Of a DNA stretch of 64,000 bases, positions 1 to 64,000 are shown in pieces. The notes beneath the pieces were generated by a model, which was not told the DNA's origin, ran no database searches, and saw only the letters and a list, made by a program, of their open reading frames with translations. The position numbers and the translations under genes are program-made. Numbering within the stretch: position 1 is the first letter of the stretch; each line of letters opens with the position of its first letter. This stretch comes from Chiloscyllium plagiosum (lineage: Eukaryota): NCBI RefSeq assembly GCF_004010195.1, contig NC_057718.1:61773318-61837317 (forward strand), read 5' to 3'.

Positions 1-1102
1 TGACATTCAACCAACCCTCATTTCAGCAAATTAAGCTCTGATGGGTAGGAGGATTGAAAGGATTAGATCCTAATTATCATGCTTCTAAAACTATACTGGT
101 AGTAACGATGGAAGCAGTCCTAAAAAGTGTTACCCAGATTTTATGTTTGTGCTGGAAAATATAGATTTAATTTCAGACCAATGATGGTTGAGTATTGTTC
201 AGCCACTGAATTAGTAGTGTAGATAGGAAAGCATTTTCCATCTTTTTTTCAGATGCAGAGTGATTAATATACACTTGCAAGGAAGGTTAATGTTCCTACA
301 GTTCCTTTAACAAATATATGTGAAGGTAAGTCATAGATATATGGAATTTGAAATTCTGAAATAAGTGCAGCTGTTAGCCAAAAGAAACAGGGTGAAGTCA
401 AAGATCACCTTCAGTTCTGAAATCCTTAAGGTTAAGACTTGATACTAAGTTACCTTGGGTCCAACAGAATGAAAGCAAGGCCAAACAACAAACTCCCAAA
501 TGATGTACCCACATGATCTATTAATGACTCTTACAAATGTCCTGTTTGGAAAGTAAACACTTTCAATTAAGACAAACAGTCAAAGGTCACCCACAATCAG
601 AGAAGGAAGGAAGGTATGGCACAGAATATGGCCAAACCAGAATATGATCCCCAGGGAGTTCATTGGCAATAATATACTTTTTAATGATTAATGAATCCAG
701 TGAAAATTACAAATGCTTGGGACAGACCTTAAGATCATTACAGCCCCCGCAATGGAAACATACTTTCTAATAGGTTATTTATTTCACATGTTTGGCTGTA
801 TATTTTTCATCAAATCCATTCTGAACAATAAGGGTTGAATTGGAACATCTCTAAAGAAAGAGAAACATGTCATTACATTTAAGCATAAACCAGCTGGACT
901 TCATTCTGGCCTGATACTCAGATAATAAAGGGGCATATTAAAATCCTCACTATACAGAATCTCAATTGCTGATATCCCAGATAGAAAAAAACACTGGAAG
1001 CAGGAGTCAACAATTTAACAGGAGGAGTTTTCAAAATATCACACTGATATTGAAAATCGTCCAACTGAAAATGTCTAATGTTTATTCGAGTAGAAGACTT
1101 AC

Positions 1103-1420
1103 CCATCTTGTCCTTGATATTAATGCAAAGATCAATGGACTCTTCCTGTAAGTCACTTCTCAACCTTATTTTGTCAAAGTCTTCAGTTATCTCTGTACTG
1201 AGAAACCTGGAAACTTGATCAAGAAGTGGAAGATAAGAAGTAAACAATTTGATGACCTCTTCTTGATTGTACAGAGGCTTCATACGCTTATCACACAGTA
1301 AATTGATGATGTTTTCACATGAAAAATCTTCAGCATTCAGGGCAACCTCTTTACAAGTTGTATTCCTTTAACAAGTCAGTAAATTTTCAGCTGCTTCAGC
1401 AGGAAGCTATACATTTTGAC
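1103..1420 (-). other. Putative orphan exon (318 nt, phase 1-1), possibly pseudogenised coding exon
   Basis: Acceptor tttcttacag| before 1420; donor ATGG|GTAAGT after 1103; protein-like frame with two stops early, then open through MKPLYNQEEV...IKDKMG. Confidence 0.45.
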
Positions 1421-1840
1421 CTGTAAGAAATAGAACTCTGCAGCAAGTTGGAACCAGAATCTCAGTGATTGTACAATGACAAGGTCAAAAGTCTACTTGG
1501 ATGTTGGTCAACTGACTTGTTTTAACATACATTAATTTCTACTGACCTATGTATATTATGAAGACAAATTCATGAATTTTAGAATCATCTAAGATAAAAG
1601 AAGTTGCAAATGTCCATCCATCTTTAGGGTAGCAATTCACCTACTTATCCTGGTATTTTGCATATTAAATGCACAAAACTGTATCAAAATACATGAAGAA
1701 ATGTATGAATGAGCATAAAATGGTAAAATGTGCACACCAAATTAAAAATTGGAAATTAAATTTATAATTTTTTCTCTGACACTTGAAGTGTTGTGCTGCC
1801 AGCCCTTAAAAACATTTTACATAGCACAGTGTGTACAAAG

Positions 1841-2056
1841 TCAAGAGTGTGATGCTGGAAAAGCACAGCAGGTCAGGCAACATCCAAGGAGTAGGAGAAT
1901 CAACATTTCAGGCATAAGCCCTTCATCAGGAATCCTGATGCTGGGCTTATGCCCGAAACGTCAATTCATCTGCTCCTGGGATGCTGCCTGACCTGCAGTG
2001 CTTTTCCAGCAACACACTCTCAACTCTGACCTCCAGCATCTGCATCCTCACGTTCT
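1841..2056 (+). mobile_element. Palindromic Penelope-derived mini-element with two opposed hammerhead motifs
   Basis: Arms 1844-1930 and 1934-2020 are imperfect reverse complements. 16-bp TSD cacagtgtgtacaaag (1825-1840) / cacagtatgtacaaag (2057-2072). The arm matches the terminus of the GIY-YIG element at 3305-3390. Confidence 0.85.
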
Positions 2057-2595
2057 CACAGTATGTACAAAGCCATTTATCTGAGAGATAAGATCTGATT
2101 ATTTCTGATAATTAATTTCAACTCAGTTCATAGTACTCTTTGTTTCTTATTTCGATGAAAGCGTATTCTCGAAAAATGGATTATCTGAATTGATTGAAGC
2201 AATAAAATGCTGAAGGACTGACTAAGCATGGCAATAAAAATTAATTACAATGCATACTTTTTCTATCTAGACTAGGTATTGTACATCATACAGATATCTG
2301 AAGGTTATACTGTATCTCGATTAAAATGCTAGAATAGTATGAACCATGGTTATTAATAAAGTTGAGTAGCAAATATCATAATTTCTGAAACTCTAATACT
2401 CTTTATTTTCATATTTTTAAATAAATGTTTTGTCAAGAATAAAATGAGTGAATCTTTAATTCAAATCAATGGGTTAGATTTTCAGATCCAGAGGCCAATT
2501 TCTGTCATTGTTCCCACCATCTACACACTCTAAAAGGCAGTGAAAGGCTAATTCCAGAAACCAAGGAAATTAGTTAATCAGATTGTTGAATGTCC

Positions 2596-3398
2596 ACCAA
2601 AGCGTCACCTACAATCAGACCCCACCACCAGAGGTATATTTCCCTCCCCACCCCTACCAGTATTCTGCAGAGACCACTCCCTCTGTGACTCCCTCGTTAA
2701 GTCCACCCCCACCCCATCCAAGGCCCCAAAAGGATCCTTCCACATACAGAGAGATTTTTCTGCACATCCAAACACCTCATCTACTTGTCCATGGCTCTCA
2801 ATGTGGTCTCCTCTACAGTGGGGAGACAGGACACCAACTGGCAGAATGTTTCAGAGAACATCTCTGGGACACATGCACCAAACAACCCCACCGCCCTGTG
2901 GCTGACCACTTCAACTCCCCCTCCCACTCTGCCAAGGACATGCAAGTCCTGTGCCTCCTCCATCACCAAATCCTAGCCACTTGACATCTGGGGGAAGAAC
3001 GCCTCCTCGTCTGCCTTGGGACCTTCCAACCACACAGCATCAAGGTCAATTTCACACGTTTCCTCATTTCCCTTTCCCCCACCTCATCCCAGATCCAACC
3101 CTCCAACTCGGCATCACCCTCTTGAACTGTCCTACCTGTCCATCTTCCTTCCCACCTATCTGCTCCACCCTCCCCTCGAACCTAACACCAATCTCCCCAC
3201 ATCTCCATCTACCTATTGCCTTTCCAGCTACCTCCCCCACCCCCAGCCCCAACCCCACCCTCCTATTTATCTCTCAGCCCTCTTCCTCCCCACTCCCCAC
3301 ATTTCTGATGAAGGGCTTATGCCTGAAATGTCGATTCGCCTGCTCTTAAGATGTTGCCTGACCTGCTGTGCTTTTCCAGTGCCACACTTTTTTGACAC
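2596..3398 (+). mobile_element. Penelope-like retroelement 3' fragment (GIY-YIG remnant, pyrimidine-rich UTR, terminal repeat)
   Basis: SQCGLLYSGETGHQLAECFREHL...PVADHFNSPSHSAKDMQV is the Penelope GIY-YIG signature (CxxCxxxYIGET...RFREH...PVAxHFN). Confidence 0.85.
3305..3332 (+). ncRNA. Minimal type I hammerhead ribozyme motif
   Basis: CUGAUGA-A-GGGC(UUAU)GCCU-GAAA-UG-UC: both core boxes intact, stem II present, GUC cleavage triplet, loopless stem III. Confidence 0.65.
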
Positions 3399-3749
3399 AA
3401 GGTGGTTGAGAGTGCCGACTTGAGATTTTGATGGGGAAACACATTGTACAATGGGTCAGGGGCAGACTGGATGCAAAAAATGAGCCATAATAGCAGGAAA
3501 TCAGTCATCTCAAGGAATTGGTCAGCTCCTAAAAGGAATGCCAGAAAGAGGGGCATTCTGCCATTAACACACAAGTACCATCAAGTACACACAAGTTTAA
3601 GGGAGAGTTTCAGATTTGTACTTGGGCAGTACATGGAGCCTTCAGTTTCTGGGAGTGTAACAGAGGGCAAGGGTTCCAGGCACAATTGGGACCCCAGCTA
3701 AGCACAAGTTAGTAATGCAGCTCAGATTTCAGTTTAATGGCAATGAGCA

Positions 3750-4880
3750 ATAACACTGCGCAATAGTAAGGGCAAAGCCTCAGATATAAGGAGGACATAA
3801 GACAGGGATGAGATGTAGGAAGGTGACAGTGCAGGATAGGATCTACCACTAGAGATAAAGCTTCCTTGAGACTACAGAGACCCAGTTCCAGAGAAGATTG
3901 TAGCTTTCAAGACAGATGGTCACAGAGATTTATACTCTCTTCATGGAAGACCTCATACCTTGTAGCCATGCTGTGCCATCGGCCGTCAGAATCACTGTGG
4001 CTTTGAATATCTTTGCGTTTGGCAACTCTGAATGATCAGTTGTGGACTTTAGCAGTGTCTCAGAAATGGTTGCAGGCCAGTGCCCCCCATCTCACAAATC
4101 ATCCATATGGTTTTTTAAAGCATGGATATTCAGTTCCAGAAAGATGTGGCCTCACAAGCACAGACGGCAGTAGCACCTCCATTGCTATCATCTTCCTGGT
4201 GAACTGCATCATCATTTACATCCATGAGGCTATCAAGACATCCAGTGACTAGCCAGTGAGATTCATCACAGGAAAGTTTTGTACTCCCTAAAAGTTTAGC
4301 TGCTCTCTGAACACAATAAGCGTTTGTTCCAAGTAGGTGTTCATTTTCCTGGTAGCTACTATGACACTTTCATCCTCCATCAGTCCCAGCTTCATTTCAC
4401 TCCCCAAATGATGCAATGGGCTTCCAGAGGGCAAAAAGTTGTCCTGTGATGAGGTGCCTGCTCACCATTTGATGAGATCCTGAGATAGAGTCACAGGGGT
4501 GCTGCAAGTGAAGCCATCTGCTCTGAAGGACCACCATCAAGCTGTCCATCGGGCTTTTGAATTTGTGGTTGTGCTTTCTGAACCAGGCAGGTGGTGCTCT
4601 GCACACACCTTGCACAAAGTGGTGGCTTGCTGCACTTGGCATAGAGAGAGAGACCCTCTAGAGATGTGTGGGCCTTAGAGAGGGTGGAGTGGTGGATGTA
4701 CACACCTCATCAGAGGAAGAGGAGCAATAAGACATGGAAAATGGACAGAAGGAAGAAGATGCAGAACACAGAGCTGCTGCTGCAGCAGAAGGGAATGGCC
4801 TCAGGACTCAAAGGTCTCAACATGATGCCATTAATATCAGAAATCAGCTTACCCAGGCACTATTCCACTCTGGGAAAATA
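3750..4880 (+). mobile_element. Decayed PIF/Harbinger (HARBI1-like) transposase
   Basis: Fragments PSAVRITVALNIFA, FPGSYYDTFIL (PGSxHD motif), TIKLSIGLLNLWLCFLNQAGGALHTP, acidic tail and AINIRNQLTQALF. The element probably extends from about 2490 to about 7465. Confidence 0.6.
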
Positions 4881-6197
4881 ATGTGGCCAAAAACTCAATT
4901 TGCGCTATGTATGAACGCACTTCCATTGAATTTGCAGCCTGAAATAGGCTCATTCCTGCTTTCAATGAAGGATACACTTCTGTCCAGAGGTTTCACTGTC
5001 CCATAAATAGATTTGTACTCCCCTTCAACACTTCATTATTCTTCTTGATGCATCATTAAAAATAGAAGTTTATACAACTGCCATTGTGATCAATAATTAC
5101 ATGGTGTTCAAAATGAGAACATGAGTCCAGGTATAGGTGAAACACGTTAGTGATGCAGTCAGTGCTCAGACAGATGCAGTTCCACTCTTAACCACTTCTA
5201 TGTGGCACTCCTCTTACAGCCTACTCATTTGTCTCTGCCTGTGGCTGAGATGCATGTGGTTCCCTCAACATTTCCAGTGACTATCTTTGCCCTAAGATCT
5301 TGTTCTGGACGGTGGGAAGTGGCCACCAACTGGAGTGCAACTGACATCCCTTCCAAACATCTGCACAACCAGCTACAATGATCGGTCCATGCTACAAAGT
5401 ATAGCATGCATCCTCTAAACATTAAGAGCACAGTTTCTGCATCCAGAGCCAGTGCTGTGATACAAATCTCTCCAGAAACATATCACTCCCTCAGTGGAAG
5501 AACTCATGTGCTCAAAGCTTTAGTCCAGTGGGCTACATGAGCAGAATGGACTGCTCAATTTACAGCATGAGCCTGCATACTTTTGACATCAAAGAAATCA
5601 TCTGTCACTGCCAGAACCTCTTTTCATGTGCCTAGTTAAGCATGCTGTGTGTACTCTCCATCCTCCAAGGAGAACAGTTCACAGGAGCTTCTGATTCTAT
5701 CACTCTTCTTATTCACTCATGATATGCATTGAGTGCCATCCTATTAATCTGTTGATGGGAATCCACTGTAGTGACTAAATTTGAGCTGAGGGGATGCATT
5801 TGTAAGATGTGATGGTGCTTGCTCTGATACCAGCATCTGTTCTGGCACAGTCACAGGAATCTCTCTTTCCTCCGTAACATCAGTGTGAGACACAAGAAGT
5901 AATCATGACAACTAGCCTTGGAGAGCAGTAACCTCTGCAAGGCTGAAACTTTCCAATGCAGCTGTTAGATGTACAGTACAAGCCATCCTTTTCCAGTTAG
6001 GCCTTGCAGTTTCTATTCACCCTGTCCAATAAGGATGCTCATTGTATTCCATTACTTGCTCCTGATCAGCCAGACTGGCATCTCCATCGTTGCCTTTCAT
6101 TGTCCAATATAAGGACCCTTGTTCCCCTTCAAGACTTCATTACTTTTCTTGGCACATCATTAATAAATGGAAGCTTACACATTCCCTGGGGAGTCAG

Positions 6198-6573
6198 ACA
6201 CTGAGGGTTGACCTTATAGAGGTTTATAATATCATGAGGGGCATTGATAGAGTGAATAGACAAGGTCTCTTTCCCAGGGCAAGGGAGTCCAAAACTAGAG
6301 GACATAGATTTAACGTGAGAGGGGAAAGATTTAAAAAGGGCCTGAGGGGCAACGTTTTCATGCAAAAGGTAGTGTATGTCTGGAACAAGCTGCTAGAGGA
6401 AGTGGTGGAGGTGAGTGCAATTCCAACAATTAAAAGGCCATAAATAGGAACGGGTTAGAGGGATATGGACTATATGCTGGCAAATGGGGACTAGTTCAGA
6501 TTGAAATGTCTGGTCATTATGGATGTGTTGGACCAAAGGGAGTGTTTCCGTGCTTTAAGACTCTATTACTCTA
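6198..6573 (+). mobile_element. CR1 LINE 3' fragment
   Basis: LRVDLIEVYNIMRGIDRVNRQGLFP...TRGHRF...VWNKL; tail gactctattactcta. Confidence 0.9.
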
Positions 6574-8084
6574 TAATTATATGGCTTCCAAAAAGAGAAC
6601 ATGAGCCCAAGAACATGTGAAACACATCTGATTCACTCAGTGCTCAATCATCAGATGGCTGTGACTATGTAAAAGAACTTGACCCTTCCTCCAGTCTAGA
6701 CTTTTTTTTAAAATAGGCCTTATGTGTCCTTTTGTCCTGCAAGGTCAAAAGAGAGTCAGGCAAGGTATGGCTGGCCTTTATGGGTCATATCCATGGGAAA
6801 CTCTATGTTGCTGGCAAGTCCACAACAACACAAGAGTTCGGAGCTTTCTGAAAGGTCAGTAGGTCCATGGGTCATAATTATGTTTTGGAGCAGGATACAT
6901 CCTTACACTGCTCACCTGGATGCCTGCTGGAGGTTGACTATCCAGACACCTGAGTCAACTTGCCAAAACAAATCAGGTCATTGAACCTTTGCCTGCATTG
7001 CACACATTTGACCTGACCACAGCATCTGCTTAGGTGGTCAGCCACCTCTACGCAGGTATGTTTAATTGGGAGGCTGGCCTTCTTTTACTCTACTCTGGAA
7101 AAAGGACCACCCTCTTTTTCCTCACTCTCTCAAAGAGACCCCTGTAGGTCTATGGCTGTGAAGTGAGAGGAAGCCCTAGCCCACAGTTCCAGCCTCCATC
7201 TTCCCTGCCCCACATTTTCCACCCACTGCAAGTAACAAAGTAAAACAACAGTCACAATAATAGTCGCTGTAGACTATTTAAATCAGGTTGGTACTTGCTC
7301 TGTGTTGCCAAATTGGCTGCTGAACCACTGTCCAGCCAATTACCAGACTATCCCTGTGAAAATCGGGATCTGTGAATACTATCCTGCCCCACTCTCCATG
7401 CAGATCTTTGGAATCAAGAAGCAGCCCCAAACTTTGTTCCCAATCCTGATACAAACAACAGGCCCAATGTCTGAATTTTGAAATTGGACTCCATAGAGTG
7501 ACAAGGGAAGCTAGGATTTAATCTGTAGCTCTGATATACAATCCAGCTTACAGAAATAGATTCCTAACATTTGAGGCAATGCATCAACTATCCTGGGTAA
7601 CATCATGGCTTAAAACCTGATCTAATCTGATTTGTAAATTGGTGCACACATTATCTCCTACCTATGATATGAAGATTTTGAGTTCTGACATTTAAAAAAA
7701 GTGAAGCAGACACAGAATTGAAATATTTATCTCTATAAAATCCTCATAAATAATTCGCTTTCTTCCTCTGCTATAATAAATACAACACCTCTATATATAG
7801 AACCATAAAAACATTTTCAACCACAGTCCTTCCATAGAGCATGTACAATTTGCACTTCCTTCTCCCAATTTACTTGAATAATCAATGTACATCATAAATA
7901 GATCACATTCACTATGTTCTGACCCTACAATATTTCTTTATAACATTATTTTCTATGTGATACTGCATACTTATTTCATCATTATAAATTGAATGCAGCT
8001 ACTAAGTCTATTAGAAAAGGTTACCAGACTGCCTCAACAAAACCCTGACCCCAGCAAACAGTTCAGGGAATGAATACAGAATGT

Positions 8085-8455
8085 GGTGTCATACAAAGGC
8101 ACAGATGGCTTGGAAGAGCACAGATCCAATCATTTCTTTTGTACTGAATCAGTTGGTCTCAACTGGGATAGAAATGGGATGCAATGATTGGTCTTCATTC
8201 ACCAGGAGGTGAATAGATGAGAAATTCACACAGGATTTCCTCACTTGGTCACTATCCAGTGACCCTGCCTATAAAGTGGTGTAAGTGGTGGCTGGATGAG
8301 GCCAAGAACTAGCTGAGTTGTGATGCTCCCACAGCACTCAATGTCTAGGCTCACGTGTGAGGGACGGCCACATAGACGATGCACTGTCGGACTGTGAGCA
8401 CCCGTAGATCAGTATCCCAATGAGTCATTACCTTCAGGAAATGAAGGGGAAGGAG
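8085..8455 (+). mobile_element. Old SINE-like repeat, same family as 13890-14230 and 48690-48860 (minus)
   Basis: Shared blocks cctcacttggtcactatccagtgaccc / cctgattctcatccaatg, gatgaggccaagaactagctg / aatgaggacaggatctggttt, and gagtcattaccttcaggaa / tagtcaatgttttcagaa. Confidence 0.5.
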
Positions 8456-11274
8456 AGAAAAACTGAAAAGAAAGAAGTTAAAAAGAGCTTTATACTACTT
8501 TCAGGTAAATATGAATAACATATTTTTCAAAAGAATCAACAGCTAGTAACAACAGCAAAGAAAGAAGCGACAGAGCTGTAAAAAAAAAAAGTATCAATTG
8601 CATTGGACAAAGATTTTAGACTAAAATGGTAGTTACAAAAATCAGTAACAGAAATAGCAATCAGAAACATTTTTTTAAACTATCAACCTTCTACCCATCC
8701 CTACCTTTAACAGTTTTACACTTTTAACGTATAAAGTACCCAGGATAGGCCAGCAGCATTTATTACCAAACCCAATCTGCTTCAGAATGAATTAGACTGT
8801 ATTGGGCCATTAAGCCATAGCCTTATAGATCATTTAAGCATGCTATAAAATGCAACATTGTTGAGTCACACACCATAACAGAAAAACATCACTATATTCA
8901 AGCTTAAATCAACATTAAATAAAGATGCAAATTACAAATTGTATACAAGTATCATGCCACAATTTCTTTATGGTTAAAAATCCACTCTAAGACCAAATGC
9001 ATAGTGAAAGTTGTATTATGATTCATAACCATGCTCCTCCAGTGCAGTATTAATGTATTTATGTAAAAAAAGTACTGTATTGCATATCAAACAACATTCT
9101 AAACAGCTACTTGGAAAATTTTGTGGAGTAAAAATTTGTTGTCCAAAATTCTCCAATGTTTTCAAATTCTAATGAGCAGAAAATCAGAGGCTTTATAAGG
9201 CTGAAAATGTTTTGCCATGTCTTGGTTATAATAAATTTTAGAAAATTTTGTTCAATTTGTTTAACAAAATGCTCGCAATGCAGGGAGAGTTTCTCAGTGC
9301 ACTGTTTATTGAACTTAACCCAGTTATAAAGAGACATAATTTTACAACATCGTACAAACAGAATCTTCCTCAATTTTTGCACTGGTCACAAATCAAGAAA
9401 GTAAACGAGTTTAAAAATACTGGAAAAAGGTGGTGAGATTTTATGTGGATTTAAAATTAAATGTTTTTAAAATATGTTGATTTCAAATGACCAATTGTTT
9501 GTTAATAGATGAATTCCACATCATTTTACCTGGTTACAACACCTTCATAAAGATTACTCCTTTTCTTGTACTTAATAGATTATTCAATGTATTGGTGAGG
9601 TAGGTTGAAGTGATCCAATTGATAGGTGCTCAATTATCTAATAATACAGGAGATAGAACATGGATTCCCAATCTTGACCCTATAATTACCAGTGACACCA
9701 GAGGAGTCTTGGTAATTGTCCAATTGGAGAAAAAGTGTAGACAACAGCTCATGACAGGCCACCAGCTCAAGCTCTCATAAGTCAGTTAAAGAATGGCTCT
9801 GGCATATGCCTTAGAGGCAGCTAACTGTCTACTTTGAAATGAATGATGCATGGCCTTAAAATACTTAAAAGGGAACCAATTCAAAGAAAAATTCACTGAA
9901 ACAAATTAGTGAACTAAAATACTAAAATAGACGATTTAATCTGCTCTGATATATAGGCGATATTTATTTTGATTTGGCTCCTTTAATAGGGCAGAATTTA
10001 CTCAGCCCGTAAAAGAATAAAGATTCATAATCAGCACATATACTAATGAATATGTTTACTGCAGCAATGTTACATGTTTGGTGGCAAAACATGTTTATGT
10101 GCTACATTCTTTGCAGCACTAAGTTTACTGCATGTTGTCAAGATGCAGTGAAATACAATTAAGTGAAGGTCAAATAATTAATACAATATATATTTCTAGT
10201 TGAAGTTAAAAACAGATCATTTTCATTTGATTATTTATGACATTTCCAAATAGAGGCTTCATTAATCACTAATGAAAAGTGGATTCGAATAAAATGTTAA
10301 TAAAGCAAAATTTCAGGTTTCAAACAGCATTTAGTTATTTCACCAGATCACCCTCCAATACCTCCTTCCCAGCAGTCTGTTCATTTTCATCATCTTATTT
10401 ACATAAAAGTAGGATCCTCAATTTATTGCACAGCAGTCATTAACTGCTTGGTAGAGATTAACAAATGTGGTCACCAGGGAGTTGAAATATTTGGCTTTAT
10501 TAATTTTAGCAAGGAAGGAGACAGGTGAGGTGTTATTATGTTCTTTTCTGATAAAACTAGGGAACACAGTAAGTTCTAGTCCTCGGTATAGAAGTTAGAA
10601 TGTTCATAATAGCTATCAGAAAAATAGGATTCAATGACACTGTTTTTTCCAATAGAAGACAAGAGCAGGAGCAGTCCACTTATCTCCTCAAGCCTCTTCT
10701 GTCTTTTAGTTAAATCATAGCTGACTTGTATGTTAACATCCATACATCTTGGGTCCATATCCTTTAATATTTTAGACTGACAGAAATGATTAAATCTTAA
10801 TTTTGATGTTTTTCATTGACGTATAGCTTATTTTTTGTGAGTTAGTGAAGAATGTTTCATGGACTGAAATCCGTATGTTGAATGAAGCAGCAAAAGACAT
10901 TCAGAAGTTTACAAGGGTTTTGTTGTAAATCCATGGTTTAGCACAAACATCAATTTCCAATTTTCCCTCTTCGATCATCTCTCTCTGCCCAGAAGCCAAC
11001 AACAATCCTCAAGGACGATATAAGTATCTTCTATACATAAATATCAACCTGTTCAGATATGTTATGACAGATCTGCAGAGCAAGTAAGATTGAAATGATA
11101 TTTTCTGTCCCAGAGGTAGAGATACTACCAATACACCAAAGTAGCACTCAAGAAAAAGCCTCTCAAACACAAGGTTCAATATGCTCTCTCTGTTCACAAT
11201 CAAAGCTGGAATTGTCCTGGTTTACCCTTGAAGGGACCTGCACTTCCAGAACTTGCAGGGAATAACTATTCTAG

Positions 11275-11540
11275 GTTTTCAATACCCCTTGTGTGAAGAA
11301 ATGCTTTCTGACATCTTCTCTGAATGGTCTAGTTTTAATTTTAAGATTGCGCAACATTATTTCCCATCGAAGGAAATAGTTTCTTTCTATCTACCCTATC
11401 AATTTTAATCACCTTAAACACCTCAAGTGGATCATCCTTTAATCCTTCTTATTCAAAGAACCACAAACCCAGTTTATGCAACCTGTCCTCAAAATGAACT
11501 CTTTTAGCACAGTATCATTCTAATGAATATGCACTGCAGA
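11275..11540 (-). mobile_element. Old CR1-like LINE 3' fragment
   Basis: ccccttgtgtgaagaaatgctttctg...ctatctaccctatc...tttaaacacctc...cccagtttatgcaacctgtcctc is the reverse of the CR1 ORF2 C-terminus. A further piece lies at about 10645-10800. Confidence 0.65.
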
Positions 11541-13889
11541 ACAGTAGCCTAACAAATGTCAGCACAAAATATCCTGTGAGACCCATGGCAGCACCAATAG
11601 TGATGGAGAAATTAATTATAAAATATAACTATTTTAAAAATGATTCTAAAAATAGCCTGAGCTGTTACATTTAGAATACTTTTAAAACTGTGAAATAAAG
11701 ATTTGCTTCATCACATCCCTCCAAAATACTCCACTACTTGTAAAAGTGTCTAGGAGACTATGCAGTTGTTGTAAAATCCCAAGTGTTGCTTTAGCAACAA
11801 CTTGCATTCATGTAAGTGTCTTTAACGGGGCGATAATTGATAAAAAAAGCAAGTCAAATTCATTATTTGAAAAGCAAATCCTCTCTAAAGAATTAGTATT
11901 GTGTCTACAGATCTTCATTCTCTCTCAAAAATACTTTTTTACCCTTCTTCCTTCTCTATCTCTGGCCTTACACATTGGCTATACGCCCCCTCTGTCAAAC
12001 TGATAAGATTCTTAATTGCATATGGAAATTTTAAAAACATATGGTACTTTTTAAAAATTCAATATAATAAAATGCCAAAAATATTTATTCAAAGTAACTC
12101 CTCTAACGTAGACCATACAATTTGTCCCAAAAGTGCCCACAAAACAGGTCAAAGATGCCAAATACAAAATGATAAAACAATCTAATACCAATATTTTACA
12201 TATGTTTTCAGAGGCATATAGTTACACAAAGGTGGAATTGGATTTATTAAACTGCTTCAGCTGAAAGGTTCCTCAATAGCAGCATAGATAGAGTAAGTTT
12301 AGTCTTACCCTTTAAAGCAAGGAACTGCAACATACAGCTTCTAGATCTTGGAGTATGGGCTGTTATGTCCCTTGTGTGTCAATAATGTAGAACATTGCAT
12401 GTGTAGCTCCCTGACTTCCTCCTGTCTCCAGTTATAAAACAAAAAAATGCCTGTTGCTTTATAAATGTATAGATGAAATTAAATGTGACATTGTAGTTTT
12501 AATCATTCAAATAACATGTAACTAAGAAAATATATATATGTACCAAATTTATGAGAAAATGGGGTCACACTTGTATATAGTTTTACAACAGTGCCTTACA
12601 GGTTTTGCTTGTCACATAAATCTGCTTATGAAATTCTCATAAATGCACAAAGGCCTCACAGGTTCACGATTTTATAATGCAATTAATGCGTAGCAGTTTG
12701 AGAAAGCCACTGTTTCCTTGTGCCACTTCACTTGCAGTTTTAGACTCAAAGATGCATGCACCAATGATTTGTTTGAAATATGGTTGTAGTGTATGAAGAG
12801 ATGCCAACAGAAACACACCTGCGGGCACCGGAGTTTTAGAGGTGTAATGTTCTCCATTTGGCAGAACTAAATCTTCAGCAATCGCAATAACAATGGTACG
12901 TTAAAAACTTAAATTTATTTAACAAATTCAATCTTTTAATATTTTTAAAGAAAATGACCATTCTAGACCTTTCACTTAGAAAACTATGGAAATGCACAGC
13001 AGATCAGTCAGTATTTGAAAAATAAATAGTTCAAGCATAATTTCTGGATGCTGCAATCTGTTTTCCAAATTTTCTATTTGCATTGCATATTATTTCTTAA
13101 TAAAACTTTAAATTTGTCAGTAGTTATATTGCAAAGTTTTGGCTGCTGATCAAGTGCTGCACCCATGAGAAGTTTCCACCTTTCTATAAGAACAGGGAGT
13201 GATTATCTATCCATGCCCCTTCTCAAAGTGTGCAATAAAGGGCAAAGAGCCCATTCATCCCTCCGTTTTGCGCCCATTTGAAAAGGACAAAAATGGATGG
13301 TATCATAGTTACTTTAGGACATGAAAAATTTATTATATTACCCACTTTGTATCCAAGTTTTGCACCAGACACTCAAAACTTTAGTTAATATGGGAAAAAC
13401 ATAATCAACTCTTAAGAAAATTAAATGATAAGCTAAGAGCTACTGCTACCGTATTGTAAGATAAGTTTGCATTTATTATTTTAATGCAGCTGACATAGTA
13501 ATGGAAAAGGGAAAATCATATAAACATCTTAGAGGTTTGCTAACATTCCCAGAAGTAATTTCTATCATGGATTTGTTTGGTCCATGGACCAAATCTGGAG
13601 GGACAAATTCTTTCATTTTGAGTTTCAATTCAATGTAATATTATCACGAATATAAAAATAGTGAAATTTGCACACGCCTGTTGTGAGTCAGTGGGAAAGA
13701 CATTGGTAATAAAACTGGTCTTTTTCAGTAACAAACTCAGGCTTGTAGAAAATTAGCAGTCTGCTGTACACTGAGTCTGATCTTCTGTTTCATCGAAGTC
13801 AATGGACAAACCGGTTTTGTGCTAAATGAACTGCTGATGCATTAATAGTCAATTTTACGCTAATGGTGAATCCAATTTCACTGCCATTA

Positions 13890-14230
13890 CAAAGCTGAGC
13901 CCTATAAACTTAAAAAATTCCAGATTTGAAGTCCAGCCCATGCCTGATTAGCAGATCTCAAACCAAGTGACAGCAGGATGTTACAACTGACCTCAGTGCT
14001 CACAGGGTAGAAAGGGGAAAACAAACCAGGATCCCAATTCCTGATTCTCATCCAATGTTGGAAATGTAATTCAGTGGGCACTGAATGAGGACAGGATCTG
14101 GTTTGTTGTAATGCCTTCACTGATCAAATAGCTCATGGACAGAAATATAAAGAATGGCTAATTAAGGAATGTGCACAGGGGAATCCTGCAAAAGTTTACT
14201 CTAGCAGTAGTCAATGTTTTCAGAAGAAGG
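13890..14230 (+). mobile_element. Old SINE-like repeat
   Basis: Similar to 8085-8455 block by block. Confidence 0.45.
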
Positions 14231-15699
14231 GAAACAAAAATCAAAACATACTAAATTAAATAACTTAATTTATAAAACTTACTAGAAAAAGCAAAAGTGG
14301 ACATTCCTTTCTTATTACACCCATCTATGAGAACTCTGTACCTATAATTCCTAGTTTTAGTTTCTTATGGTGATAGCAACTAATCCTAGTCATTAATGGC
14401 ATTCTTGGTACTTTTCTAATTTGTGGATTTGGCCATAATTCTTTATATTGGATTTGCTATAATTACAGATTTAAGTTTAGGCATTAAGTTTTGAAATCTA
14501 ACTCAATGAAAAGCCACCAGTTCAACATCAGTATCAAACATAGTTAAGATTTTCCCATTTGACCTGAACAATATGACATACAGATTACAGAATGAGGCTA
14601 TTTCTCACAGTAATACAGTCATCCCCTTCCTGTCTCCAATCTCAAAGCCCTTCCCTCCCTATTCTGATCCACATGGTACTGCAGCCTTCTCTTCCTTCTA
14701 CCTTTCTATCTACTGATATTGATAGCCATGGCATCATCATACTTGTAAGAACAATTCAAATCAAATTCAGTCATTAAATTCCCAAGCCACATAAACAGAG
14801 TACAATCCACATTCAATTCTAAGTCAGTTGCTGCGGGCCATGGAGACAACAAATTAATTAAACTAGGTTTGAAAAAAGTCTAAGGCTTTTAACTGTTTGT
14901 TATCCTGTAATCCTTGCTGGGAAGACATCTCTGGAGTTGAAGCTTAACATGAAGTTCAAGAAATAACTTGAAGGTGGAACATGCACTTGTATTATAAACA
15001 GAACCTATTAATGATTATTAAGGAGTTAAAAAATATTATTTGAAGACAAGGCAACACCATTGCATCTCATCTTAAGTTATTATATTTCCCCACACCTGCA
15101 TAAAAAAAGCAAATACCACCAAACCGTTGAGTATTTATTTATCTATATCATACCATCTGAGCTCATCAAGGTCTCAAATGTTCAAAACAATAGCTTGGAT
15201 TTTGTGGTCAGCAGCGAAGTAACAGTCCTCGCAGCTGACCTTGAAGAAAGCTGCCCACATAAGACCTAGTGATCTCCATGGTGTGGACTTGTGGCATCAA
15301 ATCAAGGGAATCTCCAGGTGTCCAACAATGGAGATGCCATCATGACATTCTTACAGAAAACAAACTAGGAAGTAAAGTGCATTAACGTGCATTTTGTTCA
15401 ATTTTACAGCGTGAAACCAATGATTGGATTAGAATGTGAAATATCAAACAAAATTTAAGGATAATTAACTATATTAATACCTACAACATTTTATCACAGT
15501 GGAAAAGTTTTGCATTATAACATGAGTTTTCCAGGCTCAGAGACTTTCTTCAGCAGAACACATAGCCTACTACAGTGTTTAAAAACTCAGTTAAAAATCT
15601 ACTACAAGCCAACTCATTTACTGAAGTATTTAATAGTAATATTACATTATAAAAAAGGAAGCTTTTGTCAGTTGAGTGATTTTGAGACATGTCGTCTGT

Positions 15700-15868
15700 G
15701 GGGATTCAGTGTAACCTGTGAAGATGAAGGGAATCACTGACAGTAACTTGTGAATTTCTGTGTTTAACTGTGCATGTGCAGGCACCAGAACTTGCTGTTA
15801 ATTTCACAGCTGTAATGACAGCAAACACTGACAGTTTCGCTGTCATTATAACTGCAAAATCCGGGCCC
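15700..15868. mobile_element. MITE-like hairpin element
   Basis: Hairpin cagctgtaatgacagcaaac (15807-15826) / gtttcgctgtcattataactg (15834-15854), ending in caaaatccgggccc, a Harbinger-like terminus. Confidence 0.5.
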
Positions 15869-16500
15869 AAGTCTTATAAACAGAAGGTGCAACATTGGCT
15901 GAGCAAGTAGAGCAGCTATACTCAATAGTTTATTGTTTTACATAAAAGGTCCAAATAGATGGGGTTTAGTAATCAATTGACGTGGTGAAATGCAATTAAA
16001 CTGGTAGTGCCTGCATATCCAACTGCTACCTGACAATTAACTCTAAATGTACAAACAGAGTGCACAGATATGAAGATTGGTCATGTTCTCTTTGGGGGAG
16101 GAGGTCAGGGAAATAGACATCAATTAAATGTTCTGAATGCTCTGTTAGTAACAAAGAATTTATTGTCTGCTTCATTCTACAATCAAAACATCATGTTAAA
16201 AAATTTGGATAGCCAATGGTCTAAACAATCCAGCCAAATGGCCAGTAATCCCCAACCATGCAGGATACAACTCTGCACATGACACTCTGTGAATTTGTGA
16301 ATTTGATGGTTATCCGAAATGTTAAACCTTTACAGAAGACAGGCAATTTTCTCCAGCATGCTGACAAAACTTACAGGTCAGAGAAAGGGGACACGGCAGA
16401 GATAAACCTTAGCTGGAGCAGAAGCTACTTATTTGGAGTATGCCATATAAAAACAAATAACTAAATAAACTTAAAAATAAAAAAAAATGAGAAAAGCAAT

Positions 16501-16546
16501 AAATAAGCACACACAAGGTTCACCAATTAGCTTTAAAATTTTTATT
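16501..16546 (-). terminator. Polyadenylation signal with GU-rich downstream element
   Basis: Minus-strand AATAAA at 16546-16541, followed about 25 nt later by CCTTGTGTGTGCTTATTT and U-rich tracts. Confidence 0.8.
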
Positions 16547-19078
16547 AATTTTTTTTCATAAAGGGACAAAATGGGCATGTGAACAGGATAATGCAGACAA
16601 CTGCCAAAACACAGACAGTGGTTTCCAATAGACTCCTGAACTTAACATAGACCAGAAACAAATACAATAAAAGCCAGGTTGTAATGACCTTTGGTCATCT
16701 AAACAAAGAAAAAAAATTAAAAAATAAAATGGAAAAAAGATCAATTTAGTGCATCCATTTTGAACAGCGCACATAAGCAATAATAAATAGTGAATCCCAT
16801 AGTAAAAGATAATTTTCAAGTTACAACAACAGCTTTTATTACAGGAATAGAAAAGGCCGATAACAAAATATTCTGCATTGCCATTTACAAAAATGTATTG
16901 ACTCAAGCGGCTTTAATATGCTTTGCATATGAAATTTTCCCAATCTAAATATAAAGCACCATTTAGTTTTTGGCAATGAAAAAACTGCAAACATTTAATT
17001 TACTGCATATGAAGTTAGATGCTGGAATGTAGTAGGTGAGAGGTTAGGAGACAGAAGCACACTACAGAACAAACATTAGCTTGCAGTACTGTATACAGTA
17101 TGGCAGCAGGAAGGGAAAGATATGTACAACCATCCGCTTTGACCATTGGTGTGACTTTCTAAAGTTACCCCCAAGTGGCCGTTATACGACCTCTTAACTA
17201 TACAATGTCACGGGTGTGTACTTTTTTTTGTTTGTTTGTTTTTTTTTGTTGAAACGTACAAATAATTCGCACTATATTATCCTGCCAAATTAAAAAAATA
17301 TACTGTGGCAGCCTGTGTTTTTTTTCCACTACCAAAAAAAGGTACGTTGATACCTTTAAAGAACAAGCAACAGTTAAAAATACAAGCTTCAATATAAATA
17401 CTATTGTGCCTACACTAGGTGAACATTTATTTCAAATAACCATTCTAGAAATACAGAAAAGTAGAGACCATAAATGTGTTTAGCATAGGAATCAACATGT
17501 GTGCATTTTCCTATAGTTAAGTACTATATATATATATACACTATATATATATATATATATATATAATCTTAAACCTTTCCCCAATGTGAGTTTTGTACAA
17601 CCTGAAGAGCTGTGTATCCAAGGCAGAGTATCCACTAACTGTATAACATGTAGGAGTCTTGACAACCACCAAGACACTGGAACTCTAAAATATAGTCTTT
17701 CCGAACAAAATGAAGTGTCTCTTTTAAAAAAAAATCTTACCATTTATACTTAAAAAATCTGTACAAAACGTCTTGCACTGTAGGAGCGAGATTATTTATT
17801 CTAAATCAACTGCAGTCCCGTTATCGTCCACTGAGGAGACGTGATATTCAAATGTGTTGCTTTATACTTAATATTCTTTTTAAGTTTAGCCAGGTGCACT
17901 ATTCTAGTCAATGACTGGCAAATTGACATTAAACAATCAGTTCATTTTCCTTTCCTTAGTATTTTAGTAAGTTTTTTTTCCCTTAATTATATGTTTGTAA
18001 ACTGGGAAAATTGTACAGTGCACTTAATTGTCCTATCTGAGCTGTCTTTTATCCTTTTGTCTTTTTGCTCAGCCTCTGTACCCCTGATTAAAGAAAGGGC
18101 ATAGAAGTCACAAGCAGAGTCAAGTGCGATTTAAGTAAAAGCTGGGGGTGGGTGGGTAGCTGGATGAGCACTAATGTATCATCTTTATGTTTATACAACT
18201 GCTGTGTGGTGTACAAATCAAGCATGACTTTCAGGATCACAGATAGATGCTGTGACGTTAATGGATTTGTCAAGACTTTTTTTCCTCGTGTTTTGTTATT
18301 TTCATTTTGTTTCAATATTGAGAATTGGTTAACTCACTGGTAGCCAAAACAATCAGGTGCATGATGTGGAACTATTACTTGGGTCAACGTAAACCCAAGG
18401 CTACTCCTCCAGTACTAAACTGAAGAATAGAAAGAAAACCAATACAGTTTAAATAGATGCAAGGCACTCAGATTATTCAATAGTATTCACCCAATCATCT
18501 TCATCAAATTTATTTTCTTCTCCAAAAGTCAAGGCCAGCAATTGTTGTGTTCTAATTTAATATATTAACCCTTTGAGGACAGATTTTTCTTTTGGAAAAA
18601 AAATGGTTTTAACAGTGCGAATTCCAGTCTGTCCATAGAGGGTTAAACAAAGGAATAAATGGGGAGTGTTGTTTTCCCTCATTTTGTTTTCCCTCTCTAT
18701 GTTACAACCTAAACTTTACATGATATGTGTTACAGGACACTATGCAGCATGGTAGTCTTCTTTCAAAAACCAAAATAAAACAGAGAAGGGTAGTTACTCA
18801 ACACCAACTGAAGACAGAATTAAACTGCCAAACATACCATACATGCGGTCTAATAAGAGAAAAAAACAATAACATACACAACACGTAAATTATTGCACAA
18901 GAGAAAGGCTCGAGTTTGCGTAAATGCAATAGTATTGCCCCGATACAAATCATGCATTCATCAGTGACGTTAAACCAGCTGTGCTGGCATTAAGCACATG
19001 TTCCTTACGTCCTCAGCTTCCACTTCGTTTGATCACAAGAGAATAGAAAAGCTATAGGGAACTTGAGCATCAATACAC
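16520..19078 (-). other. BCL11A: BCL11A 3'UTR
   Basis: Follows the stop codon; AU-rich and free of transposons. The distal part (GTCAATACATTTTTGTAAATGGCAATGCAGAATATTTTG...GATGACCAAAGGTCATTACAACCTGG...CATTTTGTCCCTTTAT) closely resembles the mammalian BCL11A-XL 3'UTR end as I recall it. End coordinate approximate. Confidence 0.85.
17526..17564. repeat. Interrupted (TA)n microsatellite in the 3'UTR
   Basis: tatatatatatatacactatatatatatatatatatatata. Confidence 0.9.
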
Positions 19079-21093
19079 CTAATCAGTTTTTATATCATTA
19101 TTTAACAAGCGCTCACTGTGCCATTTTTTCATGTGTTTTTCGAGGGTACTATACACGCTAAAAGGCATCTGACAAATTTCACATTTGTAAACGTCTTTCC
19201 CCACCTGACCGTGCGTTTTCATATGTCGCGTGAGCTTGCTACTCTGGGCACAGGCGTAGTTGCACAGGTCACATTTGTATGGTCTCTCGCCCGTGTGGCT
19301 TCTCCGGTGGACTGTGAGATTGCTGCAGTTCTTGAAGATTTTGCCGCAAAATTCACATGTGTCACTTCGCTTGCCCTCTTTGGAGCTGGGCCGTCCAGGA
19401 CCAGGTCCAGTGATATGGGGCGTGCTTCCACCACTTCCTGTGCCACTCCGACCTGAGATCCCACCATCCATTTCTCCTGGAGGAGTGGAAAAGCGTAAAC
19501 TTCCATTTTCTGAAGAGTGCTCAGATGAAGTTGCAAAAGGCGATTGTCTGGAGTCTCCAAAGCTGAGGAATGGGTCTTTCATCTGTCGTGAGGCAGCATA
19601 ACCAGCGAGCCACTGGGAGTAAACATTGTCCGTGGGAGCCAAAGGTGCTGATGGCAAGTCAAAGTCTTTCTCAAGTTTTATGCGTTTGGAAAAAGGACTA
19701 AGGGAAGTTGGGCTTCCTAAAATAGGCTTCTTGGATAAACCTCCAGAGGCTGATTCACCTGGAGAGGAACCTCTACCATTGACTGTACCATCATCTGTGC
19801 GATCAGATTCACCAGCAACTGAATCTTCATCATAAGTATCTCTTTGAACTTCAGTTTCAGATGAGTGATGAGTCCGCTTGTGTTTTTCAACAAGAACTTG
19901 GTGAAAGCCCTCACCGTAATGTTGTATTGTATTCATGGTAATGCTGTGCATCACTTCAGGCAAAGATCTCTTCTCCTCTACAGGTCTAGAACTATTCTCA
20001 TGGTGACGCCCACTCTCTAGATTGACACCAAACGCAAAATCAGACCTATTTTCAGTTTCAGGTTCCTCCTCCTCTTCCTCCTCTTCCTCCTCCTCTTCTT
20101 CCTCTTCCTCTTCTTCCTCCTCTTCATCTCCATTTTCTGGAATCATATTGGCATCTGTTTCACTTTTGTATTTGGCTACTGCAGATTTGAGGGCACTGCT
20201 GGCACTGCCAACAAGGTCACTAGTACCCGGTTCAGGAGAGCTTGCGGTGGAAAGGCCATCATCTGACTTGACTGTCATAGGTGAGGACTTGTGCAAGTGT
20301 GTTTTCATGTGTCTCTTTAATTTGCTGGCCTGAGTGCAGGCATGATCACAAAGGTGGCACTTGTATGGTTTCTCACCGGTGTGGCTTCGACGATGCACTA
20401 TCAAATTGCTCTGAAACTTAAATGTTTTCCCACAGAATTCACAAGACTTAGATTTGAGCACAGTTTGGGCAGGAGGTGCTGTGGGCTGGAGGGGTGGGAG
20501 GGGTGGCGTGCTAAGAAATGGGGATTTGTTGCTCGACTGGAATGGTTGCAATAGCCTTTGCATAGGACTCGGACGGTTTGGTGACAATGGCGGAGTGGAA
20601 GTGTTGCCAGCCAACTCTCTAAGTCTCCTAGAGAAATCCATGGATGGTGGCTCGATAGGCATGGAGTTAAGACGAAGTACCCTGTCAAAGGCACTGGTGT
20701 GATGTACAGCCACCATAGCCATCTCCTCAGCACTCAGCCGATCCATTCGATGTGGGTCCAGGTGATGCCGGGGTGGTGGGCTAAACAACGGAGGTGTAGG
20801 GGGAAAGCGGCCTTCTCCAAGCCCTGGGGTTTCCCGTGAGACAGGCCCAGACATTCTCAGTAGGTTGAAAGGACTACTGTCAGCTATGTGAAGTCCATGA
20901 AGAGGAGGCTGAGGAGCACAGTCTGCCCCAAGTCCTGAAGGAATGCCAACCCGGGGGGTTAATGGACTTCCGTGCTCAGTCTCTAAATAAATTCTGAATC
21001 CGTGGGTGTTCTGGGCATGTTGGAGGAGAAACCATGCACTACTGAATGGCTGTTTGCAAGTTGTGCAAGTGTAACTGCTGGGCTCATCCTTTC
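19079..21093 (-). CDS. BCL11A: BCL11A (CTIP1) terminal coding exon, XL-type C-terminus
   Basis: ORF 19079..21109 reads [17 protein letters not shown]...[31 protein letters not shown]...[28 protein letters not shown]...[18 protein letters not shown]. The [19 protein letters not shown] segment and C-terminus match BCL11A rather than BCL11B. Acceptor tttgttttctcttgcag| ends at 21094, exon starts in phase 1 at 21093, TAG at 19081-19079. Confidence 0.97.
20063..20125 (-). repeat. Coding (GAR)21 repeat encoding poly-glutamate
   Basis: 63 nt of mixed GAG/GAA codons between the D and P codons. Confidence 0.95.
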
Positions 21094-22249
21094 CTGCAAG
21101 AGAAAACAAACAATGTCAGTGAGAGGGCAACTGGATGCCAATCTCAACTGCTACGTTCATGCACCTATTTAATGGAAGAAAACTCACTATTCAGAAAAAT
21201 AAAGAGCACTGTGGGACAACTTGATCGAAAAATCAATTACTTTCACACCATTTAAACGGCTGTGAACATTTCATTTTTTATCTGATCAAAACTGCTTAGG
21301 TTACTCCTCCCCTACTTGAATAATCCAGGTGGCAATGGTAATTTTGTTCCCTGCAACAACTGACCAACCTATAGATTTGCTATCCCAGTTCTCTTAGAGG
21401 GAACCTTTCTAAAGTGCAAATCAGACACTAAAATAGAAAGCCATTTTTCTACTCCGATTCCAGATATGTAGATAACAGTTATTAAAATATTTACCAGTTT
21501 AAACACCTCAATGTAAACAATGATCTAATCTCCTGACTTCGCCTATGCAAAATTGTACTGCTTCAGTGAGTAGAAAAAAACGAGAATCTGAGCTATTTTA
21601 TTCAGTCTTCTTTCTCTCCTGAAGACAGTGGCCCATGTTGAGGTATGGCAGAATAGATACTGGTCATCCTCCAGAACCTCCACATATAAAAGAGTCAAGT
21701 GCTGAGCAAAGCTCTGATCAACACTCACCTCCACTAAACCGGGGCTGCTGAAACCTAAGGCAAAAATCTCACCTGAGATCAAAGAACTCAGTTCAGAACA
21801 GGTAATGAACCTGGAAATCTGCATCTATAGGAGTCAGCTGCAGAGTACGATCACCAACAGGATCTTAGAGAGCAATGTATCTAATTCTGACTGAAACAAT
21901 TGATTGGAATTATGTCAATTAGGTCAATTGGCAACCTTAAATTGATGGCAGCAAAGTTTCTTGCATCTTCAGGACAAACCAGTAACTGTTATCCAATTAC
22001 AGAATCACAACTAATATTAGAAACTAACTTGCAAGTTTTGCAAGCCTGAGCTGATTGGGCACGGTTGGTATTCTGCTTGTCGAGTACAACAGAAGGGACA
22101 TGCTGACTGATATGATTCACTGTTTTCTGGGAAGTATGGTTACATATCTGGCATCACACCAACACTGAAATTCATATACCACATTATTCATTTGTGCGGC
22201 AGAACAATTTTTTTTTGTCTTGATGGCAGTATCCTGTTAGTGGTAAATA

Positions 22250-23062
22250 ACACCTGTGTTGCTATCGCATAGTAGTGGTGTGAAACAGCCAGCTTCATCT
22301 GTTGCTCAAACGGTAAGTAGGTACTTGGTCCCACAGATAGGCAAATCATATCAAACAAAACGTTCCTTCAAACAGAAACAAAATACTACAGCTGCTGGAA
22401 ATCTGAATTCAAAACGAAAAATGCAAGAGAAACTCGGCAGATCTAGCAGCATCTCTGGAAAGAGAAACAGAGCTAAGGTTTGATTCAAATGGTTCCAACG
22501 AAGAGTCTTTGAACTTGAAACACTAACTCGGATCCTCTCTCCACAAATGCTGCCAAACCTATTGAGTTTCTCCAGCATTTTCTGCTTTTACTTCAGATAT
22601 CCCTTCAGCTGGTTGAAACAAGTAAGGTACTGGCAGTCCCTAACTAGCCTACACTTGCAAAATTCATAACACATATCTAGCAATAGATGTGAATCCTCAA
22701 TCAGACAACATTTGCTAGATAATCCTGAATGTGTGAGGAATTATACTGGTGATCAATTTAGGATTGTCAGTTGGGCTTGCAGTGTGATACACTTACATGT
22801 ACTGGAAGCTACATATATTAATGTACAGAGCTCTGTTCTTTGCAGACAGAAAGAACACGTACATGCATTGTATTTGGTTCAAAAAATGGGTGTCAGCCAT
22901 TCACTGGTTCATTTCCCACTGCAATCCCCTGACCAATCAACTGGCACTCTCTTCTCACATGGTATAAAGGTTGATTTTCCCCTTGAATTGGTATTCTTGT
23001 CAAGTGTCCTGATGAGTACAAGCTAAAAAACTTTAGACAAAATGTATCTGTTTTCAGCAATA
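22250..23062 (+). mobile_element. Second Penelope-like family, 3' end with degenerate hammerhead; interrupted at 22371-22598
   Basis: SIRQHLLDNPECVRNYTGDQFRIVS...HLHVLEATYI...VLCRQKEHV is a GIY-YIG C-terminus. tgtc-CTGATGA-gtacaagct-aaaa...gaca at 23005-23039. Confidence 0.7.
22371..22598. mobile_element. Palindromic Penelope-derived mini-element (different family)
   Basis: Arms atctgaa...aaaatgcaagagaaactcggcagatctagcagcatctctggaaagaga and tctctccacaaatgctgccaaacctattgagtttctccagcattttc...ttcagat; flanked by gttccttca / atcccttca. Confidence 0.75.
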
Positions 23063-23538
23063 CCAAAGCTTAATATATTTGAAATTTGTTTCTCTTACAT
23101 TAACGGAGGCACTAATTCATTTACTGGAGCTTTGTTTGAGGTCTTCAAAATAAGGAAAGGATTACACTCAGTCTCTCTAGCTTAGTTATTCAAGCTACAA
23201 AAATTGTGAAGGACCGGGGGCAAGTAGAAGTTACATTACCCAGGTGAAAATTCAGAAGGTCTTTCCTTTAATAATTCTTTAAATAAGTTGAGCACAGAGT
23301 GTACAGCAAGTATTAAAAGTTCCATATGTACCTAACATAACCTTACAAAGAAAACAGGTGGTATATAGGAAGCTGTCTCCGAGTTATGATGTTCTCCTGG
23401 GACTTTGTTACAATTTTGAGGTTTATATATGGATTGTATTATGGGGTTGTACTTTAAATTTAGAGTATAGGAAGGGTGAGTTATATAACCTATTCTGCAG
23501 TCTGTCTGACAGCATAGCTGGTAGTTTGATTCTGGAGT

Positions 23539-23863
23539 TTAGATTAAATTAGGTTCCCTAGTATGGAAACAGGTTCTCCAGCCCAACAAGTCCACACCGA
23601 CTCTCCAAAGAGTAACCTACCCAGACCCATTACCGTACATTTACCCCTAACACTATGGGCAATTTAGCATGGCCAATTCACCTAACATCTTTGGATTATG
23701 GGAGGAAACTGGAACACCCAGAGGAAACCCACACAGACATGGGGAGAATGTGCAAACTCCACACAGTCACCTGAGGCGGGAATCAAACCCAGGTCCCTTG
23801 CACTGTGAGGCAACTGTGCTAATCAGTGAGCCACCACGCCGCCCCACTGAGCCACCGTGTCAC
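23539..23863 (-). mobile_element. HE1-like tRNA-derived SINE
   Basis: Minus-strand head ggcggcgtggtggctcactgattagcacagttgcctcacagtgcaagggacctgggtttgattccc (A and B boxes), V-SINE-like body, CR1-like 3' end with (tctaa)n tail; A-box region tandemly duplicated. Confidence 0.9.
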
Positions 23864-26223
23864 CATGCAGTTGAAACTGCAGCGATCCTGGATTTAAAAC
23901 AGTATTTAAATGAATAGTAATTGAATTCACATCTGAACACATGGATTCCAGCAAAATTGGAATTGAAAACTAAAAATACTACTGACAACAGTTTTATTGA
24001 AATAAAGTCAAATTGTTAACCATATCTCTGAAAGTTCTCATGATTTCTCAGATAAATATTTATCTGAGTAAATATTACAGGTTAAAGAGGAGTCTATGAT
24101 CTCATTTTTCTCAGATGTAGCCCTGGGTGTTTCAGTGGAAGAAGTGAGCAAGGTAAAAGACATCTTCTTCCCACCAAGTAACCGAAGACAAAGCCACTTA
24201 GGAGTCAGTTGAATGCATGGTGGAGTGGGGCATGAGCAAAGACTGCCAACCCATTGCTCTGACAATAATTCAGGCAATATTTTCATGGTCAAGGTGGTTA
24301 ACAGAAGGATTTTTTATTCCTCACTCTCTGCATAACCCTGCCCAACTGAAGACCAGCATTCACAACCATTTCCCTCACTGCTCACCAGGACCTTCTTCCA
24401 AAAACTGTAGCATACCTCACTCCATTACTTCAGCTCCTAATGTTACACTGTGCTCCCTCTTACTCTGCCAGTAACTGCTTAAGCTCCTTCCAATTCTGTT
24501 ACCTTCCACATACTAGCATTACTATTCCATCTTGGTGTGCACATTCTCAAAGTATCCCATTGGGCCACCACTAACACTTCCCTCCCTTTTTACATAAAGT
24601 CGAACTTACAAGCAATAGTGGGAAGATGGTGAGGTCAGGAGGTGAGTAGAAGAGCAATGGCTATTCAAGATCTCAGTTGAAAGTAGTCTCAGAGATTGTG
24701 AGGACAGACTGGGTCAGGGTATGGCCAATGGAGAAGCTAATGGATGAATCCTGTAGGGTTTCTGAAAATCTTACACACTGTCCCTTCCCATGGAAATCTC
24801 ACCCTTGCATACTATGTCTGACAGAATGCAGCTGTTCCAGCAGTCAGTCATCTGTCAGTTTTATCCTTGACACTAAAAGTTAATCCTTGTCACTCTCTTT
24901 CCTTTTAGGTGAAGATCAAGTAGACTGCCAAGAATGTGAATAGTTGAAAGGGGGCATCACTCATATTGACAGAATATCATTCTCAGAGAGCACTAGCTTA
25001 GAAACTGGTACTACACAAACCTTGCAGGTTAAGCAAATTAGGTCAGCACCAAGAACATCACCAAGCATTAGTCCATAGACAGGGTTTCTATCTTGCCTCT
25101 GCTGTAGAGCACAGATGAGAAAAATCAATATTAATGATTAATTATAACAGATTTTTAAGTACATTGTGCAGCATACCAGTGTAACAAGTCCACAGAGAAA
25201 GCACAAGGAGTCCAATTTTAACTTCTGAGAGTTTGAAACTCCATGCAGTCTACCATGGACACTTGTAGAATCCACAACAATTGGGCCTCTGGTAACAACT
25301 CTGAAAGCTTTACTGAAGTAAAACAGCAACATTCTGACCTCCTGTCTGTCCCACATTTTCCATCCACCTTCTGCAGTTGTTATTTAACTCTGTGGATAAG
25401 CACCTACTTGAGTTTTCAATCTACAAATGACTGTATGAATCGAAATGTGGGACATATGAATATGGGCTTTCACAGCAACAGTATACTTCTTTATGTGGAA
25501 TAAAGGCAGTATAGAGGCAAAGTCCCAAAACTATGGCATTGGCTCCATGGGAAAGATATTCTGTCCTCACAAGTTGAGAGCATATCTGCACACCTACAGA
25601 CTCTGACATGATTTCCATGTTGTGTCCATGCTGTCAGTTGAAACAAACGTTCCCAACTGAGGTTAGCCAGATCCTCAAAACCCAGAGCTACTTGAAGTCA
25701 CCCACAAAAACATTTCCAGTGTTCTTAGTGGACAATCAGCCATGTTCCTCTTCCCAGACTCCATCAGGGGCCAAACCAACTTCGAACAGCAATAATACAA
25801 ATAAATAATATTGGGAGATATTTAACTTCTGCATGAGTGTGATTTCATGTCATAATTAGGGGAGTAAAATCTGGCAAAACTATAATGTAGAGTTTCTTAA
25901 GTTAAAACTATTTATTTTATGTATTGATATTGTTATTTATATCTTAAGTTATGTGAAGATGATCCAGGGATAGTGTTGGAAAGTCTTCAGAAGGTGGATA
26001 AAAGAAATGGGACATATAGAAGGTTGACATATTAAAGGAGAGAGTTTGCTTCAGAGAATTTCTCTTCTCTGGCAACTGCCTGATTGACATCAATCTCCGC
26101 ATCATCCTTTTCTTCCTTATCCTCTTTTTCATCATTCCTCATCATGACCTCCCCTTGTTAGATCTGCAAGTTCTATCCCCTCAGAATAGAATAGTAGAGT
26201 TGTGTAACACTCTTAGGTTTATA

Positions 26224-27240
26224 CATAAGAAATAGGAGCAGAAGTAGTCAGTCTTCCCTACAAATCTGCCCTACTATTCTATAATGATCAGATAATGACT
26301 GATCTGTCCAGACTTCAATTCCTCTTTTGTGCCAGCTCCTCATTGCCCTCAACTCCTCGATACATCAAAAATATATCTATCCCTCTTTAAATGCTTTCAG
26401 TAATCTAGCCAATGCAGGGATAAAGACCTCCTAACATTCACAATCTGCAAAGAATAAATTCCTTTACATCTCAGTTTTAAATGGTTGCCTCATTTGTCTG
26501 TAATTGTCCTTAGTTTGAGATTCCCCCATTAGTGGATACATCTTCTCAACCATATCAAGCCCCCTTTAAAATCTGGTATGTTACAATAAGATTATTGTTC
26601 TAAACTGAAATAAAGAAAGGCCTAACCGGTTTACCTATTCTTGATGACTCAACAATCAAGCTAGCCTTTTGAACGTCCTCAAATGGCAAAATGTCCTTTC
26701 TTAAATGCACGGACCATAACTGTCGATATTGTGCAAGGTGGAACCTCAGCCACACCCTGTAGAGTTGTAAAAGGACTCCCCTATATTTTAAACCCGCTAG
26801 CAACAAAAAGGTAAAAATTCCATCTGCCTACTTAATTATTTGCTGCACTAGCATGCTAATGTTTTGTGTTTCATGCACAGGAACACTCAGATCCCAAGGT
26901 GCTGCATTTTTTTGTAGTTTCTCTCCATTTAATTTATAGCCTGCCTTCAGATTCTTCCTACCAAAGATCATGAGCTCACATTTTTCTACATCAAACTCCA
27001 CCTGCCAAGTTTTTACCCATTCACTCAATCTACCTATTTCCCCTTGCAGATTTTTTAAGCCTTCATCATAATATGCCCTCCCACCTATTTCTGCATCAGC
27101 AGCAAATTTGGACACATTACACTTGCCCCCTCCTCCAAATCAGTTATGTAGCTGTTAAGTAATTGAGACCGTAGGAATGATCATTACGGCACTTCACTAG
27201 TTGTGCATTTCCAAACTGAAAAAGGCTCATTAATATCCAA
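26224..27240 (-). mobile_element. CR1 LINE fragment (RT C-terminus and 3' end)
   Basis: SKFAADAEIGG...LQGEIGRLSEWVKTWQVEFDVEKC and LLQLYRVWLRFHL. Confidence 0.9.
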
Positions 27241-30200
27241 GTGACTCTCCATCGGGATTCAGCCAGATCAGACTAGAGCTTTGCTGAAGATCTAGCAACT
27301 GCCAGAGAACTGACAGGATATGGCTTCAGCCAAAGTCAACTCTCATTTTTGACAACATCTAGGGTGCCTAGTATTACACTACCAACAGGGTAGCCATTGC
27401 ATTTCATGCACTCTTCCAGCATGTGACCTTTCTCAACAATTTTCAAAACCAGAATGGCCAATTTCACGCCAGAAATCTAAACAGATTCTAACCATAGTCT
27501 GTATGATTTTATTGTCATTTGTTTCTTAAACATTTTGAAAATTGCCAGATAAATCTTGTTCAATAAATGTTCTCATATGGCAGCTCTGGTACCTGTAGGA
27601 AGTATTTGTAATCAGATGAGCGGAGTCCAAATACTGCTCCTGTCAGATGACACAAGGTATTTTAATGGTCATTTTCTAGATTTGAAACTGTGTACTTTAG
27701 TATTCAATCATTCATAACACTTCTCAGCATGCTGCAACATCTTAAACCAATGCCTTTCTCACAATACTTAATCACACAACTCTTCTCTTAAAAACACAGC
27801 TTGATGTGCGGTAAATAATAGCAGCATTTCAAAAATCAAAAGAACTGTCCTAAAAAAAAAATCATCTTTAAATGGCACTTCATTGTATTTGAAACTACGA
27901 TCCAATGAAGACAATCTTTTTATTTATCCAGCTTCTTTAAAGACTCTCTATTACAGGATTACAGACTATGCAGAACTAGGAATTTATCTTTTAAAGAGTG
28001 AAACAAATGGTAAACAAAGACCTATATCTACAAAAAGGTCCAATCTATTTACATTTCCTTTTATTGTAATATCTTTAAGAAGTCTTTGTCGAATGTTCTG
28101 TAAGTTTAGCCAATCTGTTGAGTCTGAAACTGCAGATAAGGCCAGTTCTCAATAGTCTATCAAAACGCATCTCACTTTCATTAAACATTCCTTGTACAAA
28201 GTAAATGGAAAATGTCCAGAGGAAACATCAATAAAGGGATAGATCAGTAATCCTGCCACAGAAAAGAAGTAAGACTCCTTCTTTTCTCAATGGCAACATG
28301 CCTCCTATTTTTGTTGTTTCCAGAGGCTGATGAGGGCCAATAAATAACTGTGTATAAATATTTAATTCCATGGACATATTGTGCAGACTCACTCCAAATT
28401 TTGTCATGTTCAAGGCTTTCCACTAGATACTGCTAGTGAGCTCTATAAATACTCTGGTGACCTCCAGTGGCTAAAATGAATACATTGCAACTATGTTGGG
28501 TTGATACCTTTTGATCTGAAAGCTCACCTGACCATCCAGCAGATTAGAAACAGGGGGGAAAGATGTGCTGGCATTGCAACCTCTGATATTACATCTTTCC
28601 AGGCTGTTTCAACTTCCCAAATGTGAAAGCAATCGCACTGTGGTCTTGATTTTGATCTGATTGGTACTCTGCATTTTGCTGGCAAGAAGTGCTCGAGAAT
28701 TCATCTCCCAATAGCTCTGTGGTCTCAGATTGAAACCGCACAAAAGAAAGGAATGACTACTACTCTTCTCAGATGGATATCTACAGTCCTACAGGAATAT
28801 AGGGCAGGTCTTGGGTACTATGTAGTCCCAATCCAGATCCCTAAGGACATTACAAATCTGGCCTTTTAATGCATATGAAAATAAAAAGAGAAGCAAACAA
28901 TTTTACGCTTGGTGATGGCTGGTTGTCCCACAGCACAATGTGCGTATGCATTATAGAGTACTGAGACAGTTTCCAATCCTCTCCTCTTGGCCATTCTCCA
29001 TATAGTAATGTCTTTAATCAGAGGGGATGAGCCTCCCCCAAAAGGAAAGACATTGTGAAAAATAAAATATTTCAGTGGGGAAGGTTCCTCCTATGCTTTG
29101 CTTAGAACCTATTGTAAGACTAGCAACAGAACCAAGGCTCATGAATACCCTCTCAGCTTCAAGATATGGTAAGGGAAGGCAGAACATATCGGCCAAAAAA
29201 AAGAAAATGCATCTGTACATTTTTATAAAATGGTCTTCTAGGTAAAGATAGTCTTGGGCAGTTTATTATTACCTTTACCCATGATGTTCGATTACTTTGG
29301 CTCTTTCTTTCAGGAACATGACGGAAATTATTTTTGCTGTATCTTTATCAAGTGTGGGATTCAGGATTCCAGCTAGACTTCAAGGCCATTTTAACAGGCA
29401 GTGATGCAAACACCATTACAGGCAATATCACTGGAAACCAGGATATACATCCTTTGGATAAACAAACAAGTCAATTTCCAAACTATGATCTGCTTAATAG
29501 CTACTCACTGGCTAGGTATTCAAAAAGAAATGAGCCTTAAAACCAAACTACTGCATATTCAAAAACTACCACAGGTCTCCCTCTGAATGTCTTTCATTTA
29601 TTCTGTGCTGCTACCATGAGATTATTTGCTACAGCTTGAGTGTTTTCTATTTAGATACGATATTGATGCCATTTGGCATCTTTATTGGATCAGAGTCTAT
29701 CGTAAGAAGCAGCTGAATGTTGTCTTTAGTGGTGAGAAAGCTGAAATCACTCAGATTTGAATATTTTCTGTCTTATTACTAGAAAAACATTGTAAAATAA
29801 ATGGTATTGAGTTGGCTGCATTCGCAAATATAAATATGCACTAAAGAGAATATGTTGCAATTAAGTGGCATATTTTACAAGTCAAAGGAAAGATTCAGAG
29901 TAACATGAGGAGCTTCAGATAAATATTAATGATATGTATTGATGAACAATCTGATTAAATATGACTGTATTTAAATGGCAAAAAATGTTTAATATGTAAT
30001 CATCCAATTGACAAATTCACGTGGGCAGTATGAATTCCATCAGCATGAATTTGACTGAATTGAGAAGCTAGTGGGCTAACAAACACTAAATGTGACCTTC
30101 TCTTTTCTCTTAGTTTTCTCATGGGTTAAATCAAGAAAATGAAAAGGCTTTTTATACCTTACTTTTACATGTAAATAATGTGCAATCAGTGCAATCATAA

Positions 30201-30525
30201 TTTTTATAAAAAGCCAGCAGTGATTGAATGCTATACCCAGTGAAGAACTGCTAAGCAACTAATAGCCTGTATTAACAAGCTAGAAGCCTTTGCTTTCTAA
30301 TCACTGAAGTTCATTATTTCCATGTCAAATATATTTACAGCATTGCCCTTGAAATCCAGTGCTTCGGTGGTTCCAAGTCCCATGTTTGCATTTTTGCTCG
30401 GTGGAAACTTTTAATCATACACTCATTGGGATTTACCATTTTAAAAAGGTATAAACATCGCTCAACAGCCAATTGAAGGAGCTAAAAGTCTAAACACTGA
30501 ATTTCTTTCAGTGTTAATACTATTA

Positions 30526-30683
30526 CCGAACAACTTTGATTATCCAAACTAAACAGGCAGGGAGTACTTTGTTCGGATAATTGATTGTTCAGATAATGGA
30601 TAACGTTTTTATGGGACCTTAAGATCTTGTTCGGATAATCCGAAATTTGGATAATTGATGTTTGGATAAACGAAATTGTTCTG
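30526..30683. mobile_element. Tigger/pogo-like MITE
   Basis: TIRs ccgaacaactttgattatccaaa / tttggataaacgaaattgttctg, TA on both sides, internal repeats of gttcggataat. Confidence 0.85.
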
Positions 30684-31544
30684 TATTTGTATTGGCTGTA
30701 TCTCCTCAGGAGGGTGGAACAATCTTGGCTGTAGGCCCCTCTATTACTACAGTCAATATTATTGCTGTGTTTGACTCATGGAAAGGACAGATGTATTACT
30801 TCAAAGTAATTTTGATGCTCTTTCCCGAACTCTGAATTAAACTTATTTAGAAATGTCATAAAGTAACGACAAATGTATATTTGAGCTTTGGCTCATATAC
30901 AGAATGACAATACTCTAGACACTCAATTAAATTCAAAACCATTTAATGAAGCAATCATTTCAACCTTCAGTATCACTGGGAATTTGTGTGGCTGAATGGT
31001 CCCAGAAATTGACTAAGGTGTCATTATCATCATGTCATGGAGGATTTCTCTTGGTTTCTCCGAATTTCCTTGCACAACCATGCCCAAATGTATCTTATCA
31101 ACTAGACACCATGCCCTATTGCACTCCTCCCATCTGATGCTGGCTGAATTCAGCCAACAATGGGATATCCCAGGATCTTTGGCACGATCACCATATTCAA
31201 AAGGACACAGTGCACCTGATCAAATGCTCTACATAGTGGGAGGGAAAGAAAGAAGACAATCTCCTGAGGCCATAAAGGTGACATGTCCAATGTAAATAAT
31301 TTTTCACATTCCTCCATATATACGCTGTATTCATTTTTCACCATCAGCTGTATTTGTCAGTCTCTGTTAAACCACAGCTTCTGCATCGAAGGAACAGAAC
31401 CTGTCCATCCTTAGCAACACATGATGTTCCAGGGTACAAAGTGTGAAGCGAGCAAATCCTGCATCATGTACAGGCAGTGGGTAAATCACAGGTTGCTGTC
31501 ACTTTGACATCTGGGCTCAATTGTTCCAGGTACCTAGACATTGC

Positions 31545-31749
31545 AAGGAGAAAGTAAGGACTACAGATGCTGGAGATCAGAGTCGAAAAGTGTGGTGCTG
31601 AAAAAGCACAGAAGGTCAGACAGCAGGAGAATCAATGTTTCGGGCATAAGCTGATCCCTGATTAATGGCTTCTGACCAGAACATCGACTCTCCTGCTCTT
31701 CTGATGCTGCCTGGCTGGCTGCGCTTTTCCAGCGCCACACGTTTCAACT
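31545..31749 (-). mobile_element. Palindromic Penelope-derived mini-element (family of 1841-2056)
   Basis: Same arms; hammerhead cores eroded; probable TSD ctagacattgc (31534-31544) / ctaaacaatgc (31750-31760). Confidence 0.8.
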
Positions 31750-32352
31750 CTAAACAATGCTGTTGTATCGCAAATGTTAATGGGATTCATTCATTATCTT
31801 GCATGATTTGGTTAGGTCAGGCATACATGGGGCAAGGGTTTGTCTAAGGTTCACAAAGAATGTATTACTTAGTGTGTTTCAGCTCCAGTATTTGGGGGAC
31901 AGTGTAGGAATGTTGCTCTCTCTCCCAGAATGAATCCCACCTACTCCTGGTGTGATTGTAGCATTTTCAACTCCATTGTGCACTTGATATTTATGATGAA
32001 GGCAACAGCAGCTAACTCCTTGAAGAATGTATCTCTGGTTCAGCTCTCCATCTTGATGAACTCCCAAAAGTAAACATTCCCTTCGTAGTAGCATCCCCCA
32101 GCCCCCAAAAGAATCACCCCATTGAGTCCTGATGGCTGCAGGACCCCCAAGTAGGAAATGAGATGCTGTTAATCCAACTTGTGCTGAGCCTCGTTGGAGC
32201 ACTAAAGCAGGTCCAAAATGGAAATACTGGCCAGGAAACATGGTAATGTGAGGAAGTAGCAGGTATTAGCTGTGTTTCTTCAGCAATTTCTGTTCAGATT
32301 TCCAGCACCCGCAGTTCTTTATTTTGTTTACTTGCTTGCAATGATGTCACAG

Positions 32353-32495
32353 GCAGGATTGTGTGTGGATCTGACACTCTTCCCATTGGACACCATAAAA
32401 ACCAGACAGGGATTCAACAGGGATTCTACAACGCTGGAGGGTTCTGTGGGATTTATGGTGGTGTTCCTTCTGCTGCCTTATGTCTTCACCTAATG
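32353..32495 (+). pseudogene. SLC25A26: Fragment of the mitochondrial S-adenosylmethionine carrier gene, frameshifted
   Basis: [18 protein letters not shown], frameshift, QQGFYNAGGFCGIYGGVPSAAL..SSPN versus recalled human [48 protein letters not shown]; contains the carrier motif PxDxxKxR. Confidence 0.88.
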
Positions 32496-32819
32496 GCTGG
32501 AGCAGTGTGAATCGGAACTCCTGGTGGCAGCAATGCCGGGTTCTCCTGAAGTATTACTGTCATTGTTTCTGTTCCCAGAGTGGGACTCCTTCAGGAATGA
32601 AACAGAACACCATCCACACATCTTGAAGAAGCCCTGAAGCCATGTTTTCGACCCCAATTTGAACAAAAGATGAACTCTTATTTAAGTAATTTCTTTTCAT
32701 CCTTATTTTAAATCAAATGGCGCTGGATTGTGGCGACAAAACACTTTCCACTGTATCGTTAAGATATACTTGACAATAAATCATTCACTCATTCGTTCAA
32801 TAAATCATTCATTCATTCA
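32496..32819 (+). mobile_element. Non-LTR retroposon 3' end with AATAAA + (CATT)n tail
   Basis: acactttccactgtatc...acttgacaataaatcattcactcattcgttcaataaatcattcattcattca. Confidence 0.7.
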
Positions 32820-35800
32820 CTAGCATTTGTAGTCCCCCAATAGGCCATCTACACCATCTTTCTAAGTTTTCATCCGCTCATTTCACCTGCCCAACCACAG
32901 ACATGTCAAGTAACATGTCAGGCATAGTACTTCATTATCTCCCCTATCATAGCCAGGGTGATGCTTATATTGAATGACTCTCCATCCATATTCTATCACA
33001 TTCCCACATATATATTGAAATTCCTCCTTCCATAACTATTGTAATCCCTTTTGCATCCCTGCATTCTGACTCCAATTCCCCCAGCCACCTCCCAACAGCA
33101 CCTCCCAACAGCACTGGCCCCTGGTAATCCATCACTTCGCCCACTTTGAATTTTAGTGGATGGACTAACTGTGGATTATCCCTGGATTGACTTGTACTGA
33201 CAGCTCCAAACAATGAGTGACCTGAACCCAACTGACATCTCGACAGCTTCCCCACTCTGTTCCTTCGGCTTCTCGGATTGGCTGTACTGGAACTAAAGGG
33301 TGCTGATGCAGTGCAGAACTCCGATGTTGACCATCCTGACAACTGACTGACCATGATCAAGCCCTTGGACTGATATCTGATGCTGTTCTTGACATACTAT
33401 GCCAAGACACCCTACCTAACAGGTGACACCCTGCACGTGACTGAGGTCTACTCCCTTTCTCTTTGAATCATTGCTGTTTTCTGATAGTACATGCAGTATG
33501 CTTGACACAGACTTGACGAGCACATGATGCATATGTCAGATTTAACATAGCATGATGCCGTACAGTAACATCCCTTTGATACTGCTGACAACCATAACAA
33601 GCTGCCTGGCATTTTTGTCTGTCATAAAGAGCAAGACATAAATACTATGATCCTTTTAAGATGTAACCAAGTGGCCAACACACAAAAGGCCATGAGCATG
33701 TAGGTAGATACAAAATATGTGAATACTAAGACAGCAAATAAGCAGCCCTGGGATGCAGCTTGGACCAAAATGTTCTTCACACAAAGTTCTCTTGCAGCAG
33801 CTTTCCAAAGACAGGTGCTGGTGTGCTCCAAAGTGCAGCATCAAAGAGCAGGAATGTACTGTAAGTGGTTCAAAGTTATGCCATGATGATGCAATGGGGC
33901 TGGTGGATGTCTGTGTATGTGGGGAGTATGGGAAGCACACAGAGTTTGCCTTGAGATGCTTGTATTGGGTGTCCAAGATGGAGGTCCAGGGGAGCAAGCA
34001 GCGAGCCGGAGTCAACAATTACCTGCTCAGACTTCCATTTCGGAAATTCTCAGTTTCTGTTTCTTTCTGCCAATTGGGAGAATGGAAGGCTGCATATTAA
34101 TAAAGTGAGATTAGGTAATACTGAAGGTGAGAGTGAGTAATAATCCTAGTTCATCAGGCTCTTGCTACTCATTAGCAAGAAATGCATCCTGATATCTGAG
34201 ACTTAGTTGGAAAATACAACATTTTGGGCTTGACATTAAGAACCGCTTTGTTTAATATCTCACCCAAGTTTTCACAATTTCTTGCCATAGTCCACATCAT
34301 TTAGGGCCTGGAAAGATTCTGCCAATAGTTATCACCCAACAAGTTAAATCTCTAATGGTCATGTAGTTAATAGCTACTCAGGGCCTACTTCACAACCAAA
34401 ATTAAACAAGGCTTAACACCAAACTTTACAGATATTTATTTCTTAACATGCTGTGGTAATGATGCAACATGCATCTATGTCTGACACTGAAATAAGTTTA
34501 ATGCAGTTTTTTGCCTTTTTAATGCCTTTGTGTGTTTTCTGATCCTGTGGAAGAGTCAAAAGGAAGCAGCACTTCTTTTCGAAATCTGCTTTCCGTCCAA
34601 TGAATGTTGGCCTCTGGCACAACTGAGGTATCGAATCAGATTGCTTCATAATACATCTTGCCAGTGGCAGCTAGGACTACCACATTATGGCTACTACCAG
34701 TATCAATATACCAAAAAAATAATTATTCTGCATAGGTCACCCTCAGTCCACTAAGTAAGTTACAAAATTATATTAATATTATGTATGTCTTATTTTCTGG
34801 TCAATATGTTATTATGGCTTTATTACTTCTAACTTAAATCAAACTATACAGTGAAATATTGCAGCATCTTCCACAATATGGATGTTAGACTAGCAGTAAC
34901 AAGTTGAAAGTCTTTACCAGCCTCTGAAAAATTTTAGGATCACATTAATGTCCAAAAAAAAAGGAAGCTTCCATTTCACTAATGCTCCAAATCTATGCCC
35001 TGAAATGCATTCCAAAGAAAGAAATCTTCACAACTACACCAATGCTGCCCTCACCCCCATACAATGTCAATCATAGCACTTCATCAGCTGCTTATGTATC
35101 GTTTGATATTAAACCCTTGCCAGACCCCATATGTATTTCATTCAGCAAAAGAAAAGCTCCCGTGAAAGGAACTCAGAACCTGCCACTGGTCTAAAACTCT
35201 GCAAAATGGAGCAACGTTGCATCATTTCTTATTGCTACAATTGTTGATGCCGTGATACACATTATCCCATTATTTAGAAATTATAGACATTTCTTGCTGT
35301 TAGAAACCTGCCGTGGCTAGTTATTAAACTCTGTGGTTATTACTGCTTTAGATATGATGTATTTGCTCCCATCCACACCCTCAGTCAACTACTTTTGTGT
35401 AAATCTTCGGTGAGAAATTAAGGATTAATGCTTCTAGATCTGCATTACAGATTCCATCTTTATTTGAGAAAAAACGCCCAAAATTCCAAGAAAGCATCTG
35501 ATTCAAACAGCTGAACATGGAATTGGAATCTCTCTCAAATCCTGTGGTTATGAAAGGATGCCATTGTGTTTCATCTGCCCATTCTAGTTAACCTCAGGTT
35601 GACATTCCTTCCATAATCTTCTCTGGGTAACCTAAGGAAGTTATTAGGAATAATCTTCCTAATGGGGGCACAGCCCAGTCAACAAGCTAGCTTGAGAAAA
35701 GTGCATGGCATTAACGGTTCTCACCTTTAAACTTTTACTCTTCCATTAAACATCTGTCTGACATTTTGTTTTGTCATATCTGTTCACTATTAACCTGTAT

Positions 35801-36134
35801 CAATCTTTTATATTTTATTCATTTAAAGTTACTGTGATCAGCTTCTGGAACAAGAACTTTGAAAATTCACTTGTTGGGCTGGCCTCTGTTCCTAAAACAG
35901 AAAAAAAAATACATACTGCCCATGAAGCAAGTGAATCTTATTATAATTCCTCATGGAGAATTACGTAGATCACAGAAACATTTGGCTAACTACTTTGCAC
36001 TCTGGAGATGATCTATAATTGCTCCACAAGGTGAGTGTGGATGAATTCCAGTTAAATTACAATAACTTGTTGTTGTTAACTTTCATATAATAGGTATTTG
36101 AGAAAAGTACCTTCTCTCATAATTCTCTCAGATC

Positions 36135-37470
36135 TATTAGTGTGTTACAGCACAGAGACAGGCCCTTTGGCCCAATCTGGTCCATGCCAACTAAAATATC
36201 CATCCAGGTAACTCCATTTCCCTGCACTTGGCCCATGTCCTTCTAAACCTTTCCTATTCATGTATTTGCCCAAATGTGTTTTAAGTGTTGTTAATGTACC
36301 CACTTTAACCACTTCCACTGGCAGGTCATTTCATATGTGTACTACCCTCTGTGTAAAAATGTTGCTTATCAGGTTCCCTTTTATTCTTTCCCCTCTAATC
36401 TTAAACTGATGTCCTCTAGTCCTCAATTCCCCAACTCTGAGAAAAAGACTGAGTGCATTCACCCTATCTATGCCTCTCATGATCTTATACACCTCTATAT
36501 GATACCCCCTTAGTTTCCTACACTCTAAAGAAAAACATCCTATCTTGCCCAACCTCTCCCTACAACTCGGACCCTTGAGTCCTGGCAACATCCTCATAAA
36601 TTTCTTCTGAACTCTTTTCAGTTTAATAACATCCCTCCTATAGCAAGGTGATCAAAACTGAACACAATATTTCAAATGCGGCCTCACCAATATCCTGTAC
36701 AATTGCAATAGAACTTCTCAACTTCTATACTCATTGTCCTGACTGATGAAGGCCGTTGTGCCAAAACTCTTCTTCACTGCCCTGTCTACCTGAGACTTCA
36801 CTTCCAGAGGACCCTGCACCTGAACTCCAAGATCCTTCTGTTCCACTACACTCCTTAAGGCCCTACCATTCACCATGAACCCCCTATCTTGATTTGACTT
36901 TCCAAAATGCAAGACCCCACACTTATCTATATTAAGCTTCATTTGTCATTTCTCAGCTTACTTCCCCAGCTGATCAAGATCCTGTCGCAATTTCTGAGAA
37001 CCTTCCTCACTCTCCGCAATACCCTCCATTTTAGATCATCTGCAAACTTACTAATCATTCCTTATACATTCCCATCTAAATCATTGATATAAATAACAAA
37101 CAGGAATGGGCCTAGCACCGACCCTTGAGAGACACACCACTAGTCATAGGCCTCCAGTCCGACAAGCATCCTTCCACTATTACCCTCTGCTTTCTACCAT
37201 CAAGCCAATTGTGTATCCAATTTGCCAGCTCCCCCTGGATCCCATGCGAGCGTTCCAGATCAGCCTACCATGTGGAACCTTATCGAAGGCCTTACTGAAA
37301 TCCACATAAACTACCGCCCTGCCCTCATCAAGCTTTCTGGTCACATCATCAAAGAACTTTATCAAAATTGTGAGGCATGATCTCCCACAGATAAAGTCAT
37401 GCTGACCACTTCTTCTCCTGTCGTTCCAAACGCATGTATATCTTATCTCAAAATCTTCTCAAGTAACTTT
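36135..37470 (-). mobile_element. CR1 LINE (RT to 3' end)
   Basis: VVYVDFSKAFDKVPHGRL, MKLNIDKCGVLHFG, KLRGYHIEVYKIMRGIDRV. Confidence 0.92.
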
Positions 37471-39468
37471 CACTGTTGTAAAAGTATTGGAATCAATTAT
37501 TGAGGAAGTAATAGCAGAACATTTGGAAAATTATCATCTAATCAAGCAGAGTCAGCATGGCTTTATGAAAGGGAAGTTGTGTCTGAGTAATTTATTAGAG
37601 TTTTTCAGTAAGTCTCAACCAGAGACGATAATGGGGAACCAGCAAATGTATTGTATTTGGACTTTCAGAATGCATTTGACAAGGTACCTCACAAAAGGTT
37701 AAGTCATAAGATAAGCGCCCATGGTGTTGGAGGGAGTATATTGCATAGATGGAGAATTGACTTATGTGTAGGAAACAGTGATGAGGAAAAGGGATTCTTT
37801 TTGGTTTGACAATCTGTGAGTAGTGGAGTTTTATAGGGATCAGTGCTGGGACCATAACTATTTACAAAGTATATTCATGACTTGGAGGAAGGAAGTGAAT
37901 GTACTGTAGCCAAATTTGCAGACAACACGAACATGGGTGAAAAGGCAAGTTGCAAGAGGGACACCAAACACTTTACAGAGAGATACTGGTAGGTGAAATA
38001 AGTGGGAAAAAAATTGACGAATGGATCATTGTTATGAAGATGTGGGTGTACTGTACCTTTAAGAGAGTTAAAAGAACTTACTGGCAGTATCAAGTGTTCT
38101 GAATAAGATGCAATGTAACATGTGCTTCAGCAGCTAGAGTAACTGGTTTGCTGGAGACAAAAAAAAACAAACTCCAATCAAGTTAGAATTTAGTATATTG
38201 ACAATATTAAAAGCCAATGACACAATCCAATGCTTTGGGAGTATTAGACCGGGGAAAATTGAACAGTTGGGAGAGAACTGCCAAAAGACCAACAGGTGTA
38301 GACTGCTAGTCAGAGCTGTCTGAGAGGCATCCGTCTAGAGAAGGAGTTTGCACAGAGAGAAAACATCAACACTGACCTGGAGAGCAACTCGGCAAAGGAA
38401 GATAAAGAGATTTGACCGCTGGCAGGTTTTAAAATTTGAATTTTTCAGTAAATCTTAATTGGGGGTTTTATCAGATTAGTATTATAGAAGGGAAAATAAA
38501 AGATAGGTTAGAGGAAAGAGTTGTAAATACTTGTTAGTTAATTATTCACTGCCATACTTTATCTCTTAAAGTAGTTAATTTTTACTTTAAATAGTTCTTC
38601 GCCTCTCGAATTTTCAGATTACTGCACAGGATAAATCTTTTCTGTGTTGCTGGTTTAAATTAAGCAGGAGGGTTTACCCCATGTCGTAACAATCAAGGTG
38701 TTAAAATGTGAAGTTGTTCAGTTTGGAAGGAAGAACCAAAGAACAACATTATTTAAGTAGAGAAAAACAGCAGAAATCTGTGATGCAAAGGGACTTGGGG
38801 ATACTTGTTCATGAAACACAAAGCTAGCACACATGTGCAGCCGGTAATCAGGAATATTGGCCCTTATTTCAAGGATGTTGCAGTACGGGGTAGGGAAACC
38901 TTACTGCAACTGCTCGAGGTGCTGGTGAGGACCATGTCTAGAGTACTGCACTACAGTTTTAGCGTCCTTATTTAAGGAAAGACATTAATTCATTGAAGGC
39001 AGTTGAGAGAAAGTTCACAAGGACGATCCCTCGAATGGCGGGGCTGTCCTGTAAGTAAAGAATGAAAAGGTTGGGATTCTATTCACTGGAGTTTAGAAGA
39101 ATGAGAGGTAATCTTATTGAGACATATAGGATTCTTAAGGGACTTGACAGGGTCAATGCTGAGAGGATTGTCCCATCATGGGAGAGTCTAGGACCAGACG
39201 GCATAGTCTCAGAATAAAGGGGCACCAATTTAAGACTGAGATGAGCTGGAATTTCTTCTCTCAGAGTGCTGAAAATCTTTGGAGCTCCTTACCACAGAGA
39301 GCCTGTGGGGGCATATGTATATATTTTTGTAGACTTAAGGCTGAGATAGACTCTTAATCAGTAGGAGAAAGGGCAGGAAAGTGAATGTGAAGAATATCAG
39401 ATCAGCCATGATCAGAGGAATATCAGATTAGCCAGTGGCCTATTCCTGTTCTTATTTCTTATGGCTTT
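37471..39468 (+). mobile_element. CR1 LINE of another subfamily, split by a solo LTR
   Basis: ESIIEEVIAEHLENYHLIKQSQHGFMKGKLCLSNLLEFF; RT resumes after 38691; tail ttcttatttcttatgg. Confidence 0.9.
38030..38691. mobile_element. Solo LTR
   Basis: TG...CA termini with short inverted ends (tgttatga / tcgtaaca), TSD-like atcat / atcaa, inserted within the CR1 RT. Confidence 0.75.
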
Positions 39469-39964
39469 ATGTCTATTGTTTTATTCTATTTTACTTCAGA
39501 TAGATTTTTTTTCCTCCCTCTTCCATTATTTTGTAATATATATTACTAAATTGATTCCAAGGTTGCCATCAGCCCTTCCTTCCTCATGGCCAAGAGACTC
39601 CTCTGTATGTCACCACCAAGAGTAACTGTTGGCAAGGCATTCAACTGTGGGATGCATCACTATGGACAGAGGTGATTCTCATCTAAAATCTACAAAGAAA
39701 CATTTTCAGCAGAAGCACTGGGGGTGGGGGGGGGGTGGGGGGCGTTGCAGACAGGATAACCATTTTTACTTTAATATCATTTTCACTTACTTAAAACCAG
39801 ATGATCAGTGATGAACTGGACAATCGCACTCTATTTATCTTTTGTGATAAACCCATCACATTACATTTATCAAATTAAATTAGGTATCACCCTTAATTAC
39901 ATAATGGGTTGCAGTTAAATACAAGGGAAATATAAAACAATTATGCAGTAAAACACTACCCAAT

Positions 39965-40619
39965 GGATAGGATAGGATAGTAAAGGTGGTGTTTGGTATG
40001 CATTCCTTTATTGGTCAGAGCATTGAGTATGGAAGTGGAGAAGTCATGTTAGCGCTGTACAGTTAAACCACTTTTGGAATATTGTATGCAATGCTGGTTT
40101 CCCTCCTATAGGGAGGATGTTGTGAAACTTGAAAGGGTTCAGAAAAGATTTGTAAGGATGTTACAAGGGTTGGAGGGTTTGAACTATAGGGAGAGGCTGG
40201 ATAGGCTATGGCTGTTTTCCCTGGAGTATCAGAGGCTGAAGGGTGTCCATGTAGAGGTATACAAAATCATAAGGGGCATGGATAGAGTAAATGCATAGGC
40301 TCTTTTTCCTGGATTGGGGGAGTCCAGAACTAGAACGCATAGGCTTAGGGTGAGGAGGAAAGATATAAAAGGTACCTAAAGGACAGTTTTTTCACGCAGA
40401 GGATGGTGTGTTTATGGAATGAGCTGCCAGAGGCTGGTACAACAGCTTTTAGATTACAACATTTAAAAAGGCATCTGGGTGGGTATATGAATAGGAATGG
40501 TTTAGCAGGATATGGGCCAAATGCTGACAAATGGGACTAGATTGAACTAGGTCGGCATGGACGAGTTGGACTTGAGGGTTTGTTTCCATGCTGTACATCT
40601 CCATGACTCTATGACTCTA
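39965..40619 (+). mobile_element. CR1 LINE 3' fragment
   Basis: LEYCMQCWFPSYREDVVKLERVQKRF...; tail atgactctatgactcta. Confidence 0.92.
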
Positions 40620-41580
40620 CTTGTGCTTGTTCATTGAAGATTTCATATTTGTGATTATGCAAATGCATTTGAATGGAAACTTGAACAATAACTTCAGTTT
40701 GGAAATTTGTGCCCAGATTTCTGGCACAGATGTCTAATTTCCTTTCTTGGAGCTGGAAAGGAAAATTCAGCAGCAAAGGGCAGCCTGAGTCAGAGCTCAC
40801 CTCACCATGTCTCAATGCTGCACCCAGACTGCAAATTTTATTGCTCAAGTCAGGCAATGTCAGGATGGTCATTTGACTGAGAATTAAAAGGCCTAATGCC
40901 TTTGAATTCCCAATCCTGCATACTTTGAAAACAGCATATCTATCTTGGAAGGCACTTCTAATGCTCTGTCCCTGCAATGTCATCAAGGTACAATAATATT
41001 ACCAAATGCATACATAAATGGCTCAGGCATTGACTTTATGAGGTTTACTTTCCTCCATATCGTACTAATACCATTACATGAAAGTCTTGTCTAATCTTAT
41101 GCCAGCCATTTAAGACCATTCAGTAAAATAGTGCCTAAACATGTAGGTTATTTTTTAAAATCACAATACAACTGTAAAAATAGTTGGAGAACTATTAAAA
41201 GGTGCAACAAGTTAGATTGTGATTTTTTTTTTAATAGTGATTACTCTTCCATTTATTCCAGTTCAAACAGTTCAATGAATTGCATTATCCATGAAACAGA
41301 CAGTGATACTCCAAATGTTGCCATTTTTTAAGACAGTTGCTGCAGAAAATTTGGGCTTATCAGAAAAATTCAGCATCTCTGGTAATGTATAAATATTTAA
41401 ACTGAAAAAGCAAGTAGACTTTAAAGAGCTATCAGATACTGACTATTTTATTTATCAAGCTCAAAATGGATTTTAGAACATGCAGAATTTCATACTTACA
41501 AATTAAGTTTGAAATCTTTAAGAGTTCCACCTACTGCTCAGTTTAAATTACATGTTATTTTTAAATTGCTGCATACTACT

Positions 41581-44500
41581 GAGTCATAGAGATGTACAGC
41601 ACGGAAACAGACCCTTCAGTCTAACCTGTCCATGTCAACCAGATATCCCAACCCATTCTAGTCCCACCTGCCACCACCTTGCCCATATCCCTCCAAACCC
41701 TTCCTATTCATATACATATCCAGACTCCTTTTAAATGTTGCAATTGGACTAGCCTTCACCACTTCCTCTGGCAGCTCATTCCATACACGTACCACCCTGT
41801 GTGTGAAAACGTTGGCCCTTAGGTCTCTTTTATATCTTTCCCCTCTCACCCTAAACCTATGCCCTCTAGTTCTGGACTCCCCACCCCAGGGAAGAGACTT
41901 TGTCTATTTATCCTATCCATGCCCCTCAGGATTTTATAAACTCTATAAGATCACCCCTCAGCCTCTGATGCTCCAGAGAACACAGCCCCAGCCTTTTCAA
42001 CCTCTTCCTATAGCTCAAATCCTCCAACACTGCCAACATGCTTGTAAATCTTTTCTGAGCCTTTTCAAGTTTCACAACATCTTTCCGATCAGAAGGAGAC
42101 CAGAATTGCACGCAATATTCCAAAAGTGGCCTAACCAATGTCTTGTACAGCCGCAACATGACCTCCCAACTCCTGTACTCAATACTCTGACCAATAAAGG
42201 AAAGCATGCCAAACGCCTTCTTCACTATCCTATCTACCTGCAATTCCACTTTCAAGGAGCTATGAGCCTGCACTCCAAGGTCTCTTTGTTCAGCACCACT
42301 CCCTAGGACCTTACCATTAAGTGTATAAGTCCTACTAAGATTTGTTTCCCAAAATGCAGCACCTCGCATTTATCTAAATTGAACTCCATCTGCCACTTCT
42401 CAGCCCATTGGCCTATCTGATCAACATTCCATTGTAATCTGAGGTAACCTTCTTCGCTGTCCACTACACCTCCAATTTTGATGTCTTCTGCAAACTTACT
42501 AATTATACCTCTTATGCACACATCCAAATCATTTATATAAATGACAAAAGGTCCAGCACCGATCCTTATGGCACTCCACTGGTCACAAGGCTCCAGACTG
42601 AAAAACAACCCTCCACCACCACCACCTTCTGTTTTCTACCTTTGAGCCAGTTCTGTATCCAAATGGCTAGTTCTCCTTGTAGTCCATGATATCTAACCTT
42701 GCTAACCAGTCTCCCATGGGAGTTTTGTCGAACGCCTTACTGAAGTCCACAAGATCACATCCACCACTCTGCCCTCATCAATCCTCTTTGTTACTTCTTC
42801 AAAAAACTCAATCAAGTTTGAGAGACATGATTTCCCACACACAAAGCCATATTGACTATCCCGAATCAGTCCTTGCATTTTCAAATACATGTACATCCTG
42901 TCCCTCAGGATTCCCTCCAACAGCTTGCCCACCACCGACGTCAGGCTCACTGGTCTAGAGTTCCCTGGCTTGTCCTTACCACCCTTCTTAAACACTGGCA
43001 CCTCATTAGCCAACCTCCAGTCTTCTGGCACCTCACCTGTGACTATTGTTGGTACAAATATCTCAGCAATCACTTCCTTAGCTTTCCAGAGTTCTAGGGT
43101 ACACCTCATTAGGTCCTGAGGATTTATCCATTTTTATGTGTTTCAAGACATTCAGCACTTCCTCCTCTGAAATATGAACATTTTTCATGATGTCACCATC
43201 TATTTTCTTACATTCTTCAATGTCCTTTTCCACAGTAAACACTGATACAAAATACTTATTTAGTATCTCCCCCATCTCCAGTGGCTCCACACAAAGGCCG
43301 CCTTGCTGATCTTTGAGGGACCCTATTCTCTCTCTAGTTACCCTTTTGTCCTTAACGTATTTGTAAAAACCCTTTTGATTCTCCTTAATTCTATTTGCCA
43401 AAGCTATGTCGTTCCCCTTTTGCCCTCCTCATTTCCCTCTTAAGTATACTCCTACTGCCTTTCTCCTCTAAGGATTCATTCAATCTATCTTGTCTATACC
43501 TGATACATGCTTCCTTCTTTTTCTTAACCAACCCTCAATTTCTTTAGTCATTCAGCATTCCCTATATCTACCAGCCTTTCCTTCCACCCTAACAGGAATA
43601 TACTGTTTCTGGACTCTTGTTATCTCATTTCTGAAGGCTTTCCATTTTTCACCAATCCCTTTACCTGCGAACATCTGCCCCAACCAGCTTTTGAAAGTTC
43701 TTGCCTAATACCGTCAAAATTAGCCTTCCTCCAATATCGAACTTCAACTTTTAGATCTGGTCTATCCTTTTCCATCCCCTTCCAATTTAGGTGCAATAGG
43801 TCCTTCTTGTACAGGTCACTTCTACTCAGAAGAGATTTCAACAATCCAAAAATGTGAGTATTTCTCCCAAACACCTGCTCCTCAGCCATGCATTCATCTG
43901 CTTTAACCTCCTATTCCTACCCTCACTAGCTCGCAGTTCGGTTTGTAGTACATTTCCCTGAGAATCCATCACCCCCTAATTTTCCAAAACAGCATACCTG
44001 ATTGAAATGGGAATAGCCACAGAACACCCCTGCACTACCTGCCTACCTCTCTTACCTTTCCTGGAGTTAACCCATCTATGTGACTGTATCTGCAATTTTT
44101 CTCCCTTCCCATAACTGCCATCCATCACATCCCCTTCCTCTTGTAAATCCCTCATTGCCTCTAACTGTCTCTCCAACAGATCCATTCGATCTGATAGGAT
44201 TCGCAACCAATGGCATTTATTGCTCAGCAACAAAGTCTCCCTAAACTCCCACATCTGATAAGAAGAGCATATCGCTCTATTAAAGGCCATTTTTTGCATC
44301 CTTCAATTTACAAACAGAAAATAGCGCTGTCTTATTCATCTATAAAATACTGCTACAGGCTAACTTAATACTTAAGGCTTATATTTTTAATCAAGAGACA
44401 TATCTCAATAAAACATATAATCACGAAAGAACCCACTCTACTCACTACTGCAAACTTACTGTAAAGCCACACTTAAAAATATTCACTTATCTGTTTCTGT

Positions 44501-44895
44501 GCTATGACCTCTCCCAAACCAGTTCCTCCAAGATTAGTTGTGAATTTCACGGTTTGTTAGTTATCCCAGATGCACTCTGATATCCAGTGATACATGAATT
44601 CAAACAGCAAAGTTAGTAACAGCACAGGTTCACTGCTGTGTCAGTTAACAGTGTGGGTTTCTTTCTCTCTCTCTCCTGCACTGACCTCACTACATGCTGC
44701 CTTTGTCTGTACCTCTCCCTTTTAAAAGTGCTGTTGTTTTGACTTTTGTTTCCTCCAAAGTTCCAAAACAATGCAGGAGCAAATAAATCAGTATTTGCTG
44801 CTCCGAGAATTTGAGGAAATCACTTCCAACACCTAAATTATCTCAAAAAAGGAGCAGCCTATTACAGCCAGAAATTTTTCCTGTCCTCCATCTTA
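41581..44895 (-). mobile_element. Internally deleted near-full-length CR1 LINE
   Basis: 5'UTR; ORF1 remnants (ICSSYQMWE...LLERQLEAMR; esterase-like LYKKDLLHLNWKG); ORF2 (WRKANFDGIR, PEDWRLANEVPVFKKG, YINDLD, SKFAEDIKIGG, LVRPLLEYCVQFWSP); tail tctatgactc. Confidence 0.92.
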
Positions 44896-44994
44896 TATTA
44901 CCAAATTAATCTTACAAAAGAAGATTGCTCCAAAGCTAGTTAATGTGGGTGTAAATCACTCCTGAGAAGTATGAAACCAAAATAAAAAATAAGG

Positions 44995-46375
44995 ACACGG
45001 GAAATCTGAAATAAAAACTGGGAAGTGTTGAAGAACTCAGCAGGTGTGGCAGCATCTTTGGAGAGAGAGAGAGACAGATTTAAGGTTTCAAGTCTGATAT
45101 GACTTTTATTCAAAACTGAAAGTGGTTGGCAAATTGTGTTTTTTTTTTAATGCTCTAGATAGAGGAGAAGTGAATGAATTAGATTAGATTAGATTACTTA
45201 CAGTGTGGAAACAGGCCCTTCGGCCCAACCAACCCTCCGAAGAGCAACCCATACAGACCCATTCCCCTCCATTTATCCCTTCACCTAACACTACAGGCAA
45301 TTTAGCATGGCCAATTCACCTAACCGGCACATTTTTGGACTGTGAGAGGAAACCGGAGGACCGGGAGGAAACCCACGCACACAAAGGGAGCATTAAAAGG
45401 TGATATGGGGAGATGTAAAATGAGTGCAAAATAATAGGTGTCACGAGGAGAAAATGGATCTGCTCTGGTCAAAGCAAGGTTCACAAAACATAGCTGAGGT
45501 GTGTAGGATGATGTGATCACAGAATGTATGACAATTTCCCATTCACATTCTGCTTCCTCACTATCCAAGGCCAAACACACCTTCCAGGTGAAGCAGCATT
45601 TTACTTGTGCTTCTTTCAATCCAGGCAATTGTATTCACTGCTTTTAATGAGATGCCCTTTATGTTGGTTAGACCAAATGCAGACTGGATATCATTTCTGT
45701 TTGTACATAGAAGCAACCCTGACCTTCCAGCTGATTTCCATTTCAATAAGTTACTTGCTCAGGTCTGTTCAAGTGATCCAATAAAGATCAACAGAACCTG
45801 GAAGAATAACACCTCATAAGTACATTATAGCCTGTAGGACTCACTACTGAATTCCCCAACTTCAGAGCATGACCTCTGTTCACCATTTTTCTTGCATCCT
45901 CCATCACATTGCTCAGCTCCAGCCATGTCTTGTTAGTACCGTGGTCACTTTGCTCTCAGCAGAACAGACCCATTTTCTCCTTTTCATAAAAATCAAAAGA
46001 ACTGCAGATGTTAGAAAACAAAAACAAAATCATAGATTGCTGTAAGAACTGAGCAGTCAGGTAGTATTCTGTGGAGAGAAAGCAGAGTTTACATTTTGGG
46101 TCCAGTGTTCGGGTCAGAATTTCTCCCTTTCACACCTTCATTCACACATACTTTACATCTCTATCCCTCCTTTATCAATATTAGCAATCCCTTTGTCTTT
46201 GCACCGTCCCAATCTGTTTCCATTCACTCCTCCCCTTCTGTCCAAATAAAAACATTTTCTAACTGCTTCAGTTCTAAAGGAGAGTCATATCAGACTCAAA
46301 ACATTAACTCTGTTTCTTTGTTCAAGAGGTTGCTAAATCTGCTGAGTTTCTCCAATACTTTCTTGTTATTTAAGA
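44995..46375 (+). mobile_element. Penelope-like element with GIY-YIG remnant and inverted terminal repeats
   Basis: HTFQVKQHFTCASF...LYVG*TKCRL at about 45575-45690; terminal repeat copies at 44995-45118 (-), 45990-46110 (-) and 46270-46372 (+). Confidence 0.75.
45178..45385 (-). mobile_element. HE1-like SINE, 5'-truncated
   Basis: (attag)n tail and body matching 23539-23745. Confidence 0.88.
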
Positions 46376-48869
46376 CGGACTCCATTTAACTTCTCTCAAC
46401 ATGTACTGACATAATGCTTAGGATTTGAATTTGTGATACTACCTGTTTTGATGTATAATTTTTAAAGTATCAATTCTACTGAGGTTTTGTTTGAAACTTA
46501 ATGAGGCTACTTTAGCTCCAAAGCATCCAATTGCAGCAAGATGAAGGGACTGGAGTGTTACTGCTTTAAGCTAGATTTACAATTAAACCTAAAAGCTACC
46601 ATCCAAAATGTTGAAACCAGAATGCAATATGGCCTAACTGATAAAATTATTTTCATGAATAGCATATCCAAACTATTTTCCTCATTAATATTTCACAAAA
46701 AGCTCAAGTTTTAGTTGGAAAGCAATGATAAGTAATGAAGAACCACTGAAATGCATGATTAAATGATAAAGAAATGTTTTCACGGTTTATATTTCCTTTT
46801 GCATATTTTTCAACTATTTTAACATTAAAGCATTAATAAAAAGTCTACAAAGAAATTACATCTTTTCCTTTTAAAACAAAAATTTAGAACAGTAAAGATT
46901 GCAGCTAGTAATCACTAAAATACTTAATTTTGCCACCAAAACTGAAACCATGTAATTTTTATTAATCAGGGATAACAATGGAACTGGCAAAAGTAAAATA
47001 TCACATATATAATATATTGTCCACGTTCATAGTTTTCCAGTCCAAAATGACAAATATGTCAAGAAAGTGGGATCAGAGGACACAAACAAAAATGAATGAA
47101 ATCGATGAAACAATCTATCAATGAATGTGAGATGGAAAACCATTAGAACCCTCTTTAAGTAAAATTAATGTGGAAACTCAAGAGCCAAACTGTCTTTTGT
47201 TTTTGTCCTTGACTTTTCTGGCTTTTTTTTCCCAAAAAATGATCAATGGCTAACAATAAGATACATAGCAAAGATTCAATCAAACTGTTCTGAAGTTCAG
47301 TCCAACCAAGTGTCAACCACATGTGTCAATCACTTATTTATATTTAAAATTCTAACTCACGTTGATGTATGTCAGTCTTGTAAACAAACAATTCCATACA
47401 TCTAAATGGGCTTTCAAGTCATGTCTCTCTCACTGTTCATAAATGCCACTCCTAACATTCACTCAGTGTTGACAACTCAAACAGATTTCTGAGCATCAGC
47501 AGAATTGAGACTGAATTATTACCTTATATTTTACTGTCAAATATTTGTCATTCTCTCTCAAGTTTACTTAAGACATAGGTGAAAGGCAATAAAGAGGAGG
47601 ATGAAAGAATAGCTTCAGTTTCTACAGCACATTATAGTTACATGGGGAACAATACCAGTTGGATGACAATTAGTTTGCATGATGCCCCCATGGATGAATT
47701 GCCTCTTCTCACCGTGCCTTTATGGAGAATCAGAGAAAACAAAGACCAGATGCTCAATAACATGTGATGGGATGAATGGCCTAGAATTGGACTACTGGCC
47801 CTTCCTTTACTCAATGTTACCAGATGAATGTGGAAGAAAGGTATATATAAAAAGATCATTTATTAAAGCGTTAATACAAAATCCATTCTAAAAACTAATA
47901 GAAAAACTAACAGTAGGTTATCAGTCTGTCTCTCACACTATGCAGCTTATGTTGCAATTCTGTGATTGATCACATATTTGATTTTATTACAATCAGCTGC
48001 ACAAAATAAATTTTGACTTTCTCTCAAATATTAAGGAAACAATCAAGCAATTAGAGCAACGTTCGACATTCTGGAGCACTGTCACGGATCACCTGTTTGA
48101 TTGAGATGGGCAGCCCATCAACCAATAGAATAATCAGTTCCTCCTCAGTAAATGTAGTCCTTCCTAGATACATAAAACTCATTGAGATTAGTCAGTTTTC
48201 TTAAGATTTCCCAAGTTCCTCATTCCAGACTCATCTGGGCAACTTGATTCTGACAATGAGAGCCCTTGTCTTTCTCCAGTACATAAACATCCCTTCTTGA
48301 TGGCATTTAAGATATTCATCTGGGAATAATATTCATCTAGCAATAATTAATTGGCTTGTTAATCCAGAAAAATAAGGTTATCGATCAATATTGTTCCTAA
48401 TTTAGGCAAGTAAGTACTAAACAGTTTATTTTATTTAGAAAGAATTGAACTTTGGCAGGCTGATTCTAACAGCTTACTAACAGAAGTATTTTAACAAAAT
48501 TGTGGGCCAAATTGGAAAACAACTTCACTGGAACTACCAAACAAATTAAATGGTATGCTTTGAATATTGTTGAGTAATGATATGGATAGCTAAGTAACTA
48601 TAATTTATTCACTTTGGAGATAAATAAAATGCACAAATGAGAATTGTAGTCTTGGCTCCTTAGCACCTTTTTGACTATCTTTTCCTCTCATTTTTGTCTC
48701 CTACTGTAATCCATTCACAGCCTCAACAGAAAGTGCAGGCAAGTTCCAGCCAAGTCTTGTCCTGTCCTCATAGATATGTTCAGTAAGGATCATTGTGATC
48801 TAGAGTAGGAACCTTGTCTAATATGCCTTTCTCTAATCTATTGATGCTACAGCCTTTTCTCATGCCATC

Positions 48870-49270
48870 GCATTGAAGGTGGTGCAGCAAAGATCCACTT
48901 GACTGGTTCCTATGATGAGGAACTGAGTAACCTGGACCAATAGTCTCTCGTGTTCAGGAAAATGAGATGTAATCTCATTAAAACATACAAGACTCTAAAG
49001 GGGCTTGGCTGAATAGACACAGAAGAATTTCCCTGGCTGGGAAATCTAATACATGGAGCAGAGTCTCGGGTTAATGGGACAATCATTTAAGTTAAAGATG
49101 AGGAGAAATATCTTCATGTAAAGTATCATGAACGTTTGGCACTCTTTACCCCAGAGGATTGTGATTATCCCATTGTTAAATATGTTTAAGCCTGGAAGAG
49201 ATTTTTGGTCTCTCAGAACATCAAAGATTCAGGGAGCAGGCAGTAAAGTGGGGTGAGACAGATCAACTAT
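48870..49270 (+). mobile_element. Old CR1 3' fragment
   Basis: gcattgaaggtggtgcagcaaagatccacttgactggttcct...aatgagatgtaatctcattaaaacatacaag. Confidence 0.75.
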
Positions 49271-50854
49271 GAGAATGTGATCACTTATGTTGCTGTCCAA
49301 GGTCAGTCAACTTGGAAATTACTGGAGATAAATGCTGGAGCCATCCTACATCATTTAGTTCCAAGACTGAAATATTATCTCTTCATTCAAACCAAGCAAC
49401 AATTTTAAAATATAGAATCAACTATTTTATCACAACTGGTCTCCATGCAGTGCAAAGAAACCTGGGGTAAGTTTAGGTTGCAGCAATTGTAATGAGATCA
49501 GCCAGGTGGACCTTATAGAATTTGAGTTTCCTGATTGGCCTAGGTTAATAGTCCAAGAGAGCCCTTGCTGACAGCTTTAGTGCTGACATGTGATGCTTCC
49601 CCATATAGTAGCGGGATAGCGTTGGCTCACAGATGCTTCCTTAACTTTGGTTGATGCAGAGTGCAAATATGTCCAGATAGAGATGGAAGGTTTGGCAGTC
49701 ATCTTTGGTATGAGGAAGTTCCACCAATACCTTTATGCACATAAATTTGTAATAGTAATGGACCACAAACCTCTCTTAGGGCTACTCAAAGAGGAAACGC
49801 CATGCCACCTATACCTTCGGATCAAATTCAGCAGTGGGCTCTCATCTGAAGCACATGCAATTACAAGTTGGAACACTGTCCGGGAGGCCAAGTAGTAAAC
49901 GAAGATGCCTTGAGCCACCTCCCACTGGCAAATACATCAGCAGTGATGCTGCCATTGGAAGAATCCATTCTGTTTTTAAACTTTCTGGACACCCTTCCAG
50001 TCACCACTGACAATATCAGACTGTGGATGCAAAAAGATCTGGTCCTGGCAAAACTAAAACAGCCGGTGGTGATGGGGGCAACAAAAGGGACATCACAACC
50101 AGAATTGAAACCTTTCTGGAACTGGCTAGACCAGGTCACCATACAGGACAGCATTTTATTAGGGAGAGCAAGAGTGATTCCACCAGTGTCATCTAGGGGT
50201 GTCCAAACTGAAGATGCTGGCGAGAGGTTATGTATGGTTGCCAGGATTAGATGTAGACATAGCCAATTTGGTGGAGCAGTGCCCAGAGTGCCAACAAAGA
50301 CAAATTACCACCAGCAATTCCCCCACATTTGTAGAAATGGCTCGGTAAACACTGGACTGAGATATACATCAACTCTTTCATGGGCTGAATATTTTTAATC
50401 ATTTGATGCCCGAAGGTGCTTGGACATGCACAGAGTTCATTTGTCAAACAGTGGGATGATGACAGAAAAGCTCTGAGCAACAGACAACTGGCCATCATTT
50501 ACCAGCAAGGAATTTGAGTGCTTCTTAAAGTCAAACAGCATTTGGCATATAAGAACACCTCCATACCATCCTCGTCCAATGGTCTGGTGGAAAGAGCAGT
50601 CCAAACTTTAGAGACAAGCTTAAAGGAACAGCCTATAACTTCATTTGATACCAAACTGACCTGGTTCCTGTTTGACACAAGATTCCTCAAGCAAGAAAAG
50701 CAGTTTCCTTCAAGGGATGACGTTTGGTGCTTAAACCATGAAAATGGCCTTACATGGGTAAAAAGCATGATCAACGTGAGGTCAGGTCCCATGATGTACA
50801 AAGTTTAGGTAAAAATCACACATCAGGTTATAGTTCAACAGGTTTATTTGGAAG

Positions 50855-50889
50855 TACTAACTTTCAGAGTGCTGCTCCTTCATCAGGTA
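50855..50889 (-). ncRNA. Minimal type I hammerhead ribozyme motif with intact core
   Basis: uac-CUGAUGA-A-GGAG(CAGCA)CUCU-GAAA-G-UUA-gua. Confidence 0.6.
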
Positions 50890-51034
50890 GCTGTGGAGCA
50901 GATCACAAGACACAGAATTTACAGCAAAAGATTACAAAGTCATGCAACTGAAACGATATATTGAACAAACCTAAATTGCTTTTAAGTCTGGCCCACAGCT
51001 ACCTGATGAAGGAGCAGCACTCCTAAGGCTAGTA

Positions 51035-51384
51035 CGGGAACACAATCCTTTAACCGAAACACTCAGGACCAGCTGGTTTTCAGAATTTTTCGAATTTCAA
51101 AATAAGTGACAGTTCAACAGTGAAATTTTAAAAATATCTTACTGAGCAGCAGACTCGCTGTGAGTAATGGGCCCTGAAACAGAATTGAGGCCTGCCACTG
51201 CTACGCCATGCCCATACCCCCACCTCCCCATGTCACATCTGAGTGACACGCATTGAGTGGGTGTGGACTTGGGTTAACTGTTTGCACGCCAAACAACCTT
51301 GTTAATGAGATAAAACGTTCACAAAAAACCTTCAGATTTTGCAGCTTTTCAGATTTCGGGATTTCGGATAAAGGGTTGTATTTG
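51035..51384. mobile_element. Tigger/pogo-like MITE
   Basis: TIRs cgggaacacaatcctttaaccgaaa / tttcggataaagggttgtatttg, TA duplication at 51033-51034 and 51385-51386. Confidence 0.85.
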
Positions 51385-54095
51385 TACTTTCAAATAAGCC
51401 TGTTGGACTAAAAGCTAGTGTTGTGTGATTTTTAACTTTGTCCACCCCAGTCCAAAACTGGCACCTCCACATCAAAGTTCAGGTAGGTGAGGCAGTCCTG
51501 AACAAGCAAATGAATCACAAAAGCTGCAAGCTCAAGCAGGGCAGGAGCAAACCATATTCAGCCCCTTAGAACATCCGACAAAACTGTCAAAATCCATGGA
51601 ATCCATCACCCTTCCAGCTAGCATTGAAGAAACCTCAGATTCTGAGATGGACACAGCAGATGTTGCAGCCTTGATGCCTTTACTGCCAAAGAGGAGCTTG
51701 AATTTCGTCCAAGACACTCCAAGCGCAAGAGATGGGCTATGGTCTGGAACACACCGCCTGAGTCAGTGAAACCGGACCCAGTGCAAAAACGGCCCAGGAC
51801 AGGCTACAGGAAAATGAACAGGCCTATGTCCCCAGATGTAGAGGCAGAGAAATGTAGTGATTGGAATGAGGTCAGCCAGGTGTAGCTTGTGGAATACAAG
51901 TTCCCTGATTGCAACTGTTAATCTAGTCTAATAAACAGGAGTGTCAGAGGTTCTGTTTACTCTAAGAGTTGGCTCTGAGGAAGCTGGACTAGTATCAAAT
52001 ACTATGCACATGTAAGGGATACCAACCTCTGTGGAGTTGTTTCATAGATGACCATTTGGAAGTAGATCACCCTAACAGAAGAGCAGCATTAAATGCAATT
52101 AAGGACAGGTCTGAAGACTGGACTATCTCACCCAAAGAGTCAGGGTGCCAAAATATAAACAGAATTTCATCTTATGCTAGATCAACTCTAAAGAAATAGA
52201 AATCTAAAACCAATTTATTCTATATCAAGCAGTCATAAATTCAACATATTCTTCCATGTCTATAAAATCAAAATTTTTCTGTCAGAAAGTAGTTTCAAAA
52301 GATTTTGTTTCAAATTTGAATCTGCAGTTACAGCAAAATAATGAAAATGAATGCAACTCCGAAGCAAATTGGATCTCTAATGTATAAGGGCATTAGTTAG
52401 TACAATCTGGATTAATCCTGATTAATACTACACTGCACCTTTGCTATTGTGATCCTACCATCCTGTTTCATCTTAAATAAAGATTATAGCTTTTAAACGG
52501 GGGCACACTAGACCGTAGATTAACAGGCTCACATTTCTTACAAGTAATGAGAATGCCTAGTGATTAAACCTGGTCTAATATGCTTAAACTGCTGGGTAGT
52601 AGCATCTGTTTCACCCACAGGACTACATTTTTATTGTTGGATTATACAGCGTCACATGAGCCAGCTCATGAGATCCAATTAGTTGCTAAGGAAAGCGTTC
52701 AATATCATTCGTTTCACATTTTGCTCCCTTAAAGTGGATCTGGTCTCTAAGAGGCTGCTAAAGTCGGAGTTTGTTAGATGTAATGATTAGCTGCAGCTCG
52801 ACACTTGAAGCGTTGGAGGCGAATGGCAGTACAGCTTTGCTCTAATTTGCAGATCCTCAGTTAATTAGAAAGTCCTCAGATTCACACAGATGTGGGTCAC
52901 TATTGACAGTTCTATCTTTGATGCTTCCTGTGTGACAGTTGTTGAGCTGACCTTCCCTAAAATGGCAGAACTACCCAGAATTTTACAGTGTGGGGAATTC
53001 AATCATTTCTACCTACTCTAACAGGAAGCTACTGGCAAGGTTACTACACTGAGCAATGCTCAACTTCCTTATGTTAAACAAACACTAATGACATCTGTGC
53101 TGCCCTTAAAACTAAAACTGGTCACAGAAAAGTTCCCGGAAATTTTGAAAAAAAACTTTGTTTTTGCATGTGTGGTAAAATAATTTCCTTCAAGGACGTA
53201 ACGTTTTTTGTCTCCAATCTTGTAGTTTGCTTATTGTTGTTGTGAAGTTTTCAATACATGACAAGAAATTTAAAATACCTCATTGGTACTGTATACCAGA
53301 TACTATATTATACTATACCAGATCACCTCCACAATCTTATTCAGGGTCATCGATTTATGGTGACTGAATAAGTCAGATTTCAGAACTTTAACTGATGTTT
53401 TATGGATTACATTTTGCGCTTCCACCTGCTAATAATTACAGCTAGTGGCTCAAGGTGTTGAATTAAGTCCAATTCTATTTTTCTTTCATGTGATTGTAGA
53501 ATCCTTATTGATGCTTTGGAAATTACATTCTGATAGTCTGTTCTTTATTTCTACTTGTAATATATAAAAACCATTATAATCAAGAAAGAACACACATCTG
53601 AAAGTTAAATATTTTGCATAAAAGTTGTTAAATAAAAGAATGTCACATAACCCAATGTCCATTCAGATCACACATCCTTAATCACTATCCAAAATTGTGC
53701 CACATGATTTTCACATTAAGTGAAAAAAAGACAGATCAATTTTCTGGCAAGAATTTACTTATTTTTTAAAACAAGATTCACCATATGGTGCACAGTACAA
53801 ACAGCAGCACTCCACAGAAATCTGAAAATGAATCTCAAATCAATAATATAATTAAGAGGGCTCTGGAGACAAGTATACACTAACTGATCATTGGAGGGGA
53901 AAAGAGTATCTCTGATGACAAATATAAACTGCCACAGTTTCTGGGCATAATGAGTTATGGTGGCAGCCATATACCACTGGAGCCTTTAAGGGTTCAAATA
54001 TCAAAACAGGCTGACTGACCAATTGTCAGTGTTAGAAATGCAGGTCCCTTAAGGGTAAAACAAAGCAGCTCCCATGTTGACTGAGAGCAGGTGAT

Positions 54096-54297
54096 TAGAG
54101 TGGTGCTGGAGAAGCACAGCAGATCAGGCAGCATCAGAGAAGCAGGAAAAATCGACGTTTTGGGCAAAAGCCCTTCATCAGGAACGATTCCTGACGAACA
54201 GCTTTACCCAAAACAGATGCTGCCTGACCTGCTGTTCTTCTCCAGCACCGCTCTAAACTTGACCCTAATCTCCAGCATCTGCAGTACCCACTTCCAT
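54096..54297 (+). mobile_element. Palindromic Penelope-derived mini-element (family of 1841-2056)
   Basis: Perfect 15-bp TSD ctgagagcaggtgat (54081-54095, 54298-54312); inverted arms centred at about 54186. Confidence 0.9.
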
Positions 54298-54384
54298 CTG
54301 AGAGCAGGTGATGCTCACTGGACTCCCTGAACAGGGATTAAAACAAAGAGTGAGTTCTTAAAAGGGCTTGTTTTAGAGGTAATG

Positions 54385-54480
54385 CTTGTTACAGTAGTAA
54401 TGTCCCTACTTCTAGGTCAGTAGGTCTGGGTTCAAGTCCCTCCTGTCCAGAGGGGTGTACAACACATCTGAACAAGCTGC
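54385..54480 (+). mobile_element. tRNA-derived SINE head fragment
   Basis: tagtaatgtccctacttctaggtcagtaggtctgggttcaagtccc (B box GGTTCAAGTCC). Confidence 0.5.
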
Positions 54481-57400
54481 TTTTCTGTTTAAATAATCTT
54501 CTTAATTGGGTTAATTGTAAATTTGGTTGTTGATTTTTTTATTTTTAAAAAAGTGAAGTTCTCTTTGCCAAACTGTGTATTTATAATAACACTATTGCAA
54601 ATTCCAAAGTATTTTGCTGCCCTAATTCAACATTTGGCTACCAGTCAGTTAAACACCATGAAAGGACAGGGGCAAATGCACAAGGTTTGAAGGTTTTGGT
54701 GACACATGAATTGACAGATCTTTAAGGGAGCTGGGAAAAGAACAAGATCAACTAACAGAACTGTACAAACTCACCAGGGCAGTTTCTTTTAAACAGTATC
54801 AGAATCTCTTGGATTGGACTAGCCCTTCAAGCTATTCTTGTTTCCCTGTGACCTCTCTTCCCTGGTGAAAGGGCTAGAGACTGATGTTTGATTGGCTGGG
54901 TCAAACAGTTCTTTATCGCCTCTGGGATCTATGATCAGTGCAAATTGAAGGGATGCAAGTCTCCTCACTCTACTGGCTACAAGACTTTGTATAAGCAGAG
55001 TTCCTTATGGGTGTTGCACTAACACATGATGTTTACTTCAATGCAAAATCGTCAATGATGTGGCTGCATCCTAAGTGCTGGATGCTGATCAACATCCCAC
55101 ATTTAGTCAGAACTTAAAAACAGTGTGTCTAAAAACTGATGGACTCATTGTGTTTTAAAAGAAACATGCACTTATTCAATTTCCAACAAAAAAATAGTTA
55201 CTTAGAGCTCATTAACTACTAAACTGTTAAGATATACAATTGCATCTTGATTAAACAGTATTGGCCCATTTTAAGAGATCAAGCTTTTTTTATTTGCAGA
55301 TGTATTTTTGAAAATATTTTCTGTGTGATTAATCAAAAACAGAAAACAATTTGTCAAAGTAAAGTAAAAGAAGTACTGAAAGTCAGTCAAAGCTCCATGA
55401 GCTCAGTTTTTTTTTGTTAAAGCAACTCATTCCTAGAACTTTGTAAAGTGGCAGAATCATCACAATCTAATTCTCCAAATTAGATTTTAAAACCTTCATT
55501 ATTAGAATGCATTTATTTTGAATTGGGTAGCACCAATATTGTGGTGGGGTGCAGTGGGCAGTGTCTCTGCCTCTGAACAGGAATGTCCACCACTCTGGGA
55601 CTTGGTGAACATGAAAGGTTGATTATAAACTTATAAATCCTTCAGATATTCCTATGGCAGGCAATAAGAGTGGGAGCATCTCCTCTGTGTGATGTGGAAT
55701 TGGGTCTCTTGAGCTACTGTCTCCAGCAACAAATGAACAACTTATTTCAAGAAAATCTAGCCTTGGAAACAAACATGAGCTTGTCTTTAAGCCTACCTTA
55801 TAAGCCATTAGGTATGAAAAGACGACCACCACTAATATTAAAATAAGACCAATAATAAATATAAGCTTCAACACTAAACACTTCTTGACTGTGGAGAGCT
55901 TCACTAGCTTGGAGAATTACTGGTGTGCAAAACATTTCAGTTCACAAATTATCAATTGTTTGGAATTAGATTTCCAATTCAATGAGATACACTGTTCTCA
56001 TGTTTAAAATGATTTTAACTCTAAATTAGTTTGGTTACAAAATACAATTCCCACAAATATGAAGATGCACCTAACCAAATAATAAAAATAAAAAAAATTC
56101 TAGAGTGGGGATATTAAACTTCACTAGCTGTTAAATCTCAAGCCTTCAGCACTTACATCTACCTTCAGTAAATTCTCAATTGATCACTGTTGTAAACTGT
56201 GCCTTCTTCTCTGCAATAAAAGTGATCGAAGGTTGAGTCTATTTGCAGGTTAAGTAATGACAAGCCCATGCCATAATGCACTTTCAGTCTAACTCCTTGT
56301 CTTCACAGATCATAAAATCTTTATATCTAGGGCAGTTGTTTGAGTTTTAAGCTTTTGGAGGTCCTAGTCAATCATTTTGAAAGCATTGGTGAGCTTTTAT
56401 GATGTTTCCTGGTGTGTAATTCTCATTTCAACAAGAGGGAAGGTTCGGTAAGCTGTAGAGTAGTTTCTTTACAACATATATCACAGTCAAATTATGTGAA
56501 ATGCAGTAGAATGGGTCAGCTATCCAAAAGCACACAATTTCAAGATGTAAGAATAAGAATCCAAAACTAGAATCTTCCAGGACCACCAGGGCTCTTGGGA
56601 GGTCAGGCAGGGAATTTAATTGGTTGTGATGAAAAATTCAGTTTCCCAATAGTGAGTTACAATTTTGGTATTAAGTTCTGAGAACCTTTCAGGCAGGTCA
56701 AGAACTCCTTTGTATTCATCAGCATGTTATAAATACTCATTAATCTCAAGCTCACTGGAATTATATTCGTGAGCAAAGTATCGTTGAGCAAAAACGTAAA
56801 ATAATGTGTGTTCACACATCTAACTATATGTTTAAAAATGAGAAGAGTACCTGAAGGGGGAGACTTCTTCCAAGTTCCATAAGTTCAAGCCACATCCATT
56901 ACTTGGTTATTTCATAAACAAGCCTTTTATGTGGGTAAGCATTTATGGTGTAAGTGGTGGAGCCTCACAGGGTCCACCAGCTCATGAAAAGTCTTGGTTA
57001 TACGTGATTTTGCTTATTATAGTTAAACGTTTACAATGCAAGGGAGAAAAGCTGACCAGATCCACCAGTCTTCCCAAGAGAGACAACTGCATTGGCCAAC
57101 GCCAGCAAATCTGACTGGGCAGACAAATGGGCCTCAACTGAAAAGATATCTGAAATGAGGAGGGGGCTGAACAGAAAAGGTTCAGAGAAAGGTAGACTAG
57201 GTGTCAAGAACCTGTAGGGAATGGAACATTAGGGTGTGGGTATGAGGAACACTGGCATGATCCAAGGGGCTGGAGGAGGAAAGTGAAATACAAAAAGGAC
57301 AAGAACTACACATAAAGGGTGAAGAACATGAGGGGGTAATTAAATATGGTGAACATGAACAAATCGATGAACTGAATAAAGGATCAGTGTAAAGATAAGG

Positions 57401-57887
57401 CTGGCAATGGAGATCTGAATGGAAGTGTAATCGGGGAAGGGCAGCTAGATCAAGGGAAAACGTGAAAGGACTGACAGTCATTGGGGAGCAGTGAATAGAG
57501 GGAGCTCCAGAGAACTCCTTCTCCAAAGCGAAAGGTCATCTAGAATAATAGGGGAAATGTGTATTCTAAAGGGAAAAGGATAAAAGGGCGACCGTCAAAG
57601 GGAAAGTGTAGAACCACCATCTTTCCCAAAACCATTTTTCAGCAGAAGGCTTCTCAGAAAATGAGCAGTACAAATTGAAAGGGCTCCAAATCTGTTTGCA
57701 CTTGTTCCTGCACAGCGCTGAGACAGTTGAAAATAATATTGCATGAGCACTCAACTAAGCACCTTACACCAAAGGAAGGCACTCACTGTAGAATAAAGAC
57801 AATTCGACCCTTCCAGTTCAAATAGAAAAATTACAACCATGTCCTATCACTAATTAATTTTTGACAAGAAAGGTGCCTAAGAATCAC

Positions 57888-57889
<2 letters not shown>

Positions 57890-57928
<39 letters not shown>
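57890..57928. repeat. (GT)n microsatellite, about 19 units
   Basis: Direct reading. Confidence 0.95.
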
Positions 57929-57929
<1 letters not shown>

Positions 57930-58299
57930 TGGGGGTGGTGGGTGGGAGGAGGTATTTGACATTCAGTCATGCAGGAGCATTCTAAGCTGTGAAAACCAAG
58001 GACACAGCGAAGCCATTATGCACACTCAGGTCATTATGTCATGATTGTAGGGCTGTATCACAGGAGATACTGACAGTCAATAAGAGTCAGATTGAACTAA
58101 TTGCCACATACGTGAAAAACAAAGTAAATATCTTGAATATTGGAAAGGGGAAAACTCATTACTGGCCATAGAGGATGGACCCCACCATGCAGAGAGGTTG
58201 TAGGGCTGGCTTTCACCCAGTACATGAGCAGTCTAAACAGGCTTCAAAGGTTAGACTGACTATGTTATGATCTCAAATGGAAAACATTAATCTCATTCC

Positions 58300-59420
58300 T
58301 GATATTTCTTCACAGATCAGTGCTTCCATACTAGATGTTCAACCAACTTGACCCAGAGGTTATGTTAGCTTTACAAAGGTTATGCCACATAAGCAGTGAA
58401 TAGAGATGGACACTACCAACACAATCAGAGACATGAGGCTCTGTTGGCTATAGCTGTGGACAAAGAAGCAGTGCACAAAGAGCAGGTCCAAGATTTTCAG
58501 CACTGTCAAACAACGTACCAACATAGGATGGACAGAGGCATTGCAGCTGCTTGCAAACATGTTAAAGGCAGTGCTGGAGATGTCTATGACTGACTAAGGA
58601 AGCCATTACCCACATCTGGCAGCTCCTGCAGTGGATCTGCCTCCATGGGGCATGTGATGCAATGGTAGTTTGTGGCACTGGAAATCCTCAACTGGGGACA
58701 TATGCAACATTTCCCATTAGCAGCCAATAATTGCATTTGTGAGTATACCATTATCCTGTACAAGATAACAATAGTTTATCTGGTTCATCATGGACCCAGA
58801 CAGCCAAACCGCTCAAGCTGTGGGATTTCAGCCATCCCTCAAGTAGAACAGGGCCACAGAGTGCACGTGAGAGTTTGAACTCCACATCAACATCTAGCTA
58901 GATTCTTGAATAAGAAGGGATTTCACTTCCACAATGTCAAGCTCACTTGTGACCACAGGCAATATTTCCCACAGGTGTACACCTATTATCCAGGGAAATT
59001 ATACAACACTTAGATTCCTCAAATGTTCACTGCTGAGAATCGTCTGCAGTCTGGCCTGTGAGTGACATGGAGCATCCCAGAAGGCATGGTTAATGACACC
59101 AGTAAGAACGTCTCAGGCAGATACTGCACATGTATCCACCAGGGTCATTACTGAACAGATAATTGGTCTCTGCAGATACACTTCCATTGCCTGGAACACT
59201 TAGAGGGAGTACTCCAGAAATTGCCAAACTCCAGATTAGTGACTATTTCCTGCACCTTTCACAACCTAACTGTATGGCAGAACTTTAGAAAATTGAGGAA
59301 AATGGACTCTTCCTCAGACCAGGAAGAAGGGAGTCTGATAGAGATTCTGAGGGAGTCAGTGATGATACTGAGGAAGTCAGGACATTAATGAGACAAGGCA
59401 GATGCACATTTGAAATATGG
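58300..59420 (+). mobile_element. Decayed PIF/Harbinger (HARBI1-like) transposase
   Basis: GISAIPQVEQGHRVHV, FLNKKGFHFHNVKLTCDHRQYFPQVYTYYPG, VITEQIIGL, CTFHNL and an acidic tail. A convergent S/T-rich decayed second ORF is likely at about 60000-61150. Confidence 0.75.
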
Positions 59421-61882
59421 TCCCACCTCCAACATTTTGACTCCTAAAACAAGTTTCCACCATTGTCACATTTGTTTTGGTCAACTACTCACTTATGGAC
59501 ACTCAGAATGATGAGCCAAATCTGGTGCAGAGGAATTCCTTGGATTATAACTTTAAAACAATAAGCTATTTTGTTTAACTTTGTAAGTGGATTGTAAGTG
59601 ACTTTGTTATCTTTGGACCATTAGTCTCCAGTTTCCATTTTCAAGCCAGGGCCAGTTTGGAGTAATGCAGACTTAAGGGCCACGCTTATCTGACACAAAC
59701 CTTTGTTCACAAGGGTTATTCATCTATCATTGCATCATAAAGGGACTGCAATATGCTGACTGAATCCCTAACCCAATCATTTGCTAAATTTCTGCTTTTT
59801 AGAGATTATGTTCTTCCCTGAGGGCAGCAGAGAATGTTAGCCTCAGTACTCTTTGCACCGCTGCATATGATGTGCATGTAAACATCTTGGGTGATCACTG
59901 TCCTTCAATAAAGTAAATAGTCAGAAATCATAACAGATTGAAAGAGACCACAAGGCTGCTCTGCAACATAATTAAATTTGTTTCAAGTGCATTGTACAGA
60001 ATTTGACACCCGCGCATCAAAGTTACTTAGATGTTCTTCAATCCCTCTTTTTCTGCTACGTGTTTTAGTTTCAATACAGCAGCTGCAGCTGGCTTCTTGC
60101 AGCAAGCTGCTGATTTCTTTGCCATCTTGTCACAAATGACTTAAGTGGGTATTCTCTGTTGAGCCTGGGCCTAAAGAAGTGCAGAAGCAACCCCCCTTGG
60201 CCTGACTCAGTAAAGGCATTTAGAGCCCTGGCAGAGAGGAGTTGGTGGATCAAGGCACCTCTGGACCTTTCAGAGATGCCAATTCCTGGGAATCTGCCTC
60301 TCATTCCATTGCCCTGTTGGTGCATAATAGCACCTCCCTCACCCCTTGAGGGGATGGAAAACCTGGAGGGTGGGTAAGGGCCCTCAACCCACTCTTACCT
60401 AGCTAGTGAGTGATGCATTTTTGGCTTTAACAATACAGTGAAGGTCAATGTACATTTCCAAGAGATATGCACAACTTATTGTTGTGCTGGACCTGGCTCT
60501 CCATTTCAGCTGACAGCTTGTCCATGGAGACAGCCATGCACTTTCATGCCAGTGCCTCAATGTCAGATTCCATTGCCCTTTGCCACAGGTTGCGTATGAT
60601 CTCTAGCACTTCTGCCAGAGATTTTCCAGCTTGCCTTTGTATATCCAAGTATACATTAATGGCCCAGACCAGAGGTTCACAAATACTGGACTCAGCTAGG
60701 TGGCCTTACCTACTTGTTCATTAAAATTTGGAACTTAGCCACACATGAATATGCAATAAGTTGAGAAAAAAATAATCTTTTCAGAAAGCTAGTCTGCTAC
60801 CAATGGTCATACCTTCCACCTTTAGGTCCACTTCTACACCATCTCAGGAACACAAGATTCCAATGATGGTCTCATTTTATTTGGTCTTCTACTCTCCATT
60901 AATCCTCCAAGTGTCAGCCATCTCTTGTAGTTGCAGGCCTGTGTTACCAGAATGTGACTCCAAGCTTATTCTAGATAGATTACCCACAGAGCTGAATGTC
61001 TCTGCAGAGACAGAGAGTGAGGGGGAAGGTTTTGAATATGCTTCCTCTGAGGTTCGTGACAGTTCCTCCTCAGAGGTGTGCTATAAGGTGCTGGCAGAGT
61101 TGTATTCGTGGGATGGGACTTTCCTTATTTTGGTCCTGGCTTTGGACTGGGATCCAGAGAATGCATAGAAAAACAATTTTTTTTAATGTCCCAAGCTGCC
61201 ACCCTTACCAAAGTTTTTATTAAGATGTAGGTGCTTGACATACAACTGTGGGCAACAATTCAGAAGCTCTCTCACTAGCAGGCTTGCAGCAAAAGCATGT
61301 TCTCTTTGCTCTCCCCTTAGCTCCACTGCCTGCTCAAAGGAGTTGACACTATGTGCATTCTTCTCCTGCAGGAGGAGGAAAGAATGATATGGCATTAGAT
61401 CCATGAGCATTACAGGTATTTGGCGTCCATCGATTGATACAGATAGAGATGTCACTCTCCAGTGTTGATTGCCCATCTGCATTGCTATTAAGATCATATG
61501 GATGCATTTAAATATTAAAGGGTTCTGACTGAAAGGTGGCTCACTAGCACCAAAGAGCTGAAGTTGATAGAAATCAATGAAATGTTGTAGGATGTGTCTG
61601 CCTGTGAAGTCATTTTTGTGGTGATGCCCTTGTTCAATGCAAGCCTTTGGTGAAAAGCTGCCAGATTATATATTCTCCTAATTGTACTGAAAGGTCAGTG
61701 AGCTGCTGGATCTTGTAACTCCTGTCACGTTTTAGGTGTGAACAGTGTGAGATTTGCAAGAGTCAGCAGCACAATAGCGCAGGTGCTACATTAGTATCTG
61801 CAATGAAGACATTAATTGCACGAGGATTCTGATCAAGAATCCCGACACCCAATCTGGTATGGCAATCTTATAATTCTAACTA

Positions 61883-61967
61883 GATTAGAGTGGTGCTGGA
61901 AAAGCACAGCAGGTCAAGCAGCATCCGAGGAGCAGGAAAATCGATCGGGCAAAAGCCCTTCATCAGG
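61883..61967 (-). mobile_element. Single Penelope terminal-repeat arm fused to a SINE
   Basis: ttagagtggtgctggaaaagcacagcagg...gggcaaaagcccttcatcagg; the hammerhead GAAAC segment is deleted. Confidence 0.8.
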
Positions 61968-62197
61968 CCAATCTACTAAACCCTACATGTCCCTGGACAC
62001 AATGAGCATTTACCTTGGCCAAACCACCTGACCTGCACATCTTTGGATTGTGGTAGGAAACCAGAGCACCCCGATAAAACTCACAAAGACACGGTAAGAA
62101 TGTGCAAACACCATGCAGACAATTGCCCGAGGCTGGAATTGAACCCAGGTCCCTGGTACTGTGAAGCAGCAGTGCTAATACTGAGCCACAGTGCCGC
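61968..62197 (-). mobile_element. HE1-like tRNA-derived SINE lacking its CR1 tail
   Basis: Head gcggcactgtggctcagtattagcactgctgcttcacagtaccagggacctgggttcaattcca. Confidence 0.9.
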
Positions 62198-64000
62198 TTT
62201 GCAAGGTTTGAGTTGATAATGAAACGAAAACATGGATTATGGATTATCCAGTGAAAGTGCCTATTGTCATCTCCATAAAAGAAGCTATAATCTCGCAATT
62301 CTGGTAAAACTCCAATTTTGATAGAAATATTTCTGAGTTTCCCAGAATCAAAGAATTAAAATAGGAGCTAAGCGAAGATGTGTTGTTTAACTTTTTTGAA
62401 GGTCTTCTGTTTATTGATGGAGACAAGTATTCAGTTTGGGAACAGACATCGATAGCATTGAGAGACAACAGGGGGTGATAGTAATTCAGATCTGCATTTC
62501 AAGCAGAGAAAGTACTAACTTCATGATTCACTTCATGAAATGCAGCTGTGTCATTTCCTCAGTTTGGGTTTTGTGAGGAAAAGGCAGCTGGAAGAATTCC
62601 TTTAGTTTGTAGATAATGGAACAATCAACAGTGATTCTCATAGACAATTGAGGTGCAAAGCAGTGAGCAGAGTTAGCTTGAAAAGCTGTGGGAAACCAGT
62701 TGAATATTTGCTGGTAACCCATGCAAGAAGTGGAGACATCGCCAGGCATAAGGTCTATAAAGAAAAAGTGGACAGTCACATTGCTAAAATAGTAATGGGA
62801 GGATCCCCATCTAATTTCCACCTCAAGGGATAGCTGGAATACTCAGAAGTGGCACAAGGCTGTGACACAATTTTGGGTTGATCACAAAAAATGTGAATGA
62901 AACTTCCAAGATTTCATAAAGGAAACTTTGTAGTTGGGCATGTGGGTAAAAAAAGAACCAAGTCAACTGCATAACATAAGTAATTATAAACTATGTTGTT
63001 AAGTTAATTGTGTTTAGCGAATTATTTTATACAACATAGTTTGTTTTTGTTTCAAAATGTGAAATCATAGCCTTGTTAGTGATCGCTGGATGTTGAACCA
63101 CTGAAGTCCATAATAGGATCATAAACCTCATTTACCCAATGTGGGAAGGTAACCTTGAAAAACAGGCCTATCTCTCAGTATTCACTGACAGATTTTGCTG
63201 GATTATGTTTGCAGCTTTAGGACTGGAGCACAATGTTTAGACTTGTGGAGACATGGCAGGCAACTCATGAGAGGCTCATTTGGATTGGCCCCAAGACTCC
63301 GAGTTTGGTTGCACTTTCTGCACTGCATCAATTCTGAACCTGAAAAGTCCAGTCTAGAAAAAATTCTACCCATCAGAATCAAGGCAAACCTAATTAAATA
63401 CATTTCTTCATATAAAGCTAGATATCTTTCTTACCTAAATAAAACAGCACTCCTTCAATGCAAGCTCTAGATTGTGTTGAAATGTAATTGTTGTCATTCT
63501 AAGATCTGAATAGATTCATTATGGCTCTCTGTGAAGAATCTATTTATCTCTCTTTTGTTTCCAATATATTGGCCATGATTTTATTGAAGTTGGGACATTT
63601 GTTTGAGATCCTATCATATCACTGATATGTTGCTAACTGCATTCATTTTTGGGAAAGATTTTCAAAGACAAAAATGATTATTGTGATTGAGAAGGTAATC
63701 TCAACTACATATTAACATTAACTTGTTTGGTAACTCAACATGATAGGCAGAGTAACTCACGGGAACACAATAATCCAGGAGCTAAAATCAAAAACGGCTT
63801 TTATGTTGCAGTCTGGCTCAATTTCTACACTAACTGATGATCTAGATCACTGTGCACCACTAAGACATCTGCACACAACTTAGGCTGACATTTCACACAG
63901 TACTGAGAGCGACAACCCATTTTCCAAATAATATTAAATCAAAGTCCACCTGCCAATTCATAAAAGCCTGAACATCCACGAGGAGACAGGGTTGATCTGG

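Follow-up and report, generated by a model that had tools for sequence, protein, structure and literature searches.

A SLC25A26 exon fused to a microsatellite-tailed repeat end in Chiloscyllium plagiosum, most likely exon trapping in a non-L1 form

A 64,000-nucleotide stretch of Chiloscyllium plagiosum DNA (here, the window) carries a piece of the carrier gene SLC25A26 that stops where an exon stops and continues into the 3' end of a multi-copy repeat. This chimera is real, was seen as a single dead copy and breaks at the exact end of the exon; we regard it as most likely a non-L1 variant of exon trapping. With somewhat better than even confidence, we propose that splicing joined the exon to the end of an old retroposon on the sense strand and that the product was then retroposed with 5' truncation. 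The parts of the chimera are as follows.

32352..32495, plus strand: decayed copy of SLC25A26's second coding exon (tblastn, parent contigs, a human variant and database open reading frames)
32406..32427, plus strand: templated duplication (acagggattc) causing the first frameshift (repeats at 32406-32416 and 32417-32427; comparison with parent contigs)
32481..32488, plus strand: about 4 clustered substitutions together with a 1-nt loss, the second frameshift (by-eye comparison with the parent loose end)
32495..32496, plus strand: junction, the exon end followed by GC in place of a GT donor (window; bridged by a contig of run X1)
32496..32564, plus strand: about 69 nt with no assigned relative (only own-locus contigs at 32486-32548)
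32565..32773, plus strand: body of a repeat of retroposon type, multi-copy, with an approximate left edge (contig alignments)
32758..32774, plus strand: weak predicted 6-bp hairpin before the tail (folding, -4.4 kcal/mol, z -0.33)
32774..32819, plus strand: duplicated CAATAAA+(CATT)n tail (self-comparison of the window)

The carrier-coding fragment reported in a first-pass annotation is real, and it starts at 32352, one base before the position given there. Its parent, the second coding exon of SLC25A26, is exon 3 in NM_173471.3 numbering. A tblastn search with 121 database carriers gave 119 HSPs at E<1 in one frame and 89 in a second over 32200-32400, with carriers of the SAM-carrier family matching in both; the best E among the matches listed was 1.9e-7. 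The Pfam family Mito_carr reached E 0.022 at the exon piece, below the Pfam cut-off. In each of the four sequence runs compared, one parent-type SLC25A26 contig aligns over about 32352-32480. Three of these runs are guessed to be RNA (X24, organism A; X18, organism B; X20, organism C), and in all three the parent contig differs from the window by 9-10 substitutions and one gap. At their 5' loose ends these three contigs carry the last part of exon 1 followed by the first 11 nt of this exon, absent from the window. Truncation of the copy therefore falls within the exon, and the copy has no exon-exon junction; it runs from the twelfth base of the exon to its last. For want of such a junction, an RNA intermediate is something that we infer. 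The 3' loose end of the parent contigs is 16 nt long and closes with CCTAATG.

Two frameshifts interrupt the copy. The acagggattc duplication, rightly placed at a frameshift in the first-pass annotation, puts 10 nt in place of 11 parent bases, and five of the substitutions and the gap relative to the parent contigs fall within it. The second cluster lies directly before the junction. Outside these two clusters, private substitutions in the copy number about 3 over roughly 118 nt (2.5%, 95% interval 0.5-7%), two of them deduced from totals and not from the differences listed. At 32386 and 32391 the window agrees with the organism C parent and differs from the parents in organisms A and B; both sites are therefore later changes in the A/B gene, and the copy is older than those changes. 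It probably predates the split of organisms A/B from C, and it is presumably without function.

Only this exon of SLC25A26 is represented. No later exon was found in the 64-kb window by tblastn with carriers, and the single exon piece shows none of the features of a processed pseudogene (parent exon-exon junction, 3' UTR, poly(A)). A likeness of 32548-32598 to SAMC residues 151-167 had E 4.8 and was rejected. No tail resembling the in-frame continuation of the copy occurs in 203 carrier sequences (best local score 36), and a search of that continuation against 1.84 billion protein representatives gave one match, to a tandem-repeat protein, which we judged to be chance. We also noted a sturgeon protein labeled 'SAMC-like, partial' (P0134) that reads GSFPN-GGCIF in place of -AAAFF; from its sequence, it is possibly a decayed paralog changed at the same junction.

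Homology to SLC25A26 breaks off with CCTAATG (32495), and GC follows directly, so the abrupt stop and missing GT described at first pass are both present. Several observations agree with the statement, made in the same annotation, that this is an exon end. The human variant c.190+4A>G, in the accessible text of PMC9239748, places a donor after c.190 in an exon numbered 3 there, and c.190 opens the codon that follows ...FPN. We considered 120 of the 169 short database proteins found, most of them in rows with no species name, and 77 contain GSFPN. Sixty of the 77 continue with G and then K, E, T, N or M, as when a G|GT donor is read through; another 15 have the spliced continuation (AA..), and 2 have neither. 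On the 5' side of the exon, Q or K precedes the AGG start in 29/41 such rows, as an AG acceptor gives. The parent contigs end exactly at CCTAATG in all three RNA-guessed runs, a weak hint of an exon boundary. Conservation and contig ends thus point to 32495 as a SLC25A26 exon boundary in the shark as well, and this end matches a splice donor position, a feature of splice-mediated 5' transduction. The parent contigs in X24, X18 and X20 cross the exon 1/2 junction and stop at the exon end; shark SLC25A26 may have a common alternative 3' partner or a retained intron at this point.

An alternative offset reading, possible from the sequence, puts the break 8-9 nt into the following exon, exon 3 by coding count. 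After one extra G, the first 9 nt of the region at 32496 agree at five of seven fixed positions with Ala-Ala-Ala-Phe, with which exon 3 starts; AAAFF follows in 69 of 71 full-length GSFPN rows. An equal match occurs at 2.8% of window positions and at 10/131 nearby positions. These bases could be a trace of microhomology priming on spliced mRNA, for which they are suggestive only.

The roughly 320 nt after the junction had been called unrelated sequence. This description holds for no more than about 69 nt: from about 32565 to 32819 (about 32822 in X1 alignments) the sequence is a multi-copy repeat, its left edge taken from depth bins and two joints. The 69 nt could be a more diverged part of the repeat, captured source intron or resident BCL11A intron. 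Of the 318 contig pieces placed in X1, nearly all lie on about 32565-32822, and up to 82 contigs share one difference; relatives are present in all three RNA-guessed runs, and likeness to the repeat body is 82-85% in the six longest of the non-self pieces listed for X1. The repeat is multi-copy and interspersed and ends in a short tandem repeat in place of poly(A), both features of a stringent LINE/SINE 3' end. The first-pass description of a retroposon-type 3' part with no poly(A) is therefore apt, and the repeat has the same orientation as the exon. Exon and tail lie on one strand with the exon 5' of the tail, as in splice-mediated 5' transduction.

The duplicated tail, also correctly recognized at first pass, consists of 21 nt at 32774-32794 and again at 32798-32818, 24 nt apart and 95% alike, and it holds the sole run of at least three CATT units in the 64-kb window. 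There is no poly(A) in the chimera. A target-site duplication was not found: the two ends have no exact 5-7-mer or near-exact 8-15-mer in common, except TTTGT away from the boundaries. By eye, and uncounted, a loose likeness (TCAC(T)AG) can be seen at the two ends. The predicted hairpin is not above chance, folding of three pieces having given z -0.74, -0.33 and -0.21. The repeat copy is decayed, and several of its differences from the majority fall in 32748-32770, near the tail. In two X1 contigs of the repeat family, AATAAA is followed by an A-run where (CATT)n would stand (loose end at 32804), which indicates a family with variable tails. The tail motif had no match in viral contigs; two scans of metagenomes gave 0 and then 24 loci and prokaryote genomes gave 6, and since none of these 30 loci resembles the window, all are chance. 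Judged by its sequence, the repeat would fit a stringent-type LINE or SINE 3' end as reviewed in the accessible parts of PMC3747384, PMC8665684 and PMC6274825.

The chimera is not confined to a single data set. Of the 24 runs listed, 20, which come from 9 studies, contain all or part of the stretch; one is flagged as a possible source, and no RNA holder is listed. A contig of X1, which is not that run, spans 32318-32679 with 0 differences and bridges both junctions, so the chimera is not an assembly artefact. A contig of X18 (organism B) covers 32318-32515 with 0 differences, only 20 nt of it beyond the exon end, and a piece of 189 nt in X20 (organism C), 97% alike over 32634-32822, is probably the ortholog. 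Organisms A and B hold the exon piece with its 5' junction, organism C holds the tail part, and no empty site was seen. The locus is inherited.

Our contig comparison covered 4 of the 24 listed runs. Among the contigs listed for these four, which show presence and not absence, there was no second copy of 32496-32548, no sibling chimera and no junction RNA. At 80% likeness, 32486-32548 is covered only by own-locus contigs (X1, X18), with no cover in X24 and X20; X1 contigs have holes even over their own locus (32680-32725, 32880-32920). The suggestion that this might be a multi-copy gene-capturing retroposon gains no support from these contigs. The X1 parent-type exon contig (32352-32480) has a word depth of 259, against 17-25 for own-locus contigs, a figure that we do not take as copy number; the run may bear RNA, or the exon may be amplified elsewhere with another 3' partner.

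The surroundings of the chimera include a host gene and the end of a second repeat.

19079..21095, minus strand: host context, last exon of BCL11A (open reading frame 19079-21115, PDB matches, acceptor near 21095)
32293..32329, plus strand: left flank, the end of another repeat outside the chimera (82% over 38 nt to 22370-22407, reversed)

The best PDB matches of open reading frame 19079-21115 are to BCL11A. About 11 kb separate this last exon from the chimera, which is upstream of it on the strand opposite to BCL11A and likely sits in the preceding intron; nine short motifs used as queries located no earlier BCL11A exon in the 64-kb window. The left-flank repeat is presumably Penelope-like. 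One fold-back repeat occurs in several copies, 70-88% alike and in both orientations (1836-2057, 3301-3391, 31548-31751, 54093-54293, 61882-61967), which we take to be Penelope-like terminal repeats. Decayed LINE fragments with reverse-transcriptase-like frames, which we assume to be CR1-type, lie at 36135-37406, 39971-40609 and 41581-43428. These LINE fragments do not carry the tail of the chimera, and the tail motif was found once in the window. A 182-aa frame at 49850-50398 reads, in our estimation, as a decayed LTR-retrotransposon pol segment. In the left flank, 32325-32352 is pyrimidine-rich with CAG at the first base of the copy, an acceptor-like context on the plus strand; this CAG is probably chance, as its G is common to the parent exon. 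Rfam gave 0 matches in 31400-33900, and a bacterial promoter/terminator scan, irrelevant to this locus, was at chance level.

The two parts of the chimera look different in age. The repeat part differs from the majority of its relatives at 10 to 16/131 sites and from the deepest family contig at 27/178 (depth-weighted, among the differences listed). Differences in the exon part number 3/118, 7/134 or 14/144, depending on how the clusters and the A/B changes are treated. A one-sided Fisher test gave p<0.05 in 4/6 countings (range 0.0002-0.098). The repeat part (12-15% from relatives) is 2-5 times more diverged than the exon part and, from these comparisons, looks older than the exon copy (about 3-5%). 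Such a gap fits exonization of a decayed intronic repeat, and equally a repeat that was already resident.

We propose the following sequence of events. An old LINE/SINE-type 3' end would have lain in sense orientation in the intron after the exon, or would have met the pre-mRNA in trans. The exon donor would then have been spliced to a cryptic AG at most about 69 nt before the recognizable repeat; we infer splicing because the exon end is exact and the GT is missing, both of which are observed. A LINE reverse transcriptase could have primed on the AATAAA-(CATT)n end, with one slip accounting for the 21-24 nt that are duplicated, and copying would have stopped 11 nt short of the exon 5' end, where the copy is indeed truncated. 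Exon and repeat would thus have arrived together. The copy has two frameshifts and presumably has no function.

In its favor, splice capture covers the exact exon end, the absent donor, the common strand and the 5' truncation by one event. The age gap is as expected if an already decayed repeat was exonized, and, by analogy, RAP1GDS1/L1PA2, SVA_F1 and pt_SVA_D6 would be precedents with the same anatomy as far as the accessible accounts of them go. Other observations count against splice capture. The +1 offset of the exon-3-like 9 nt is balanced by the 1-nt loss before the junction, which fits microhomology with spliced mRNA better than a splice, and the age gap is just as compatible with an older repeat already in place. 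No SLC25A26 exon-exon junction is present in the copy. The decayed tail, with its differences at 32748-32770 and hairpin z of -0.33, would be awkward for a stringent LINE enzyme. Finally, two mutation clusters in a copy that is otherwise little diverged have the look of error-prone repair synthesis.

These same observations shape the strongest alternative, which we consider possible though unlikely: the repeat was resident in the BCL11A intron, and a piece of spliced SLC25A26 mRNA was later inserted just upstream. Insertion, tailless or templated, could have been by microhomology-primed reverse transcription or break repair, with the end at the exon boundary due to chance or to priming at the start of exon 3. 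Two events have a higher prior than splice capture and account readily for the age gap, for the templated duplication and the mutation cluster beside the junction, and for the lack of a target-site duplication and of poly(A). The organism C contig, 97% alike over 32634-32822, suggests that the repeat is probably old at this place. The exon-3-like 9 nt, alike at 5/7 fixed positions, would also fit, but this match requires one extra G and one substitution and has a local chance of 8%. Two coincidences weigh against a history of this kind: a random mRNA break would fall within 1 nt of the exon end in an estimated 2% or so of cases, and a same-strand retroposon tail would lie within about 330 nt downstream in an estimated 4% or so.

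A template switch during reverse transcription seems improbable to us. Synthesis would have begun on the repeat RNA, continued for about 320 nt and then switched to SLC25A26 mRNA, at exon 3 or slightly within it, giving a U6/L1-type or Buzdin-type chimera. The common strand, the 3'-terminal tail, the 5' truncation and the possible microhomology at the junction are as expected, and the accessible text of PMC5499810, PMC5470649 and bioRxiv 10.1101/2025.02.02.635956 describes chimeras of this sort. However, the parts should then be of equal age, and an older repeat part, 2-5 times more diverged, argues against a switch from an active element; the six longest non-self X1 pieces listed are only 82-85% alike, and an exact exon end is not expected. 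Capture of unspliced or genomic sequence, with the exon, the opening bases of its own intron (in which GT would have become GC by decay) and a repeat 69 nt into that intron, is very unlikely: G|GC is one change from G|GT and the copy holds no exon-exon junction, but the repaired donor would carry a T at +3, which is seen in 0/60 read-through open reading frames, the 5' side is unlike the first 11 nt of the exon, and no inverted arms surround the piece.

If splice capture is the correct reading, it bears on how host sequences are copied in genomes of this type. CR1-type recognition is said to limit host retrocopies, a point on which Suh (2015) is cited. In the accessible text of PMC5470649, CR1-type LINEs need their own 3' end, and host mRNAs are rarely copied as a result. 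Splicing of a host exon onto a LINE-type tail is one way round this requirement. In cartilaginous fish genomes, 14,081 retrocopies have been counted (bioRxiv 10.64898/2026.06.26.734816, available part); single-exon, poly(A)-less copies would probably escape standard retrocopy pipelines. We found no report of a shark host exon spliced to a microsatellite-tailed element in the literature searched, a scope that lay outside most subscription papers, Repbase and supplements. As one dead copy with a conjectural mechanism, the chimera is a lead for a genome-wide count and no result by itself. A bolder and rather doubtful idea is that old, microsatellite-tailed retroposon ends in shark introns act as exon traps, licensing host exons for stringent-LINE retroposition without poly(A), and that the SLC25A26 exon was amplified in this way more than once. 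Such amplification would account for the branch of RNA contigs at the exon end in three runs and for the 10-15-fold depth of the X1 exon contig.

Several known systems resemble this chimera, as far as the accessible parts of their descriptions show. Recognized 3' ends of CR1, L2 and Rex1 LINEs and SINEs are described as a hairpin followed by a short tandem repeat (PMC3747384, PMC8665684, PMC5499810, PMC6274825, PMC5470649); PMC7245038 is a further paper cited beside these known kinds. Like them, the shark repeat is a multi-copy 3' end that closes in a short tandem repeat with no poly(A). Unlike them, it has a hairpin that is not above chance and no linked reverse-transcriptase frame, and it may be a SINE tail. 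The platypus snoRNA-RTE chimera, a small RNA head on an RTE tail present in up to 40,000 copies (cited in PMC5499810), is likewise a host RNA piece on a LINE-related tail, whereas the shark case is an mRNA exon in one dead copy.

The closest counterparts, within the text available, are primate. For RAP1GDS1, exon 2 is reported to have been joined by splicing to a cryptic acceptor that lies 15 bp upstream of an intronic L1PA2, with retroposition following, and six human mRNA/L1 chimeras end at donors, with trans-splicing proposed for most cases other than RAP1GDS1, which have no intronic source (bioRxiv 10.1101/2025.02.02.635956). As in these 5' chimeras, the SLC25A26 exon ends at a splice donor and lies in sense orientation 5' of the retroposon. 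The partner differs, being a short, decayed, microsatellite-tailed shark repeat in place of a near-full L1, and, in contrast to the human chimeras, there is no poly(A), no target-site duplication and one copy seen, with neither a source nor an acceptor found among the contigs of the four runs. SVA_F1 (MAST2 exon 1) and pt_SVA_D6 (STK40 exon 1), described in the accessible text of PMC6139936 as exon-trapping subfamilies of 84-94 copies, also join the 3' end of a host exon to a non-autonomous retroposon. There, coincidence with the exon end is taken to argue for splicing even where no acceptor can be rebuilt, and the same argument may be made here. The captured first exons of SVA_F1 and pt_SVA_D6 serve as promoters, whereas the shark piece is an internal coding exon, 5'-truncated and frameshifted, with no evidence of spread. 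Because it has neither poly(A) nor a target-site duplication, the chimera falls outside the L1/SVA class, although its way of working may be the same.
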